Origin: a virus
Strand: one strand, 5' to 3'
DNA length: 37,156 bases
IMG/VR virus record: IMGVR_UViG_3300048913_000063
Coordinates: 1-37,156 of that record
In this document: positions 1-37,156 of the stretch, piece by piece
Layout of the letters: each line of letters opens with the position of its first letter
How positions within the stretch are numbered: the first letter of the stretch is position 1
Notes under the pieces: generated by a model
Told to the model about the DNA's origin: nothing
The model's input: the letters and a program-made list of their open reading frames with translations, nothing else
Database searches by the model: none
Made by a program: the position numbers and the translations under genes

Positions 1-127
1 TTTGTCTACTGCTGCTAGGTCGTTCTCGATATGTTCGTCTTCAAACAAACCGAGAGGCGATTTAGTTGTATCGCTACCGCTGTTTTGCGTAGCGAAGATA
101 TATGATTCATTGATGCGAAGAGTGCGC
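1..127. repeat. Terminal direct repeat, copy 1 (identical to 37030-37156); overlap of a circularly assembled genome
   Basis: By-eye comparison: the first 127 nt (tttgtctactgctgctagg...gatgcgaagagtgcgc) recur exactly as the last 127 nt. A single ORF reads through the junction. Confidence 0.95.
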
Positions 128-621
128 AGGACAATCGTTACAAGGCCCTCCAAGACGATCTTATCGTCTAGAAGCTTGCCAATAGTCTTGATCTTCGTTC
201 GGCCAGCCTCGCTCGTTTCTGTGTGGCTCAGAATGTACACGCGCTTGTTCTCAGGAAGAGATGATGCGCACATAAAGACGTCCCAAGCTTTACGGGCGAT
301 TTCGTTGTATTTGGCGAATGCTTGATTGCCAACTTCGTTATCCAGAACACGCCGAAGAAACTCGTTGGCCATCACGTACTGAAAGTCATCAACCACGATG
401 ATGGATCGCATGGTCTTTTTCATGGCCGAGACAATCTTTGCGCTGTCGTCAGTGACAAGAATATTGCCGCCTTCAGACGAAACAGGCTTCCAATTTGGAG
501 AACGAAAAGGGAGAGGTTTTTTTACTGCCTGGATCAGCAGAGTGTCAGCTGGATAGAGATTGCGGAGAGAGGTGGATTTGCCGGTGCCCGACTCGCCCAT
601 AATGAGGGTTGCTATGCTCAT
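1..621 (-). CDS. Sak4/AAA_24-like core RecA-fold ATPase (putative single-strand annealing/recombination protein). This is the N-terminal 207 codons; the ORF continues at 37029..36985.
   Basis: Absent from the ORF track because it runs off the left edge. Minus-strand ATG at 621-619 follows AAGGAAAACC. Translation MSIATLIMGESGTGKSTSLRNL... has a Walker A (GESGTGKS), a Walker B-like IIVVDD and ...KSPLGLFEDE near the end. Joined across the circle it is 666 nt (221 aa) with TAA at 36987-36985. The + ORFs 2..325 and 322..639 are antisense shadows. Confidence 0.8.
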   Translation of the reverse strand, partial: MSIATLIMGESGTGKSTSLRNLYPADTLLIQAVKKPLPFRSPNWKPVSSEGGNILVTDDSAKIVSAMKKTMRSIIVVDDFQYVMANEFLRRVLDNEVGNQAFAKYNEIARKAWDVFMCASSLPENKRVYILSHTETSEAGRTKIKTIGKLLDDKIVLEGLVTIVLRTLRINESYIFATQNSGSDTTKSPLGLFEDEHIENDLAAVDK

Positions 622-668
622 GGTTTTCCTTGGTTGTGATAATGGTTTGCTTGGTTTGAACTGCTATA

Positions 669-830
669 TTAGAACGGGATCACGCCCGATTCAATGTCTT
701 TCCTCTGCTGTTCCTCCTGTTCTTTAGTAAGTATTGGCTTCCATGTGTTCGGAGACATTGGAGAGCGCTTCTCGCTGAATGTCTGCACTAAACCTCTCTT
801 GAGAGCCTGTTCGTAGGTCATGATCTGCAT
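669..830 (-). CDS. Hypothetical 53-aa protein ending ...DIESGVIPF
   Basis: Below the track size cut-off. ATG 830-828 shares its A with the TGA of the upstream gene (TGATG coupling). Translation: MQIMTYEQALKRGLVQTFSEKRSPMSPNTWKPILTKEQEEQQRKDIESGVIPF. It lies 48 nt upstream of the ATPase start. Confidence 0.55.
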   Translation of the reverse strand: MQIMTYEQALKRGLVQTFSEKRSPMSPNTWKPILTKEQEEQQRKDIESGVIPF

Positions 831-1063
831 CATTTCTCTATCCCGGGGATGTCGCTCGATATGAAGTGAATGCTACTGAAAGTCGGCACTCCTTCTTCGC
901 TAATGAGTTGTTTGCGCAAGCAAGTAGTTTGTTCCTCAGTCCAAGGCTTAAATCCAGGAGCATAAGCAATCGCTGCATCCAGCACCTTAATCCACTGGCT
1001 GCGAGATATGATGATCCCGTTAGCCAGGTCTTTCTTTACTTGTTTCAGTTGATCAAGCGTCAT
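830..1063 (-). CDS. Hypothetical 77-aa early protein
   Basis: Track ORF 830..1165, trimmed to the internal ATG (MTLDQLKQVKKD...). That ATG follows GGAGGC and overlaps the upstream stop (ATGACGCTTGA). Confidence 0.6.
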   Translation of the reverse strand: MTLDQLKQVKKDLANGIIISRSQWIKVLDAAIAYAPGFKPWTEEQTTCLRKQLISEEGVPTFSSIHFISSDIPGIEK

Positions 1064-1289
1064 TGAAGCCTCCAGTGTTTCGTGCCATGTTATTTTGCAT
1101 GGCGTTGTAATAATCCGACATGGCCTGATTGAACTCTTTTTGTGCCTGCCGATAGTTAATATCAAGCATGACCCGCTTTTCAGTCGTCAGCCCAAAAGTG
1201 TTAGCCATACCAAGCGCTTCATATCTTTGACGCGTTTGATCTACAACCTTCTCAAGTTCTTCCAAGCTTTTATCCATTGTTTCCTCCAT
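1053..1289 (-). CDS. Hypothetical 78-aa helical early protein
   Basis: Track ORF. Coiled-coil-like sequence (MEETMDKSLEELEKVVDQTRQRYEAL...). Translationally coupled to the next gene. Confidence 0.6.
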   Translation of the reverse strand: MEETMDKSLEELEKVVDQTRQRYEALGMANTFGLTTEKRVMLDINYRQAQKEFNQAMSDYYNAMQNNMARNTGGFNDA

Positions 1290-1569
1290 AAGTTCCCCAA
1301 GGGTGAATAGCCCGTAGTTTCCTACGTAGTCTTATTCGCCTTTGATCCAGATTCCCAATATTCCAGCAATCCCAATCCAACCTGAGTCCTACAGTGCTCC
1401 CAGTCTCAGTTGTCTTCACCATGTCCGAGAAAGGTTCCGCTGGTCGCTGTAGCTACGCCAGCTCGGCTGTACGGGGTGAAACGCAAGCCTGTGTTTCTGT
1501 GGTTTAGCCCCATACAGGGCTGTCCTAGGTAACGCTTCCTTCCACTCGCGAATGGTGTGGGCCAGAATG

Positions 1570-1707
1570 CAAAAAGCCGTCAAAAGACTGGATTCTGGTG
1601 GGGCAAGATAAGATCGGACGGTGAACAATCTTTATCTACAGAACCCAAGCTTTTGACGGCTTGAATATGCTACATCGTCTGTACTTACTACCTGGCCCCA
1701 CGCCATT
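1570..1707 (-). ncRNA. Candidate ~138-nt phage RNA (sRNA or terminated leader): a ~45-nt 5' segment, an 89-nt three-tier hairpin and a U5 tract
   Basis: Predicted from the promoter at 1743-1715 and these hairpin tiers: 1574-1586/1650-1662 (13 bp, perfect); 1589-1597/1639-1647 (9 bp; one pair is G.U on minus-strand RNA but A.C on plus); 1606-1614/1628-1637 (9 bp, one bulge). The loop is 1615-1627. The U-run corresponds to plus-strand A 1571-1575. No credible ORF on either strand. Confidence 0.5.
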
Positions 1708-1714
1708 GCAAGCG

Positions 1715-1743
1715 ATTCTAAACAACTACTTTCTATGAGTCAA
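1715..1743 (-). promoter_or_regulatory. Sigma70-like promoter TTGACT-N17-TAGAAT
   Basis: On the minus strand: -35 TTGACT (1743-1738), a 17-nt spacer, -10 TAGAAT (1720-1715). It starts 9 nt after the stop of the Ser-rich gene. Confidence 0.55.
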
Positions 1744-1751
1744 TAACAAAT

Positions 1752-2231
1752 TTAGTCGAATGAAGAAGATGACGACGAACTAGAACTATCATAACTGCAG
1801 CTATCTGAACTACTGCTATAGGAGCTACTACTATCGCTGCTGGAACTCCAAGAACTGCTACTGGTGTCCCGCGACGAACAATCATCCGAACTATAAGAAC
1901 TGGAAGACGAACTACTAGACCAGATACTAAGCGGGCTGATTGGGTTCAATGGGCTGAAAGGATTCAGCGGGTTCATCAAGTCCATTCCAGTCTGCTCCTG
2001 GCGTACCTGTCGGTCATAATCCGATTGCTGGCTAGATAGATAGCGGCCACGGATCTGATCGTTTCCGAAGAAAGATTGCGTTTGAGACTTTTTCAATTGC
2101 TCCATGATAGCAATATGCTGCTCATATTCTTTCTGCTGTTGAGCGTTACGCTCTGCCTTCCTTCGCTCAGCTTCCTCACGCTTCTTGCGCTTGATATTGA
2201 ACGGCCAAAAATTGAACATTTCACTCTCCAT
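1752..2231 (-). CDS. Hypothetical 159-aa protein with a basic/helical N-half, PLNPxSPL repeats and an extremely Ser-rich acidic C-terminal tail
   Basis: Track ORF, coupled to the upstream gene by TAATG. About 39 of the last 55 residues are Ser (SSSSSSSSYSSDDCSSRDTSSSSWSSSSDSSSSYSSSSDSCSYDSSSSSSSSSFD). These use a mixture of AGT/AGC/TCN codons. Confidence 0.65.
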   Translation of the reverse strand: MESEMFNFWPFNIKRKKREEAERRKAERNAQQQKEYEQHIAIMEQLKKSQTQSFFGNDQIRGRYLSSQQSDYDRQVRQEQTGMDLMNPLNPFSPLNPISPLSIWSSSSSSSSYSSDDCSSRDTSSSSWSSSSDSSSSYSSSSDSCSYDSSSSSSSSSFD

Positions 2232-2455
2232 TATCGCTGTAAAAAATCAACAAACTCGGCCAAAATAGCCATCAAAGCCGATGCCGCAAACAACAGTCCA
2301 AACACGAATACAGCCACTTCCCCGCCTCCACGGTTAATCTCGTCAGATAACGACTTGCAACCTTGCTCCTGCCAGTCCCCGCACATTTCATGCTCATCTG
2401 CTTCCTGGCGAGGACGGCGAATCTCTGCTAACTGCTGGCGGAATCGTTCGAACAT
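2231..2455 (-). CDS. Hypothetical 74-aa protein with a C-terminal transmembrane anchor
   Basis: Track ORF with RBS AGGAGCC 5 nt upstream. The C-terminus VAVFVFGLLFAASALMAILAEFV is a plausible single TM helix. Confidence 0.6.
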   Translation of the reverse strand: MFERFRQQLAEIRRPRQEADEHEMCGDWQEQGCKSLSDEINRGGGEVAVFVFGLLFAASALMAILAEFVDFLQR

Positions 2456-2475
2456 TTCAGGCTCCTATTATTGAT

Positions 2476-2491
2476 GCGCCCCGAAGGGCGC
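2476..2491 (-). promoter_or_regulatory. GC-rich tetraloop hairpin between two early genes (RNA stabiliser or processing site?)
   Basis: GCGCCC-CGAA-GGGCGC on plus, giving a UUCG loop on the minus-strand RNA. There is no U-tract, so it is not a classical terminator. Confidence 0.4.
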
Positions 2492-2498
2492 GGAGTCG

Positions 2499-2663
2499 TT
2501 ATTCAGAAGGATATGACATAGATGGCAGTTCGCTTTTATTACTATTGCACCAAGCTACGAACTGATCTTTGATGTAGACGGATGGGAAGCGAATCATTTC
2601 ACCATCAAACCAACCGCCAAGTTCTTTAACTTTTGCCCGCAACGCTTTTTCTTTGGCATCCAT
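2499..2663 (-). CDS. Hypothetical 54-aa first gene of the leftward operon
   Basis: Track ORF 2499..2843, trimmed to the ATG downstream of the predicted leftward transcription start sites (MDAKEKALRAKVKELGGWFDG...). It is preceded by AAGGGCGGGAA. An ATG at 2678 is an alternative start. Confidence 0.45.
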   Translation of the reverse strand: MDAKEKALRAKVKELGGWFDGEMIRFPSVYIKDQFVAWCNSNKSELPSMSYPSE

Positions 2664-2714
2664 TTCCCGCCCTTTCATTCCCGCCGCGCCCCATGCGCTG
2701 CATCCATGCATAGA

Positions 2715-2756
2715 ACTATAGCGCACAACAATACGTTCCGCAAGAACTATTTGCAA
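2715..2756 (-). promoter_or_regulatory. Two overlapping leftward sigma70-like promoters
   Basis: Minus strand: TTGCAA (2756-2751)-N17-TATTGT (2733-2728), and TTGCGG (2743-2738)-N17-TATAGT (2720-2715). Confidence 0.5.
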
Positions 2757-2778
2757 CGCCCCGGAAGAACGAAATATG

Positions 2779-2807
2779 TTGCGATCGCGAACAATATGGC
2801 ATATGAT
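2779..2807 (+). promoter_or_regulatory. Rightward early promoter TTGCGA-N17-TATGAT
   Basis: -35 at 2779-2784, a 17-nt spacer containing the palindrome GCGATCGC, -10 at 2802-2807. GGAG lies at 2828-2831 and GTG at 2837. Confidence 0.55.
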
Positions 2808-2836
2808 GAAGCCATCAACAAATAACTGGAGATATT

Positions 2837-3073
2837 GTGACACGAACTAAAGGCCCAAAGAAACCGCATGCTTTGTTAGATGCGCTTCTTTCAGAGAATC
2901 GTCTACGTAACGATTCCCATCTGGCAGACGAAATAGGCTATACCAAAGGCCGTATCTGCGAATATAGAAATGGAACACCAATGAGTGCAGAATTCATCTT
3001 GACGATCATGCGCAAATTTGGATGGTCGCTGAAGAAAATCGATTCATTACTAGCCGAATCAAAGGAGAAATAG
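2837..3073 (+). CDS. Cro/XRE-type helix-turn-helix regulator (78 aa, GTG start)
   Basis: Track ORF. ...NDSHLADEIGYTKGRICEYRNGTPMSAEFILTIMRKFG fits the XRE HTH pattern. It is the first gene of the rightward operon, divergent from the leftward promoters. Confidence 0.65.
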   Translation: MTRTKGPKKPHALLDALLSENRLRNDSHLADEIGYTKGRICEYRNGTPMSAEFILTIMRKFGWSLKKIDSLLAESKEK

Positions 3074-3075
3074 CC

Positions 3076-3249
3076 ATGCTTACCTATGACGGAATCAAAC
3101 GTGCAAACAACCAAGAGCGTGCAGTATTGACCGAGGAACAGTCGCGTAAAGCTGTTCTCCTGGCGCTCTACGAGAAAATGGACGAGAGGGGCCGCAAGAC
3201 TGCTATTGCGATGATGGCAGCAATGGCAAAGATGGCGGAGGTACGGTGA
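3076..3249 (+). CDS. Hypothetical 57-aa protein
   Basis: Internal ATG of track ORF 3022..3249, preceded by AAGGAGAAA (MLTYDGIKRANNQERAVL...). Confidence 0.55.
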   Translation: MLTYDGIKRANNQERAVLTEEQSRKAVLLALYEKMDERGRKTAIAMMAAMAKMAEVR

Positions 3250-3602
3250 TGACTGATCATGAATTGCTTGAGTTGGCTGCGAAAGCTGCCGGAATTGGAC
3301 GAACCGCATGGGATTATGAACATACACGCAGTCTCGGCTTCATGGTAACGAAGAAATCTATGTGGAATCCTCTGGAAGATGATGGCGAAGCGCTGCGACT
3401 GGCGGTGAAGCTTCGCCTTAGCATCAGCACCCCAACAATGGGCGTGCGCTATGGCGAACGTGCATTCGTTGAGTCACAGGACCGGTCGCGAGGCGTATAT
3501 GCGAACTGCGGTGATGACGCTCTGGATAAGACCGACCCGCTTGCTGCTACGCGCCGCGCCATCGTTCGTGCTGCAGCTGCCATCGGAGAATCAATGCCAT
3601 GA
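3246..3602 (+). CDS. Conserved phage protein (DUF2591-like pattern)
   Basis: Track ORF. The ATG at 3249 overlaps the upstream TGA. ...WNPLEDDGEALRLAVKL...DPLAATRRAIVRAAAAIG resembles a family common in lambdoid early regions. Confidence 0.55.
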   Translation: MMTDHELLELAAKAAGIGRTAWDYEHTRSLGFMVTKKSMWNPLEDDGEALRLAVKLRLSISTPTMGVRYGERAFVESQDRSRGVYANCGDDALDKTDPLAATRRAIVRAAAAIGESMP

Positions 3603-4045
3603 CCGTCCCCAAGCGCATATTCTTCCTCCGTGAAGAGCGTAACCGCGATACCTTGCTAGGGCTTATCAGGAATTTGCCGCTGGATCAGGATAAGCCTATG
3701 CAGGTAACTGTCGAGCCTTATAAGCGGCCACGTAAGCTTGACCAAAATGCCCTTTACCACGCGGGGCCGCTGAAAGATATCGCAGAACAACTATTCATTG
3801 AAGGTCGCCAATACAGTGCAGAAGTCCTGCATCGATACCTGAAAGAGCAATTCCTCCCCGAAGAATATATTGAGGATGAATGTCTGGCAGGTTATCGGAA
3901 GTGGGATTACGACCCATCAGGTAATCGTGTTCTGGTCGGCAGTACAACACAATTGACGGTTCGCGGATTCAGTATATTTCTTGAGCAGGTACATGCATTC
4001 GGGGCAAACATGGGCGTTGAATTTCACACACGCGAGGAACGATGA
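3599..4045 (+). CDS. ninB: NinB/Orf-like recombination mediator
   Basis: 148 aa. ...QVTVEPYKRPRKLDQNALYH...DIAEQ... and ...STTQLTVRGFSIFLEQVHAFGANMGVEF parallel lambda NinB (VVTIQERNRSLDQN...; STSRMRVGEFAELLELIQAFGTERGVKW). Sits next to ninG. Confidence 0.7.
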   Translation: MTVPKRIFFLREERNRDTLLGLIRNLPLDQDKPMQVTVEPYKRPRKLDQNALYHAGPLKDIAEQLFIEGRQYSAEVLHRYLKEQFLPEEYIEDECLAGYRKWDYDPSGNRVLVGSTTQLTVRGFSIFLEQVHAFGANMGVEFHTREER

Positions 4046-4638
4046 GGCCAGGAGAATTCAAGAAAATGATGCCGACAGAGCCGAAAGTAAGAACGCGGAA
4101 ATGCATCATCAAAACCTGTCGTAAGCAATTTCCGCAACGCAGCATGTCTCACAAAGCCTGTTCGCCTGAATGCGCTGCTGAATATGCGAAGCTGGAACGT
4201 GAGAAGAAAGACCGCCAGGACCGCCAGAAAGGGCTACAGGCGCTTAAAACGAAGCGGGACTATATCAAGGAGGCACAAATTGCATTCAACGCCTACGTTC
4301 GATTGCGTGATTCCAATCAAACGTGTATCTCGTGCGGAGCTTCTTTTAATGATGGCGTACTCGGAGGGGGAATGGACTGCGGTCATTGGCGCTCCGTCGG
4401 CTCCGCCCCTCACTTACGCTTTCATGAGGACAATGCTCATGGACAATGCAAGAAGTGTAATCGGTACGATTCAGGCCGCGCCGTGGATTATCGAATCGGT
4501 CTTATCGCCAGAATTGGCTTACCCCGTGTCGAGCTTCTTGAGTCTGATAATGCAATCAGGAAGTGGACGATTCAAGAGCTATGTGCAATCCGTGACGAAT
4601 ACCGACTAAAACTGAAGAAACTGAAGGAGGGAAAATGA
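4042..4638 (+). CDS. ninG: NinG-like protein
   Basis: 198 aa. The Cys motifs and the CISCG...GH...LRF...N...QC..CN...SG...YR..L..RIG...WTI.E...I..EY..KLK pattern match lambda NinG along the whole length. Confidence 0.85.
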   Translation: MRPGEFKKMMPTEPKVRTRKCIIKTCRKQFPQRSMSHKACSPECAAEYAKLEREKKDRQDRQKGLQALKTKRDYIKEAQIAFNAYVRLRDSNQTCISCGASFNDGVLGGGMDCGHWRSVGSAPHLRFHEDNAHGQCKKCNRYDSGRAVDYRIGLIARIGLPRVELLESDNAIRKWTIQELCAIRDEYRLKLKKLKEGK

Positions 4639-4893
4639 ATGAAGTGTCCCGACTGTAGCGCCAGACTGAGTTGCACCGACTCTCGCACCAAAGAAGACAT
4701 TGTCTCCAGGCGGTATGTTTGCAAGGCTTGCGACAATCCGCATTACACAGTAGAAATATTCCGAGACAAAGTGCTATCTGGCCCGAACGGTGGATCGGAT
4801 AAGTTCAAGATGAAGTCTCAGCTTCGCAAGGCCGCTCTCGATGATCTTAAGCGCAGGATCATCGCAGAAATCGAGAAGATGGAAGATCTTTAG
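4639..4893 (+). CDS. Zinc-ribbon protein with an NrdR-like N-terminal ribbon and no ATP-cone
   Basis: MKCPDCSARLSCTDSRTKEDIVSRRYVCKACDNPHYTVE follows the CxxC...DSR...RR..C..C...T.E pattern of the NrdR zinc ribbon. Last gene before the 4902-4947 hairpin. Confidence 0.55.
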   Translation: MKCPDCSARLSCTDSRTKEDIVSRRYVCKACDNPHYTVEIFRDKVLSGPNGGSDKFKMKSQLRKAALDDLKRRIIAEIEKMEDL

Positions 4894-4901
4894 CGCATCT
4901 G

Positions 4902-4947
4902 TTGAACTGTTGCAATCGTTGCCGAGCATCAAATTGCAACAGTTCAA
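4902..4947 (+). terminator. Perfect 15-bp inverted repeat (terminator-like hairpin or operator)
   Basis: TTGAACTGTTGCAAT (4902-4916), a 16-nt spacer, ATTGCAACAGTTCAA (4933-4947). It starts 9 nt after the stop at 4893 and is followed only by TTAT. Each arm contains TTGCAA. Confidence 0.5.
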
Positions 4948-4968
4948 TTATGAAAGCTGCAAAGGTTC

Positions 4969-4997
4969 TTGCTTGAAACTACTTGCAATGAGATAAT
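4969..4997 (+). promoter_or_regulatory. Sigma70-like promoter TTGCTT-N17-GATAAT for the replication module
   Basis: -35 at 4969-4974, 17-nt spacer, -10 at 4992-4997. Confidence 0.45.
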
Positions 4998-5082
4998 TGA
5001 TTGTCGGCGCGCAATGCGCTGATGTCCTGAGCACTGTCGAAATCCTGGAAAAAGAGTAGACAGATTATTGCAAACCGAAGGG

Positions 5083-5164
5083 GCGCACGGAGAACGGGTG
5101 AGTATGTCGCTAGACTACTTCCCCGACCTTCGGCGGGGTCTTTCCAGACCCGTTCCCCATGCGC
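5083..5164. promoter_or_regulatory. Long-range 17-bp helix enclosing a GC hairpin with a T-rich tail, in the leader of the replication operon
   Basis: 5083-5099 pairs with 5148-5164. Two positions are A.C/C.A on plus-strand RNA but G.U on minus-strand RNA. The inner hairpin CCCCG...CGGGG (5121-5138) is followed by TCTTTCC. Confidence 0.4.
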
Positions 5165-5184
5165 TGGAAGAAAGGTCCAAAAAA

Positions 5185-5358
5185 ATGACCCCACGCTTTA
5201 TCGTAGTTGGTCCAATCAGTGGCTTCTATCACATAGCCTATAAAATCCCCGGTACTTCCCTTTATAGTTCTTTGCTTCAGTTCTCCAGCCAAGCTTCGGC
5301 AGAAGACTGCGCCAGTGACATGAATGGCACTTCCGATGATATTTCGGAGGAGAAGTAA
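5185..5358 (+). CDS. Hypothetical 57-aa protein
   Basis: Internal ATG of track ORF 5068..5358 after GAAGAAAGG (MTPRFIVVGPISGFYHIAYK...). Its stop overlaps the next start (TAATG). Confidence 0.45.
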   Translation: MTPRFIVVGPISGFYHIAYKIPGTSLYSSLLQFSSQASAEDCASDMNGTSDDISEEK

Positions 5359-6074
5359 TGTCGGGGGATTGGATCAAGTTCGAAGCAAATACTCCTGAGA
5401 AGCCTGAAGTGTTCGCCATCACGGCTTCGATGGGTTGGAATGACCCTGATCTGACGGTGGGAAAGTTGCTGAAAATTTGGCGATGGTTCGATCAGCAGAC
5501 GTTGGACGGTAACGCTCCGAGCGTTACCTTAGCGTTACTAGATTGTATTTCTGGCGTTACCGGATTTGCGAAAGCGATGTGTGATGTTGGATGGCTGAAG
5601 ACCGGCGATAGTGGTTTGATGCTGCCGAATTTCTCCAGACACAACGGAAAGACCGCAAAACAGCGCTGTTTGACTGCAAAACGGGTTGCTAACCACAAAA
5701 GTAACGCTGAAGGTAACGCAGAAACTAACGCTGTCAGCGTTACCGGAGCGTTACCTAGAGAAGAGAAGAGAAGAATAAAGAATAGCGAGCCTCCGGCATC
5801 AAAGTTTGATCCATATGCCGAGCTTATTTCGGCAGGAGTATCAGAGCAGACTGCAACAGACTGGTTGGCAATGCGCAAGACCAAACGTGCAGCCGTTACT
5901 GAGACAGTGCTGAAGATGCATATTGCTGAAGCGAACAAGGCATCGTTGCCGCTTGATAGATGTTTGCGTATCTCCTGTTCTCGCGGATGGGCCGGATTTG
6001 AGGCAGCTTGGCTTAAGCCTGAAGACAGGGAGCCGAATCAGCAAAAGATCCCACGCAGAGAGGTTGTCCTATGA
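5358..6074 (+). CDS. Replication initiation/primosome protein with a DnaT-like C-terminal domain
   Basis: 238 aa. The N-half W.KF.....KPEV..I....G......VG....W.W.D...........GF..AM..VGWL....PNF.RHNGKTAK.R pattern is typical of phage replication proteins. The C-half ...TDWLAMRKTKRAAVTETVLK...RGWAGFEAAWL resembles DnaT-type domains. Confidence 0.55.
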   Translation: MSGDWIKFEANTPEKPEVFAITASMGWNDPDLTVGKLLKIWRWFDQQTLDGNAPSVTLALLDCISGVTGFAKAMCDVGWLKTGDSGLMLPNFSRHNGKTAKQRCLTAKRVANHKSNAEGNAETNAVSVTGALPREEKRRIKNSEPPASKFDPYAELISAGVSEQTATDWLAMRKTKRAAVTETVLKMHIAEANKASLPLDRCLRISCSRGWAGFEAAWLKPEDREPNQQKIPRREVVL

Positions 6075-6493
6075 TCGCACCAGGCGCAGAAGAGATTTTT
6101 AAGGCTCGTATGAAAGGGTTCAAACCTGCTGATACGGTGATTGTCAGCCTTGTTGGCAAACTAGGTTTTGAAAACCCCCAGTGCCATCCCGCGCCGGGCC
6201 AAGATTACGACTGGCGGTGGTGCAAGGCTCTTGATGTAGTAGTGTTCATGGACTCCAGTTCTGATTGGGCCGCATTGCTGCCGAAGATCAAGATTTGCGA
6301 GCCTAGTGGACTGTACATTTGGGCGCATGACATGAAGCGCGGAGCCGAAGTGATGGTAAAGCCGGTACAAGCAATCAGCGGAAGCCGGAGCACAATGCTG
6401 CTTGATGATGGCTCGATCCTGAAAGACGGTTGGCGCTGGGTTATCGATTTCTGTAACTGGCACGAAGAAGACGAAAAGGCATTTACGCAATGA
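6071..6493 (+). CDS. Hypothetical 140-aa protein (position suggests a helicase loader or accessory)
   Basis: Track ORF, coupled at both ends (ATGA overlaps) between the initiator and the helicase. No motif recognised. Confidence 0.5.
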   Translation: MIAPGAEEIFKARMKGFKPADTVIVSLVGKLGFENPQCHPAPGQDYDWRWCKALDVVVFMDSSSDWAALLPKIKICEPSGLYIWAHDMKRGAEVMVKPVQAISGSRSTMLLDDGSILKDGWRWVIDFCNWHEEDEKAFTQ

Positions 6494-7377
6494 ACATCAT
6501 TCACGACAACATAGATTTCAGTGGTTACATGGAAGAAACAGAAAGCCATGCTGTTTATCCTGCTTCGCACTGGTTACAAGAAACGATTGAGGCATTTCAT
6601 TCTGATGCGCCCGAACTGAAATCGCCAACAATGCTTTGGACTAAGACACATGGACGTGTTCATTTCCGTCCTGCCGAGGTTTCTCTTTGGGCCGGAGTGA
6701 ATGGGCATGGTAAAAGTATGTTTCTCTCCCAGGTGTCGCTAGACCTCTGCCAGCAAGGTCAGCGTGTCATGGTGGCATCTTTTGAAATGAAGCCAGTTCG
6801 TCAGATGCAACGCATGGGCCGACAAGCTTACGGTGATAGCAAGCCGAGCGTTGAATTCCTGAATCGCATGGCAAGCTGGTCAAATGAACGTCTTTGGGTG
6901 TATGACCATGTCGGCGCGGTCGAATGGCGCAAGGTCATAGCTGTTATGCGTTATGCGAAGAAGAATTTTGGCATTGAGCATTTCGTGATTGATAGCCTGA
7001 TGAAGTGCGTAAAGGGTGAGGACGATTACAACGCTCAGAAGGATTTCGTGAATGAGCTTTGTGCCTTTGCGCATACGCACAATATTCACGTTCATTTGGT
7101 GCACCACGTTCGCAAGGGTGAGAGTGAGCATAAAGCACCTGGCAAATTCGACGTAAAGGGAGCCGGAGCGATTACAGACCAAGTGGACAATGTCTTCATC
7201 GTTTGGCGAGATAAAAAGGCTGAGGACGACGTTTCAGCGGTTCATAACGCACAGCTTGTATGTGAGAAACAACGTAACGGGGAATTTGAAGGCAAGTTTG
7301 GGTTCTGGTTTGAACCATCCTCGCAACAATATCTCGACAATCGTTCTGCAATTCCGATGCGTTATTCACTAAAGTGA
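6490..7377 (+). CDS. DnaB-family replicative helicase (RecA-fold C-terminal domain only)
   Basis: 295 aa. Walker A GVNGHGKS, Walker B HFVIDSL, ...LVHHVRKGE...KGAGAITDQVDNVFIVWR... matches the DnaB/RepA-like hexameric helicase core. Confidence 0.75.
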   Translation: MNIIHDNIDFSGYMEETESHAVYPASHWLQETIEAFHSDAPELKSPTMLWTKTHGRVHFRPAEVSLWAGVNGHGKSMFLSQVSLDLCQQGQRVMVASFEMKPVRQMQRMGRQAYGDSKPSVEFLNRMASWSNERLWVYDHVGAVEWRKVIAVMRYAKKNFGIEHFVIDSLMKCVKGEDDYNAQKDFVNELCAFAHTHNIHVHLVHHVRKGESEHKAPGKFDVKGAGAITDQVDNVFIVWRDKKAEDDVSAVHNAQLVCEKQRNGEFEGKFGFWFEPSSQQYLDNRSAIPMRYSLK

Positions 7378-7384
7378 GAATGCT

Positions 7385-7603
7385 ATGCCCTACTCAATCC
7401 CCGGTCGAATAGGAAGAGAAGAAGCAGCACAAGCCTGTCTCCAAGTATTGCGATATGCAGACAAAGACAGGCTAGCAGTAGATGATGTGAGGCAACTGGA
7501 GATTTACTCTCTGATTGCAGGAGAGAAGCGAGACATGCGCCCATTATCCGATGGGGCATTGTTGAAGATAATGCAGATTTACAACAACTATCATGGAGTG
7601 TGA
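7385..7603 (+). CDS. Hypothetical 72-aa protein
   Basis: Track ORF; no motif recognised. Confidence 0.5.
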   Translation: MPYSIPGRIGREEAAQACLQVLRYADKDRLAVDDVRQLEIYSLIAGEKRDMRPLSDGALLKIMQIYNNYHGV

Positions 7604-7604
7604 G

Positions 7605-7778
7605 ATGCTATTTAAGAAGCGACGCATATTTAATTTACTGATAAAACTTTCCGGGCTTAAAGCTGAGCTTGAGGAATATCATAAGGCAAAACAAATTTGG
7701 CCATCTTCGGCAAAACTGATTGGTGAATGCGAAGAAGAATTGCGGCTTCTTGGATACAAATTTGAAATTGAGGAGTAA
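7605..7778 (+). CDS. Hypothetical 57-aa helical protein
   Basis: Internal ATG of track ORF 7593..7778 after GGAGTGTGAG (MLFKKRRIFNLLIKLSGLKAELEEY...). Confidence 0.5.
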   Translation: MLFKKRRIFNLLIKLSGLKAELEEYHKAKQIWPSSAKLIGECEEELRLLGYKFEIEE

Positions 7779-7780
7779 AA

Positions 7781-8113
7781 ATGACAAAAGAATACACCGA
7801 AGCATTCGCCCGAAACGAAATCATGCGCTTACTCAAGAATGAGCCTAGCGGATTCACAGACATGATGATGAGCCGCAAGCTAAAGATTGGACTGCCAGCA
7901 TTGCGCCTGGTGCTGGAGAACATGGATAAGGACAAGATTATCCGCAAGGAACCGTTGGGCAAGTGCAAGCGTTATTATCTGCCTACCGAACGGGAACTTG
8001 CTGCAGAACAGGCTGCAAAGCCAGTATTCAAGGTACTCAAGCCACGACTGGAACATCGGGCCGTGATGGATCGGGTAAGGGCTGAACGCTTCGCTATTGC
8101 TTCGATTGGGTGA
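7781..8113 (+). CDS. Winged-helix-like DNA-binding protein (candidate late-gene regulator)
   Basis: 110 aa. ...EIMRLLKNEPSGFTDMMMSRKLKIGLPALRLVLENMDKDKIIRKEPLGKCKRYYL fits a MarR/wHTH-type helix-turn-helix plus wing. Lies near the end of the early operon. Confidence 0.5.
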   Translation: MTKEYTEAFARNEIMRLLKNEPSGFTDMMMSRKLKIGLPALRLVLENMDKDKIIRKEPLGKCKRYYLPTERELAAEQAAKPVFKVLKPRLEHRAVMDRVRAERFAIASIG

Positions 8114-8116
8114 GAT

Positions 8117-8290
8117 ATGATCCAACTAAGCCGAAATCAACGCGAAGGCCGCTATGCTGGCAGATTCCGAGGAAGGGATAAGCGCACCCACTGGGTTCCG
8201 AGAAGCATTGGATTGAGCAAAGCACAATGGAAGCTGCATCTATCGACCACGCAGAAAATCAAGATATTGGTGGAGAAAAATGAGCATTGA
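8117..8290 (+). CDS. Hypothetical very basic 57-aa protein
   Basis: Below the track cut-off. ATG at 8117, TGA at 8288-8290. Translation: MIQLSRNQREGRYAGRFRGRDKRTHWVPRSIGLSKAQWKLHLSTTQKIKILVEKNEH. Confidence 0.45.
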   Translation: MIQLSRNQREGRYAGRFRGRDKRTHWVPRSIGLSKAQWKLHLSTTQKIKILVEKNEH

Positions 8291-8417
8291 TGGAATCGAG
8301 ATTACTTTCATTCTCATCGGACTAGGCGTAATATTGGCAGGAATGATCATTCGTGATCTGCTGATGTTCTCTAGGGAATATGATCGCCTTTTCAATGAGG
8401 GAAAGGATCAGGAATAA
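8280..8417 (+). CDS. Hypothetical 45-aa single-pass membrane protein
   Basis: Below the cut-off. Overlaps the upstream gene by 11 nt. MSIDGIEITFILIGLGVILAGMIIRDLLMFSREYDRLFNEGKDQE contains one TM helix. Confidence 0.45.
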   Translation: MSIDGIEITFILIGLGVILAGMIIRDLLMFSREYDRLFNEGKDQE

Positions 8418-8593
8418 TGAAATACGCCCATGACGAAGCCAAGCGCCAGATAGATGCTCACACTGAGCGCCAAAGGAATGTCATGGGCCAGGATCGATTC
8501 CAGATCACAAAGAGAACGTATATCCCAAGCAACGATCCTACAAAACCACCAATCCTAGAGAGGGTGGATATGGGTAAGTGGGAGAGGTTTTGA
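8417..8593 (+). CDS. Hypothetical 58-aa protein
   Basis: Below the cut-off. TAATG coupling at 8415-8419. MKYAHDEAKRQIDAHTERQRNVMGQDRFQITKRTYIPSNDPTKPPILERVDMGKWERF. Last ORF before the late leader. Confidence 0.45.
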   Translation: MKYAHDEAKRQIDAHTERQRNVMGQDRFQITKRTYIPSNDPTKPPILERVDMGKWERF

Positions 8594-8595
8594 GG

Positions 8596-8601
8596 TATAA
8601 T
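8596..8601 (+). promoter_or_regulatory. Consensus -10 hexamer TATAAT (candidate late promoter)
   Basis: A perfect TATAAT 3 nt after the last early stop codon. The -35 is poor (TGGGTA/GGGTAA at about 8571-8577). Confidence 0.3.
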
Positions 8602-8893
8602 TTACCTGTGATGAATGCGGAGTGCTGATCCGCCACATGGAGTTGCCAGTCGGTCAGCGGCGTAACATGGCTATGAGGGTATACGGCATAGGGGCTGACA
8701 CCTCCCCGTCAATCCATAGCGAGGCAATAAGCCGGAGTTCAGCACCGGCCATCACATAATGCAGCGCAGTTGGATAAAGGCCGATCACCTTGAGTGCCAA
8801 CAAGATTGAGAGCAAGCACGCTATAGATGCCAAGACAGTGTAAAGCTGTCACAGATTTCCTTTGTTTCACCCCTAGCATCACCCTCCAATTTA

Positions 8894-8931
8894 CCCGCTA
8901 TGGACATACGCGCCACTAGCGGGATTTTTTT
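8894..8931 (+). terminator. Intrinsic terminator immediately upstream of the first late gene
   Basis: CCCGCTA (8894-8900), a 16-nt loop, TAGCGGG (8917-8923), A, then T7 (8925-8931). GGAG lies at 8936-8939 and ATG at 8945. Confidence 0.6.
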
Positions 8932-8944
8932 AACCGGAGCTACT

Positions 8945-9094
8945 ATGCCTCTCATTCATTCCAAATCATCCAAGGCATTCAAAGAGAATCTGATTAAAGA
9001 ACTTAGGAGCGGAAAGCCAAAAGATCAAGCCGTGGCGATTGCATATTCAGTAAAACGAGAAGCGCAGCATAAAAACCACAAATCAACAAAATAG
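8945..9094 (+). CDS. Small basic conserved-looking protein (49 aa)
   Basis: Internal ATG of track ORF 8900..9094 after GGAG. Translation: MPLIHSKSSKAFKENLIKELRSGKPKDQAVAIAYSVKREAQHKNHKSTK. Confidence 0.5.
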   Translation: MPLIHSKSSKAFKENLIKELRSGKPKDQAVAIAYSVKREAQHKNHKSTK

Positions 9095-9132
9095 CAGTAG
9101 AATATCTCCCAATATCAATTCAATGGCACGCG

Positions 9133-9140
9133 ATTACTTG
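9133..9140 (+). promoter_or_regulatory. ATTACTTG motif, copy 1 (5 nt upstream of the 9146 ATG)
   Basis: The same octamer occurs at 14896-14903 and 18437-18444, each time in a short intergenic spacer just 5' of a late-gene start. Confidence 0.4.
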
Positions 9141-9145
9141 CGTGA

Positions 9146-9439
9146 ATGAGAATGCCAGCAGCAGCGAAAAATACACATGGATTCAAGCCGGGTAATCCTG
9201 GCAAGCCTAAGGGCGCATTATCCAAAACTACTAAATCCGCTAAAGAGGCAATCGCACTGGCTGCTGAAAAGCTAGGCGGCCCGGAGCGATTAGTAGCATG
9301 GGCACAAGAGGATCCGAGCAATGAGCGTGTATTTTGGGGAACCATCTACCCTAAACTGCTGCCTCTACAAGTCACTGGTGACAAAGATTCGCCTCTGAGC
9401 GTTCAAATTGTTCGCTTTGGAGGACAACCAAAGGAATAA
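9146..9439 (+). CDS. Putative small terminase / DNA-binding protein (DUF5681-like GNPGKPKG motif)
   Basis: 97 aa. ...HGFKPGNPGKPKGALSKTT... resembles the G(N/Q)PxG(R/K)PKG motif of small proteins encoded near phage terminases. The start could instead be the ATG at 9152. Confidence 0.4.
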   Translation: MRMPAAAKNTHGFKPGNPGKPKGALSKTTKSAKEAIALAAEKLGGPERLVAWAQEDPSNERVFWGTIYPKLLPLQVTGDKDSPLSVQIVRFGGQPKE

Positions 9440-9441
9440 TC

Positions 9442-10248
9442 ATGAGCCGATCTGGCGGTGGTATTGAACGAGATTTCACAGCAGATGTAAGCCGTAATAT
9501 TGTCTCAGGCGTAGCAAGGGTAAACGCTCTCTGTACCAGATCGATTGCTACAGCATTTTCTAGCCTATCGGCCGCGCAAGACATTTGGGCCGGAGTAAAC
9601 AACGAAATGACCTTCCCAACGGCTAACGAGTCATGGGAAGTTGTCTCTAGCAGCGCCAATGACACGGTAGGCGGCTCAGGCTCCGAAACTGTCACATTCA
9701 CCATTCTCGATTTCAGCTATAACGAAATCGCAGCCTTCACAGTCAATCTTAACGGTACAACTCCTGTAACACTTCCTAACGCCGCCGCCTATGCCTGGCT
9801 GAATGGAACAACTACTGGCCGGATCACATCGGCGGCTCAGCGAGTTAAGAACCAGGGCGACATTACAATCCGTGTCACTGGTAGCGCAGGGGATAATACA
9901 AAGGTGCGAGGTATTATCCCGGCATTCACTGGCAATCTCTCCAATGCTGTTTATACTGTGCCGATTGGTAAAACTCTGGAGATATTCTCCATGGAAGCCA
10001 AGATTCTATCCTCAGGATTAACTGGCACTCCACGTGGAGCAGATTTCCGCTTAAACTTCCGCAATCCTAACGGATCAGTATCAGCGCCTAAAGCTATTAC
10101 CTGTACAGACATGGGGCCATTTACTCTTCGCGCTGAAACTAAGATTCGCGTAGGTCAAAGATTCAATTTCATTCCACAGTGCGTTGGAACAAGTAATAAT
10201 GCAATGATTGTGAGCATGGATTGGGAAGCTCATTTATATACAAATTGA
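9442..10248 (+). CDS. Beta-rich 268-aa protein of unknown function (structural-looking)
   Basis: Track ORF with RBS AAAGGAATAATC. Ser/Thr/Asn/Gly-rich with alternating beta-strand-like pattern (ESWEVVSSSANDTVGGSGSETVTFTILDFSYNE...LNGTTPVTL). Confidence 0.6.
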   Translation: MSRSGGGIERDFTADVSRNIVSGVARVNALCTRSIATAFSSLSAAQDIWAGVNNEMTFPTANESWEVVSSSANDTVGGSGSETVTFTILDFSYNEIAAFTVNLNGTTPVTLPNAAAYAWLNGTTTGRITSAAQRVKNQGDITIRVTGSAGDNTKVRGIIPAFTGNLSNAVYTVPIGKTLEIFSMEAKILSSGLTGTPRGADFRLNFRNPNGSVSAPKAITCTDMGPFTLRAETKIRVGQRFNFIPQCVGTSNNAMIVSMDWEAHLYTN

Positions 10249-10255
10249 GGATATT

Positions 10256-10582
10256 ATGCAGACTGCAAACCTATTTAGCGCTCAATCCAAAGTAACTACA
10301 TTCGCGGCCACCACAAGCGCGCCTACGCCTAAGCAAATGTCCAATGCTGGAAATACTCTTCGTGTTGTCAACGAAGGCACAGCAGCAGTATTCATTGCGG
10401 TAGGCGACACTTCCGCAACAGCTATTGCTACGCTTCCGACTGATGGCTCTGTGACTAGCTGCTACGTCGCCCCGAATGCAGATGTGAACTTTTCCATTCC
10501 AGCCGACAGCGCAAAGTTTGTGAGCGCTATTTGCCGCTCTGGTACGGCTACGGTCGAGTTCTACGCTGGGGAATCGAGCTGA
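10256..10582 (+). CDS. Small beta-rich 108-aa protein
   Basis: Track ORF. ...NTLRVVNEGTAAVFIAVGDTS... is similar in style to the 124-aa protein at 18019-18393 (...LYIVNNGANTLSVYPP...). Confidence 0.55.
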   Translation: MQTANLFSAQSKVTTFAATTSAPTPKQMSNAGNTLRVVNEGTAAVFIAVGDTSATAIATLPTDGSVTSCYVAPNADVNFSIPADSAKFVSAICRSGTATVEFYAGESS

Positions 10583-10947
10583 TGAATGCCGCTAATCGAA
10601 GCGGTCATTGCAACGCTGACTGGCAAGCGAATGCTGGCCCGTCACAAATCCTCAATAGGCCAAATGTCTGTGAGATTCAGCGCACACGAGCACAGACCAA
10701 TATATCAGGCACGTTGACCTGGACATTCCCGATTGCTTACGGCTCTGGCGTCATTCCTAACGTCCAAATCTCTGTGGAAGATGGCACAGCGGGCGCTATC
10801 TGGAATCAGCAGATCACGGCAGTGAACAATACTAGCGTAACCGTTCAAATCACCAAGACTACCTCTGTGTCTGTTCTTGGCGTGAATGTCTTGGGAGTGG
10901 CGGTCAATCCTCAAGCTTATGTTCATTTGACTGTCACTCCTCCATAA
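10582..10947 (+). CDS. 121-aa beta-rich protein (C-terminal pattern reminiscent of fibre-tip/lectin-type domains)
   Basis: Internal ATG of track ORF 10531..10947, overlapping the upstream TGA (TGATG). Abuts terL. Confidence 0.5.
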   Translation: MNAANRSGHCNADWQANAGPSQILNRPNVCEIQRTRAQTNISGTLTWTFPIAYGSGVIPNVQISVEDGTAGAIWNQQITAVNNTSVTVQITKTTSVSVLGVNVLGVAVNPQAYVHLTVTPP

Positions 10948-12381
10948 ATGGCGACAATCCAGCTACCGAACAATTGGCGGCCACGTGAATATCAGATGGC
11001 CGCATGGTCATATCTGGAGAACGGTGGCCGCCATGCTGAATTGATCTGGCCGCGAAGGGCTGGCAAAGATGCTGTATGCCTTCATTGGGCCGCTTGTGCA
11101 TCGTTTGAGCGTATCGCCAACTACTGGCACATGCTCCCTGAGTACAGCCAGGCGCGCAAAGCTATTTGGGATGCAGTGAACCCAACGACTGGCAAGAAAC
11201 GCATCGATGAGGCATTCCCGCATGAATTACGCCGCCGGATAGACAACACCAAAATGACCATTGAGTTCGTCAATGGCAGCACTTGGCAAGTGGTGGGGTC
11301 GGATAACCCGGATAGTCTGGTCGGCACAACTCCAGCCGGTATCGTCTATTCCGAATGGGCGCTATCCAATCCAAATGTAAGGGCTTACTTACGTCCGATC
11401 ATTGCTGAAAACAACGGCTGGCAAGCGTTTATCACGACTCCACGTGGTCGGAATCATGCTTATACGACATTTGCAGCAGCAGAAAAGAACATGCGCGCAG
11501 GATTGGACGTGTTTGCTCAGCGCCTGGATGCATACGATTGCCGAACAATGACGCCCGCCCAATTAGCGGCTGAACTCAAGGAATACATCGATTCATTCGG
11601 CGAGGATTACGGTAGAGCGAAGTTTGAGCAGGAATATCTATGCTCCTTTGATGCTGCAATCATGGGTGCAATCCTGGCTCGCTCTATCGCTGCTGCTGAA
11701 AAAGAAGGCAGAGTAAGCGATGATGTGCAATATGACCCATATGGCGCACCAATCGAGATTACCTGTGACTTGGGGCGGCGTGACACGGCTACTTGGTGGT
11801 TCTGGCAGCCTCAGATTGGCGGCTACCAGATCATTGATTACGCGAGCGGATGGGCAATTGATGCTGAAGAATGGTGCTACAAGCTGTCCAATATGCTTGA
11901 GGCATACAAGAATAGCGATGGTAAGCCAGCATTAGGCCGCATCTGGATGCCGCATGATGCTCGGGCTAAGACATTTAGCGCTAAGCATAGCGCAGTCGAA
12001 ATCTTTATTGAGAAATTCGGAACAAAGCATGTTGCCATGGTCCCGCGATCTTCTATCGCAGACCGTGTTAATGCAGCTAGGGTAATGATTGGCAAGATCA
12101 AGTTCAATCAGACTAAATGCGAGCGTGGATTAGATGGCTTGCGTAATTGGCGCTATGAATATGACGAAGAGGCGAAGATATTCGGCTCTGATCCGGTTCA
12201 CGATTGGTCATCCCATGATGGCGATGGATTTAGTTATGGCTGTCAGATAATGCAGCAAGCCGAACCGCCAGCGCCTAAACCAGAGGATATGCGCGGTATA
12301 TTCGTTGGTATTAATAAAAATAATGTTACACTAGACGAAATGTGGGCTTCGACGCCTAAAAGAGAACAAGGGCGCATTTAA
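10948..12381 (+). CDS. terL: Terminase large subunit
   Basis: 477 aa. N-terminal ATPase with W.PREYQ...WPRRAGKD (Walker A-like), a ...GIVYSEWA Walker B region, and a C-terminal nuclease-like half with acidic motifs (WMPHDA..., HDWSSHDGDGF). Sits directly upstream of the portal. Confidence 0.85.
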   Translation: MATIQLPNNWRPREYQMAAWSYLENGGRHAELIWPRRAGKDAVCLHWAACASFERIANYWHMLPEYSQARKAIWDAVNPTTGKKRIDEAFPHELRRRIDNTKMTIEFVNGSTWQVVGSDNPDSLVGTTPAGIVYSEWALSNPNVRAYLRPIIAENNGWQAFITTPRGRNHAYTTFAAAEKNMRAGLDVFAQRLDAYDCRTMTPAQLAAELKEYIDSFGEDYGRAKFEQEYLCSFDAAIMGAILARSIAAAEKEGRVSDDVQYDPYGAPIEITCDLGRRDTATWWFWQPQIGGYQIIDYASGWAIDAEEWCYKLSNMLEAYKNSDGKPALGRIWMPHDARAKTFSAKHSAVEIFIEKFGTKHVAMVPRSSIADRVNAARVMIGKIKFNQTKCERGLDGLRNWRYEYDEEAKIFGSDPVHDWSSHDGDGFSYGCQIMQQAEPPAPKPEDMRGIFVGINKNNVTLDEMWASTPKREQGRI

Positions 12382-14556
12382 ATGGCAACTACTGATAATC
12401 GAGATATTGTTACTAGTCCATCCCAAAAGTGGGTGGAAGCCATTGCTTCTTATGAGCGTGAATTCAAGAAATGGGAGAATCGCTCAGAGAAGATCGTCAA
12501 GATTTACCGTGATTTCGATAGTAACGCGGATAATCGGAATACCCAATCGGTCAATTTCAATATTCTCTGGTCGAACATTCAAACGCTACTCCCTGCGGTA
12601 TTCTCTCGCCTTCCTAAACCTGACGTTTCCAGGCGCTATCGTGATACTGATCCTGTGGGCCGGGTAGCCGCTCTTTTGCTTGAGCGCGCACTAAGCTTTG
12701 AAGTGGATCATTATCCCGACTATGGTGCGGCAATGGAAAACTGCGTGCGTGATCGCTTCCTAGGTGGTCGTGGTCAAGCATGGGTGCGCTATGAGCCGCA
12801 TATTGTCGCTCTGCCTGGCGAGCCGGAAGATGGTTTACAAGTTACCGATGATGCTGACGCTGGCGTCGAAGGTGAGCAGATCGAAGAGATTGAATACGAA
12901 TGCTGCCCTGTGGATTATGTCCACTGGAAGGATTTCGGGCATGTAGTGGCGCGTACATGGGAAGAAGTCCCTGCGGTATGGCGTAAGGTCTACATGAACC
13001 GTGATGCGCTGATTAAGCGCTTTGGCGAAGAGATTGCCTATCGCATCCCTCTGGATACAAAGCCTGATGCCATCAATAACGGCAATTTCACGCAAAACAG
13101 CAGCCAGGATGCGAAGTCACAGGCATGCATCTATGAGATTTGGGACAAAGAGAATCAGAAGGCTATTTGGTTCTCCAAGACGCTGAAACAGATCATTGAT
13201 GAGCGTCCTGACCCTCTGAAGCTTGAATGCTTCTTCCCATGCCCGCGCCCTCTGTATGCCACGCTCACCAGCGATACGCTGGTTCCGGTGCCGGACTACA
13301 AACAATATCAGGATCAGGCTCAGCAGCTTAACAAACTGGCTGTTCGCATTGATGGCCTGATTAAGATGCTGGTAGTGAAAGGCGTCTATGATGCTGCGAT
13401 TCCTGAACTTGCACGCCTGTTTAAAGAGGCTGGCAATGGGGATTTGATCCCAGTCAAGAGCTTCCAGAACTTCTCAGAGAAAGCGGGCCTGAAAGGCTCA
13501 ATCGATATCTTTGACATTGCTCCTATCGTTGCAGCGCTGAACGAGGCTTATCAGGCCATGGAAGCGGTCAAGAATGAGATTTATGAGTTAATGGGCATCT
13601 CGGATATCGTCCGTGGCTCATCTGATCCGCAAGAGACTTATGGTGCACAGAAGCTCAAAGGCCAATATGGCAGTATGCGCTTGCGTTCCAATCAAGAAGC
13701 CGTTGTCAAGTTTGCTACTGAGCTATTGCAGATCAAAGCGCAAATCATTTGCAAGCACTTCCAGCCTGAAAACTTCCTCAAGATCGCATCTGCGCAGCAA
13801 CTCCAGCCAGCGGATCAACAATTGATTGGCCCGGCAGTCCAATTGCTGATGGGCGATCGTGCTACCAATCCCGAATCTGAGACTCAGGAAGGCCCGCTAA
13901 TGGGCTTCCGTATCGAAGTTTCCAGCGATTCCATGGTGCAGATGAATGAGGAACAGGAAAAAAATGACCGTGTTCAATTTTTGGGTGCCGTTTCTGGTTT
14001 CCTGCGTGATGCCATGGCTGCTGTTCAGCAAGCTCCCCAACTTGCTCCCCTATCTGCTCTCCTTCTCAAATATGGTGTAAGTGGATTCAAGGTCGGCAAG
14101 ACTGTGGAAGGCGCGATTGATCAAATGATCGATCAATTGACGCAAGAGGCACAAAATCCGCAGCCTAAGCCAAGCAAAGAAGAAATGGCCGCACAAGCTA
14201 ATCTTCAGGCTGAACAGCAGAAGGCTCAACTGCAAGCGATGTTGAAAGATCGGGAGATTCAGGCAGAGAAAGAACTTGAGTTGGCCCGCCAGCAATTCCA
14301 AGCGCAAGAGGAACAGAACCGCAATCAATTGGAAGCTCAACGTTCTCAATTGGAAGCTCGCCTAGAAGCTCAATTGGAAATGCAACGCCAAGCGAATGCC
14401 AGGGAATTAGAATCCATGCGCGGTCAAATCCAAGTGCTTATTGCTTCGATGAATAATGAAGCCCGATTGGAACAAGCACAGATTACGGCACAAACTACTT
14501 TGACCAGCCAGCAGATTAGTGCTGCTGAAAGTGCTGATGATGAGGTGAATCGATAA
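12382..14556 (+). CDS. Portal protein with a long Q/E-rich C-terminal coiled coil
   Basis: 724 aa, immediately after terL. N-terminal ...NFNILWSNIQTLLPAVFSRLPKPDVSRRYRDTDPVGR... is a typical portal motif. The last ~130 aa are a Gln/Glu/Ala heptad-like barrel, as in large podovirus portals. Confidence 0.8.
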   Translation: MATTDNRDIVTSPSQKWVEAIASYEREFKKWENRSEKIVKIYRDFDSNADNRNTQSVNFNILWSNIQTLLPAVFSRLPKPDVSRRYRDTDPVGRVAALLLERALSFEVDHYPDYGAAMENCVRDRFLGGRGQAWVRYEPHIVALPGEPEDGLQVTDDADAGVEGEQIEEIEYECCPVDYVHWKDFGHVVARTWEEVPAVWRKVYMNRDALIKRFGEEIAYRIPLDTKPDAINNGNFTQNSSQDAKSQACIYEIWDKENQKAIWFSKTLKQIIDERPDPLKLECFFPCPRPLYATLTSDTLVPVPDYKQYQDQAQQLNKLAVRIDGLIKMLVVKGVYDAAIPELARLFKEAGNGDLIPVKSFQNFSEKAGLKGSIDIFDIAPIVAALNEAYQAMEAVKNEIYELMGISDIVRGSSDPQETYGAQKLKGQYGSMRLRSNQEAVVKFATELLQIKAQIICKHFQPENFLKIASAQQLQPADQQLIGPAVQLLMGDRATNPESETQEGPLMGFRIEVSSDSMVQMNEEQEKNDRVQFLGAVSGFLRDAMAAVQQAPQLAPLSALLLKYGVSGFKVGKTVEGAIDQMIDQLTQEAQNPQPKPSKEEMAAQANLQAEQQKAQLQAMLKDREIQAEKELELARQQFQAQEEQNRNQLEAQRSQLEARLEAQLEMQRQANARELESMRGQIQVLIASMNNEARLEQAQITAQTTLTSQQISAAESADDEVNR

Positions 14557-14885
14557 TGCCTATTTACGCGATGATGTGCCAATGCGGCCATGAAGAGGAT
14601 GTTTATCGTTCTATCTCCAAAATGAACGAGGATTTACCAAAGCATTGCGGCATTACAATGCAGCGTAAAATAGTCGCTCCGATGGTAACTGCTGATATTC
14701 AGCCTTATCAAAGTATGTGCGATGGTAGCTGGATTACCAGTCGCTCTCAGCATAAAGCGCATTTAAAGCGACATAATGTAGTAGAAGTAGGAAATGAGAA
14801 GTTGCCAGCACCAAAGAAACATATTGCGCCGCCGCCAGGATTAAAAGATACTCTTATCCGCACGGTAAATGAAAAACTGAAATAA
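14556..14885 (+). CDS. FmdB-like zinc-ribbon protein (109 aa)
   Basis: MPIYAMMCQCGHEEDVYRSISKMNEDLPKHCG... resembles the MPIYEY.C..CG FmdB/CxxC ribbon start. TAATG coupling to the portal gene. Confidence 0.5.
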   Translation: MPIYAMMCQCGHEEDVYRSISKMNEDLPKHCGITMQRKIVAPMVTADIQPYQSMCDGSWITSRSQHKAHLKRHNVVEVGNEKLPAPKKHIAPPPGLKDTLIRTVNEKLK

Positions 14886-14895
14886 CTCTTTCTCG

Positions 14896-14903
14896 ATTAC
14901 TTG
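14896..14903 (+). promoter_or_regulatory. ATTACTTG motif, copy 2 (11 nt upstream of the scaffold ATG)
   Basis: CTCGATTACTTGAGAGGATT matches 16 of 20 positions of CTCAATTACTTGAAGGGAAT at 18433-18452. Confidence 0.4.
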
Positions 14904-14914
14904 AGAGGATTTAA

Positions 14915-15949
14915 ATGGACGAAGAAATTGAAGTAAGTCAGCCGGAATCCCGGCGTGATATGTTGGCCGCAAGTTTCGATAACATTGAAACGCCAACTGA
15001 ACAGCCTATTAAAACGGCTGAAGATCGCGCAAGGGATGATCAGGGCCGTTTTGCGGCTAAGGAGCAAGAGCCAGTAAAGGCTGAAATTGCTCCTGAAACG
15101 CCGCAAGAGCAACAGATGACTCAACGCGAGTTGACGACCTGGCGCAAGGAATACCGTCCGATTCAAGATAAGTTGGGCCGTGGCGAGGCATTGACTGCCG
15201 ACGAAGCACGAAAGCTTTACGAATATAACTTTGAACGCGAGAAGCAATACGCCAGTGGCGTTGCAGCGTTTAAGGGCGAAGCTGAACAAGCTCGTGAGTT
15301 GACTAGTGTAATGAATGAGTTCATGCCGATCCTTCAGCAGAACAACATTCAACCGGCAACATGGATTAAGAATCTTGGCAATGCTCATCGCACTCTAGTG
15401 ATGGGTTCGCCAGAGCAGAAATTGCAGATGTTCAGCCAGCTTGCACAGGAATATGGAATTCCTCTGGCAGCGGTTGGACAAGCGCAACAGGGTCAAGTAG
15501 ATCCGGTTGCCATGCAATTGATGCAAGAGCTTCAAATGATTAAGCAGCAAGTCAGTGGTGTAACTAACTGGCGCGAGCAACAAGAGCAAGCAGCAGTACA
15601 CCAAGAATTGGCAAAGTTCGGGGATACCTCTAAGTATCCACACTTTGAGCAGGTACGCGGGGACATGGCTCTATTACTAGAGGCAGGTCGTGCCCAAGAC
15701 CTTGATGACGCTTATGCGAAGGCTGTACGCCTGTCTGATGATGCATGGAAGGCTGAGCAAGATCGAATTGCACAGACCACTATGCAAAACCAGCAACAGG
15801 CGAAAGCAGTATCCGTAGCTAAAGCGAAAGCGAGTGGTGGACAAGTGAAAAGTGCTACTCCTAGCACAATGATTCCAGTCCCAACCGCAAAGGATAGGCG
15901 TGGCGCACTGATGGAAGCTTTTGATTCCGTCGAGCCAGGCCGGGTTTGA
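14915..15949 (+). CDS. Scaffolding protein
   Basis: 344 aa, Glu/Gln/Ala-rich and predicted helical. Located between the portal and coat genes. Confidence 0.65.
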   Translation: MDEEIEVSQPESRRDMLAASFDNIETPTEQPIKTAEDRARDDQGRFAAKEQEPVKAEIAPETPQEQQMTQRELTTWRKEYRPIQDKLGRGEALTADEARKLYEYNFEREKQYASGVAAFKGEAEQARELTSVMNEFMPILQQNNIQPATWIKNLGNAHRTLVMGSPEQKLQMFSQLAQEYGIPLAAVGQAQQGQVDPVAMQLMQELQMIKQQVSGVTNWREQQEQAAVHQELAKFGDTSKYPHFEQVRGDMALLLEAGRAQDLDDAYAKAVRLSDDAWKAEQDRIAQTTMQNQQQAKAVSVAKAKASGGQVKSATPSTMIPVPTAKDRRGALMEAFDSVEPGRV

Positions 15950-15973
15950 TCTGTCTAAAACAGGAGAAATATT

Positions 15974-16975
15974 ATGGCTTTCGCCAACTCTCAAATTACC
16001 GATATTATCGCGACCACGATCCAGAGCCGCTCTGGTGAACTGGCCGACAACTTGACTAACAATAATGCGCTGCTGCGTCGCCTGAAAGCACGTGGCAATG
16101 TACGACCGTTCTCGGGTGGTAACGTTATCCTCGAAGAAATTATGTATAACGATCCGAGCACGGATAACAGCGCATCCTACTCTGGCTACGAAGCGATTAA
16201 CATTTCGCCAGATAGCCCGATTTCCGCTGCGCAGTACAGCATCAAGCAATATGCTGATGCTGTCACTATGTCCGGTCTGGAAATGCTGCAAAACAGCGGC
16301 AAGGAACAAATCATTGACCTGCTGGATGGTCGCATGATGGTCTCTGAGGCTCGCCTGCTGAACCGTATCGGCTCTGATATCTATCAGGACGGTACTGGCA
16401 ATGGCGGCAAGAATATCACTGGTCTGGCTGCTGCTGTCCCTGATGTGCCTACCACTGGCACTTATGGTGGCATCGACCGCGCAACCTGGACTTTCTGGCA
16501 GCCGAAGAAGTTTTCGGGCGTGACTGATGGCGGCGGTGCAGTATCCGTAGCCAACATTCAGCAGTACATGACCAAGCTTGCTCTGCAACTGGTTCGTGGT
16601 ACTGACATGCCTGACCTGATCGTCGCAGATACCAACTACTACGCTCTGTATGCTAACTCGCTGCAAGCAATTCAGCGTGTTACTTCGGACGGTGGTGGTG
16701 ATGCTGGCGCTGGTTTCGCAAGCCTGAAGTTCTATGGCGGCGGCACTCAGGCCGACGTGGTTCTAGATGGTGGTATCGGTGCAGCAGCAACCGCTAATCA
16801 CATGTGGTTCCTGAACACCAAATACATCTTCTTCCGTCCGCACAAAGACCGCAACTTCGTGCCAATCGGTGGCGAACGTCAAGCTGTCAATCAGGATGCA
16901 ATCGTGCGTCTGTATGGCTGGGCTGGCAATCTGACTGTATCGGGTTCTCAGTTCCAAGGTGTCTTGCTGAGCTGA
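15974..16975 (+). CDS. Major capsid (coat) protein
   Basis: 333 aa with a strong RBS (ACAGGAGAAAT). Position after the scaffold gene. The N-terminal MAFANSQITDIIATTIQSRSGELADNLTNNNALLRRL pattern is seen in P22-type coat protein families. Strong avoidance of TTA/CTA/TCA codons suggests high expression. Confidence 0.75.
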   Translation: MAFANSQITDIIATTIQSRSGELADNLTNNNALLRRLKARGNVRPFSGGNVILEEIMYNDPSTDNSASYSGYEAINISPDSPISAAQYSIKQYADAVTMSGLEMLQNSGKEQIIDLLDGRMMVSEARLLNRIGSDIYQDGTGNGGKNITGLAAAVPDVPTTGTYGGIDRATWTFWQPKKFSGVTDGGGAVSVANIQQYMTKLALQLVRGTDMPDLIVADTNYYALYANSLQAIQRVTSDGGGDAGAGFASLKFYGGGTQADVVLDGGIGAAATANHMWFLNTKYIFFRPHKDRNFVPIGGERQAVNQDAIVRLYGWAGNLTVSGSQFQGVLLS

Positions 16976-17030
16976 TTGCTTAAAACAATGCGGGAATATA
17001 CCATGTAATCTCTTAAATAAAGGAGGTTAT

Positions 17031-17483
17031 ATGGCGCGCCCAAGGTCTGATGTATATGTGAGATTCCAAAAGAAGGTGGAAATTATGCCTTCCGGTTGTC
17101 ATGAATGGCGGTCACAGATAAAACGTGATGGTTACGGAAGATTTCATCACGAAGGAAGAGGTCAGGCCGCGCACAGAGTTGCGTATCAACTTTATCTAGG
17201 AGAGATACCTGATGGTAAGGTGGTTATGCATAAATGCGACAATCGGATTTGTGTTAATCCAGATCATTTGAGTGTTGGTTCTTTGCAAGACAACATTAAG
17301 GACATGGATATAAAACAAAGGCGAGGCACAAAAAGCAAGCTGACATATGCGCAAGTAGAGGAAATAAAAGAAATGGCTAAAGATAGATTTTCTCAGTTTG
17401 TAATTGCTGAAGCATATGGAGTACATCAGACTACAATTAGCCGCATTGTTTTGGAAAAGACTACTAAATTCAAGGAGAAATAA
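17031..17483 (+). mobile_element. Free-standing HNH (HNH_3-type) homing endonuclease with a C-terminal HTH
   Basis: 150 aa. ...GCHEW...DGYGRF......AHRVAYQLYLGEIPDGKVVMHKCDNRICVNPDHL is the HNH_3 signature. Own strong RBS AAGGAGG. Inserted between the coat and decoration genes. Confidence 0.85.
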
Positions 17484-17484
17484 C

Positions 17485-17979
17485 ATGGCTTACACCATTC
17501 AAAATTCCCTGGCTGGCTTCCAGCCTATTGCAGTCACCGATACCGTGCAGAATCATGCACTCGGCTATGTCGTTCGTGCTACTGATCCTGTCTATGGCGG
17601 TGGCGAATTCATCTACCTGAAAGGCATCGGCTCGACCGTAGTTGGCTCTATGGTTGACTACGACGAATACCTTGGCACTACTGCTTTGTCGCCCGCTACT
17701 GGTGGCACTGGCATGGTTGCTGTCGCTATGTCGGCTAACGTGGCTAATCAATATGGCTGGTATCAGATTACCGGCTCTGCTGTTGTCAAAGCACCTAACG
17801 CAATGACTCCAGGCGCTGAAGTGTTCTCCCTGGCTGCAACTCCTGGTTCTGTGGATGATGCGGCGGTGGCTGGCGAACAGATCCTGAATGCCAAAGTATC
17901 GACCACTACCGGCACTCCTGGCACTGGTCTTGGCGTGATTCAGATTTCTCGCCCATTCCACCAAGGTCAGATCACCTGA
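17485..17979 (+). CDS. Putative capsid decoration/cement protein (164 aa)
   Basis: Internal ATG of track ORF 17404..17979 after AAGGAGAAA. Gly/Ala/Thr/Val-rich beta protein following the coat gene, and followed by a hairpin. Confidence 0.5.
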   Translation: MAYTIQNSLAGFQPIAVTDTVQNHALGYVVRATDPVYGGGEFIYLKGIGSTVVGSMVDYDEYLGTTALSPATGGTGMVAVAMSANVANQYGWYQITGSAVVKAPNAMTPGAEVFSLAATPGSVDDAAVAGEQILNAKVSTTTGTPGTGLGVIQISRPFHQGQIT

Positions 17980-17982
17980 TGA

Positions 17983-18005
17983 ATGGGGCTTCGGCCCCAT
18001 CTTTC
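17983..18005 (+). terminator. Tetraloop hairpin / partial terminator after the decoration gene
   Basis: ATGGGGC-TTCG-GCCCCAT (17983-18000) followed by CTTTC. Confidence 0.45.
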
Positions 18006-18018
18006 AAAGGAGAGCAAT

Positions 18019-18393
18019 ATGTCTGGTTTTCAACAAGATATGTGCGGTACTGGGGTTGCTCCGGGTACTGCCGCTTCCATTGCTGGTTCACTCCAATTGA
18101 GCCAAACCGCGACTGGCAGCAATCAAGCTACCGCATTCGCAATTACTTCTAGCACTACGGAATTTACTACCGTGGCATCTAGCACTGGCGCAATTCTGCC
18201 AGTACTTCGTGTTACCGCTAATGATGCACTGTATATCGTGAATAATGGCGCTAATACTCTGTCAGTTTATCCACCTTTAGGCTTTAAAATTGGCACTGCT
18301 GCGACGAATGCAGCAGTATCGATTGCAGCGGGCAAAGCTGGTGAATTTGTAGCACGTGGCGATGGTAATTACTTCGCCAATATCAGCGCGTAA
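18019..18393 (+). CDS. Small beta-rich structural protein (124 aa)
   Basis: Internal ATG of track ORF 17983..18393 after AAAGGAGAG. Followed by a terminator. Confidence 0.5.
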   Translation: MSGFQQDMCGTGVAPGTAASIAGSLQLSQTATGSNQATAFAITSSTTEFTTVASSTGAILPVLRVTANDALYIVNNGANTLSVYPPLGFKIGTAATNAAVSIAAGKAGEFVARGDGNYFANISA

Positions 18394-18396
18394 TCA

Positions 18397-18419
18397 ATGG
18401 GGACTTAGCTCCCCATTTT
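18397..18419 (+). terminator. Intrinsic terminator/attenuator
   Basis: ATGGGGA-CTTAGC-TCCCCAT followed by TTT(C)TT. The stem sequence is nearly identical to the hairpin at 17983-18000. Confidence 0.5.
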
Positions 18420-18436
18420 CTTAACTGACTACCTCA

Positions 18437-18444
18437 ATTACTTG
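18437..18444 (+). promoter_or_regulatory. ATTACTTG motif, copy 3 (13 nt upstream of the 18458 ATG)
   Basis: See copies at 9133 and 14896. Here it is followed by the purine-rich AAGGGAA. Confidence 0.4.
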
Positions 18445-18457
18445 AAGGGAATCAAAA

Positions 18458-19123
18458 ATGAGTCAAATGCTAGCTTCTGATCTGAATAATCCTGAGTTCG
18501 TAGGCGCGTCTAATCCTGATGCTCGCCTGTCTGTTGTTTTCTTTAGCAAGCCGCTGAAGAATAATTTCAGGACTGAACAAGAGGGACGCCCTATCTTCGA
18601 TGATTGCGACATGGTGCGAATCTATGTACCTGGCGATGATAAGAACATCGTTGAAACCTTTGTACGTGATGATCATAAGCGCAGGTTCCCGCTGCAATGG
18701 GCGCATTATCAGAACAAGATGCAAGGTGATCAGCGCTTGGCTGGTAAGACTCCGATTAATCAATGGCCGCGCATCACTCCTGCTCAGGCGGAAGAACTGC
18801 GTGCATTGAAGTTTCTGTCCGTTGAAGATGTGGCAAATGCTTCCGATTCGAATATTCAACAGATTGGCATGCTGGCCGGTATGTCGCCTTATGCATTCCG
18901 CGAAGCTGCCCAACGCTATTTGAAACTGGCATCGGATGAATCGGCAGCAGCTAAAGGCGATGAACGTCTGAAAGCAATGGAAGCAGAGAATCTGGCGATG
19001 AAAGAGCAAATGCAGAAGATGCAGGCTCATTTTGAAATGCTGGCAAATCAAACGCAAAGCGCTCCAGAAGAAGTAAAATCCGAAGAAGCCCCGCGACGTG
19101 GACGACCACCAAAAGAAAGCTAA
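18458..19123 (+). CDS. Conserved virion-module protein (221 aa) with a C-terminal coiled coil
   Basis: Track ORF. ...EQEGRPIFDDCDMVRIYVPGDDKN...KRRFPLQWAHYQ...INQWPRITPAQAEELRALKFLSVEDVANASD... is a pattern I associate with podovirus morphogenesis clusters. Function unknown. Confidence 0.55.
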   Translation: MSQMLASDLNNPEFVGASNPDARLSVVFFSKPLKNNFRTEQEGRPIFDDCDMVRIYVPGDDKNIVETFVRDDHKRRFPLQWAHYQNKMQGDQRLAGKTPINQWPRITPAQAEELRALKFLSVEDVANASDSNIQQIGMLAGMSPYAFREAAQRYLKLASDESAAAKGDERLKAMEAENLAMKEQMQKMQAHFEMLANQTQSAPEEVKSEEAPRRGRPPKES

Positions 19124-19126
19124 TTC

Positions 19127-20026
19127 ATGAAAACCATGCTGCAAATCATCCAGGCTGCAACACAGGAAATGGCGATCCCAGTTCCTACATTGGTAGCCGG
19201 TTCAACTTCAACCGATACGATTCAATTATTTGCATTGCTGAATCGCGTCCTGAGTGATTTGCAGCGTGATTATATTTGGCAGTCTCTGCGCGTTGAATAT
19301 CGATTCACTACGCAATTTTTGCAGACTACCGGAACGGTTACAGCTAATAGCCCGATCATTACGGCTATCGCGAATACGACTGGGCTTGATAATACGTACC
19401 AAATCGTTGCTACTGGCGTGAATAATGATACGTATATCCAGACTAAGGATTCCGCTACTCAGGTAACAATGACTCAAGCGGCTAGCGCATCAGGAACCGG
19501 CATTCCGATTACTTTCTGCAAGACCAAATATGCGATGCCTGCGGATTATGACCGCCCAATTGATCGTACTCAATGGGACAAGTCTAAGCATTGGGAAATG
19601 CTCGGCCCTGAAACGCCGCAACAGTGGCAATGGCTGAAGTCTGGTTACATTTCGACTGGACCCCGTATCCGCTGGACATATCTCGGGGGATTCTTCCAGA
19701 TCTGGCCTGCTGTCAGTTCCCCGGAATATCTCGGCTTTGAATATATCAGCAATGGTGCAGTTCTGGATTCGACCGGCGCTCGCAAGCAATATTTCACTGC
19801 CGACAGCGATACTTGCATCTTCCCTGATGGGCTGATGATTGTTGGCCTGAAGAATGCCTACTACCAGGCTAAAGGCTTTGGGGATCAGTACACATCTGAG
19901 TTCGAAAATCTCTGGGCGATCGCTAAGGCGAATGACTCTGGCAGCGCAACGCTGCACATGGCCCCCGATCCACTTAACACGTTGATTGGATGGGAGAATT
20001 TGCCTGACAGTTCTTACGGGCAATAA
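19127..20026 (+). CDS. Putative head-tail adaptor / tail tubular A-like structural protein (299 aa)
   Basis: Track ORF. Position immediately before the large tail protein. N-terminal ...LQIIQAATQEMAIPVPTLVAGSTSTDTIQLFALLNRVLSDLQRDYIW is typical of adaptor-type proteins. Confidence 0.45.
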   Translation: MKTMLQIIQAATQEMAIPVPTLVAGSTSTDTIQLFALLNRVLSDLQRDYIWQSLRVEYRFTTQFLQTTGTVTANSPIITAIANTTGLDNTYQIVATGVNNDTYIQTKDSATQVTMTQAASASGTGIPITFCKTKYAMPADYDRPIDRTQWDKSKHWEMLGPETPQQWQWLKSGYISTGPRIRWTYLGGFFQIWPAVSSPEYLGFEYISNGAVLDSTGARKQYFTADSDTCIFPDGLMIVGLKNAYYQAKGFGDQYTSEFENLWAIAKANDSGSATLHMAPDPLNTLIGWENLPDSSYGQ

Positions 20027-20028
20027 AA

Positions 20029-20526
20029 CTAAATATGAGCCCATCGGACTTTGTTTTTAATCCTTGATACCTGACTTTCTTGGATGCCGTAATCTGCTGC
20101 AATATATTTTTGACGGCGAGTGTCAGCACGAATAGCTAATACTTGTTCAGTAGTTAGTTTCGCAGTACCACATTGCTCGCCGCGATTGCTTGTTCCATGT
20201 TTCACGCGGTCAGCTTGATTAGCAGCAGCAGTATCCCAACGAAGATTTGAGACATGATTATTGGCTGGATTCCCATCATTGTGACAGCATTCATGTTTTG
20301 GCGGTGGCTCTCCAAGAAAAGCATGGGCAACAAGACGATGAACTTTCAAAAGCTTACATTGATTATCAATCCAAAGCATAATGCTAAGGCGTCCATCTTT
20401 CTTGTTTGGAGTAGGTTTTTTAAGCAATCCAGTTTTTACAGTTCGAACATTGCCATGATCAGAAACTTCGTAAATTCCTTCGTAGCCAACCACAGGGAGC
20501 CAAGTCTCGGTCATATTAAGATCCAT
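20029..20526 (-). mobile_element. Free-standing NUMOD4 + HNH homing endonuclease with a C-terminal HTH, antisense to the late operon
   Basis: Track ORF 20029..20610, trimmed to MDLNMTETWLPVVGYEGIYEVSDHGNVRT (NUMOD4 motif). ...VHRLVAHAFLG...CCHNDGNPANNHVSNLRW is an HNH motif. ...KLTTEQVLAIR....IAADYGIQESQVSRI is the HTH. The start is uncertain (20526 or 20514). Confidence 0.8.
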
Positions 20527-20574
20527 ATTTTCGACAGAGGAATTATTCCACATAAAAATATGGAGTGCAATTAA

Positions 20575-23031
20575 ATGTTCATTCCTCGCCAAAAACGACC
20601 GCCGCAACAACCCCCGGCACAGACACTTACGCTTCCTGCTCCTACTGGTGGCTTGAACGCACGCGATGCATTGGCGGCTATGCCGCCTACCGATGCAACG
20701 ATTCTGACCAACTTTTTCCCGAATACCACGAGTGTAGAGTTGCGTAAAGGCTTTGTGCGCTGGTCAACCGGTTATTCCGCGCCTGTAGAAAGTCTGATGG
20801 CATATAACGCCGGAGCAACCAGCAAGTTGTTTGCTGCTTCTGATGGCTCATTCTATGACGCTACTGCTCAAGGCGCACATGGTGCTGCGGTAGTGACAGG
20901 ATTGACAAATGCCCGCTGGCAGCATGTGAACTATACAACGCCTGGAGGCTCATTCCTCTATACCGTAAATGGCGCTGATTACCCGCGTATTTATGATGGC
21001 ACAACTTGGAAAGCTGTCTCTGGACTAGGCTCGCAAACAATCACCACGATTACCTATTCTGGCAGCACTGCTACGGCTACAACCAGTGCGCCACATCTGC
21101 TGTCTACCGGGACAATCATTAGTCTGACTGGCGCGACGCCGACGATGTATAACGGCGCTTATGTCATCACCTCGACTGGTACGAATACCTTTACCTATGT
21201 GATGGGCCAATATGCGATTGCCTCTATCACTTTTTCTGGTACTACGGCTACGCTCACGACGATCTTCCCGCATGGGCTTAGCACTGGCAATAACATCACT
21301 GTTTCTGGTGCTGCGCCAGCAACATACAACGCAACGTCGAATATTACTGTTACTAGCGCTACTACCTTCACTTATACGATGGGTGGCACGCCAGCGACGA
21401 ATGCGACAACGGTAGGCCAGTATGTTGTTAATCAGACGACTAGCAGCATTACCCGCGTTGGAACGCTCGCTACGCTGACTTCTGGCACTCCGCATAACTT
21501 GGTGACGGGGGATTTCGTCCTCGTCTCTGGAGCTACGCCAGCGGCCTTTAATGGCACATTCCAAGTAACCGTTACTAGCGCTACGGCATTCACCTATAAC
21601 ATGCAGAGCGATCCTGGTGCGAATGCTGCGCCAGTCGGTACATTCGTCAAAGTCCCAGGCAGCAATGCTACGATCACTGGCACTTATACGATTGTGCAAC
21701 GTCCTGTATCGATAACCTTTGTCGGCACGACTGCGACTTACACGACTAGCACGCCGCATAATCTGACGACTGGCACAACGATTATCGTTTCTGGTGCTAA
21801 TCCGAACGAATACAACGGGACGTTCATTGTGACCGTGACGAGTCCTACAACGTTCACTTATACAATGAGTGCAGCCCCGGCGACGAACGCAACTGTTGTT
21901 GGTACGTTCATTGTTACGCCTGCCATTACCGGTGTAGATGCGCGCAATCTGATTCATCTGAATATCTATGCGAACCGGTTGTTCTTTATCGAAAAGAACA
22001 CGTTAAAAGTGTGGTTCCTGGCTTCTAATGCTATCTCTGGCGCGGCCCAAGTGTTTGACTTTGGCTCCCTGATGAATCTTGGAGGCTCATTAGCGGCTAT
22101 GATCACATGGACGATTGATAATGCTGCTGGTATTCAGGAATATGCATGCTTCATTTCGACTGAAGGCGAAGTATTGATGTATACCGGGACTGATCCGAGT
22201 AACGCTGCAAACTGGACTAAAGCAGGGCATTTCTTTATTGGTCGCCCTCCTGGCAGGCGGTTTTATACCCGGTATGGCTCCGATGTTATTCTGTTGACGA
22301 CTGATGGTTTTACGGCACTCTCTAAATCGCTCCTGACGGATCGTTCGCAATTGCGTGATTCTCTTAGTGATAAAATTTCTACATTGGTTAATAGCGACAC
22401 TGAAAGTTATTTCAATAACTTTGGATTCCATGCTCTCTATTATCCAACCGGTAACAAAATATTCGTTAATATCCCGCAAGTACAAAATGCGAATCAATAC
22501 CAATATGTGATGAATGCTGTGAATAATTCATGGTGCAAATTCACTAATTGGAACGCTAATACTTTTGAGATTTTGGGTAATGATTTGTATTTTGGTTCAA
22601 ATGTTATCGCTGGTTCTGCGTATGTAGCAAAAGCGGATACTGGTTATTCTGATGATGGCGGATATATTTTCGGTGAAGCAAAGACCGCTTTCCAATATTT
22701 CGGATCGCCAGGCCGGAAAAAACATATCACTATGGCGCAGCCTATTTTCAATCTAACTGGCAATATGACTGCTACGCTCGGGATTGATATGGATTTCAAC
22801 GATAACTATCCGATTGCGAATCCAACTTTTAGTGGGATCGGAGGCACGCTCTGGAACACTAAGCTATGGAATACGTTCCCATGGAGCCCTGGCGTTAGCA
22901 CAAAGACGGATTGGCAAGGACTGACCGGTGTGGGTAATGCTGGTGCGCTGCATATGCGCATTGTGAACAATATGAGCGCAACCAATTGGCAGGCAGTTAC
23001 TTATGTATTCCGCTTGGGTGGCGTGCTATGA
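20575..23031 (+). CDS. Large tail protein (818 aa; tail tubular B/nozzle-like position) carrying four tandem ~70-aa insert domains
   Basis: Track ORF. N-terminus ...LTLPAPTGGLNARDALAAMPPTDATILTNFFPNTTSVELRKGF is a motif recurrent in podovirus tail proteins. The C-terminal ~370 aa are Asn/Tyr/Phe/Gly-rich beta sequence. Confidence 0.6.
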   Translation: MFIPRQKRPPQQPPAQTLTLPAPTGGLNARDALAAMPPTDATILTNFFPNTTSVELRKGFVRWSTGYSAPVESLMAYNAGATSKLFAASDGSFYDATAQGAHGAAVVTGLTNARWQHVNYTTPGGSFLYTVNGADYPRIYDGTTWKAVSGLGSQTITTITYSGSTATATTSAPHLLSTGTIISLTGATPTMYNGAYVITSTGTNTFTYVMGQYAIASITFSGTTATLTTIFPHGLSTGNNITVSGAAPATYNATSNITVTSATTFTYTMGGTPATNATTVGQYVVNQTTSSITRVGTLATLTSGTPHNLVTGDFVLVSGATPAAFNGTFQVTVTSATAFTYNMQSDPGANAAPVGTFVKVPGSNATITGTYTIVQRPVSITFVGTTATYTTSTPHNLTTGTTIIVSGANPNEYNGTFIVTVTSPTTFTYTMSAAPATNATVVGTFIVTPAITGVDARNLIHLNIYANRLFFIEKNTLKVWFLASNAISGAAQVFDFGSLMNLGGSLAAMITWTIDNAAGIQEYACFISTEGEVLMYTGTDPSNAANWTKAGHFFIGRPPGRRFYTRYGSDVILLTTDGFTALSKSLLTDRSQLRDSLSDKISTLVNSDTESYFNNFGFHALYYPTGNKIFVNIPQVQNANQYQYVMNAVNNSWCKFTNWNANTFEILGNDLYFGSNVIAGSAYVAKADTGYSDDGGYIFGEAKTAFQYFGSPGRKKHITMAQPIFNLTGNMTATLGIDMDFNDNYPIANPTFSGIGGTLWNTKLWNTFPWSPGVSTKTDWQGLTGVGNAGALHMRIVNNMSATNWQAVTYVFRLGGVL
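21037..21918 (+). repeat. Four tandem protein-level repeats (~58-73 aa each) inside the 818-aa tail protein
   Basis: Units begin ITTITYSGSTATATTSAPHLLSTGT..., IASITFSGTTATLTTIFPHGLSTGN..., SSITRVGTLATLTSGTPHNLVTGD..., PVSITFVGTTATYTTSTPHNLTTGT.... Each continues ...(V/I)SGA.P..YNG.F.VTVTS.T.FTY.M. The DNA is diverged, so this is not a recent duplication. Confidence 0.85.
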
Positions 23032-23465
23032 AGCTTTTCATTGCCCATGATGATATCGGGCATGAAAGCATTGCTAAATGGGTCTGTGAGCGCATTCCTC
23101 ACGTCGAATCGTTTTCCAATATGAAGACTATTGGCGTGATGGATGAGGGTGGAAATCCTTTAGGCGCTGTCGTTTATCATGAATACCGTGATCATGATAT
23201 TCAAATGTCTTGCGCTGCAGATTCCTCAAGATGGCTGAGTAGGAATATACTAGCGACAATATTTGAATACCCTTTTTCGCAGCTTCAATGCAATCGAGTT
23301 ACGGCACTGACGCCATTGAGAAACAAGCATACGCGACAATTTCTTGAGAAAACGGGATTCAAGCAAGAAGGCATCATGCGGCGCGGTTTTAATGATGATG
23401 ACTGCGTAATCTACGGAATGCTGCGCGAAGAATGTAAGTGGATAGAGAGGAAAAATCATGGGTAA
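23028..23465 (+). CDS. GNAT-family N-acetyltransferase (145 aa)
   Basis: Internal ATG of track ORF 22986..23465, overlapping the tail-protein stop (ATGA). ...GAVVYHEY.......RWLSRNILATIFEYPFSQLQCNRVTALTPLRNKHTRQFLEKTGFKQEGIMRRGF is a RimJ/RimL-like GNAT core. Confidence 0.7.
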   Translation: MKLFIAHDDIGHESIAKWVCERIPHVESFSNMKTIGVMDEGGNPLGAVVYHEYRDHDIQMSCAADSSRWLSRNILATIFEYPFSQLQCNRVTALTPLRNKHTRQFLEKTGFKQEGIMRRGFNDDDCVIYGMLREECKWIERKNHG

Positions 23466-24633
23466 AAGTAGTCCAAAACCGCCGCCAGCACCAGATCCAA
23501 ATGTCGTCGCAGCGGCCCAAACTCAGCAAAACAAGGATACTGCGATTGCGAATGCGGCATTGAATCGTATTGATCAAATCACTCCATGGGGTAATCTGAC
23601 TTATACCCAAAATGGTGTGGATGCGAACGGAATCCCGAAGTATACGCAAACGATCAATCTGTCGCCAGAGCAACAGAAGTTAATGCAATCGAATGACCAG
23701 ATTAGTCAAGCCCTGGCGAATCTTGGTCTGAATCAACTTGGCACCACTTCGCAAACACTCGGACAGCCATTCAATTACAACAATGCTCCCTCACAAGTGA
23801 ACAATGTTGGATTCAATCCTAGGGACTACTCCAGAGGGGTGAGCTACGGGACTATCCAAAATGATGTGGATATGAGCAAGGTTCCCGAGTTGATTGGCGG
23901 AGAAGCGCTCGACCGTGATTTACAGACGCAACGTGATGCTCTCTATCGCCAGCAAGCAGCATTCCTTGATCCTCAGTGGAAGCAAGACCAATCCGATTTG
24001 GAAAATAAATTGGTTCAGCAAGGTATTGCGCAAAATTCCGATGCCTGGAATCGTGCTGTAGGTGATTTCAGCCGAAACAAAGAATTCGCCTATGGCAATG
24101 CTCGTAATACGGCTATCACTGGCGGTGGTCAGGAACAATCTCGTTTATTCAATATCGGATTGGCGTCAAATCAGAATGCCTATAATCAAGCTTTGAATAA
24201 TGCGCAGTTCCACAATTCTGCTCAAGCACAAGGATTTGGACAAGCATTCCAAAATGCCGGGATGAACAATAGTACTCAAAGTCAATTGTTTAATCAGGGC
24301 TTGGCTAATGCGAATCTTCAAAATCAGGGGCGCAACCAATATATCAATGAGCAGAATTACCTGCGGCAGCAGCCATTGAATGAATTGAATGCACTTCGCT
24401 CGGGTTCGCAAGTAACTGCACCGCAATTCTCTGGTGTTCCTCAAGCTGCTGTTGGGAATACTGATATCGCTAATCTTTATAATAATCAGTATCAAGGTCA
24501 ATTGGCTAATTATAATGCGCAAATCGGCCGAAATAATGCCATTACTGGTGGCTTATTTGGACTTGGTGCTGCTGGTTTGGGAATGCTTGGTAGCGGTGGT
24601 CTGTCATCGCTTCTGCTTGCTGGAGGACTGTAA
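23458..24633 (+). CDS. Internal virion/ejection-type protein (391 aa) with a Q/N-rich region and a Gly-rich hydrophobic C-terminus
   Basis: Track ORF. N-terminus MGKSSPKPPPAPDPNVVAAAQTQQNKD.... Residues ~215-345 are dominated by Asn/Gln. The end is GGLFGLGAAGLGMLGSGGLSSLLLAGGL. Confidence 0.5.
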   Translation: MGKSSPKPPPAPDPNVVAAAQTQQNKDTAIANAALNRIDQITPWGNLTYTQNGVDANGIPKYTQTINLSPEQQKLMQSNDQISQALANLGLNQLGTTSQTLGQPFNYNNAPSQVNNVGFNPRDYSRGVSYGTIQNDVDMSKVPELIGGEALDRDLQTQRDALYRQQAAFLDPQWKQDQSDLENKLVQQGIAQNSDAWNRAVGDFSRNKEFAYGNARNTAITGGGQEQSRLFNIGLASNQNAYNQALNNAQFHNSAQAQGFGQAFQNAGMNNSTQSQLFNQGLANANLQNQGRNQYINEQNYLRQQPLNELNALRSGSQVTAPQFSGVPQAAVGNTDIANLYNNQYQGQLANYNAQIGRNNAITGGLFGLGAAGLGMLGSGGLSSLLLAGGL

Positions 24634-26243
24634 TGGCAACTAAATCGCCAAATATGATTAGCTTTGGCCCGAGCCAGCAAGACTTGCAGGCACAGCAGAT
24701 TGACCTTGCACGTCGTCAGCAAATCGCCGATGCTTTACGTACTCAATCTCTTGCCCCAATCGAGCAACAGACTGTCTCTGGTCGCGTTATCCCTATTAGC
24801 CCATGGCAAGGTGCATTTAAGCTTGCAACTGCTTATCTTGCGAATAAGGGACAGGAACAGAACGCCGTAGATGAAGCAAAGCTAGGCCAAGCAGCGGCAC
24901 AACGTCAAGCGGCGGCTTTGCGAGCTTTGGCTCCTGCTGGCACTTTTGATCAAGATACACAATCTTCTCCACGTCAGCCTGTTCAACTTGGAATGGGTCT
25001 GACTGATGAAAGCATGGGCGAAGTTCCGCCACAAGCTCCTGCTGCGCCACAAGTCGATCAAGGGACACGCTCTCGCTGGGCAAAGATCCTGGCTGCGAAC
25101 AATTACGATCCGGCACTGGCCAAGAAACTGATTGAAAATGAACTAACTACGCCAGAAGAAACGCGCAATCTGCTAGCTCAGGGCATTGACCCTACTGCTT
25201 ATGGCAAGGCACGCCTTGGGAAAGAATTGGCTGGTGGCGTTACGAACGTGGCCGCAGGAACTAGTGTGTTCAATCCTAGCACTGGTCAATTTGTTGCTGC
25301 TGCCCCTGATTTTGGTACTGGTACGCAAGGTAGTTTTGGTCCTAATGGCCCTCAGATTAATCGTATTCAAGGCTCTGAGAATATCGCTCAACTGGCAGGA
25401 GAAAAAGCCCGCCAAGAAGCAGGCGGTCGTGCTGGATTCAATACGATCACGGTCAATACTCCGAATGGCCCTGTACTTCTCACTGAAGAACAAGCCGCTA
25501 AGATGGCTGGTGGTGGGCAGCAGCCTCAATCGAATGCGCCAGTCAATTTCACGGCTTCTAATGGCGTGTCTATCAATATGGCTGGCCGCACTCCACAGCA
25601 GATCATTCAAGCTGCACAGGCTAGTGGTGATCCTCAAGTAATGCAAGCTGTAGGCGAATGGATGCGCAGTGGCGGCCAACAGCCGCAAGGTCAGCCAGGT
25701 ATTCCGCTTATGTCCAAAGCGCAGGAAGCACTGCAAGTAGGGCAAGCCGAAAATCAGGTGGCTCTTGCGCGTGATCTGGCAAAGAATGCTCAATCGCCCG
25801 AAGCACAACAAAAGATTGCTGATGCTCAATCGGTGGTTGGTTTGCTTCAAGAGGCAACGCCATTCATTCAAAGCGCTACTAGCAGCACTGTAGGCAATCT
25901 CCGTGATGCAGCATTGGGCCTGGTCGGCAAATCTACTAATGCCGGTCAAGATGCCGCTCGATTGGCCGCAATTGGTGGTCAACTGGTATCCAAGATGCCG
26001 AAAATGTCCGGTCCTCAATCTGATAAAGACGTTCTGCTTTATAAGGAAATGGCTGGACGTATTGGCGATCCGACTGTGCCATCTGATATCAAACAAGCGG
26101 CGGCAGATACCATCCTTCGATTGAATCAGAAATATTTGCAAGTGAATCAGGGCAGCATGGCAACTCAAGCGTTGAAACAGACCCAAGGAACCGGGAAAGC
26201 CCCTAGTATTGATGACCTGCTGAACAAATACGGAGGCCATTAA
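24633..26243 (+). CDS. Internal virion/ejection-type protein (536 aa)
   Basis: Track ORF with TAATG coupling at both ends. Ala/Gln/Gly-rich. The call rests on position and size only. Confidence 0.45.
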   Translation: MATKSPNMISFGPSQQDLQAQQIDLARRQQIADALRTQSLAPIEQQTVSGRVIPISPWQGAFKLATAYLANKGQEQNAVDEAKLGQAAAQRQAAALRALAPAGTFDQDTQSSPRQPVQLGMGLTDESMGEVPPQAPAAPQVDQGTRSRWAKILAANNYDPALAKKLIENELTTPEETRNLLAQGIDPTAYGKARLGKELAGGVTNVAAGTSVFNPSTGQFVAAAPDFGTGTQGSFGPNGPQINRIQGSENIAQLAGEKARQEAGGRAGFNTITVNTPNGPVLLTEEQAAKMAGGGQQPQSNAPVNFTASNGVSINMAGRTPQQIIQAAQASGDPQVMQAVGEWMRSGGQQPQGQPGIPLMSKAQEALQVGQAENQVALARDLAKNAQSPEAQQKIADAQSVVGLLQEATPFIQSATSSTVGNLRDAALGLVGKSTNAGQDAARLAAIGGQLVSKMPKMSGPQSDKDVLLYKEMAGRIGDPTVPSDIKQAAADTILRLNQKYLQVNQGSMATQALKQTQGTGKAPSIDDLLNKYGGH

Positions 26244-28324
26244 TGGCTGATCTGGCACAACTGGAAACTGCGCTTCGTAATGCTGATGCGGCTGGTGATT
26301 CGCAAGCTGCGCAGATGATTGCGGCAGAGATTCGCCGTCAACGTTCGGCTCCTGTCATTCAGCCTGTTCAACAAGCGACATATGATCCAACGCAGGGCAT
26401 GAGCACTAGCGAGAAGCTACTTGCTGGCGCTGGTAAAGCCTTTGTCGATCTTGGGCGCGGGGCAGGCCAATTGCTGCGTGGTGGTATTGGCGAATCTGCT
26501 GCTAATCGTCTTGGATTGCCAACTGCTGCTGATATCGAAGAATCTCGCCGCCTGGATGCTCCCTTGATGCGTACTGGAGCAGGAACTATCGGCAATGTCG
26601 CAGGTTCTGTCGCTGCCGCTCTCCCTACCGCATTTATCCCTGGCGCTAATACGATCGGTGGTGCTGCACTATTAGGAGCCGCACAAGGCGCTTTGCAGCC
26701 AGTAGGTGAAAAGGATAGCCGACTGCAAAATATCGGCACTGGCGCTCTTTTCGGGGCTGCTGTGCCTGCTGCTATCAAGACTGCCCAAATTGGTAAAGCT
26801 GCACTGATTGACCCGATTACTGATGCGGGCCGTGCTCGGATCGTTGCTAAGGCATTGCGCCGTGCTGCCTCCAATCCTGAACAAGCTGCACAAAATCTTG
26901 CAACGCGTACTGCGGCAACGCCTGGATTCCAACCGACTGCTGGACAATTGGCTGATGATGCTGGATTGGCTTCGCTTGAACGTGCTGCCCGTGCTATTCA
27001 ACCGGCAGAGTTTGGGGATATCGATACTTCGCAACAGGCCGCATTGGTTAATGCTTTGCGTGGCGTAGCAGGTACACCAGAACAACGTGCAGCAGCGATT
27101 GCTAATGCGAATCAACAAGCAAAAGGGCTATATGGACAAGCATTTAAGGAAAATGTAGAAGTAACACCAGAATTGGCAAAACTAGCTTCTCGTCCTTCCA
27201 TGCGGATGGCAGAATCTCGCGCTAAAGATCTGGCAAGTGAACTGGCTATTCCATTCCAGACTACTCTCGAAAATCTTCGCCCTCAATATGTTTCTGCTGG
27301 GCGTCCTAATCCTCTTAAAGCCGTTGTTCAGGATTCTGAATTTATTCCTCCAAAGTATGAAGCATTCCAGCAACCAGTACGCTCAGAATATACATTGCCT
27401 GGAGCAGCTTTTGATGCTTATCGTACGACTCCTCAAGTTGGCCCTCAGAAGATTCCAGTGTATGAGAATATTCAGCGAGAAACCAAAATACCAGGAACTG
27501 GTATTTACAAAGATGTTGAGAAAGAATTTTTAGATAGCAATCTTCCAAATGTAATGATGGAAATTCCGCCCCTTGAAAGTGTGCCGGTTCGAGATTTGCA
27601 TACCGTGAAAATGGCTATGGATGCTCTTTTGAAAGACCCAACTAAGGGACTAGCAGGGCGAGAAGCATCGGCAATTGCTGCGACAAGAGAAAAATTGCTC
27701 GACATTCTTCCAGAAAATTATCAAGTTGCACGTCAGGCGCATATTGAAAATATGCGACCAGTGAATCAACAGGATATTGGACAGGAACTGTATAACCGTT
27801 TCGTTCCTGCTCTTTCAGATGCGAGTACAAATCCTTTTAGGACTCGCGCACAATCCTTAGCCCAGGCACTTAGAGAAGGCGACCAATTGGCGAAAAATGT
27901 TACAGGTATGAAGAATGCCAAATTGGAAAACATCATGACTCCTGAGCAGATGGGCGCATTACGAGGCGTTGTGTCTGATTCTGCTATGCGTGCCGCCGCG
28001 CAAGAAGCTGGTAAGGGAGTTGGTTCGGACACTGTGCAAAAAATGTCAATGTCCAATCTGATTAACGAAGCTGGCTTGCCTAGCTGGATTAGCTCCATTG
28101 CACGCGTGCCAGGCGGTTATGCCAAGGCAGCAGGTAATTTCCTGTATGGACAAAGTGATGAAGCTATGCGGAACATTCTTGCCGATACGCTGCGTGATCC
28201 GCAGAAAGCAGCCGAAGCATTGAGGAATGCAGGTGTCCCGCCAAGTAAGATTGCTGAAATCCTGCGTGTTGGTGCTCAAGGATCAGCGTTTGCCGTTCCT
28301 GCCATCGTTCAGGGGCAGCAGTAA
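26243..28324 (+). CDS. Internal virion/ejection-type protein (693 aa)
   Basis: Track ORF with a Gly/Ala-rich N-terminal third. No transglycosylase or peptidase motif recognised. Confidence 0.45.
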   Translation: MADLAQLETALRNADAAGDSQAAQMIAAEIRRQRSAPVIQPVQQATYDPTQGMSTSEKLLAGAGKAFVDLGRGAGQLLRGGIGESAANRLGLPTAADIEESRRLDAPLMRTGAGTIGNVAGSVAAALPTAFIPGANTIGGAALLGAAQGALQPVGEKDSRLQNIGTGALFGAAVPAAIKTAQIGKAALIDPITDAGRARIVAKALRRAASNPEQAAQNLATRTAATPGFQPTAGQLADDAGLASLERAARAIQPAEFGDIDTSQQAALVNALRGVAGTPEQRAAAIANANQQAKGLYGQAFKENVEVTPELAKLASRPSMRMAESRAKDLASELAIPFQTTLENLRPQYVSAGRPNPLKAVVQDSEFIPPKYEAFQQPVRSEYTLPGAAFDAYRTTPQVGPQKIPVYENIQRETKIPGTGIYKDVEKEFLDSNLPNVMMEIPPLESVPVRDLHTVKMAMDALLKDPTKGLAGREASAIAATREKLLDILPENYQVARQAHIENMRPVNQQDIGQELYNRFVPALSDASTNPFRTRAQSLAQALREGDQLAKNVTGMKNAKLENIMTPEQMGALRGVVSDSAMRAAAQEAGKGVGSDTVQKMSMSNLINEAGLPSWISSIARVPGGYAKAAGNFLYGQSDEAMRNILADTLRDPQKAAEALRNAGVPPSKIAEILRVGAQGSAFAVPAIVQGQQ

Positions 28325-28450
28325 GAAAGATTTGAGAGCGCAAGGCCGCATATAATGCTGAACTAGCAATTTAATCGGCAATGCAATAAATCCGAGAATA
28401 GCTAGAGCTATAAATGGACGAAGAATTAAAGCAATAAGCCATGGTTCCAT
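28283..28450 (-). CDS. Possible 55-aa antisense membrane peptide (speculative)
   Basis: MEPWLIALILRPFIALAILGFIALPIKLLVQHYMRPCALKSFLLLPLNDGRNGKR. One clear TM segment, but no Shine-Dalgarno. The 3' end overlaps the 693-aa gene. Confidence 0.25.
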   Translation of the reverse strand: MEPWLIALILRPFIALAILGFIALPIKLLVQHYMRPCALKSFLLLPLNDGRNGKR

Positions 28451-28519
28451 AAGTATCCAGATGGAATTACAATGACAGCAGTTTAACCTAATTTATGCCA
28501 TAAAAGCGGGAGGTGTATT

Positions 28520-29707
28520 TTGCCATTTTCTGGGACTGGCGTTTTCGTTCGAGTTTATCAATGGGTAAACGATGCCGCTAATGGTATTTTTGTTGATGCA
28601 ACTCGCACTGACACTGATAGCAATGATATTGCTGCGGGTCTGACCAATTGCGTTACTCGCGATGGTCAATCTCCGTGGTTGGCAAATATTCCGGCTGGCG
28701 GATTTAAGATTACCGGATTAGCTAGTGGAGTAAATACAACTGACTCAGTAAATCATACTCAAGTATTCGATAGCCCTGCATTTAATAGTCCAACTATTGT
28801 TACTGATCCTGCCCCGACTGATAATAGCTCTCTTATTCCGTCTACACGATGGGTAACGCAGAAAGCATTTCAGACTGCACTGCCCGCTCAAACGCTTGGT
28901 TTCCTTCGCTCTGATGGAACTAATGCTGCATTTACGCAGACGCATACTGGTTATGCTCAAAATGAAGTTAAAGGCGCAGATATCGCAAGTGCGGCGACTA
29001 TTAACCTTACGACGGCCACTGGTAATCTGATTCATATTACTGGTACAACAACTATTACGGCTATCACAATCCCAAGCGGGGCTGAACGAGAAGTTGTATT
29101 CGATGGCGTATTAACCCTGACATATAATGCGACCACGCTTATTTTGCCGACTGCCGCAAATATCATCACGGCGGCAGGGGATACCGCTACGATCCGTGGT
29201 GATGGCTCGGGAAATGCCAGAGTAGTCAAATATCAAAGGGCAAATGGTCAGCCGTTAGCTAATGCTCAAATCGGGGATCATGAAGTTATTGTACAAACAG
29301 GAAATGGCCGAGGAAGCACAAATACTGCAATCCGCAGATTTTCTACGATTTCAGTCAATGTTGGCACGGCGATTACTTATGCAGACAGCGCAACGCTTGG
29401 TGCTTCGTTCACTATCAATGAAACTGGTATTTATGCAATTCAATATACCGATGATTTCGGCACAAACGTAATCATGGGTATTTCTCGAAACAGTACGACA
29501 AATAATGCTGCCATGAATGGCAGTACGCCAGCGGCTGAACGTATCGCTATTAGCGGAACATATAGCGGTCTTGGCCTGCCATCAAATGCTGTTCGGGTAA
29601 CTAAGCTGACTGCCGGGGATGTGATTCGGCCAAATGATGGAGGCTCGTCCAGTAACACTACCACTTTTGCATTCTTCTCTATTCGTAAGATTGGTCCGGC
29701 CCCATAA
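28520..29707 (+). CDS. Tail fibre / receptor-binding protein (395 aa, TTG start)
   Basis: Track ORF after GGGAGG. N-terminus ...GTGVFVRVYQWVNDAANGIFVDATRTDTDSNDIAAGLTNCVTRDGQSP...GGFKITGLASGVNTTDSVNHTQV is a conserved fibre N-terminal anchor pattern. The rest is Thr/Ala/Gly/Asn-rich. Confidence 0.65.
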   Translation: MPFSGTGVFVRVYQWVNDAANGIFVDATRTDTDSNDIAAGLTNCVTRDGQSPWLANIPAGGFKITGLASGVNTTDSVNHTQVFDSPAFNSPTIVTDPAPTDNSSLIPSTRWVTQKAFQTALPAQTLGFLRSDGTNAAFTQTHTGYAQNEVKGADIASAATINLTTATGNLIHITGTTTITAITIPSGAEREVVFDGVLTLTYNATTLILPTAANIITAAGDTATIRGDGSGNARVVKYQRANGQPLANAQIGDHEVIVQTGNGRGSTNTAIRRFSTISVNVGTAITYADSATLGASFTINETGIYAIQYTDDFGTNVIMGISRNSTTNNAAMNGSTPAAERIAISGTYSGLGLPSNAVRVTKLTAGDVIRPNDGGSSSNTTTFAFFSIRKIGPAP

Positions 29708-29741
29708 TTATTTAAATGATTTTTAACCCGAAAGGAAGAGT

Positions 29742-29837
29742 ATGGAAAAGCTGAACATGGCTACAGGTGGCGGCGGTCAACAACGCCCACCAGATCAAAA
29801 AACGATGATCCCACCGAAGCCAAAGAAAACAAAATGA
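29742..29837 (+). CDS. Possible 31-aa Gly/Pro/Lys-rich peptide
   Basis: ATG after GAAAGGAAGAG. MEKLNMATGGGGQQRPPDQKTMIPPKPKKTK. ATGA overlap with the next gene. Confidence 0.3.
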   Translation: MEKLNMATGGGGQQRPPDQKTMIPPKPKKTK

Positions 29838-30229
29838 ACGGATGGCGGCATCGCTTTTTACTTATTGCTGTATTTGTGCTCTCAGCAAAAGTACATGATT
29901 TGATAATGCTCGGATGCGATAATACTCCGCAGATGATGTTTATCTATCATGGGAGCGCTGCCGCCGTTGATTTATTTTTGCTCTGGATAACTCAGCATCT
30001 TATCTCAGGGCGTTTGTGCGACCACATACAAGCCTCATGCATTGCTTCAGTGGTCATTAATTACGTAGGTTATCGCCTATATATGGCCTATTCCCCGCCA
30101 GAAATGTATAACTATCTGATTGGGACTTTGAGCTATGTGCAATACTTACGACTCTTATATGTGGGCCGCCACGATGCTGACTATTACGAGTACGCTGTGG
30201 TTCCTGGCGCTCCTAGTGTCAGGGCTTAG
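29834..30229 (+). CDS. Multi-pass membrane protein (131 aa; holin/antiholin or immunity candidate)
   Basis: Track ORF with about four hydrophobic segments. First gene of the lysis region. Confidence 0.5.
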   Translation: MNGWRHRFLLIAVFVLSAKVHDLIMLGCDNTPQMMFIYHGSAAAVDLFLLWITQHLISGRLCDHIQASCIASVVINYVGYRLYMAYSPPEMYNYLIGTLSYVQYLRLLYVGRHDADYYEYAVVPGAPSVRA

Positions 30230-30252
30230 GCTGATCATTAAGCGGAAACGAA

Positions 30253-30498
30253 ATGAACGATCAAATCGACAACGCAAAAGAAGCCATTTTCACAGCGGCT
30301 AGTAATCCGAAAGTCGCTACATTTGTTGCTGCTGGTGCTGGTGCAACTGGTGTAGCTTCAAGAATGGAAATTATCACCGGATGGATGGGATTTATTTCCG
30401 TGACATTAGGTATGTGCACCGCCGCAGTAGTTTTGACGATTCAAGTTATCAAACTGGTTAAGGAATGGCGCAGTTATCGTCAAGAGGATGAAATATGA
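30253..30498 (+). CDS. Holin-like two-TM protein (81 aa)
   Basis: Two hydrophobic helices followed by a charged C-terminus (KEWRSYRQEDEI). ATGA overlap with the endolysin gene. Confidence 0.6.
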   Translation: MNDQIDNAKEAIFTAASNPKVATFVAAGAGATGVASRMEIITGWMGFISVTLGMCTAAVVLTIQVIKLVKEWRSYRQEDEI

Positions 30499-30911
30499 AC
30501 CGTCAAAAGCTCATCGAACATCTGGAGCGCGAAGAAGGCAAGGTCAGCAAGCCTTACAAAGACACTGTAGGCAAGACCAGCGTAGGGGTAGGCAGAAACC
30601 TAGACGACGTTGGCTTATCTGACGATGAAATCATGTACCTTCTCGGCAACGATATCACGCGAGTAGAACGCCAACTAGATGTTAATCTGACCTGGTGGCG
30701 CGGTATGTGCGATGCGCGACAGGTGGCCTTGGCTTCGATGTGCTTTCAGCTTGGGATTACTGGATTGCTGGCGTTTAAGAACTCTTTGCAACTTTTGCGC
30801 AATGGACAGTATTCGGCTGCCGCCGATGAGTTTTTGAATAGCAAATGGGCTAAGCAAGTACCAGCCAGGGCAAAGCGCGTTACCGATATGATTCGGACAG
30901 GAGAGTTCTAA
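30495..30911 (+). CDS. Endolysin, T4-type lysozyme (GH24)
   Basis: ...LEREEGKVSKPYKDTVGKTSVGVGRNL aligns with the T4 lysozyme catalytic region ([24 protein letters not shown]; Glu/Asp/Thr triad). Confidence 0.9.
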   Translation: MNRQKLIEHLEREEGKVSKPYKDTVGKTSVGVGRNLDDVGLSDDEIMYLLGNDITRVERQLDVNLTWWRGMCDARQVALASMCFQLGITGLLAFKNSLQLLRNGQYSAAADEFLNSKWAKQVPARAKRVTDMIRTGEF

Positions 30912-31426
30912 TGGACTGGAAAGCGCTCATCGGCTCGATTGCTCCTACTGTTGCTACAGCGCTTGGTGGACCATTAGCAGGACTGGCAGTTGATGCAATT
31001 GGTAGCGCCTTCGGATGGACTGATACAACGAAAGAGAAAGTTGAAGAAGCTCTAACCAAAGATCAATTGAGCGGAGAGCAGATTCTAGCCCTGAAGCAAG
31101 CTGAGATCGCTCTAGTCTCGCAAGAAAAGGAACTTGGATTCAAGTTTGCCGAACTAGAATTCAAGGATAGAGACAGTGCTAGGCAGCGCGAATCTTCGGT
31201 GAAAGACAACACTAACAAGATTCTCGCCTATGCGGTCGTAGGCGGCTTCCTAGCGGTAGTAGGAGGCACATTGGCAGGATTGGCTAAAGTTGATTCTGTG
31301 CTTGCTGGTAGCCTTATCGGCTATCTCTCGGCTAAGGCGGAACAAGTCCTAGCTTATTATTTTGGCAGTACAGCAGGAAGCGCAGAGAAAAGTCGGTTAC
31401 TCGCTCAATCTCAGCCGCCGAAATAG
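30911..31426 (+). CDS. Membrane protein of the 3-TM 'GTA-type holin' kind (171 aa)
   Basis: N-terminus MDWKALIGSIAPTVATALGGPLAGLAVDAIGSAFGW... plus C-terminal TM segments. Last gene of the late operon. Confidence 0.5.
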   Translation: MDWKALIGSIAPTVATALGGPLAGLAVDAIGSAFGWTDTTKEKVEEALTKDQLSGEQILALKQAEIALVSQEKELGFKFAELEFKDRDSARQRESSVKDNTNKILAYAVVGGFLAVVGGTLAGLAKVDSVLAGSLIGYLSAKAEQVLAYYFGSTAGSAEKSRLLAQSQPPK

Positions 31427-31460
31427 AAAAAGCCCCGTCATATCAGGGGCTTTCTGCTTT
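31427..31460. terminator. Bidirectional intrinsic terminator between convergent genes
   Basis: AAAAAGCCCC-gtcatatca-GGGGCTTTCTGCTTTC. It has an A-run on one side and a T-rich run on the other. It sits between the 31426 stop (+) and the 31474 stop (-). Confidence 0.7.
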
Positions 31461-31473
31461 CTGGGCGATATTA

Positions 31474-31899
31474 TCAGTTGCCCTGACTCGTCGCGGCATT
31501 ATATGCGCCACAGCTATCATTTGCAGTACGAGTAGTGACACCATAGTTGAACTGGCTCAGCCCCGCAGAGCAGGTAATCTGCGCATTATGTGTATTGGCA
31601 TATTTGGTGCTCGTGCCAAGTTTGAAGAAGCCATTAACCTGTGCTTGCGTAGCCATTTTCGTATAGGTTGCATTGCCTGGATCAGCATATGCAGTCACGA
31701 CAGCGACGGGCTGGCCATTTGCATCTACGCCAAACTTCGTTACATGAACTTCGCTTCCTACTCGATCAAAATCAATAGCACCTTCAATTGTGATACCAAC
31801 ACCAGTTGGCGTCTTGAAATTGTTATTCAGTGGCGCAGCGTAAGCATTACTGAAAATCATTGTAATTGCTGCAAATGTTGCACAGATAATCTTCTTCAT
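31474..31899 (-). CDS. Secreted/periplasmic 141-aa protein (moron-like)
   Basis: Sec signal peptide MKKIICATFAAITMIFSNAYA/AP. Two Cys in the mature part. RBS AAGGAG. Has its own terminator and is separated from the upstream gene by a 78-nt spacer containing a hairpin. Confidence 0.7.
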   Translation of the reverse strand: MKKIICATFAAITMIFSNAYAAPLNNNFKTPTGVGITIEGAIDFDRVGSEVHVTKFGVDANGQPVAVVTAYADPGNATYTKMATQAQVNGFFKLGTSTKYANTHNAQITCSAGLSQFNYGVTTRTANDSCGAYNAATSQGN

Positions 31900-31977
31900 T
31901 TGTAAAACTCCTTCAGGATTACCGGAGAACCGCTCCGGTTTCGGTATAGCAATAGTTTACATCAACTATATTGAAAG

Positions 31978-33354
31978 TCAGTTGTCTTCCTCTACCTGCT
32001 GGAGCGGTGCTGCGCGGTACAGTGCAACAGCAGCGCGCATCGCCGACAATACTTCCTGAGCCTCACTGCCGCGAGATATGCCGGTCTTGCCTTCGCTGTA
32101 GGCGATGTTCCAGTACTGGCCGATCAATTCTTCAATATCGTCTGGAAGCTGCCCACCCTCTAACGTGGCCCGACGCCCGCGTGCACGATCGAGTGCCGCT
32201 TTTTTGCGCGTGTCTTTCTCATGCTCGGCAATCAGGTCCTGAATGCTGATGCCGCCCTCTGGCGTGGCTTGCGCAGGTCCAGCATCAGCAGCAGCACGTA
32301 GTTCCTTGATAAGCTCGTTCGTGCCGATTTCCTGCTTCCAAAGCGGCGATTCCCAGCGCTTGATTACGTTCTCGATGGCAGGACGTAGACGCGAGATGTA
32401 ATTCGCATAATCAAGCATGTTGCGGAAATCTTCTGGGCGCTTCACTGGCTGTGTGACTGCATCGGTGGCGCTGACCGCTTCCTTGATGACGCCGGTATCG
32501 CGCAGCACCTTCTCGGCTTGTGCTTCAGGCAGCGCGCCGGGCAGGGCGAGTGCGGCAAGGTGATCGGCGTCAGGTTTGATGCCTTGTTGTGCCGCCCATG
32601 CAACGAGGTTCCCTACCTTGCAGTCGCAGCGCTCAGGCGGGCATGGGATGAAGCAGTGCTTGTCCATGATCGTGCGCGGCATCAGTGGCATGAGGTTTTC
32701 AGCTTCCTTGGCTGGCTCTTGCTGTGCAGGCGAGAGAAGTTCATCAGCAATCGTCCACCACTCTTGCAGAACGTCCTTAGCCTCCATATCAGCACGTATC
32801 TGGCGAAGTACGTCCAGCCCAGCCGCTTGCCTTTCGGCGATGGCCTTGAAGTGGGCGCACATGGTTTTAGCCTTGGTAATTTGGTCGCGCAACTGGTGTA
32901 TCAGTTCTTGATTCGCTTCGGCACACGAATCCCAGCCAAAGTGCCTTGCCTCTTCCCTATCCTTTTCGCGCACGGCTTCGATGTGGGCATATACGGCTTT
33001 TGCTTTTTTTGCGATACTCCGGGTCGTGCTTCCTTTCTTCTGGCATTCCAAGCCCAGGTCTTGCATCAGCCGAATAAATTCTGCGTCGTTGACAATGCTC
33101 TCTGCTTTGCCAGAGGTGATCTGGCTTTCGGTGGTGGTGGACGCCGGGTCAATTTCACCTTCTTTGGCGTAGACGTGCTTGAAGATTGCTTCGGCCATCG
33201 TTTCAGCCTGATCGTGCGTCAATACGATGCTGGCGAAGTCACGGCCGCCGTTGCCCCGCGAGCGCACCGAAACCTTGATAGCATCGCCCTCCGCGCTCAG
33301 GTTGACGAAGGCCGGATAGTCGTTGTGTAGTTCGGTAAATGCGTGGATAGTCAA
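31978..33354 (-). CDS. Large modular hypothetical protein (458 aa, TTG start), Ea22-like coiled-coil style
   Basis: Track ORF 31978..33495, trimmed to the TTG after AGGGAGAACGAA. The upstream part of the ORF overlaps the preceding gene. Charged and helical; no catalytic motif recognised. Confidence 0.55.
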   Translation of the reverse strand: MTIHAFTELHNDYPAFVNLSAEGDAIKVSVRSRGNGGRDFASIVLTHDQAETMAEAIFKHVYAKEGEIDPASTTTESQITSGKAESIVNDAEFIRLMQDLGLECQKKGSTTRSIAKKAKAVYAHIEAVREKDREEARHFGWDSCAEANQELIHQLRDQITKAKTMCAHFKAIAERQAAGLDVLRQIRADMEAKDVLQEWWTIADELLSPAQQEPAKEAENLMPLMPRTIMDKHCFIPCPPERCDCKVGNLVAWAAQQGIKPDADHLAALALPGALPEAQAEKVLRDTGVIKEAVSATDAVTQPVKRPEDFRNMLDYANYISRLRPAIENVIKRWESPLWKQEIGTNELIKELRAAADAGPAQATPEGGISIQDLIAEHEKDTRKKAALDRARGRRATLEGGQLPDDIEELIGQYWNIAYSEGKTGISRGSEAQEVLSAMRAAVALYRAAPLQQVEEDN

Positions 33355-33380
33355 TTCGTTCTCCCTTAATGAACGGGTGG

Positions 33381-33812
33381 TTATTTGACGGTCGTGAGCG
33401 AGCGCGCCCGAGTCGGCACTCCGCGCACAATGTCTTCCGGTAGCAGCGGTTCGGAGCAATGGGGGCAGAGCGGAACTGTCTTGTGCTTTCGCCACTCGGC
33501 ATCCATAACGCGCGCCGCACGGCTTACCAGCGTGGCGGCTTCCGCCTCAACGATCTTGTTTTCGCGGTCTTGCAAGCGCTTCACTTGACGGTCGAAGTTC
33601 TCCACCAGAACAGTGAACGCATCGAATGCCTCAATGGTGGCTTCGCAGTCGGCGCACCACACGCGCCGCTCTTCCTGGTCATAGTGCATGCTCTTATGCG
33701 CGCAGGTGCCGATTGGCCGGCGCGACTTGCCGCGCTTGACCCGCGCATCGCCGATGTCCACCACCTTCACCCCGTAGAGGTAATCCAGTGGCACGATGGG
33801 AGCGTCAGCCAT
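33381..33812 (-). CDS. Hypothetical 143-aa protein with CxxC...CxxC zinc-finger-like pairs flanking a coiled coil
   Basis: Internal ATG (MADAPIVPLDY...) overlapping the upstream stop (ATGGCTGA). Contains WCADCEA... and ...LCPHCSEP. Confidence 0.5.
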   Translation of the reverse strand: MADAPIVPLDYLYGVKVVDIGDARVKRGKSRRPIGTCAHKSMHYDQEERRVWCADCEATIEAFDAFTVLVENFDRQVKRLQDRENKIVEAEAATLVSRAARVMDAEWRKHKTVPLCPHCSEPLLPEDIVRGVPTRARSLTTVK

Positions 33813-34017
33813 GATCCCCCTCCGCAGCCTTACCGGCTTCTTGAGTGGTGCGCATTGGGCATTGCATGATCCAGCCCGCAGCCCATGCTCTGCGCGCCCA
33901 TTGCGGCCACTCAAGGCTCGATGCGCGGCCCTGACTTATGCCTAGACCACGATCCCGCGCGCTGCGTCCCATGGCCTCGAAAGCTCGTTTTCCGGCGAGT
34001 GGCTTAGTCATGGTCAT
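33805..34017 (-). CDS. Hypothetical 70-aa basic protein
   Basis: Internal ATG of track ORF 33805..34065 (MTMTKPLAGKRAFEAMGRSARDRG...RRAWAAGW...). Overlaps both neighbours. The ribosome-modulation-factor resemblance is weak (see rejected list). Confidence 0.4.
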   Translation of the reverse strand: MTMTKPLAGKRAFEAMGRSARDRGLGISQGRASSLEWPQWARRAWAAGWIMQCPMRTTQEAGKAAEGDHG

Positions 34018-34564
34018 TCCCCGCTTTATCAGCGCTTTGCGCGAGTTGAGCGGCGCGGGCAGCACGGATGATCGGCGCCAGCTTTAGCTCGGCCATCTTG
34101 TCGGCCCAGTCCGTCGCTGTGTCGTCAGGGCTGTAAAGCTTCATGCAGGCGAAGCGCACGTCGTTGGCAACCGCATGGAATTGCTGATCGATGCTCGCTG
34201 TGTCCTGCTCTTGCGCTGGAACCTGTTTAGCAAGAGCGGCATCAATGGCCTCCAGTGCATCGTCAGCAACACGCGTGACGCCGCAATCGCCGTCCCAGCC
34301 AAATTTCCAGACCGATATCTTCTCCAGTGCCTCACGTGCGGCCAGGATCGCTTTGTTCAGATCAGTCATCTGCACTACTGCCGGAGCGGGAGAGGTGGCA
34401 GCCTTAGCGATAGCGGCCAGTTCAGCGACTGCGTGGCGGTGCCAGGCAGCATGCCACGCCTTGTGCATCAGATCGACCGGGAAGGGATATTCCCCTTCGA
34501 TAGCATATCCTTCGCGTGCCGCCCAAGCTTCAAACTCAGCGCGGCATTGTTTTTTGTTGTCCAT
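34004..34564 (-). CDS. Hypothetical 186-aa protein
   Basis: Track ORF 34004..34573. The ATG at 34564 overlaps the upstream TAA (TAATG), and GTG 34573 is an alternative start. N-terminal ...CRAEFEAWAAREGY...HKAWHAAW motif is common in prophage early regions. Confidence 0.5.
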   Translation of the reverse strand: MDNKKQCRAEFEAWAAREGYAIEGEYPFPVDLMHKAWHAAWHRHAVAELAAIAKAATSPAPAVVQMTDLNKAILAAREALEKISVWKFGWDGDCGVTRVADDALEAIDAALAKQVPAQEQDTASIDQQFHAVANDVRFACMKLYSPDDTATDWADKMAELKLAPIIRAARAAQLAQSADKAGNDHD

Positions 34565-34773
34565 TATTTCCACGCTCCATAAGCCGCCAGGGCCTTCGAC
34601 AATTCGGGATGCTCGCCGAAGTCCTTGATGTTATTTTTGATGTCTTTCCGGCTCATCCAGAGCCATGCGCCGTCAGGATCGATTTCTACGCGAGCGGCTT
34701 CGACACTGCGCATTGCGCGGCGCTCGTTGAATTCGATGAAGCGCCAGTGCTGTGGCTGGTTGTTCATGTCCAT
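34564..34773 (-). CDS. Hypothetical 69-aa protein
   Basis: Track ORF with RBS GAAGGAAGAATA. Confidence 0.5.
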   Translation of the reverse strand: MDMNNQPQHWRFIEFNERRAMRSVEAARVEIDPDGAWLWMSRKDIKNNIKDFGEHPELSKALAAYGAWK

Positions 34774-34785
34774 TATTCTTCCTTC

Positions 34786-35430
34786 TCAGATGGTTGGGTG
34801 GCGGGGGATGGCTGGCGGTAATTCTTTCCAGTCACGACCATCGTTGATACTGACCGTACCGATCTTGGTAGGGTCATCGTAGTTGATCGGATACGCGCAT
34901 TCGCCGAATTCACGCTTGCCGACGTTGCGCCACATCATAGGGCGGCCGTCGTCGTGCTTGCCCTCTTCGTAGACCAAGCTGCAGCCTTTGTAGAGGAAGA
35001 AGAACTGTTCGCCGATCTTCACGCCCAACTCGCCGTTGTCATTTGTGATCCACTGCACCTGTTCGCCGGTCATCTGCACTACGCCGCGTTGCATCAGCGA
35101 CCAGACATAGGTGTAGATGGCTTGCTCGGCAGCTTTCGGCTCTGCGCCAAACTGGCTACCGGCGATATCCACGACATTCATGTAATCTTCTATCTTTTGC
35201 AGTAGCTTGTTCCAGGCATCGCCCTGATAGCCCAATACATCCAGTTCTTCTGGCGATGGCACCGGTACTGCTGCTTTGGCTTCTGCCCTAACTGCATCAA
35301 CAATCGCACAAAGCACTTCCAATCCGTTCTCAGCATTCTTGAACAGTTCCCAGGCTTCGCATTGACCGTGCTGGTGGATAAGAGCGCATACGTCGGCGAT
35401 TTTCTCACTGTATGGGTCGAAGTCAGTCAT
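34786..35430 (-). CDS. Hypothetical 214-aa protein
   Basis: Track ORF. Its start overlaps the HTH gene by 8 nt. No motif recognised. Confidence 0.55.
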   Translation of the reverse strand: MTDFDPYSEKIADVCALIHQHGQCEAWELFKNAENGLEVLCAIVDAVRAEAKAAVPVPSPEELDVLGYQGDAWNKLLQKIEDYMNVVDIAGSQFGAEPKAAEQAIYTYVWSLMQRGVVQMTGEQVQWITNDNGELGVKIGEQFFFLYKGCSLVYEEGKHDDGRPMMWRNVGKREFGECAYPINYDDPTKIGTVSINDGRDWKELPPAIPRHPTI

Positions 35431-35602
35431 GGCTCTGCTCCTTTGCCTTTTGTTCTTCTAGTCGCTTACGTGCGCGATAGATCGTGGATTGATTCACTTT
35501 GTGCTTCTTCGCCAATTCAGTATCACTCGGCTTTCTATCTTCCGGTGCACGCTGATATTGACGCATGGCAGCTTCTACTGCTGCACTTGTTTTCCCTGTC
35601 AT
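35423..35602 (-). CDS. Small HTH DNA-binding protein (59 aa; Aca-like/excisionase-like candidate regulator)
   Basis: Below the track cut-off. ATG 35602-35600 follows a strong RBS (ACAGGAGGAAGTA). MTGKTSAAVEAAMRQYQRAPEDRKPSDTELAKKHKVNQSTIYRARKRLEEQKAKEQSHD contains the HTH core ELAKKHKVNQSTIYRARKR. Confidence 0.6.
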   Translation of the reverse strand: MTGKTSAAVEAAMRQYQRAPEDRKPSDTELAKKHKVNQSTIYRARKRLEEQKAKEQSHD

Positions 35603-35653
35603 TACTTCCTCCTGTTATTAGTTTTGATGTTCCCTGTGAATTGCGCTGAGTTG

Positions 35654-35845
35654 TTAGGAGGCATCTAATATACGGTCGATAGCTGCCAGAAGTTCTCGGC
35701 GAGTCGCGCCATATAGCGGAATGCCCTTGACCTTACGGCACGACTGATAATGGTCGCTGTAGCCGCGCAGACGGTCAACGCGAGTGAACTCTACGCCGCG
35801 ATATTCAAAGTCGCCATCGTCCAGCTTAGTAACCTTGTGTGCCAT
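35654..35845 (-). CDS. Hypothetical 63-aa protein, first gene after the promoter/operator cassette
   Basis: Track ORF (MAHKVTKLDDGDFEYRGVEFTRVDRLRGYSDHYQSCRKVKGIPLYGATRRELLAAIDRILDAS) with RBS AAAGGAAAAG. Confidence 0.55.
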   Translation of the reverse strand: MAHKVTKLDDGDFEYRGVEFTRVDRLRGYSDHYQSCRKVKGIPLYGATRRELLAAIDRILDAS

Positions 35846-35893
35846 GATCTTTTCCTTTCATCCTCGTCGGCCGCTCGCTGCGTCCATGTAGAA

Positions 35894-35944
35894 ATAATAG
35901 CTCACGCTAATGCACGATGCAAGAAATATTTATGCACGTTGCAA
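35894..35944 (-). promoter_or_regulatory. Strong sigma70-like promoter TTGCAT-N17-TATTAT with a duplicated 13-bp element TTGCA(A/T)CGTGCAT
   Basis: Minus strand: -35 at 35922-35917, -10 at 35899-35894. Repeat copies lie at 35944-35932 and 35922-35910, 22 bp apart (two helical turns). The proximal copy overlaps the -35. Confidence 0.6.
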
Positions 35945-35970
35945 AAAAAGACCGCCATCTAGACGGTCTT
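35943..35970 (-). terminator. Intrinsic terminator ending the recombination sub-operon
   Basis: Minus strand: AAGACCG-tctagatgg-CGGTCTT followed by T7. It starts 6 nt after the 35976 stop. Confidence 0.75.
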
Positions 35971-35975
35971 GATAC

Positions 35976-36338
35976 TTACTTTTTGCTAGCCCATTGCACT
36001 GCTCTTTGCCATAGCTCCCATGACTGGTTAGTCACTGGATATAGATAGCTTCCTTTTGGGTAGCTATCGGATGGCTTGCGCATCGTATTCAGATGAAACT
36101 CAGGCGCGATGGATTCAAATGCAGCTTGGCTATCAGACTCAGGCTCTTTCTTGCCAGCGTTCGCGAGGATCACCGAAGGATTGATTGTCCTCATCCGTTC
36201 GGCAAAGTGACGTCGCGCTTTAGCTTCGCTCTTATGGCCGTTCTGCTCCACAAGATCAACATTATCCAGTAGCATGCGCACGCATTCGTCACGCATCAGG
36301 CGCATGGCTTCTTCTAGTTCGAAGGTATCCATGATCAA
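35976..36338 (-). CDS. Hypothetical 120-aa protein (TTG start, or ATG two codons in)
   Basis: Track ORF overlapping the SSB-like stop. No motif recognised. Confidence 0.5.
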   Translation of the reverse strand: MIMDTFELEEAMRLMRDECVRMLLDNVDLVEQNGHKSEAKARRHFAERMRTINPSVILANAGKKEPESDSQAAFESIAPEFHLNTMRKPSDSYPKGSYLYPVTNQSWELWQRAVQWASKK

Positions 36339-36982
36339 AATGGCGGGAGATCGTCATCCATGAAATCAGGAGCCGCAGCAGGGCGGTTAGACTGACCGCC
36401 AGTATTGCTAGTTTGGCCTGATTTCTTTTTCAGTGGCTTATCTACCAGCAGGCCAATCACTTTGCCTAGCTGTTCGGGCTTAGTCTTGCGAGAGAGGATT
36501 TCCGATGCCATCAGTTCAGTGCCAGCCTGGAAGATAGCGAACAGGCCCATACGCCATGCATATTCGCCAGTAGCATAACCGTCCTGCATCTTCTCGTACT
36601 CTTCAGCGCGCAGCAGAAGGCCGATTGGCTTGTCCATCAGTTCACTAAAGCAGGTAGCGGCCATTACCTGTTCGCTGCCATCGTGCCACTTCTTCACGTT
36701 GCGGACAGATTCAGTCAGTGCACGAACCTTCAGGCACGCCATCAAAGCATTGATCTGATTCAGGCCCTGCAGTGGTTCGTTATTCTCACGCATCGTCCAG
36801 ATATCGAAGCGGCATTCACGATTGTCATCAGCCTGGAACGTAAAGCCGATTCCATGCGTTCCTTTGTTCGCACTGACCAGCTTCTCAGCACGAATAAACT
36901 TGCCTACATACTTGCCCGTGTCGTTGATGAAGGCTCCGATGGTGTCAGCTTTGGATGCAAGAGTGGTGTCGAGTTGGTACAT
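36335..36982 (-). CDS. Non-canonical single-stranded DNA-binding protein candidate (215 aa) with an SSB-type acidic C-terminal tip
   Basis: Ends ...GGQSNRPAAAPDFMDDDLPPF, i.e. a Gly/Gln/Pro linker plus a DDDxPF-like tip as in bacterial SSB. Lies directly downstream of the Sak4-like ATPase (stop TAA, 2 nt, then ATG). Confidence 0.6.
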   Translation of the reverse strand: MYQLDTTLASKADTIGAFINDTGKYVGKFIRAEKLVSANKGTHGIGFTFQADDNRECRFDIWTMRENNEPLQGLNQINALMACLKVRALTESVRNVKKWHDGSEQVMAATCFSELMDKPIGLLLRAEEYEKMQDGYATGEYAWRMGLFAIFQAGTELMASEILSRKTKPEQLGKVIGLLVDKPLKKKSGQTSNTGGQSNRPAAAPDFMDDDLPPF

Positions 36983-36984
36983 GG

Positions 36985-37156
36985 TTATTCCTTGGTTGGG
37001 TGGTTGATGCCATAGTATTCAACGATGGCTTTGTCTACTGCTGCTAGGTCGTTCTCGATATGTTCGTCTTCAAACAAACCGAGAGGCGATTTAGTTGTAT
37101 CGCTACCGCTGTTTTGCGTAGCGAAGATATATGATTCATTGATGCGAAGAGTGCGC
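36985..37156 (-). CDS. C-terminal end of the Sak4/AAA_24-like ATPase (same gene as 1..621; 37030-37156 duplicates 1-127)
   Basis: Reverse translation gives ...LAAVDKAIVEYYGINHPTKE followed by TAA (36987-36985). It is in frame with the 1..621 segment once the 127-nt overlap is collapsed. Confidence 0.8.
   Translation of the reverse strand, partial: RTLRINESYIFATQNSGSDTTKSPLGLFEDEHIENDLAAVDKAIVEYYGINHPTKE
37030..37156. repeat. Terminal direct repeat, copy 2 (identical to 1-127)
   Basis: See copy 1. Confidence 0.95.

What the first reader, a model, noticed from the sequence alone, without database searches (positions are those of the whole stretch)
1570..1743. Self-contained promoter, ~138-nt RNA and an 89-nt three-tier hairpin with a U-tract inside a 462-bp coding desert
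No credible ORF exists on either strand between the stop at 1752 and the next start at 1289. The minus strand carries a near-consensus promoter, TTGACT-N17-TAGAAT (1743-1715). About 45 nt downstream of the predicted start is a long imperfect hairpin with three tiers:
- a perfect 13-bp base (1574-1586/1650-1662);
- a 9-bp middle tier (1589-1597/1639-1647);
- a 9-bp top tier with one bulge (1606-1614/1628-1637) and a 13-nt loop.

U5 follows the hairpin directly. The only non-Watson-Crick pair in the middle tier is G.U on minus-strand RNA but A.C on plus. That argues for RNA-level selection on the strand the flanking genes use. The hairpin is far larger than an ordinary intrinsic terminator. It could be a phage sRNA or a lambda 6S-like terminated leader gating the recombination genes downstream.
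Basis: partly seen in the sequence, partly recalled or inferred. Interest (0 to 1): 0.7.

Follow-up and report, generated by a model that had tools for sequence, protein, structure and literature searches.

The report
Phage terminated RNA with self-pairing loops
The promoter, long hairpin and U-tract are real and belong to a previously undescribed family of small phage RNAs, in which a loop at the RNA's start always matches a bulge in its own terminator hairpin, with a different 7-letter match in nearly every related phage.

Summary
The minus strand carries TTGACT-17-TAGAAT (1743-1715), an 89-nt three-tier hairpin (1662-1574; MFE z = -4.6) and U5. They lie in a 462-nt stretch with no protein signal.

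The element is unmatched in Rfam, GenBank phages, plasmids and E. coli genomes. I found 15 further copies in uncultured relatives of this 37-kb circular phage. All sit at the same place in the leftward early operon.

All copies share one architecture:
- A sigma-70-like promoter, in four unrelated sequence versions.
- A small hairpin, SL1, beginning about 2-4 nt after the predicted start.
- A 76-103-nt hairpin with a G+C-rich base, followed by U5-U7.

New findings:
- The SL1 loop ("A") is complementary to a bulge or side loop ("B") about two helical turns up the terminator. This holds for 110 of 112 cells across 11 distinct A/B combinations.
- A segment just past the U-tract ("C") pairs with SL1 in read-through RNA.
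- The remaining ~250 nt is also structured RNA. In two relatives it is Rfam Betaproteobacteria-1.

Best reading: a short terminated RNA plus a refolded read-through isoform, gating the downstream recombination genes. This resembles IsrK or P4 CI. Structure and covariation are shown; expression and mechanism are inferred.

The parts
1738..1743 (-). -35 hexamer TTGACT
   Evidence: Promoter scan, 10 of 12 matches with a 17-nt spacer. The promoter core TAGAAAGTAGTTGTTTAGAAT (window 1735-1715) recurs exactly in L001, L014/L040, L018, L021, L032 and L039.
1715..1720 (-). -10 hexamer TAGAAT
   Evidence: In all 16 family members the -10 hexamer ends 11-13 nt before segment A, although there are four unrelated promoter sequences.
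1706..1709 (-). Predicted transcription start (G1709, A1707 or A1706)
   Evidence: Inferred from the usual 6-9 nt distance after the -10 hexamer. Not measured.
1693..1705 (-). SL1, a small hairpin beginning about 2-4 nt after the predicted start: UGGC-GUGGG-GCCA. Segment A (GUGGGGC) is 1701-1695.
   Evidence: fold; inverted repeat I2. Equivalent small hairpins with different stems can be read from the leader sequences of the relatives. A/B table.
1663..1692 (-). Spacer of about 30 nt between SL1 and the long hairpin. Its sequence is poorly conserved; its length is 20-32 nt across the family.
   Evidence: It can pair partly with the U-tract in the read-through fold (helix 2).
1574..1662 (-). 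SL2, the 89-nt three-tier hairpin. Base 1662-1650/1586-1574; middle 1648-1639/1597-1588 with two conserved G.U pairs; top hairpin 1637-1606.
   Evidence: Covariation: helix 3 has 94% of cells paired and 5 pairs with changes on both sides. L020 versus L030 shows two compensatory double changes (sequences).
1598..1605 (-). B: an 8-nt bulge on the 3' side, UGCCCCAC, whose GCCCCAC (1604-1598) is complementary to A
   Evidence: Unpaired in the MFE fold. I2. Cognate versus non-cognate test p = 0.00025. 110 of 112 Watson-Crick cells, against 29-40 when slid.
1566..1575 (-). U-tract U5 (1575-1571) followed by GCAUU; predicted 3' end of the short RNA
   Evidence: Read directly from the sequence. Every family member has a G+C-rich stem base followed by U5-U7 on this strand.
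1542..1566 (-). C arm, UCUGGCCCACACCAUU (1566-1551) plus CGCGAGUGG (1550-1542). It is complementary to SL1 and its flanks and can pair only in read-through or upstream-initiated RNA.
   Evidence: The closing helix appears in the MFE fold of the whole desert. Duplex energy -26.7 kcal/mol; cognate versus non-cognate p = 0.0002. Helix 1: 16 pairs, 5 with compensatory changes.
1290..1541 (-). Second-half structured non-coding domain of about 250 nt, ending at the ribosome-binding site of the next gene
   Evidence: Fold z = -3.5 for the whole desert. Alignment with L047 gives 64 predicted pairs, 11 with compensatory changes. Relatives carry other structured versions, one of them Rfam RF02932.
1752..2231 (-). 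Upstream gene (159 aa, serine-rich tail). Its stop codon marks the 5' edge of the conserved block.
   Evidence: No family hits.
1053..1289 (-). First downstream gene (78 aa; likely real start ATG 1277 behind GGAGG). It is followed by small conserved genes and the Sak4/SSB recombination module.

Best explanation
The feature is a conserved gene for a non-coding RNA in the leftward early operon of a 37-kb phage.

**Shown**
- A sigma-70-type promoter is followed by a small hairpin (SL1) that begins about 2-4 nt after the predicted start. About 20-30 nt further on is a long hairpin (SL2), 76-103 nt across the family. Its G+C-rich base is followed by a U-tract, which is the signature of an intrinsic terminator.
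- The SL1 loop (A; GUGGGGC in the window) is Watson-Crick complementary over 7-8 nt to an unpaired bulge or side loop (B; GCCCCAC). B always sits 21-29 nt above the base of SL2.
- The A/B pair differs between relatives but stays complementary.
- A segment starting a few nt after the U-tract (C) is complementary to SL1 and its flanks.
- About 250 nt of further structured RNA follows, up to the next gene.

**Inferred**
- Most transcripts from this promoter, and unmodified transcripts arriving from the early-left promoter, stop at the U-tract. This yields a compact and stable RNA of about 135-140 nt, in which SL1 kisses the SL2 bulge.
- Transcripts that read through acquire C. C unfolds SL1 and closes a long rod: A:C, then spacer:U-tract, then SL2.
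- The element therefore exists as two isoforms with mutually exclusive pairings of A.
- This switch, possibly set in trans by the accumulated short RNA through the phage-specific A/B address, gates expression or processing of the downstream structured leader and the recombination genes.
- The design is the one known from Gifsy-1 IsrK and, more loosely, from P4 CI and P1 c4.
For: **Reality and significance in the window**
-.

**Family**
- There are 16 sequences: window, L001, L014, L017-L022, L030-L033, L040, L043 and L047.
- Duplicates of these are L006, L012 and L034-L039.
- They were found by DNA patterns and by a flanking 54-aa protein.
- All lie between variable early genes and the ERF/Sak4/RecT-SSB module.
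- The non-coding stretch is 417-534 nt in 11 of the 16 sequences. In the other four distinct types (L014/L040, L031, L032) it is about 170-320 nt and is followed by an HNH gene.

**Terminator end**
- Every member has a G+C-rich stem base followed by U5-U7.

**Promoter**
- Four unrelated promoter sequences occur, each ending 11-13 nt before A.

**A:B pairing**
- There are 11 distinct combinations, and 110 of 112 cells are Watson-Crick paired, against 29-40 when the register is slid.
- Positions 3-7 each show 3-4 pair types.
- Each phage's A matches its own B best (diagonal sum 48 against a permuted mean of 33.8; p = 0.00025).
- B is unpaired in the hairpin MFE fold.

**A:C pairing**
- Cognate duplexes are -16 to -27.5 kcal/mol; permutation p = 0.0002.
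- RNAalifold recovers the closing helix.
- On the 7-sequence alignment 91.5% of cells pair, against 31-52% when slid. Twelve pairs change on both sides (2 of 500 shuffles reach this). The covariation score is 0.315 against 0.215 (0 of 500).

**RNA rather than DNA, and this strand**
- Two G.U pairs in the SL2 middle stem are conserved.
- Wobble pairs occur in A:C.
- The sense hairpin is more stable than the antisense hairpin in 8 of 10 members.

**Modular reassortment that keeps A and B matched**
- L014 and L031 share stems but carry different A/B pairs.
- L020 and L032 share an A/B pair but have different stems and promoters.

**Precedent**
- IsrK works as a short terminated RNA acting on its own read-through isoform. 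The same paper summarises P4 CI (PMC4825925).
Against: - There are no expression data. The host is unknown and no cultured relative exists.
- Promoter use, the 3' end and termination efficiency are all inferred.
- The terminator scan does not score such long hairpins.
- A:B does not overlap the terminator stems. It therefore cannot act as a classical antiterminator, and no alternative antiterminator pairing was seen.
- C is not always matched to the loop part of A. In L047 only the flanks pair, and L019 is weak at -16.2 kcal/mol.
- Four types (L014/L040, L031, L032) lack both C and the second half. The switch to the read-through form is therefore not universal.
- A:B contains no G.U pairs. That fits a kissing helix but is also what a DNA inverted repeat would show.
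- No convincing trans target was found elsewhere in the genome.
- Whether A:B forms within one molecule or between molecules cannot be told from sequence.
Confidence: 0.45

Rival explanations
1. Homo-oligomerising RNA. The diverse A/B addresses would prevent mixed assemblies between co-infecting relatives. The terminated RNA would then be a structural or scaffold RNA rather than a gate.
For: - The loop and bulge are self-complementary, with strict Watson-Crick pairing and many address variants.
- B sits at a constant height of about two helical turns.
- Phage RNAs are known in which covarying loop-loop contacts turned out to be intermolecular (bioRxiv 10.1101/2024.12.08.627333).
- phi29 pRNA is cited from my own knowledge.
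Against: - The 20-32-nt spacer is long enough for an intramolecular contact.
- The phage has an ordinary terminase and portal, so it does not need a pRNA-like packaging RNA.
- The C arm and the read-through rod are not explained by this model.
Confidence: 0.15
2. A processing or retroregulation site. The hairpin is simply the terminator that ends immediate-early leftward transcription. Read-through or antiterminated transcripts form the extended A:C + SL2 rod, which RNase III cleaves. This uncouples or destabilises flanking mRNA, as at lambda sib/tI. The short RNA would have no function of its own.
For: - The closing helix forms only beyond the U-tract and extends the hairpin into a rod of more than 45 bp.
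- The position matches that of tL1 in lambdoid left operons.
- The lambda sib/tI logic is cited from my own knowledge.
Against: - It does not explain a conserved, near-consensus promoter placed 11-13 nt before A in four unrelated versions.
- It does not explain the covarying A:B contact.
- Four types lack C altogether.
Confidence: 0.15
3. A trans-acting sRNA of the moron type aimed at host or phage mRNAs. The SL1 loop or the B bulge would be a seed for targets elsewhere, and the intramolecular complementarity would only mask the seed.
For: - It is a self-contained promoter-to-terminator unit.
- The conserved block is flanked by unrelated sequence in the window versus L001.
- The putative seed lies near the 5' end.
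Against: - A seed for a conserved target should be conserved, yet A/B changes in almost every lineage.
- No strong complementary site exists elsewhere in the 37-kb genome.
- Host targets cannot be tested because the host is unknown.
Confidence: 0.1
4. A DNA-level element. A, B and C would be inverted-repeat binding sites or a cruciform (an operator set, an origin or a recombination site), and the promoter would be unrelated.
For: - A:B is purely Watson-Crick.
- The region is a large imperfect palindrome.
- Bioinformatics alone cannot fully separate ssDNA structures from RNA structures (PMC5737381).
Against: - Conserved G.U pairs in SL2 and wobble pairs in A:C would be A.C mismatches on the other strand or in duplex DNA terms.
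- The U-tract lies on one strand only in all members.
- B always falls in the unpaired bulge of the RNA fold.
- The sense fold is more stable than the antisense fold.
- A replication initiator with its likely origin lies elsewhere, at 5358-6074.
Confidence: 0.04

Closest known systems
IsrK of the Salmonella Gifsy-1 prophage (Rfam IsrK; PMC4825925)
   Same: - It is a prophage sRNA with its own promoter and a Rho-independent terminator.
- A fraction of transcripts read through.
- In the long isoform the sRNA part pairs with downstream sequence.
- The short form can compete for that pairing in trans and so switches on downstream genes.
- The A:C helix here is the formal equivalent of helix b-I in IsrK.
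   Different: - There is no sequence or covariance-model similarity.
- IsrK is about 77 nt and lies after a Q-like gene.
- Here the RNA is about 138 nt, lies in the early-left operon and has a 76-103-nt terminator hairpin.
- It also has an extra covarying loop-bulge contact (A:B) that IsrK is not reported to have.
- The downstream partner here is a ~250-nt structured leader rather than a small ORF.
P4 CI RNA, P1/P7 c4 RNA and N15 CA RNA (Rfam C4 antisense RNA family)
   Same: - Each is a promoter-proximal structured phage RNA.
- Its exposed loop is complementary to short sequences placed upstream and downstream on the same transcript.
- The complementarity differs between heteroimmune relatives.
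- The outcome is control of transcription into downstream genes.
- The P4 summary is in PMC4825925; the P1/P7 and N15 details are from my own knowledge.
   Different: - There is no Rfam C4 match.
- The hub is different. Here the 5' element A is complementary to both B and C, whereas in P4 the central seqB is complementary to seqA and seqC.
- The RNA here ends at an intrinsic terminator rather than being cut out by RNase P.
- B lies inside the terminator hairpin itself.
Lambda tI/sib retroregulation and lambda pR'-tR' 6S leader
   Same: - A terminator hairpin becomes the upper part of a longer duplex only in read-through RNA, as at sib.
- A constitutive promoter is followed at once by a long-stem terminator that gives a short leader RNA, as with the 6S leader.
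- Both comparisons are from my own knowledge.
   Different: - The element is not at the int or late-gene position.
- No Q-type protein or second copy is associated with it.
- The A:B contact and the address diversity have no counterpart in either lambda system.
Betaproteobacteria-1 RNA motif (Rfam RF02932; an orphan motif from the survey in PMC5737381)
   Same: In two relatives (L012/L022 and L043) this motif occupies the second half of the same non-coding stretch, directly after the terminator and C arm (73.4 and 66.6 bits against a gathering score of 49.4).
   Different: - The window's own second half does not match it.
- Neither do the other second-half types.
- The motif does not cover the element in the finding, which is the first half.
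- Its function is unknown.
phi29 pRNA and ROOL/GOLLD phage RNAs
   Same: They are phage-encoded RNAs in which a loop and a bulge or loop are complementary and covary. In those RNAs the contact forms between molecules (pRNA from my own knowledge).
   Different: - There is no sequence or model similarity.
- This RNA is much smaller than ROOL or GOLLD.
- The packaging machinery here is a conventional terminase.
- Oligomerisation has not been tested.

Membership tests
Intrinsic (Rho-independent) terminator | A G+C-rich stem base immediately followed by a U-rich tract on the transcribed strand | tested here: met
   In the window GCCG/CGGC is followed by U5 and GCAUU. All 16 members have a G+C-rich base followed by U5-U7.
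Intrinsic (Rho-independent) terminator | A compact hairpin, typically under about 40 nt with a loop of 3-8 nt | tested here: not met
   The hairpin is 76-103 nt with bulges. The terminator scan therefore does not list it. Termination itself was not measured.
Rfam C4 antisense RNA (P1 c4 / P4 CI) | A match to the family covariance model | tested here: not met
   No match at the gathering score in the window or in 8 loci. No match at E<=10 in window 1200-1850 or at E<=1 in 8 loci.
Rfam C4 antisense RNA (P1 c4 / P4 CI) | A loop of the RNA complementary to sites upstream and downstream on the same transcript | tested here: inconclusive
   A triad of complementary segments exists. Its topology differs, however: the 5' segment is the hub.
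IsrK-type dual-isoform sRNA | A match to the Rfam IsrK model | tested here: not met
   No hit.
IsrK-type dual-isoform sRNA | A short terminated form plus a read-through form in which the sRNA segment pairs with downstream sequence | tested here: inconclusive
   The pairing potential is shown, with covariation. The existence of the two isoforms is not testable without RNA data.
Lambda Q-dependent pR'-tR' leader | Lies directly downstream of a Q-family gene and upstream of the late (lysis and structural) genes | tested here: not met
   The element lies in the leftward early operon, between small ORFs and the recombination genes. No related sequence lies before the late genes.
Bacterial 6S RNA | A match to the Rfam 6S model, and a rod with a two-sided central bubble | tested here: not met
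   No Rfam hit. The read-through rod has only one-sided bulges.
Betaproteobacteria-1 RNA (RF02932) | A match to the family covariance model at or above 49.4 bits | tested here: not met
   The window has no match. The feature is met only by the second halves of L012 (73.4 bits) and L043 (66.6 bits).
Retron msr-msd ncRNA | An adjacent reverse-transcriptase gene downstream of flanking inverted repeats and a long msd hairpin | tested here: not met
   The downstream ORFs are 78, 111 and 54 aa, then Sak4 and SSB. No reverse transcriptase was found among the proteins scanned. Not every ORF in the genome was scanned.

The most novel reading that the evidence does not exclude
The 7-8-nt A/B pair may be a programmable 'address' that works between molecules. 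In that case the short RNA made by one phage would recognise the nascent or read-through RNA (or other copies of itself) only from a phage with the same address.

This could give an RNA-only self/non-self system, such as heteroimmunity or exclusion between related phages. Alternatively it could give address-specific RNA oligomers built around a terminator hairpin. The architecture is different from the C4/CI family. It is physically linked to a set of interchangeable orphan structured RNAs, including Betaproteobacteria-1, and could give those a first functional context.
Probability: 0.25. Interest if true: 0.85.

Novelty: new variant of a known kind. Interest (0 to 1): 0.7.

Why it matters
- It adds an unannotated RNA family, with no Rfam model, from a phage group that has no cultured member.
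- The covariation signal is unusually clean for only 16 sequences: a loop near the 5' end pairs with a bulge inside the RNA's own terminator, using a different 7-mer in nearly every lineage.
- If the address works in trans, this would be a new RNA-based specificity or immunity device in phages.
- If it works in cis, it is a new way of building a compact terminated RNA that refolds on read-through.
- It places the orphan Rfam motif Betaproteobacteria-1 in a defined genetic slot: after this terminator and before phage recombination genes. At least three other structured RNAs can occupy the same slot, which makes their function experimentally approachable.
- The promoter and terminator look like standard sigma-70 and intrinsic signals, so the predictions can probably be tested in E. 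coli or in vitro without the unknown host.

Tried and rejected
**Searches that found nothing**
- Rfam at gathering and permissive thresholds gave nothing relevant for the window, only weak miRNA-like hairpin hits.
- tRNA/tmRNA scan: none.
- BLAST of the region or genome against GenBank phages, PLSDB plasmids and E. coli genomes: no match.
- GTDB genome scans with the flanking protein profile and with the promoter pattern: no match, so the host remains unknown.
- Terminase and NinG comparisons only say 'Proteobacteria-like'.

**Ideas considered and dropped**
- Most hairpin-pattern hits in metagenomes and one in IMG/VR were chance palindromes and were discarded (L002-L005, L007-L011).
- Degraded protein gene or small toxin ORF: no family hits, no hydrophobic peptide, and frames are not conserved.
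- Retron: no reverse transcriptase nearby.
- MITE or repeat: no other copy in the genome.
- Q-type late leader: no second copy.
- Classical antiterminator hairpin competing with the terminator stem: none seen. A:B complementarity stops at the edges of the loop.
- Extra A-like or B-like copies in the second half: only chance-level 5-7-mers.
- Trans targets within the phage genome: nothing convincing.

**A claim I withdrew**
- I first read the outermost part of the window's A:C helix (CGCUUGC/GCGAGUG) as covarying with L001.
- I withdrew this because that part lies upstream of the predicted start.
- In addition, the L001 partner is a motif conserved in all type-1 second halves regardless of the leader.

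**A gap that is not one**
- The ORF-poor stretch at 8113-9146 contains several small plus-strand ORFs and is not a comparable desert.
Full report
**What the window is.** The 37,156-base window has a 127-base direct repeat at its two ends. It is therefore a circularly assembled genome of about 37,029 bp. Gene content is that of a lambdoid-style phage.
- A small HTH regulator sits at 2837-3073 between divergent early operons.
- NinB, NinG, a replication initiator and a helicase lie on the plus strand.
- A leftward operon runs from about 2843 across the contig end into a Sak4-like annealing protein and an SSB-like protein.
- Terminase, portal and structural genes follow on the plus strand.
- Nothing similar exists at the DNA level in GenBank phages, PLSDB plasmids or E. 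coli genomes.
- Two scans of one genome per GTDB species found no relative. The host is unknown.

**Checking the observation.**
- On the minus strand the upstream ORF stops at 1752 and the next ORF starts at 1289 (more likely 1277, behind GGAGG).
- Between them there are only short ORFs with no Pfam or PHROG signal.
- TTGACT-17-TAGAAT at 1743-1715 matches 10 of 12 positions and is the best promoter-like site in the first 5 kb.
The middle tier is 10 bp and contains two G.U pairs. The top tier is 6+5 bp around a 9-nt loop. There is an 8-nt bulge on the 3' side.
- The 151-nt segment folds at -53.9 kcal/mol against -36.6 +/- 3.8 for dinucleotide shuffles (z = -4.6).
- U5 (1575-1571) follows the hairpin. 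Its first two U can also close the stem against AA.
- The terminator scan misses this hairpin only because it requires loops of 3-8 nt.

**Relatives.**
- An exact-pattern scan of the stem arms found one true homologue in IMG/VR (L001) and one in JGI metagenomes (L006). All other hits were chance palindromes.
- The window and L001 share a block of about 215 bp at about 96% identity. It runs from the stop codon of two different upstream genes, through promoter, hairpin and U5, to GCAUUCUGGCCC. The flanks are unrelated.
- I then used the conserved 54-aa protein just downstream (window 669-833) as an anchor, together with two promoter patterns.
- This gave 16 first-half sequences from uncultured phages of about 33-43 kb: window, L001, L014, L017-L022, L030-L033, L040, L043 and L047. 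Further duplicates are L006, L012 and L034-L039.
- At the same place in the leftward operon, 11 of the 16 have a non-coding stretch of 417-534 nt.
- In four types (L014/L040, L031, L032) the stretch is about 170-320 nt and is followed directly by an HNH endonuclease gene.

**Shared architecture.**
- All members have a sigma-70-like promoter, in four unrelated sequence versions:
  - TTGACT-17-TAGAAT;
  - TTGCAG-17-CATAAT or TAAGAT;
  - TTGACA-17-GAAAAT;
  - TTGACC-18-CAAAAT or CATTAT.
- Where scanned, it is the only promoter-like site in the region.
- All have a 76-103-nt hairpin of -36 to -54 kcal/mol, with a G+C-rich base followed by U5-U7 on the same strand.
- The hairpin sequences differ widely, but the stems are maintained. 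On the seven alignable members:
  - 91.5% of cells pair, against 31-52% for slid controls;
  - 12 of 45 pairs change on both sides (2 of 500 shuffles reach this);
  - the covariation score is 0.315 against 0.215 (0 of 500).
- L020 and L030 differ by two compensatory double substitutions in the lower stem (sequences).
- Two G.U pairs in the middle stem are conserved in 6-7 of 7 sequences.
- The sense hairpin is more stable than its reverse complement in 8 of 10 cases.
- Together with the one-sided U-tract and the promoter orientation, this places the structure in RNA of the minus strand.

**The new feature: A pairs with B.**
- In the window, GUGGGGC (1701-1695) lies in the loop of a small hairpin, UGGC-GUGGG-GCCA (SL1, 1705-1693). 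SL1 begins about 2-4 nt after the predicted start.
- Its exact complement, GCCCCAC (1604-1598), is the 3' bulge of the long hairpin.
- Every family member has the same arrangement with a different sequence:
  - GUGGGAG/CUCCCUC (L021, one mismatch);
  - GUCGCAG/CUGCGAC (L033);
  - GUUGCAG/CUGCAAC (L047);
  - GUGGAAA/UUUCCAC (L017, L019);
  - GUGGAAG/CUUCCAC (L031);
  - GUGUGGU/ACCACAC (L040; L014 has one mismatch);
  - GGUGGGC/GCCCACC (L018);
  - GUGACGG(C)/(G)CCGUCAC (L020, L030, L032);
  - CCUGCCA(G)/(C)UGGCAGG (L022, L043).
- A always starts 11-13 nt after the -10 hexamer.
- B is always unpaired in the hairpin's own fold, either as a 7-8-nt bulge or as a side-hairpin loop. It always has 21-29 nt of stem below it.
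- Over 16 sequences, 110 of 112 cells are Watson-Crick paired, against 29-40 when the register is slid by 1-3 nt. Positions 3-7 each show three or four pair types.
- Each phage's A matches its own hairpin better than those of other lineages. The diagonal sum is 48 against a permuted mean of 33.8. The p value of 0.00025 is essentially the minimum attainable with seven lineages.
- The small SL1 stems also differ while staying paired: UGG/CCA, CUGG/CCGG, GUCGG/CUGAC, CAUCUA/UAGAUG, CAUCAG/CUGAUG and UCGGCA/UGCUGA. I read these from the leader sequences.
- Modules reassort, but A and B stay matched. L014 and L031 share the hairpin stems yet differ in both A and B. L020 and L032 share A/B yet differ in lower stem and promoter.
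- Seven base pairs is the length at which the two ends of one strand of an A-form helix come close together. A bulge can therefore form such a helix without breaking the flanking stems. This last point is inference from RNA geometry.

**The second new feature: A pairs with C.**
- Starting a few nucleotides after the U-tract, UCUGGCCCACACCAUU (1566-1551) is complementary to the whole of SL1 and its flanks.
- The MFE fold of the full 462-nt stretch closes this helix around the hairpin.
- Cognate leader/post-terminator duplexes are -16 to -27.5 kcal/mol and beat non-cognate combinations (p = 0.0002).
- RNAalifold recovers the helix, with five pairs that change on both sides and several G.U wobbles.
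- This pairing can exist only in RNA that passes the U-tract, and it excludes both SL1 and A:B.
- It is less strict than A:B. In L047 only the flanks pair, L019 is weak, and the four HNH-linked types lack C altogether.

**The rest of the desert.**
- The roughly 250 nt between C and the next ribosome-binding site is not empty.
- The window's version aligns with L047 and yields 64 predicted pairs, 11 of them with compensatory changes.
- A second sequence type (L001, L006, L017, L019, L021 and partly L020) gives 55 pairs, 22 with compensatory changes, including a long-range closing helix.
- A third type (L012/L022 and L043) matches Rfam RF02932, the orphan Betaproteobacteria-1 motif, at 73.4 and 66.6 bits (gathering score 49.4).
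- The main text of the paper behind that motif does not discuss it, and its supplements were not available.
- The slot after the terminator therefore carries interchangeable structured RNAs of unknown function, or an HNH gene whose Shine-Dalgarno sequence lies inside the terminator stem (L014).

**How it most likely works.**
- *Shown:* the sequence signals of a promoter and an intrinsic terminator; the conserved folds; the two covarying long-range pairings of A; and the position in front of the recombination genes.
- *Inferred:*
  - Transcription from the element's own promoter mostly stops at the U-tract. So does unmodified transcription arriving from the early-left promoter.
  - This releases an RNA of about 135-140 nt. 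Both ends are structured, and SL1 kisses the SL2 bulge.
  - RNA that reads through gains C. C displaces SL1 and A:B and zips a long rod.
  - The two isoforms thus differ in what A is paired to, and in whether C is free.
- This is the logic shown experimentally for Gifsy-1 IsrK. There, the short terminated RNA competes in trans with its own sequence inside the read-through mRNA and switches on downstream genes. It is more loosely the logic of P4 CI (PMC4825925).
- A/B changes faster than the adjacent, nearly invariant middle stem. This suggests that it is a specificity determinant rather than a purely structural contact.
- I put about 0.9 on 'a real, conserved, structured RNA element with a terminator end and an A:B contact'.
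- I put about 0.45 on the two-isoform gate as its function.

**Rivals.**
- A:B could form between molecules and build dimers or rings. Covarying loop contacts in the phage RNAs ROOL and GOLLD proved to be intermolecular.
- The read-through rod could be an RNase III site of the lambda sib type, with the short RNA a by-product. This does not explain the promoter or A:B.
- The RNA could be a trans-acting sRNA against host targets. A variable seed argues against this, and no phage target was found.
- A DNA-level element is disfavoured by the conserved wobble pairs, the strand asymmetry and the position of B in the bulge.

**Novelty and limits.**
- No Rfam family, literature description or annotated record covers the element.
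- It is best filed as a new variant of the known kind 'promoter-proximal terminated phage regulatory RNA with cis/trans complementary sites'.
- All functional statements rest on sequence and comparative evidence from metagenomic contigs.
- The family alignment outside the seven-member subfamily was made by eye and by script, not by a covariance model.
- The A:B register was chosen to maximise pairing, although the permutation and slide controls address this.

Noticed in passing
window 1-127 and 37030-37156: A 127-base exact direct repeat at the two ends of the window. The contig is a circular assembly of about 37,029 bp, and the Sak4-like gene runs across the junction. Several relatives are also about 36-37.4 kb contigs.
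   Followed up: partly
window 1290-1541 (minus strand); L047 1126-1440: The part of the 'desert' downstream of the terminator is itself a structured RNA: 64 predicted pairs, 11 of them compensatory against L047. One predicted helix pairs the distal C arm (CCAUUCGCGAGUGG) with sequence just upstream of the next gene's ribosome-binding site. That helix shows no covariation yet.
   Followed up: partly
L012 4597-4722 (minus); L043 2376-2499 (plus): The orphan Rfam motif Betaproteobacteria-1 (RF02932) occupies the equivalent second-half slot in two relatives (73.4 and 66.6 bits). At least three other sequence-unrelated structured RNAs occupy the same slot in other relatives. L033 and L020 share a GAAAG.CUG.CGGG-like 3' element with the motif.
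   Followed up: partly
L014 ~1131-1302; L031 421-595; L032 2524-2724; L040 839-1010: In four types an HNH endonuclease gene replaces the second half. In L014, L031 and L040 its ATG lies 7-8 nt after the terminator hairpin, and the only Shine-Dalgarno-like sequence (AGGGG) is buried in the stem. This suggests that the hairpin also represses translation of that gene.
   Followed up: no
window 1752-2231 (minus strand): The 159-aa ORF upstream of the element ends in a tail of about 55 residues made almost entirely of serine, with scattered D, Y, C and W. It has no family hits. A homologue with the same N-terminus occurs in L020 (3909-4403).
   Followed up: no
window 2455-2843 and relatives: No recognisable repressor, integrase, Q or N homologue was found among the proteins scanned. 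No relative was found integrated in any GTDB representative genome. The lifestyle of the phage (virulent, phage-plasmid or temperate) and its host are open.
   Followed up: partly
L044 788-1002, L045, L046: A more distant relative with a RecT/YqaJ module lacks the element. It carries what looks like a degraded copy of the MTLQELEQVKKDL gene in the corresponding gap.
   Followed up: no

Follow-up and report, generated by a model that had tools for sequence, protein, structure and literature searches.

Aca proteins, 60–65 aa on average, contain a single helix-turn-helix (HTH) and act as repressors at one or two inverted repeats, of which one lies within the core promoter (PMC9410906), and genes downstream of aca within one operon have been documented (PMC13551039). 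In lambda, genes of the exo-xis region, ea22 included, affect lysogenisation (PMC7093339, PMC3824215). A third type of described system is the phage accessory region, where conserved flanks (recombination genes and a lysis cassette) surround orphan cargo of fast turnover (bioRxiv 10.1101/2023.04.06.535777). The locus described here belongs to an uncultivated lambdoid-style phage of about 37 kb, where it forms the distal portion of the leftward early arm. It shares features with all three, and we interpret its sequence as that of what is probably an autoregulated accessory-gene hotspot with acr-aca-like architecture. The whole stretch analysed (37,156 nucleotides, hereafter the window) was compared with 13 related metagenomic loci. 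On its minus strand, a terminator, two operator-like sites and a promoter are followed by eight co-oriented genes (g1–g8). At the level of sequence, the comparison establishes the anatomy of this unit, its conservation, its cargo turnover, its mosaicism and the link between HTH protein and operator. The features are:

35943–35970, minus strand: intrinsic terminator, end of the upstream recombination-gene transcript (hairpin 35970–35948 and T-run)
35932–35944, minus strand: putative operator O1, TTGCAACGTGCAT, partially palindromic, its centre about 51 nt before the inferred start
35910–35922, minus strand: putative operator O2, TTGCATCGTGCAT, overlapping the -35 hexamer TTGCAT (35922–35917) and the spacer
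35894–35899, minus strand: -10 hexamer TATTAT of promoter P1, 17 nt past the -35 (TATTAT or TATAGT there in relatives)
35846–35888, minus strand: leader (5' UTR), related to a conserved sequence that follows three types of promoter
35654–35845, minus strand: g1, 63-aa orphan protein encoded in the variable slot before the HTH gene (ORF list)
35423–35602, minus strand: g2, 59-aa HTH protein and proposed autorepressor, with an AGGAGG ribosome-binding site
34786–35430, minus strand: g3, 214 aa, three modules, 8-nt overlap with g2
34564–34773, minus strand: g4, 69-aa orphan protein (ORF list)
34004–34564, minus strand: g5, 186-aa mosaic protein with the internal junction motif SPAPAVVQMTD, containing ATGACTGA
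33805–34017, minus strand: g6, 70-aa ORF filling a gap, start and stop codons coupled
33381–33812, minus strand: g7, 143-aa putative zinc-binding protein (phrog_8538, E = 2e-33)
31978–33354, minus strand: g8, 458 aa, mosaic and largely helical, TTG start (33354) behind AAGGGAG
31474–31899, minus strand: g9, 141-aa signal-peptide protein of low G+C, last gene of the unit
31433–31448, minus strand: terminator-like hairpin at the unit end, facing the convergent lysis genes (terminator scan)
2660–2775, minus strand: paralogous promoter P2, with a leader in common with P1 and without O1/O2

Much of this anatomy had been proposed in a sequence-only reading of the window. All eight ORFs occur in the ORF list at the lengths given there, the recombination genes upstream of the cassette encode an SSB-like protein (phrog_743) and a Sak4-like annealing protein, and the intrinsic terminator was called by the scanner (9 pairs and a T-run; fold -13.8 kcal/mol, z = -4.6), its hairpin being kept in relatives with differing stem sequences. 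A ninth gene in the g1–g8 transcription unit, g9 (31899–31474), had been overlooked. The six genes behind the HTH gene, described as overlapping, are only partly so: there are overlaps at g2/g3 (8 nt), g4/g5 (1 nt), g5/g6 (14 nt) and g6/g7 (8 nt), whereas gaps of 12 and 26 nt separate g3/g4 and g7/g8.

The duplicated 13-bp repeat was also found as described. The window contains no exact copies other than TTGCAACGTGCAT and TTGCATCGTGCAT, whose starts are 22 bp apart, one lying over the -35, and the TTGCAWCGTGCAT site has no further occurrence in the window. Each copy is a partial palindrome, self-complementary at 8 of 13 positions, while the L006 operator, TTGCATCATGCAA, is a near-perfect one (12/13). 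O2 is centred about 29 nt before the inferred start, a position suited to repression. Promoter P1 consists of the -35 TTGCAT (35922–35917), a 17-nt spacer and the -10 TATTAT (35899–35894). These elements are kept in eight other loci, but the claim that the promoter is strong is unproven, because it matches the consensus at 8 of 12 positions and was not called by a consensus promoter scanner. As only three of the six -35 positions match, P1 could depend on an activator instead. The leader copy of the window is the most diverged of the conserved set, and its hairpin is weakly supported.

The regulatory unit is conserved well beyond this phage. Nine P1-type loci, the window and eight others, share the terminator, O1, O2, the -10 and the leader upstream of a member of the g2 family (53–59 aa), while the orphan genes in front of the HTH gene differ from locus to locus, which upholds and strengthens the earlier analogy to acr-aca architecture. 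O2 was found in all nine; O1 is conserved in the window, L005–L008, L013 and L015 and variant in L010 and L014. The regulatory region of about 140 bp is about 80% conserved throughout, and therefore operator conservation alone amounts to weak footprinting. Across the roughly twelve metagenomic loci sampled, a small set that includes several close relatives, the g2 family occurs together with O1/O2; L011, with an HTH protein 64–67% identical, has a variant operator site, and L001 has an unrelated HTH gene at the equivalent position behind an unrelated promoter. Across these loci, operator type is linked to HTH type. P2 provides a control for operator specificity within the window: the P2 locus of the window and L016 share the leader with P1, P2 shares the promoter skeleton as well, and both are without O1/O2 and without an intact g2 gene. 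L012 possesses the HTH gene, with no P1-type promoter within the 254 bp available upstream.

The HTH motif of g2 is conserved across all family members and its ribosome-binding site is AGGAGG, but library matches are weak (HTH_28 at E = 3.6e-4, below the Pfam cut-off, and HTH_23 weakly). These two best Pfam matches are families assigned to Aca5 and Aca4. Both identities were considered and rejected, hhalign giving Aca4 a probability of 60% across 25 HTH columns and Aca5 one of 3%. No deposited PDB chain, Aca chains included, matched g2 at E <= 5, and the operator TTGCAT-N-ATGCAA resembles none of nine Aca binding motifs (Aca1–7, 9 and 10; PMC9410906).

The likeness to acr-aca operons (Aca1–Aca14) is one of layout. 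They too have a promoter with one or two palindromic sites, one in the core promoter, followed by one to three small, fast-changing genes and a conserved HTH gene of about 60 aa (g2 has 59), and a conserved 5' leader has been reported for Aca1 and Aca2. The cassette differs in that g2 lacks Aca4/Aca5 sequence membership, that no known Acr is present, and that the HTH gene, unlike that of a classical operon, is not the last but is translationally coupled to about 4 kb of further cargo. From phage accessory regions it differs by its conserved internal unit (promoter, operators, leader, HTH), which splits the region into two slots, and by an exchange that spans phages of differing G+C.

The first slot, in front of the HTH gene, holds zero to three genes per locus. 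Among the 17 proteins encoded there, which form 15 unrelated groups, no member of a functionally characterised family was found, and none matches a known Acr or anti-defence family. For g1 itself no family was found in any library searched, and its one relative (82% identity) is the first gene of an operon in L017, a contig of 65% G+C.

The second slot is variable too. The flanking Erf/SSB and lysis genes stay in place from phage to phage, but downstream of the HTH gene each phage has its own cargo, that of the window being completely different from those of its sister phage L005 and of the other loci. It opens with g3, composed of an N-domain (aa 1–57) that in seven loci comes next behind the HTH gene, a middle module to aa 118, and a widespread, beta-rich C-domain of about 90 aa (aa 119–208) whose model (pLDDT 78) has no structural neighbour in the PDB; one relative occurs in Burkholderia phage BcepSauron. 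No family was found for g4 in the libraries searched. The coding status of g6 is the least certain of the cassette ORFs, its only match being weak (32 aa, in L004) and its GC3 not raised. In g7, which has 287 representatives among 1.84 billion proteins, the residues C37, H39, C53, C56 and C116-P-H-C119 are 88–100% conserved. Only 17 relatives of g8 were found, and g9 is conserved by position, not by sequence. Positional equivalents in relatives include genes for Ead/Ea22, DUF551, Lar-like, ASCH and PAPS-reductase proteins, an assortment usual among the early accessory genes of temperate phages. The six GC-rich genes are related as mosaics to genes for early accessory proteins of the Ead/Ea22, DUF551 and Lar types or occupy equivalent positions, and so come partly under an outcome named beforehand as one that would count against an anti-defence module.

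The G+C discontinuity suspected from spot counts was borne out by the computed profile, with 0.585 in the block 31978–34800 versus 0.484 +/- 0.031 elsewhere (maximum 0.55; 48% overall). Mosaic acquisition of the block is indicated by this step, by the first 68 aa of g5, 94% identical to an L004 gene, and by a 200-bp stretch of g5 that is 99.5% identical to L016, a contig of 62% G+C. The GC-rich genes are fusions of modules common to phages of 57–65% G+C. Patches of 30–48 bp with 95–100% identity mark the borders between genes and between modules, surrounded by DNA that is otherwise unrelated; a stop/start junction motif, ATGACTGA, recurs, and the g2/g3 overlap runs through it in the window, L007 and L001. 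Such short conserved junctions resemble the boundary sequences of lambdoid mosaics, except that several here fall within reading frames, so that modules borne on separate genes in one phage form an in-frame fusion in another (g5, g8 and g3). For example, the g8 linker TTTESQITSGKAES is the start of separate genes in L005, L014 and L001.

What the cargo does can be read in several ways. An anti-defence role is plausible by analogy, and a tentative case can be made for a true acr-aca-type operon, in which g1 and its slot-mates would inhibit host defences (CRISPR-Cas, restriction), g2 would be a new Aca family limiting expression, and some downstream cargo would serve further counter-defence. Taken together, two palindromic sites in a conserved promoter, small orphan genes that are hypervariable and a conserved HTH protein of about 60 aa form the guilt-by-association signature by which Acrs are sought (PMC9410906), and cargo past aca has precedent (PMC13551039). 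A full Lar restriction-alleviation domain protein is found in the L015 cargo, Lar domains are fused to the g3 C-domain in three proteins, and the L017 operon headed by the g1 relative contains a RadC/JAB-like gene. However, searches of Pfam, PHROGs, NCBIfam, PADLOC and PDB sequences linked no cassette protein to any known Acr, Aca, anti-defence or defence family, the 17 pre-HTH proteins match no known Acr or anti-defence family either, and small variable early genes serve many other purposes too. Of the earlier interpretation, architecture and mosaic acquisition are supported, while membership in an Acr/Aca or anti-defence family is not. We regard it as rather unlikely that the region is instead the counterpart of lambda exo-xis or the P22 ea region (Ea22, Ea8.5, orf60a–63), with early accessory genes that tune phage development (lysis-lysogeny decision, induction timing) or host physiology, not counter-defence. 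Like those regions, this one follows the recombination genes on the leftward early arm, the proteins are similarly small, mostly uncharacterised, mosaic and modular (N-terminal domain, coiled coil, C-terminal domain), and relatives' cargo includes DUF551, ASCH, HNH and Lar-like proteins. The L001 equivalent of g8, P0002, carries PF13935 (Ead_Ea22) and is 99% identical to the C-terminal 95 aa of g8, and in L004 a g8 relative lies just upstream of an integrase gene. Yet g8 itself falls short of the Ead_Ea22 model at E <= 0.1, none of the window's proteins reaches that model, and the window ORFs scanned, which take in a minority of those in its middle, include neither an integrase gene nor a CI-type repressor. 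The lambda region is read from pL and is not known to have a dedicated autoregulated promoter of the g2-cassette kind, whereas the cassette has a terminator-insulated promoter, operators and its own regulator. Lambda exo-xis has also been described as 'highly conserved', while the gene content here is hypervariable, and such extreme turnover in the first gene is more in keeping with an arms race than with developmental control.

Two further readings concern the regulator and the beneficiary. The operators might be read by another regulator (the main repressor, the 78-aa regulator at 2837–3073 or a host factor), with g2 doing a different job such as activating other promoters or acting with the g3 N-domain. 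We consider this improbable, although the promoter skeleton and leader common to P1 and P2 suggest a common regulatory family, L012 has g2 without a visible P1, and the central operator base varies from G to A among loci without a matching recognition-helix change, L014 combining the recognition helix of the window with the other operator variant. The TTGCAWCGTGCAT site is nowhere else in the window, P2 included, so a master repressor would have a single target, and operator sites vanish exactly where g2 is truncated or replaced. It is very unlikely that the cassette is a moron, a phage-borne defence or superinfection-exclusion module guarding the lysogen against other phages. Foreign G+C, its own promoter and terminator and a last gene encoding a secreted or envelope protein are moron-like; on the other side, PADLOC matches carry no weight (best E-values 0.006–0.035), no enzymatic or sensor domains were found in cassette proteins, and the unit sits in the early lytic arm.

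We favour the autoregulated hotspot, in which operator binding and repression are inferences, as is any part that the cargo may play in host takeover or counter-defence. The terminator would insulate the operon from the upstream recombination genes, and transcription would start at the sigma-70-type promoter P1. Translated from this transcript, g2, probably as dimers, would bind the two partly palindromic operators, 22 bp apart on one helix face; occupancy of O2 would cover the -35 hexamer and spacer, turning P1 off after an initial burst (negative autoregulation). Cargo would occupy two slots, one between leader and g2 and one after g2, the latter opening with a gene whose conserved N-domain would be translationally coupled to g2. 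Both may be refilled by recombination at short conserved junctions, an exchange that would reach phages of much higher G+C.

The cassette on the minus strand of this phage joins a regulatory head that is conserved among related loci to genes that are exchanged from phage to phage. Its control elements, last gene and end are as follows.

35970-35948, minus strand: terminator hairpin, then a run of T (dG -13.8 kcal/mol, z = -4.6 against shuffles)
35944-35932, minus strand: operator-like site O1, TTGCAACGTGCAT, directly after the terminator
35922-35910, minus strand: operator-like site O2, TTGCATCGTGCAT, which includes the -35 hexamer TTGCAT
35899-35894, minus strand: -10 hexamer TATTAT, 17 nt after the -35
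31899-31474, minus strand: g9, 141-aa signal-peptide protein, a ninth gene absent from the sequence-only reading
31448-31433, minus strand: terminator-like hairpin that completes the unit, against the convergent lysis genes

Most of what the sequence-only reading had described here holds up, including the terminator with its T-run and the two exact repeat copies, which start 22 bp apart, are the sole ones in the window and of which the second contains the -35. The cassette promoter P1, which had been called strong, is present as an element; its strength is not established, as it agrees with the consensus in 8 of 12 positions and is not called by a promoter scanner. All eight ORFs exist at the sizes proposed, the 458-aa gene (g8) having a TTG start with a good Shine-Dalgarno sequence ahead. 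The last six had been described as overlapping, which applies to four of the gene junctions, while two are gapped by 12 and 26 nt. The suspected step in base composition is borne out by a G+C profile, with a mean of 0.585 in the block 31978-34800 versus 0.484 +/- 0.031 in the rest of the window.

Relatives of g2, the 59-aa HTH gene, are very few (2 among 5.8 billion proteins), and more loci were found by DNA scans; together with the related contig L001, these provided 13 informative loci. The window and eight of them (L005, L006, L007, L008, L010, L013, L014, L015) have a common regulatory unit with a fixed order: terminator hairpin and T-run, O1, a 9-nt spacer, O2 over the -35, the -10, and a leader of ~45 nt. 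The terminator stems differ in sequence between loci with their pairing kept, and the operators read TTGCAACRTGCAY and TTGCATCRTGCAW. O2 of L006 (TTGCATCATGCAA) is self-complementary at 12 of 13 positions, which suggests that the supposed direct repeats are two palindromic operators of the type bound by an HTH dimer; they are two helical turns apart.

The HTH proteins of the relatives are 62-100% identical to that of the window. O1 and O2 are conserved in the nine loci and missing where the HTH gene is absent, truncated or different so that, judged from sequence, operators go with HTH type. In L016 the leader stands behind an unrelated TTGACA-N17-TATGGT promoter, and the HTH gene has been cut off after 22 codons by recombination. 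L011, with an HTH protein 64-67% identical, has a variant operator site. L001 has an unrelated promoter and, at exactly the same position, an unrelated small HTH gene, which overlaps the next gene via ATGACTGA as in the window. The window itself has a paralogous promoter, P2, with the promoter skeleton and leader of P1, without operators and without an HTH gene. P2 (2660-2775, minus strand) reads TTGCGG-N17-TATAGT, carries the ~45-nt leader and lacks TTGCAWCGTGCAT sites; it adjoins a divergent 78-aa regulator gene (2837-3073, phrog_638) and probably heads the leftward early arm.

The leader (GGAYGCAGCG..GGCGCGGCGGGAATGAAAGG) occurs at 35846-35888 (minus) and 2660-2709 (minus) in the window and at 7274-7322 in L016. 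As it is found behind three different promoter types, it behaves as an independent conserved module, with RNA-level control or a nut/put-like role as candidate functions; control at the RNA level has been described for Aca2. A leader RNA hairpin was left out of the mechanism: it is a weak prediction in which a single pair covaries, and the P1 leader of the window fails to preserve it (z = -0.1). Three further elements were seen around these early genes. In L012 the place of the usual promoter, immediately ahead of the HTH gene, is taken by a sequence (100-215) that codes for Gly-Ser-Tyr repeats (GSGYG units). The promoter ahead of the sole relative of g1 (63 aa), at L017 4900-5000, has a perfect palindrome, TAGCAT-C-ATGCTA, resembling the TTGCAT-C-ATGCAA operator; no g2-type HTH gene was found at that locus. 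A GC-rich hairpin with a UUCG loop and without a T-run, GCGCCCTTCGGGGCGC, recurs between early genes of different phages (window 2472-2501, minus; L005 ~3603-3622; L006 3153-3182); it may serve in processing or stabilising RNA, or mark a junction of recombination.

Against this constant head, the gene directly behind the leader is different in almost every locus. The slot ahead of the HTH gene holds 0-3 genes, and the 17 proteins encoded there form 15 unrelated groups, none belonging to a family of known function. In the window g2 lies downstream of g1 on one transcript, and the gene order is the same in L005, L006, L007, L010, L013, L014 and L015. L007 and L008 have HTH proteins 100% identical to that of the window, yet a different first gene. 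The cargo that follows the HTH gene differs in every phage and always ends with a signal-peptide gene and the lysis cassette. This closing gene, of ~140 aa and encoding a signal-peptide protein or lipoprotein, always adjoins the lysis genes and is strongly diverged in sequence (38% identity to L001). Positional equivalents lie at L001 8745-9251, L005 8490-8900, L011 10177-10596 and L012 5110-5520, corresponding to 31474-31899 (minus) in the window, and the product is a candidate surface-modifying or exclusion protein.

We favour a process where P1 would fire early and the HTH protein, building up from the same transcript, would bind O1 and O2 and switch P1 off. The centre of O2 lies ~29 nt upstream of the inferred start, within the core promoter, where a bound protein would repress. 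Aca proteins repress by the same mode (PMC6765145; PMC9410906). What the sequences establish is the layout, its conservation, the turnover of genes and their mosaicism, while operator binding, repression and what the cargo does are inferences.

The cargo looks more ordinary. Only ~10 of 59 cargo proteins of the relatives match Pfam (DUF551, Ead_Ea22, Lar, ASCH, DUF6527, HNH/AP2, PAPS reductase and a TnpB insertion), which is the usual accessory set of temperate-phage early regions. A methylase-like or DpdA-like reading of some of these proteins, made from N-terminal sequences, was dropped as Pfam gave no support. The TnpB gene, with OrfB_IS605 and a Cas12f1-like TNB domain, is an insertion at 6426-7541 in the L001 cargo.

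In the window, searches of the cassette against Pfam, PHROGs, NCBIfam and PADLOC returned only a weak HTH match for g2 and phrog_8538 for g7, and PDB sequence searches with g1, g2, g3 (as a profile), g5, g7 and g8 found no related structure. The 214-aa g3 protein is a fusion of three modules. Its N-domain (aa 1-57) comes after the HTH gene in seven loci, and N-domain plus middle segment form free-standing proteins of 129-133 aa elsewhere. The C-domain (~90 aa) recurs, fused in many different ways, in ~45 further proteins, of which three are Lar zinc-ribbon fusions. Modelled alone it is predicted confidently (pLDDT 78); the model has no neighbour among PDB structures (best E = 3.5), and its sole relative in BFVD is an uncharacterised protein of Burkholderia phage BcepSauron. 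The full-length g3 model was unusable (pLDDT 47). The g7 protein matches phrog_8538, a family of unknown function with 287 representatives, over its full length (E = 2e-33, profile positions 2-125 of 138); C37, H39, C53, C56 and C116-P-H-C119 are conserved at 88-100% in the family, which indicates a putative zinc binder. A search of IMG/VR with g7 gave no locus. The g8 protein has only 17 relatives and does not match the Ead_Ea22 model (PF13935) at E <= 0.1; its mosaic relative in L001, P0002, does (33.6 bits versus a cut-off of 27), the two being 99% identical over 95 aa at the C-terminal end of g8 and 37% identical over 125 aa.

The block is a patchwork. The first 68 residues of g5 are 94% identical to a gene in an unrelated, integrase-bearing contig (L004), and 200 bp of g5 are 99.5% identical to a contig of 62% G+C (L016). 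Where genes or modules meet, otherwise unrelated DNA contains patches of 30-48 bp that are 95-100% identical to L001, L005 and L016 (window 34767-34804, 34521-34568, 34361-34402, 34201-34240, 34007-34054, 33093-33140 and 32815-32858). Several carry an ATGA-type stop/start overlap, and on their sequences they look like recombination linkers. The patch encoding 'TTTESQITSGKAES' is inside g8 but is the N-terminus of separate genes elsewhere, and the one encoding 'SPAPAVVQMTD' includes the ATGACTGA junction motif. L016 (CAZCCK010000010.1) is a 42.7-kb contig assigned, probably in error, to a Woesearchaeota archaeon MAG; it bears bacterial-phage-type genes, namely a large primase/helicase-like ORF, a cytosine-methylase-like ORF, an HNH-AP2 protein, the conserved leader and a g5 homologue. 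A diversity-generating retroelement (bAvd and reverse transcriptase) lies at L004 3808-5987, a few kb upstream of g5- and g8-like genes.

The phage has no close sequenced relative, as neither the cassette nor 20 kb of the window had a megablast match in collections of phage and E. coli sequences. One contig, probably a mis-binned phage, was found when the HTH profile was run against 185,579 species genomes. In its major capsid protein the phage shares ~50% identity with Mx8, Stenotrophomonas phage BUCT555 and a Bradyrhizobium phage. L001 connects the left end of the window to its right end, and a 37,174-bp contig is on record with the proteins of the window, so the window is a permuted and probably complete genome. 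Its layout is lambdoid-like. The small regulator gene at 2837-3073 adjoins the divergent leftward P2; NinB, NinG, an O-like initiator and a DnaB-like helicase lie on the rightward side; and the stretch of the leftward arm that immediately precedes the cassette encodes a Sak4-like annealing protein, an SSB-like protein and one of 120 aa. The leftward early arm also contains a 159-aa ORF (1752-2231, minus) with a basic helical N-terminus, a long serine-rich low-complexity tail and no family match.

The cassette has the architecture of an acr-aca operon, yet g2 falls outside the Aca families with which it was compared. A small HTH regulator lies in one operon downstream of candidate inhibitor genes (g2 after g1), palindromic sites kept with the regulator lie in the core promoter (O2 on the -35, O1 22 bp upstream), and variable upstream genes accompany a conserved regulator. 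A known or demonstrated defence inhibitor was not found among g1 and the scanned proteins of the first slot in Pfam, PHROG, NCBIfam, PADLOC or PDB, and the cassette as a whole matched no known Acr or anti-defence family in these collections. The g2 profile aligned by hhalign to nine Aca4 sequences (HTH_23/KorA-like) with 60% probability over 25 columns, covering the HTH only at 12% identity, so full-length homology was not found; eight Aca5 sequences (HTH_28/HTH_3) gave 2.9%. None of nine Aca binding motifs (Aca1-7, 9, 10; PMC9410906 supplement) is similar by eye to TTGCAWCRTGCAW. A phmmer search with g2 against all PDB chains (E <= 5) returned three unrelated regulators and no Aca entry; structures have been solved for Aca1, Aca2 (PMC9410906) and Aca10 (PMC9410881). 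That the cassette is itself a defence system was rejected, since PADLOC models gave chance-level signals only (E = 0.006-0.035, 11-14 bits).

Among classical systems, the exo-xis region of lambda or the ea region of P22, whose genes influence lysogenisation (PMC7093339, PMC3824215), comes nearest in position and, in part, in related genes. The cassette differs from these in being insulated, separately promoted, hypervariable and, as we propose, self-regulated. The comparative data thus strengthen the acr-aca analogy for the promoter-proximal part and weaken it for the six GC-rich genes, which have the look of ordinary mosaic early accessory genes. An anti-defence function of the cassette is possible, and we hold it to be somewhat doubtful. 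Considerably less probable is a wider reading, in which promoter, operators, leader and HTH gene would be a portable platform for gene capture and expression with a new Aca-like family, its regulator acting on DNA operators and on the mRNA leader; two flanking slots would gather counter-defence genes, moving between phages of hosts of very different G+C via the ATGACTGA stop/start motif and the 30-48-bp linkers. If this were true, the ~15 unrelated first-slot proteins, the g3 C-domain and the putative zinc protein g7 would amount to a collection of defence inhibitors not yet described.

At present the locus is a lead rather than a result, its relatives being all metagenomic. It is a clear natural case of module exchange between phages of differing base composition, and its junction sequences at times fuse modules in-frame, which bears on how phage accessory proteins arise. 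Should the cargo tune phage development instead, the locus would still be an example of an exo-xis-like region that forms an operon with its own regulation. Should g2 prove to be an autorepressor and the first-slot genes to encode defence inhibitors, the locus would offer ~15 unrelated candidates that no current database recognises, and a new regulator-operator pair as a handle in the search for more.
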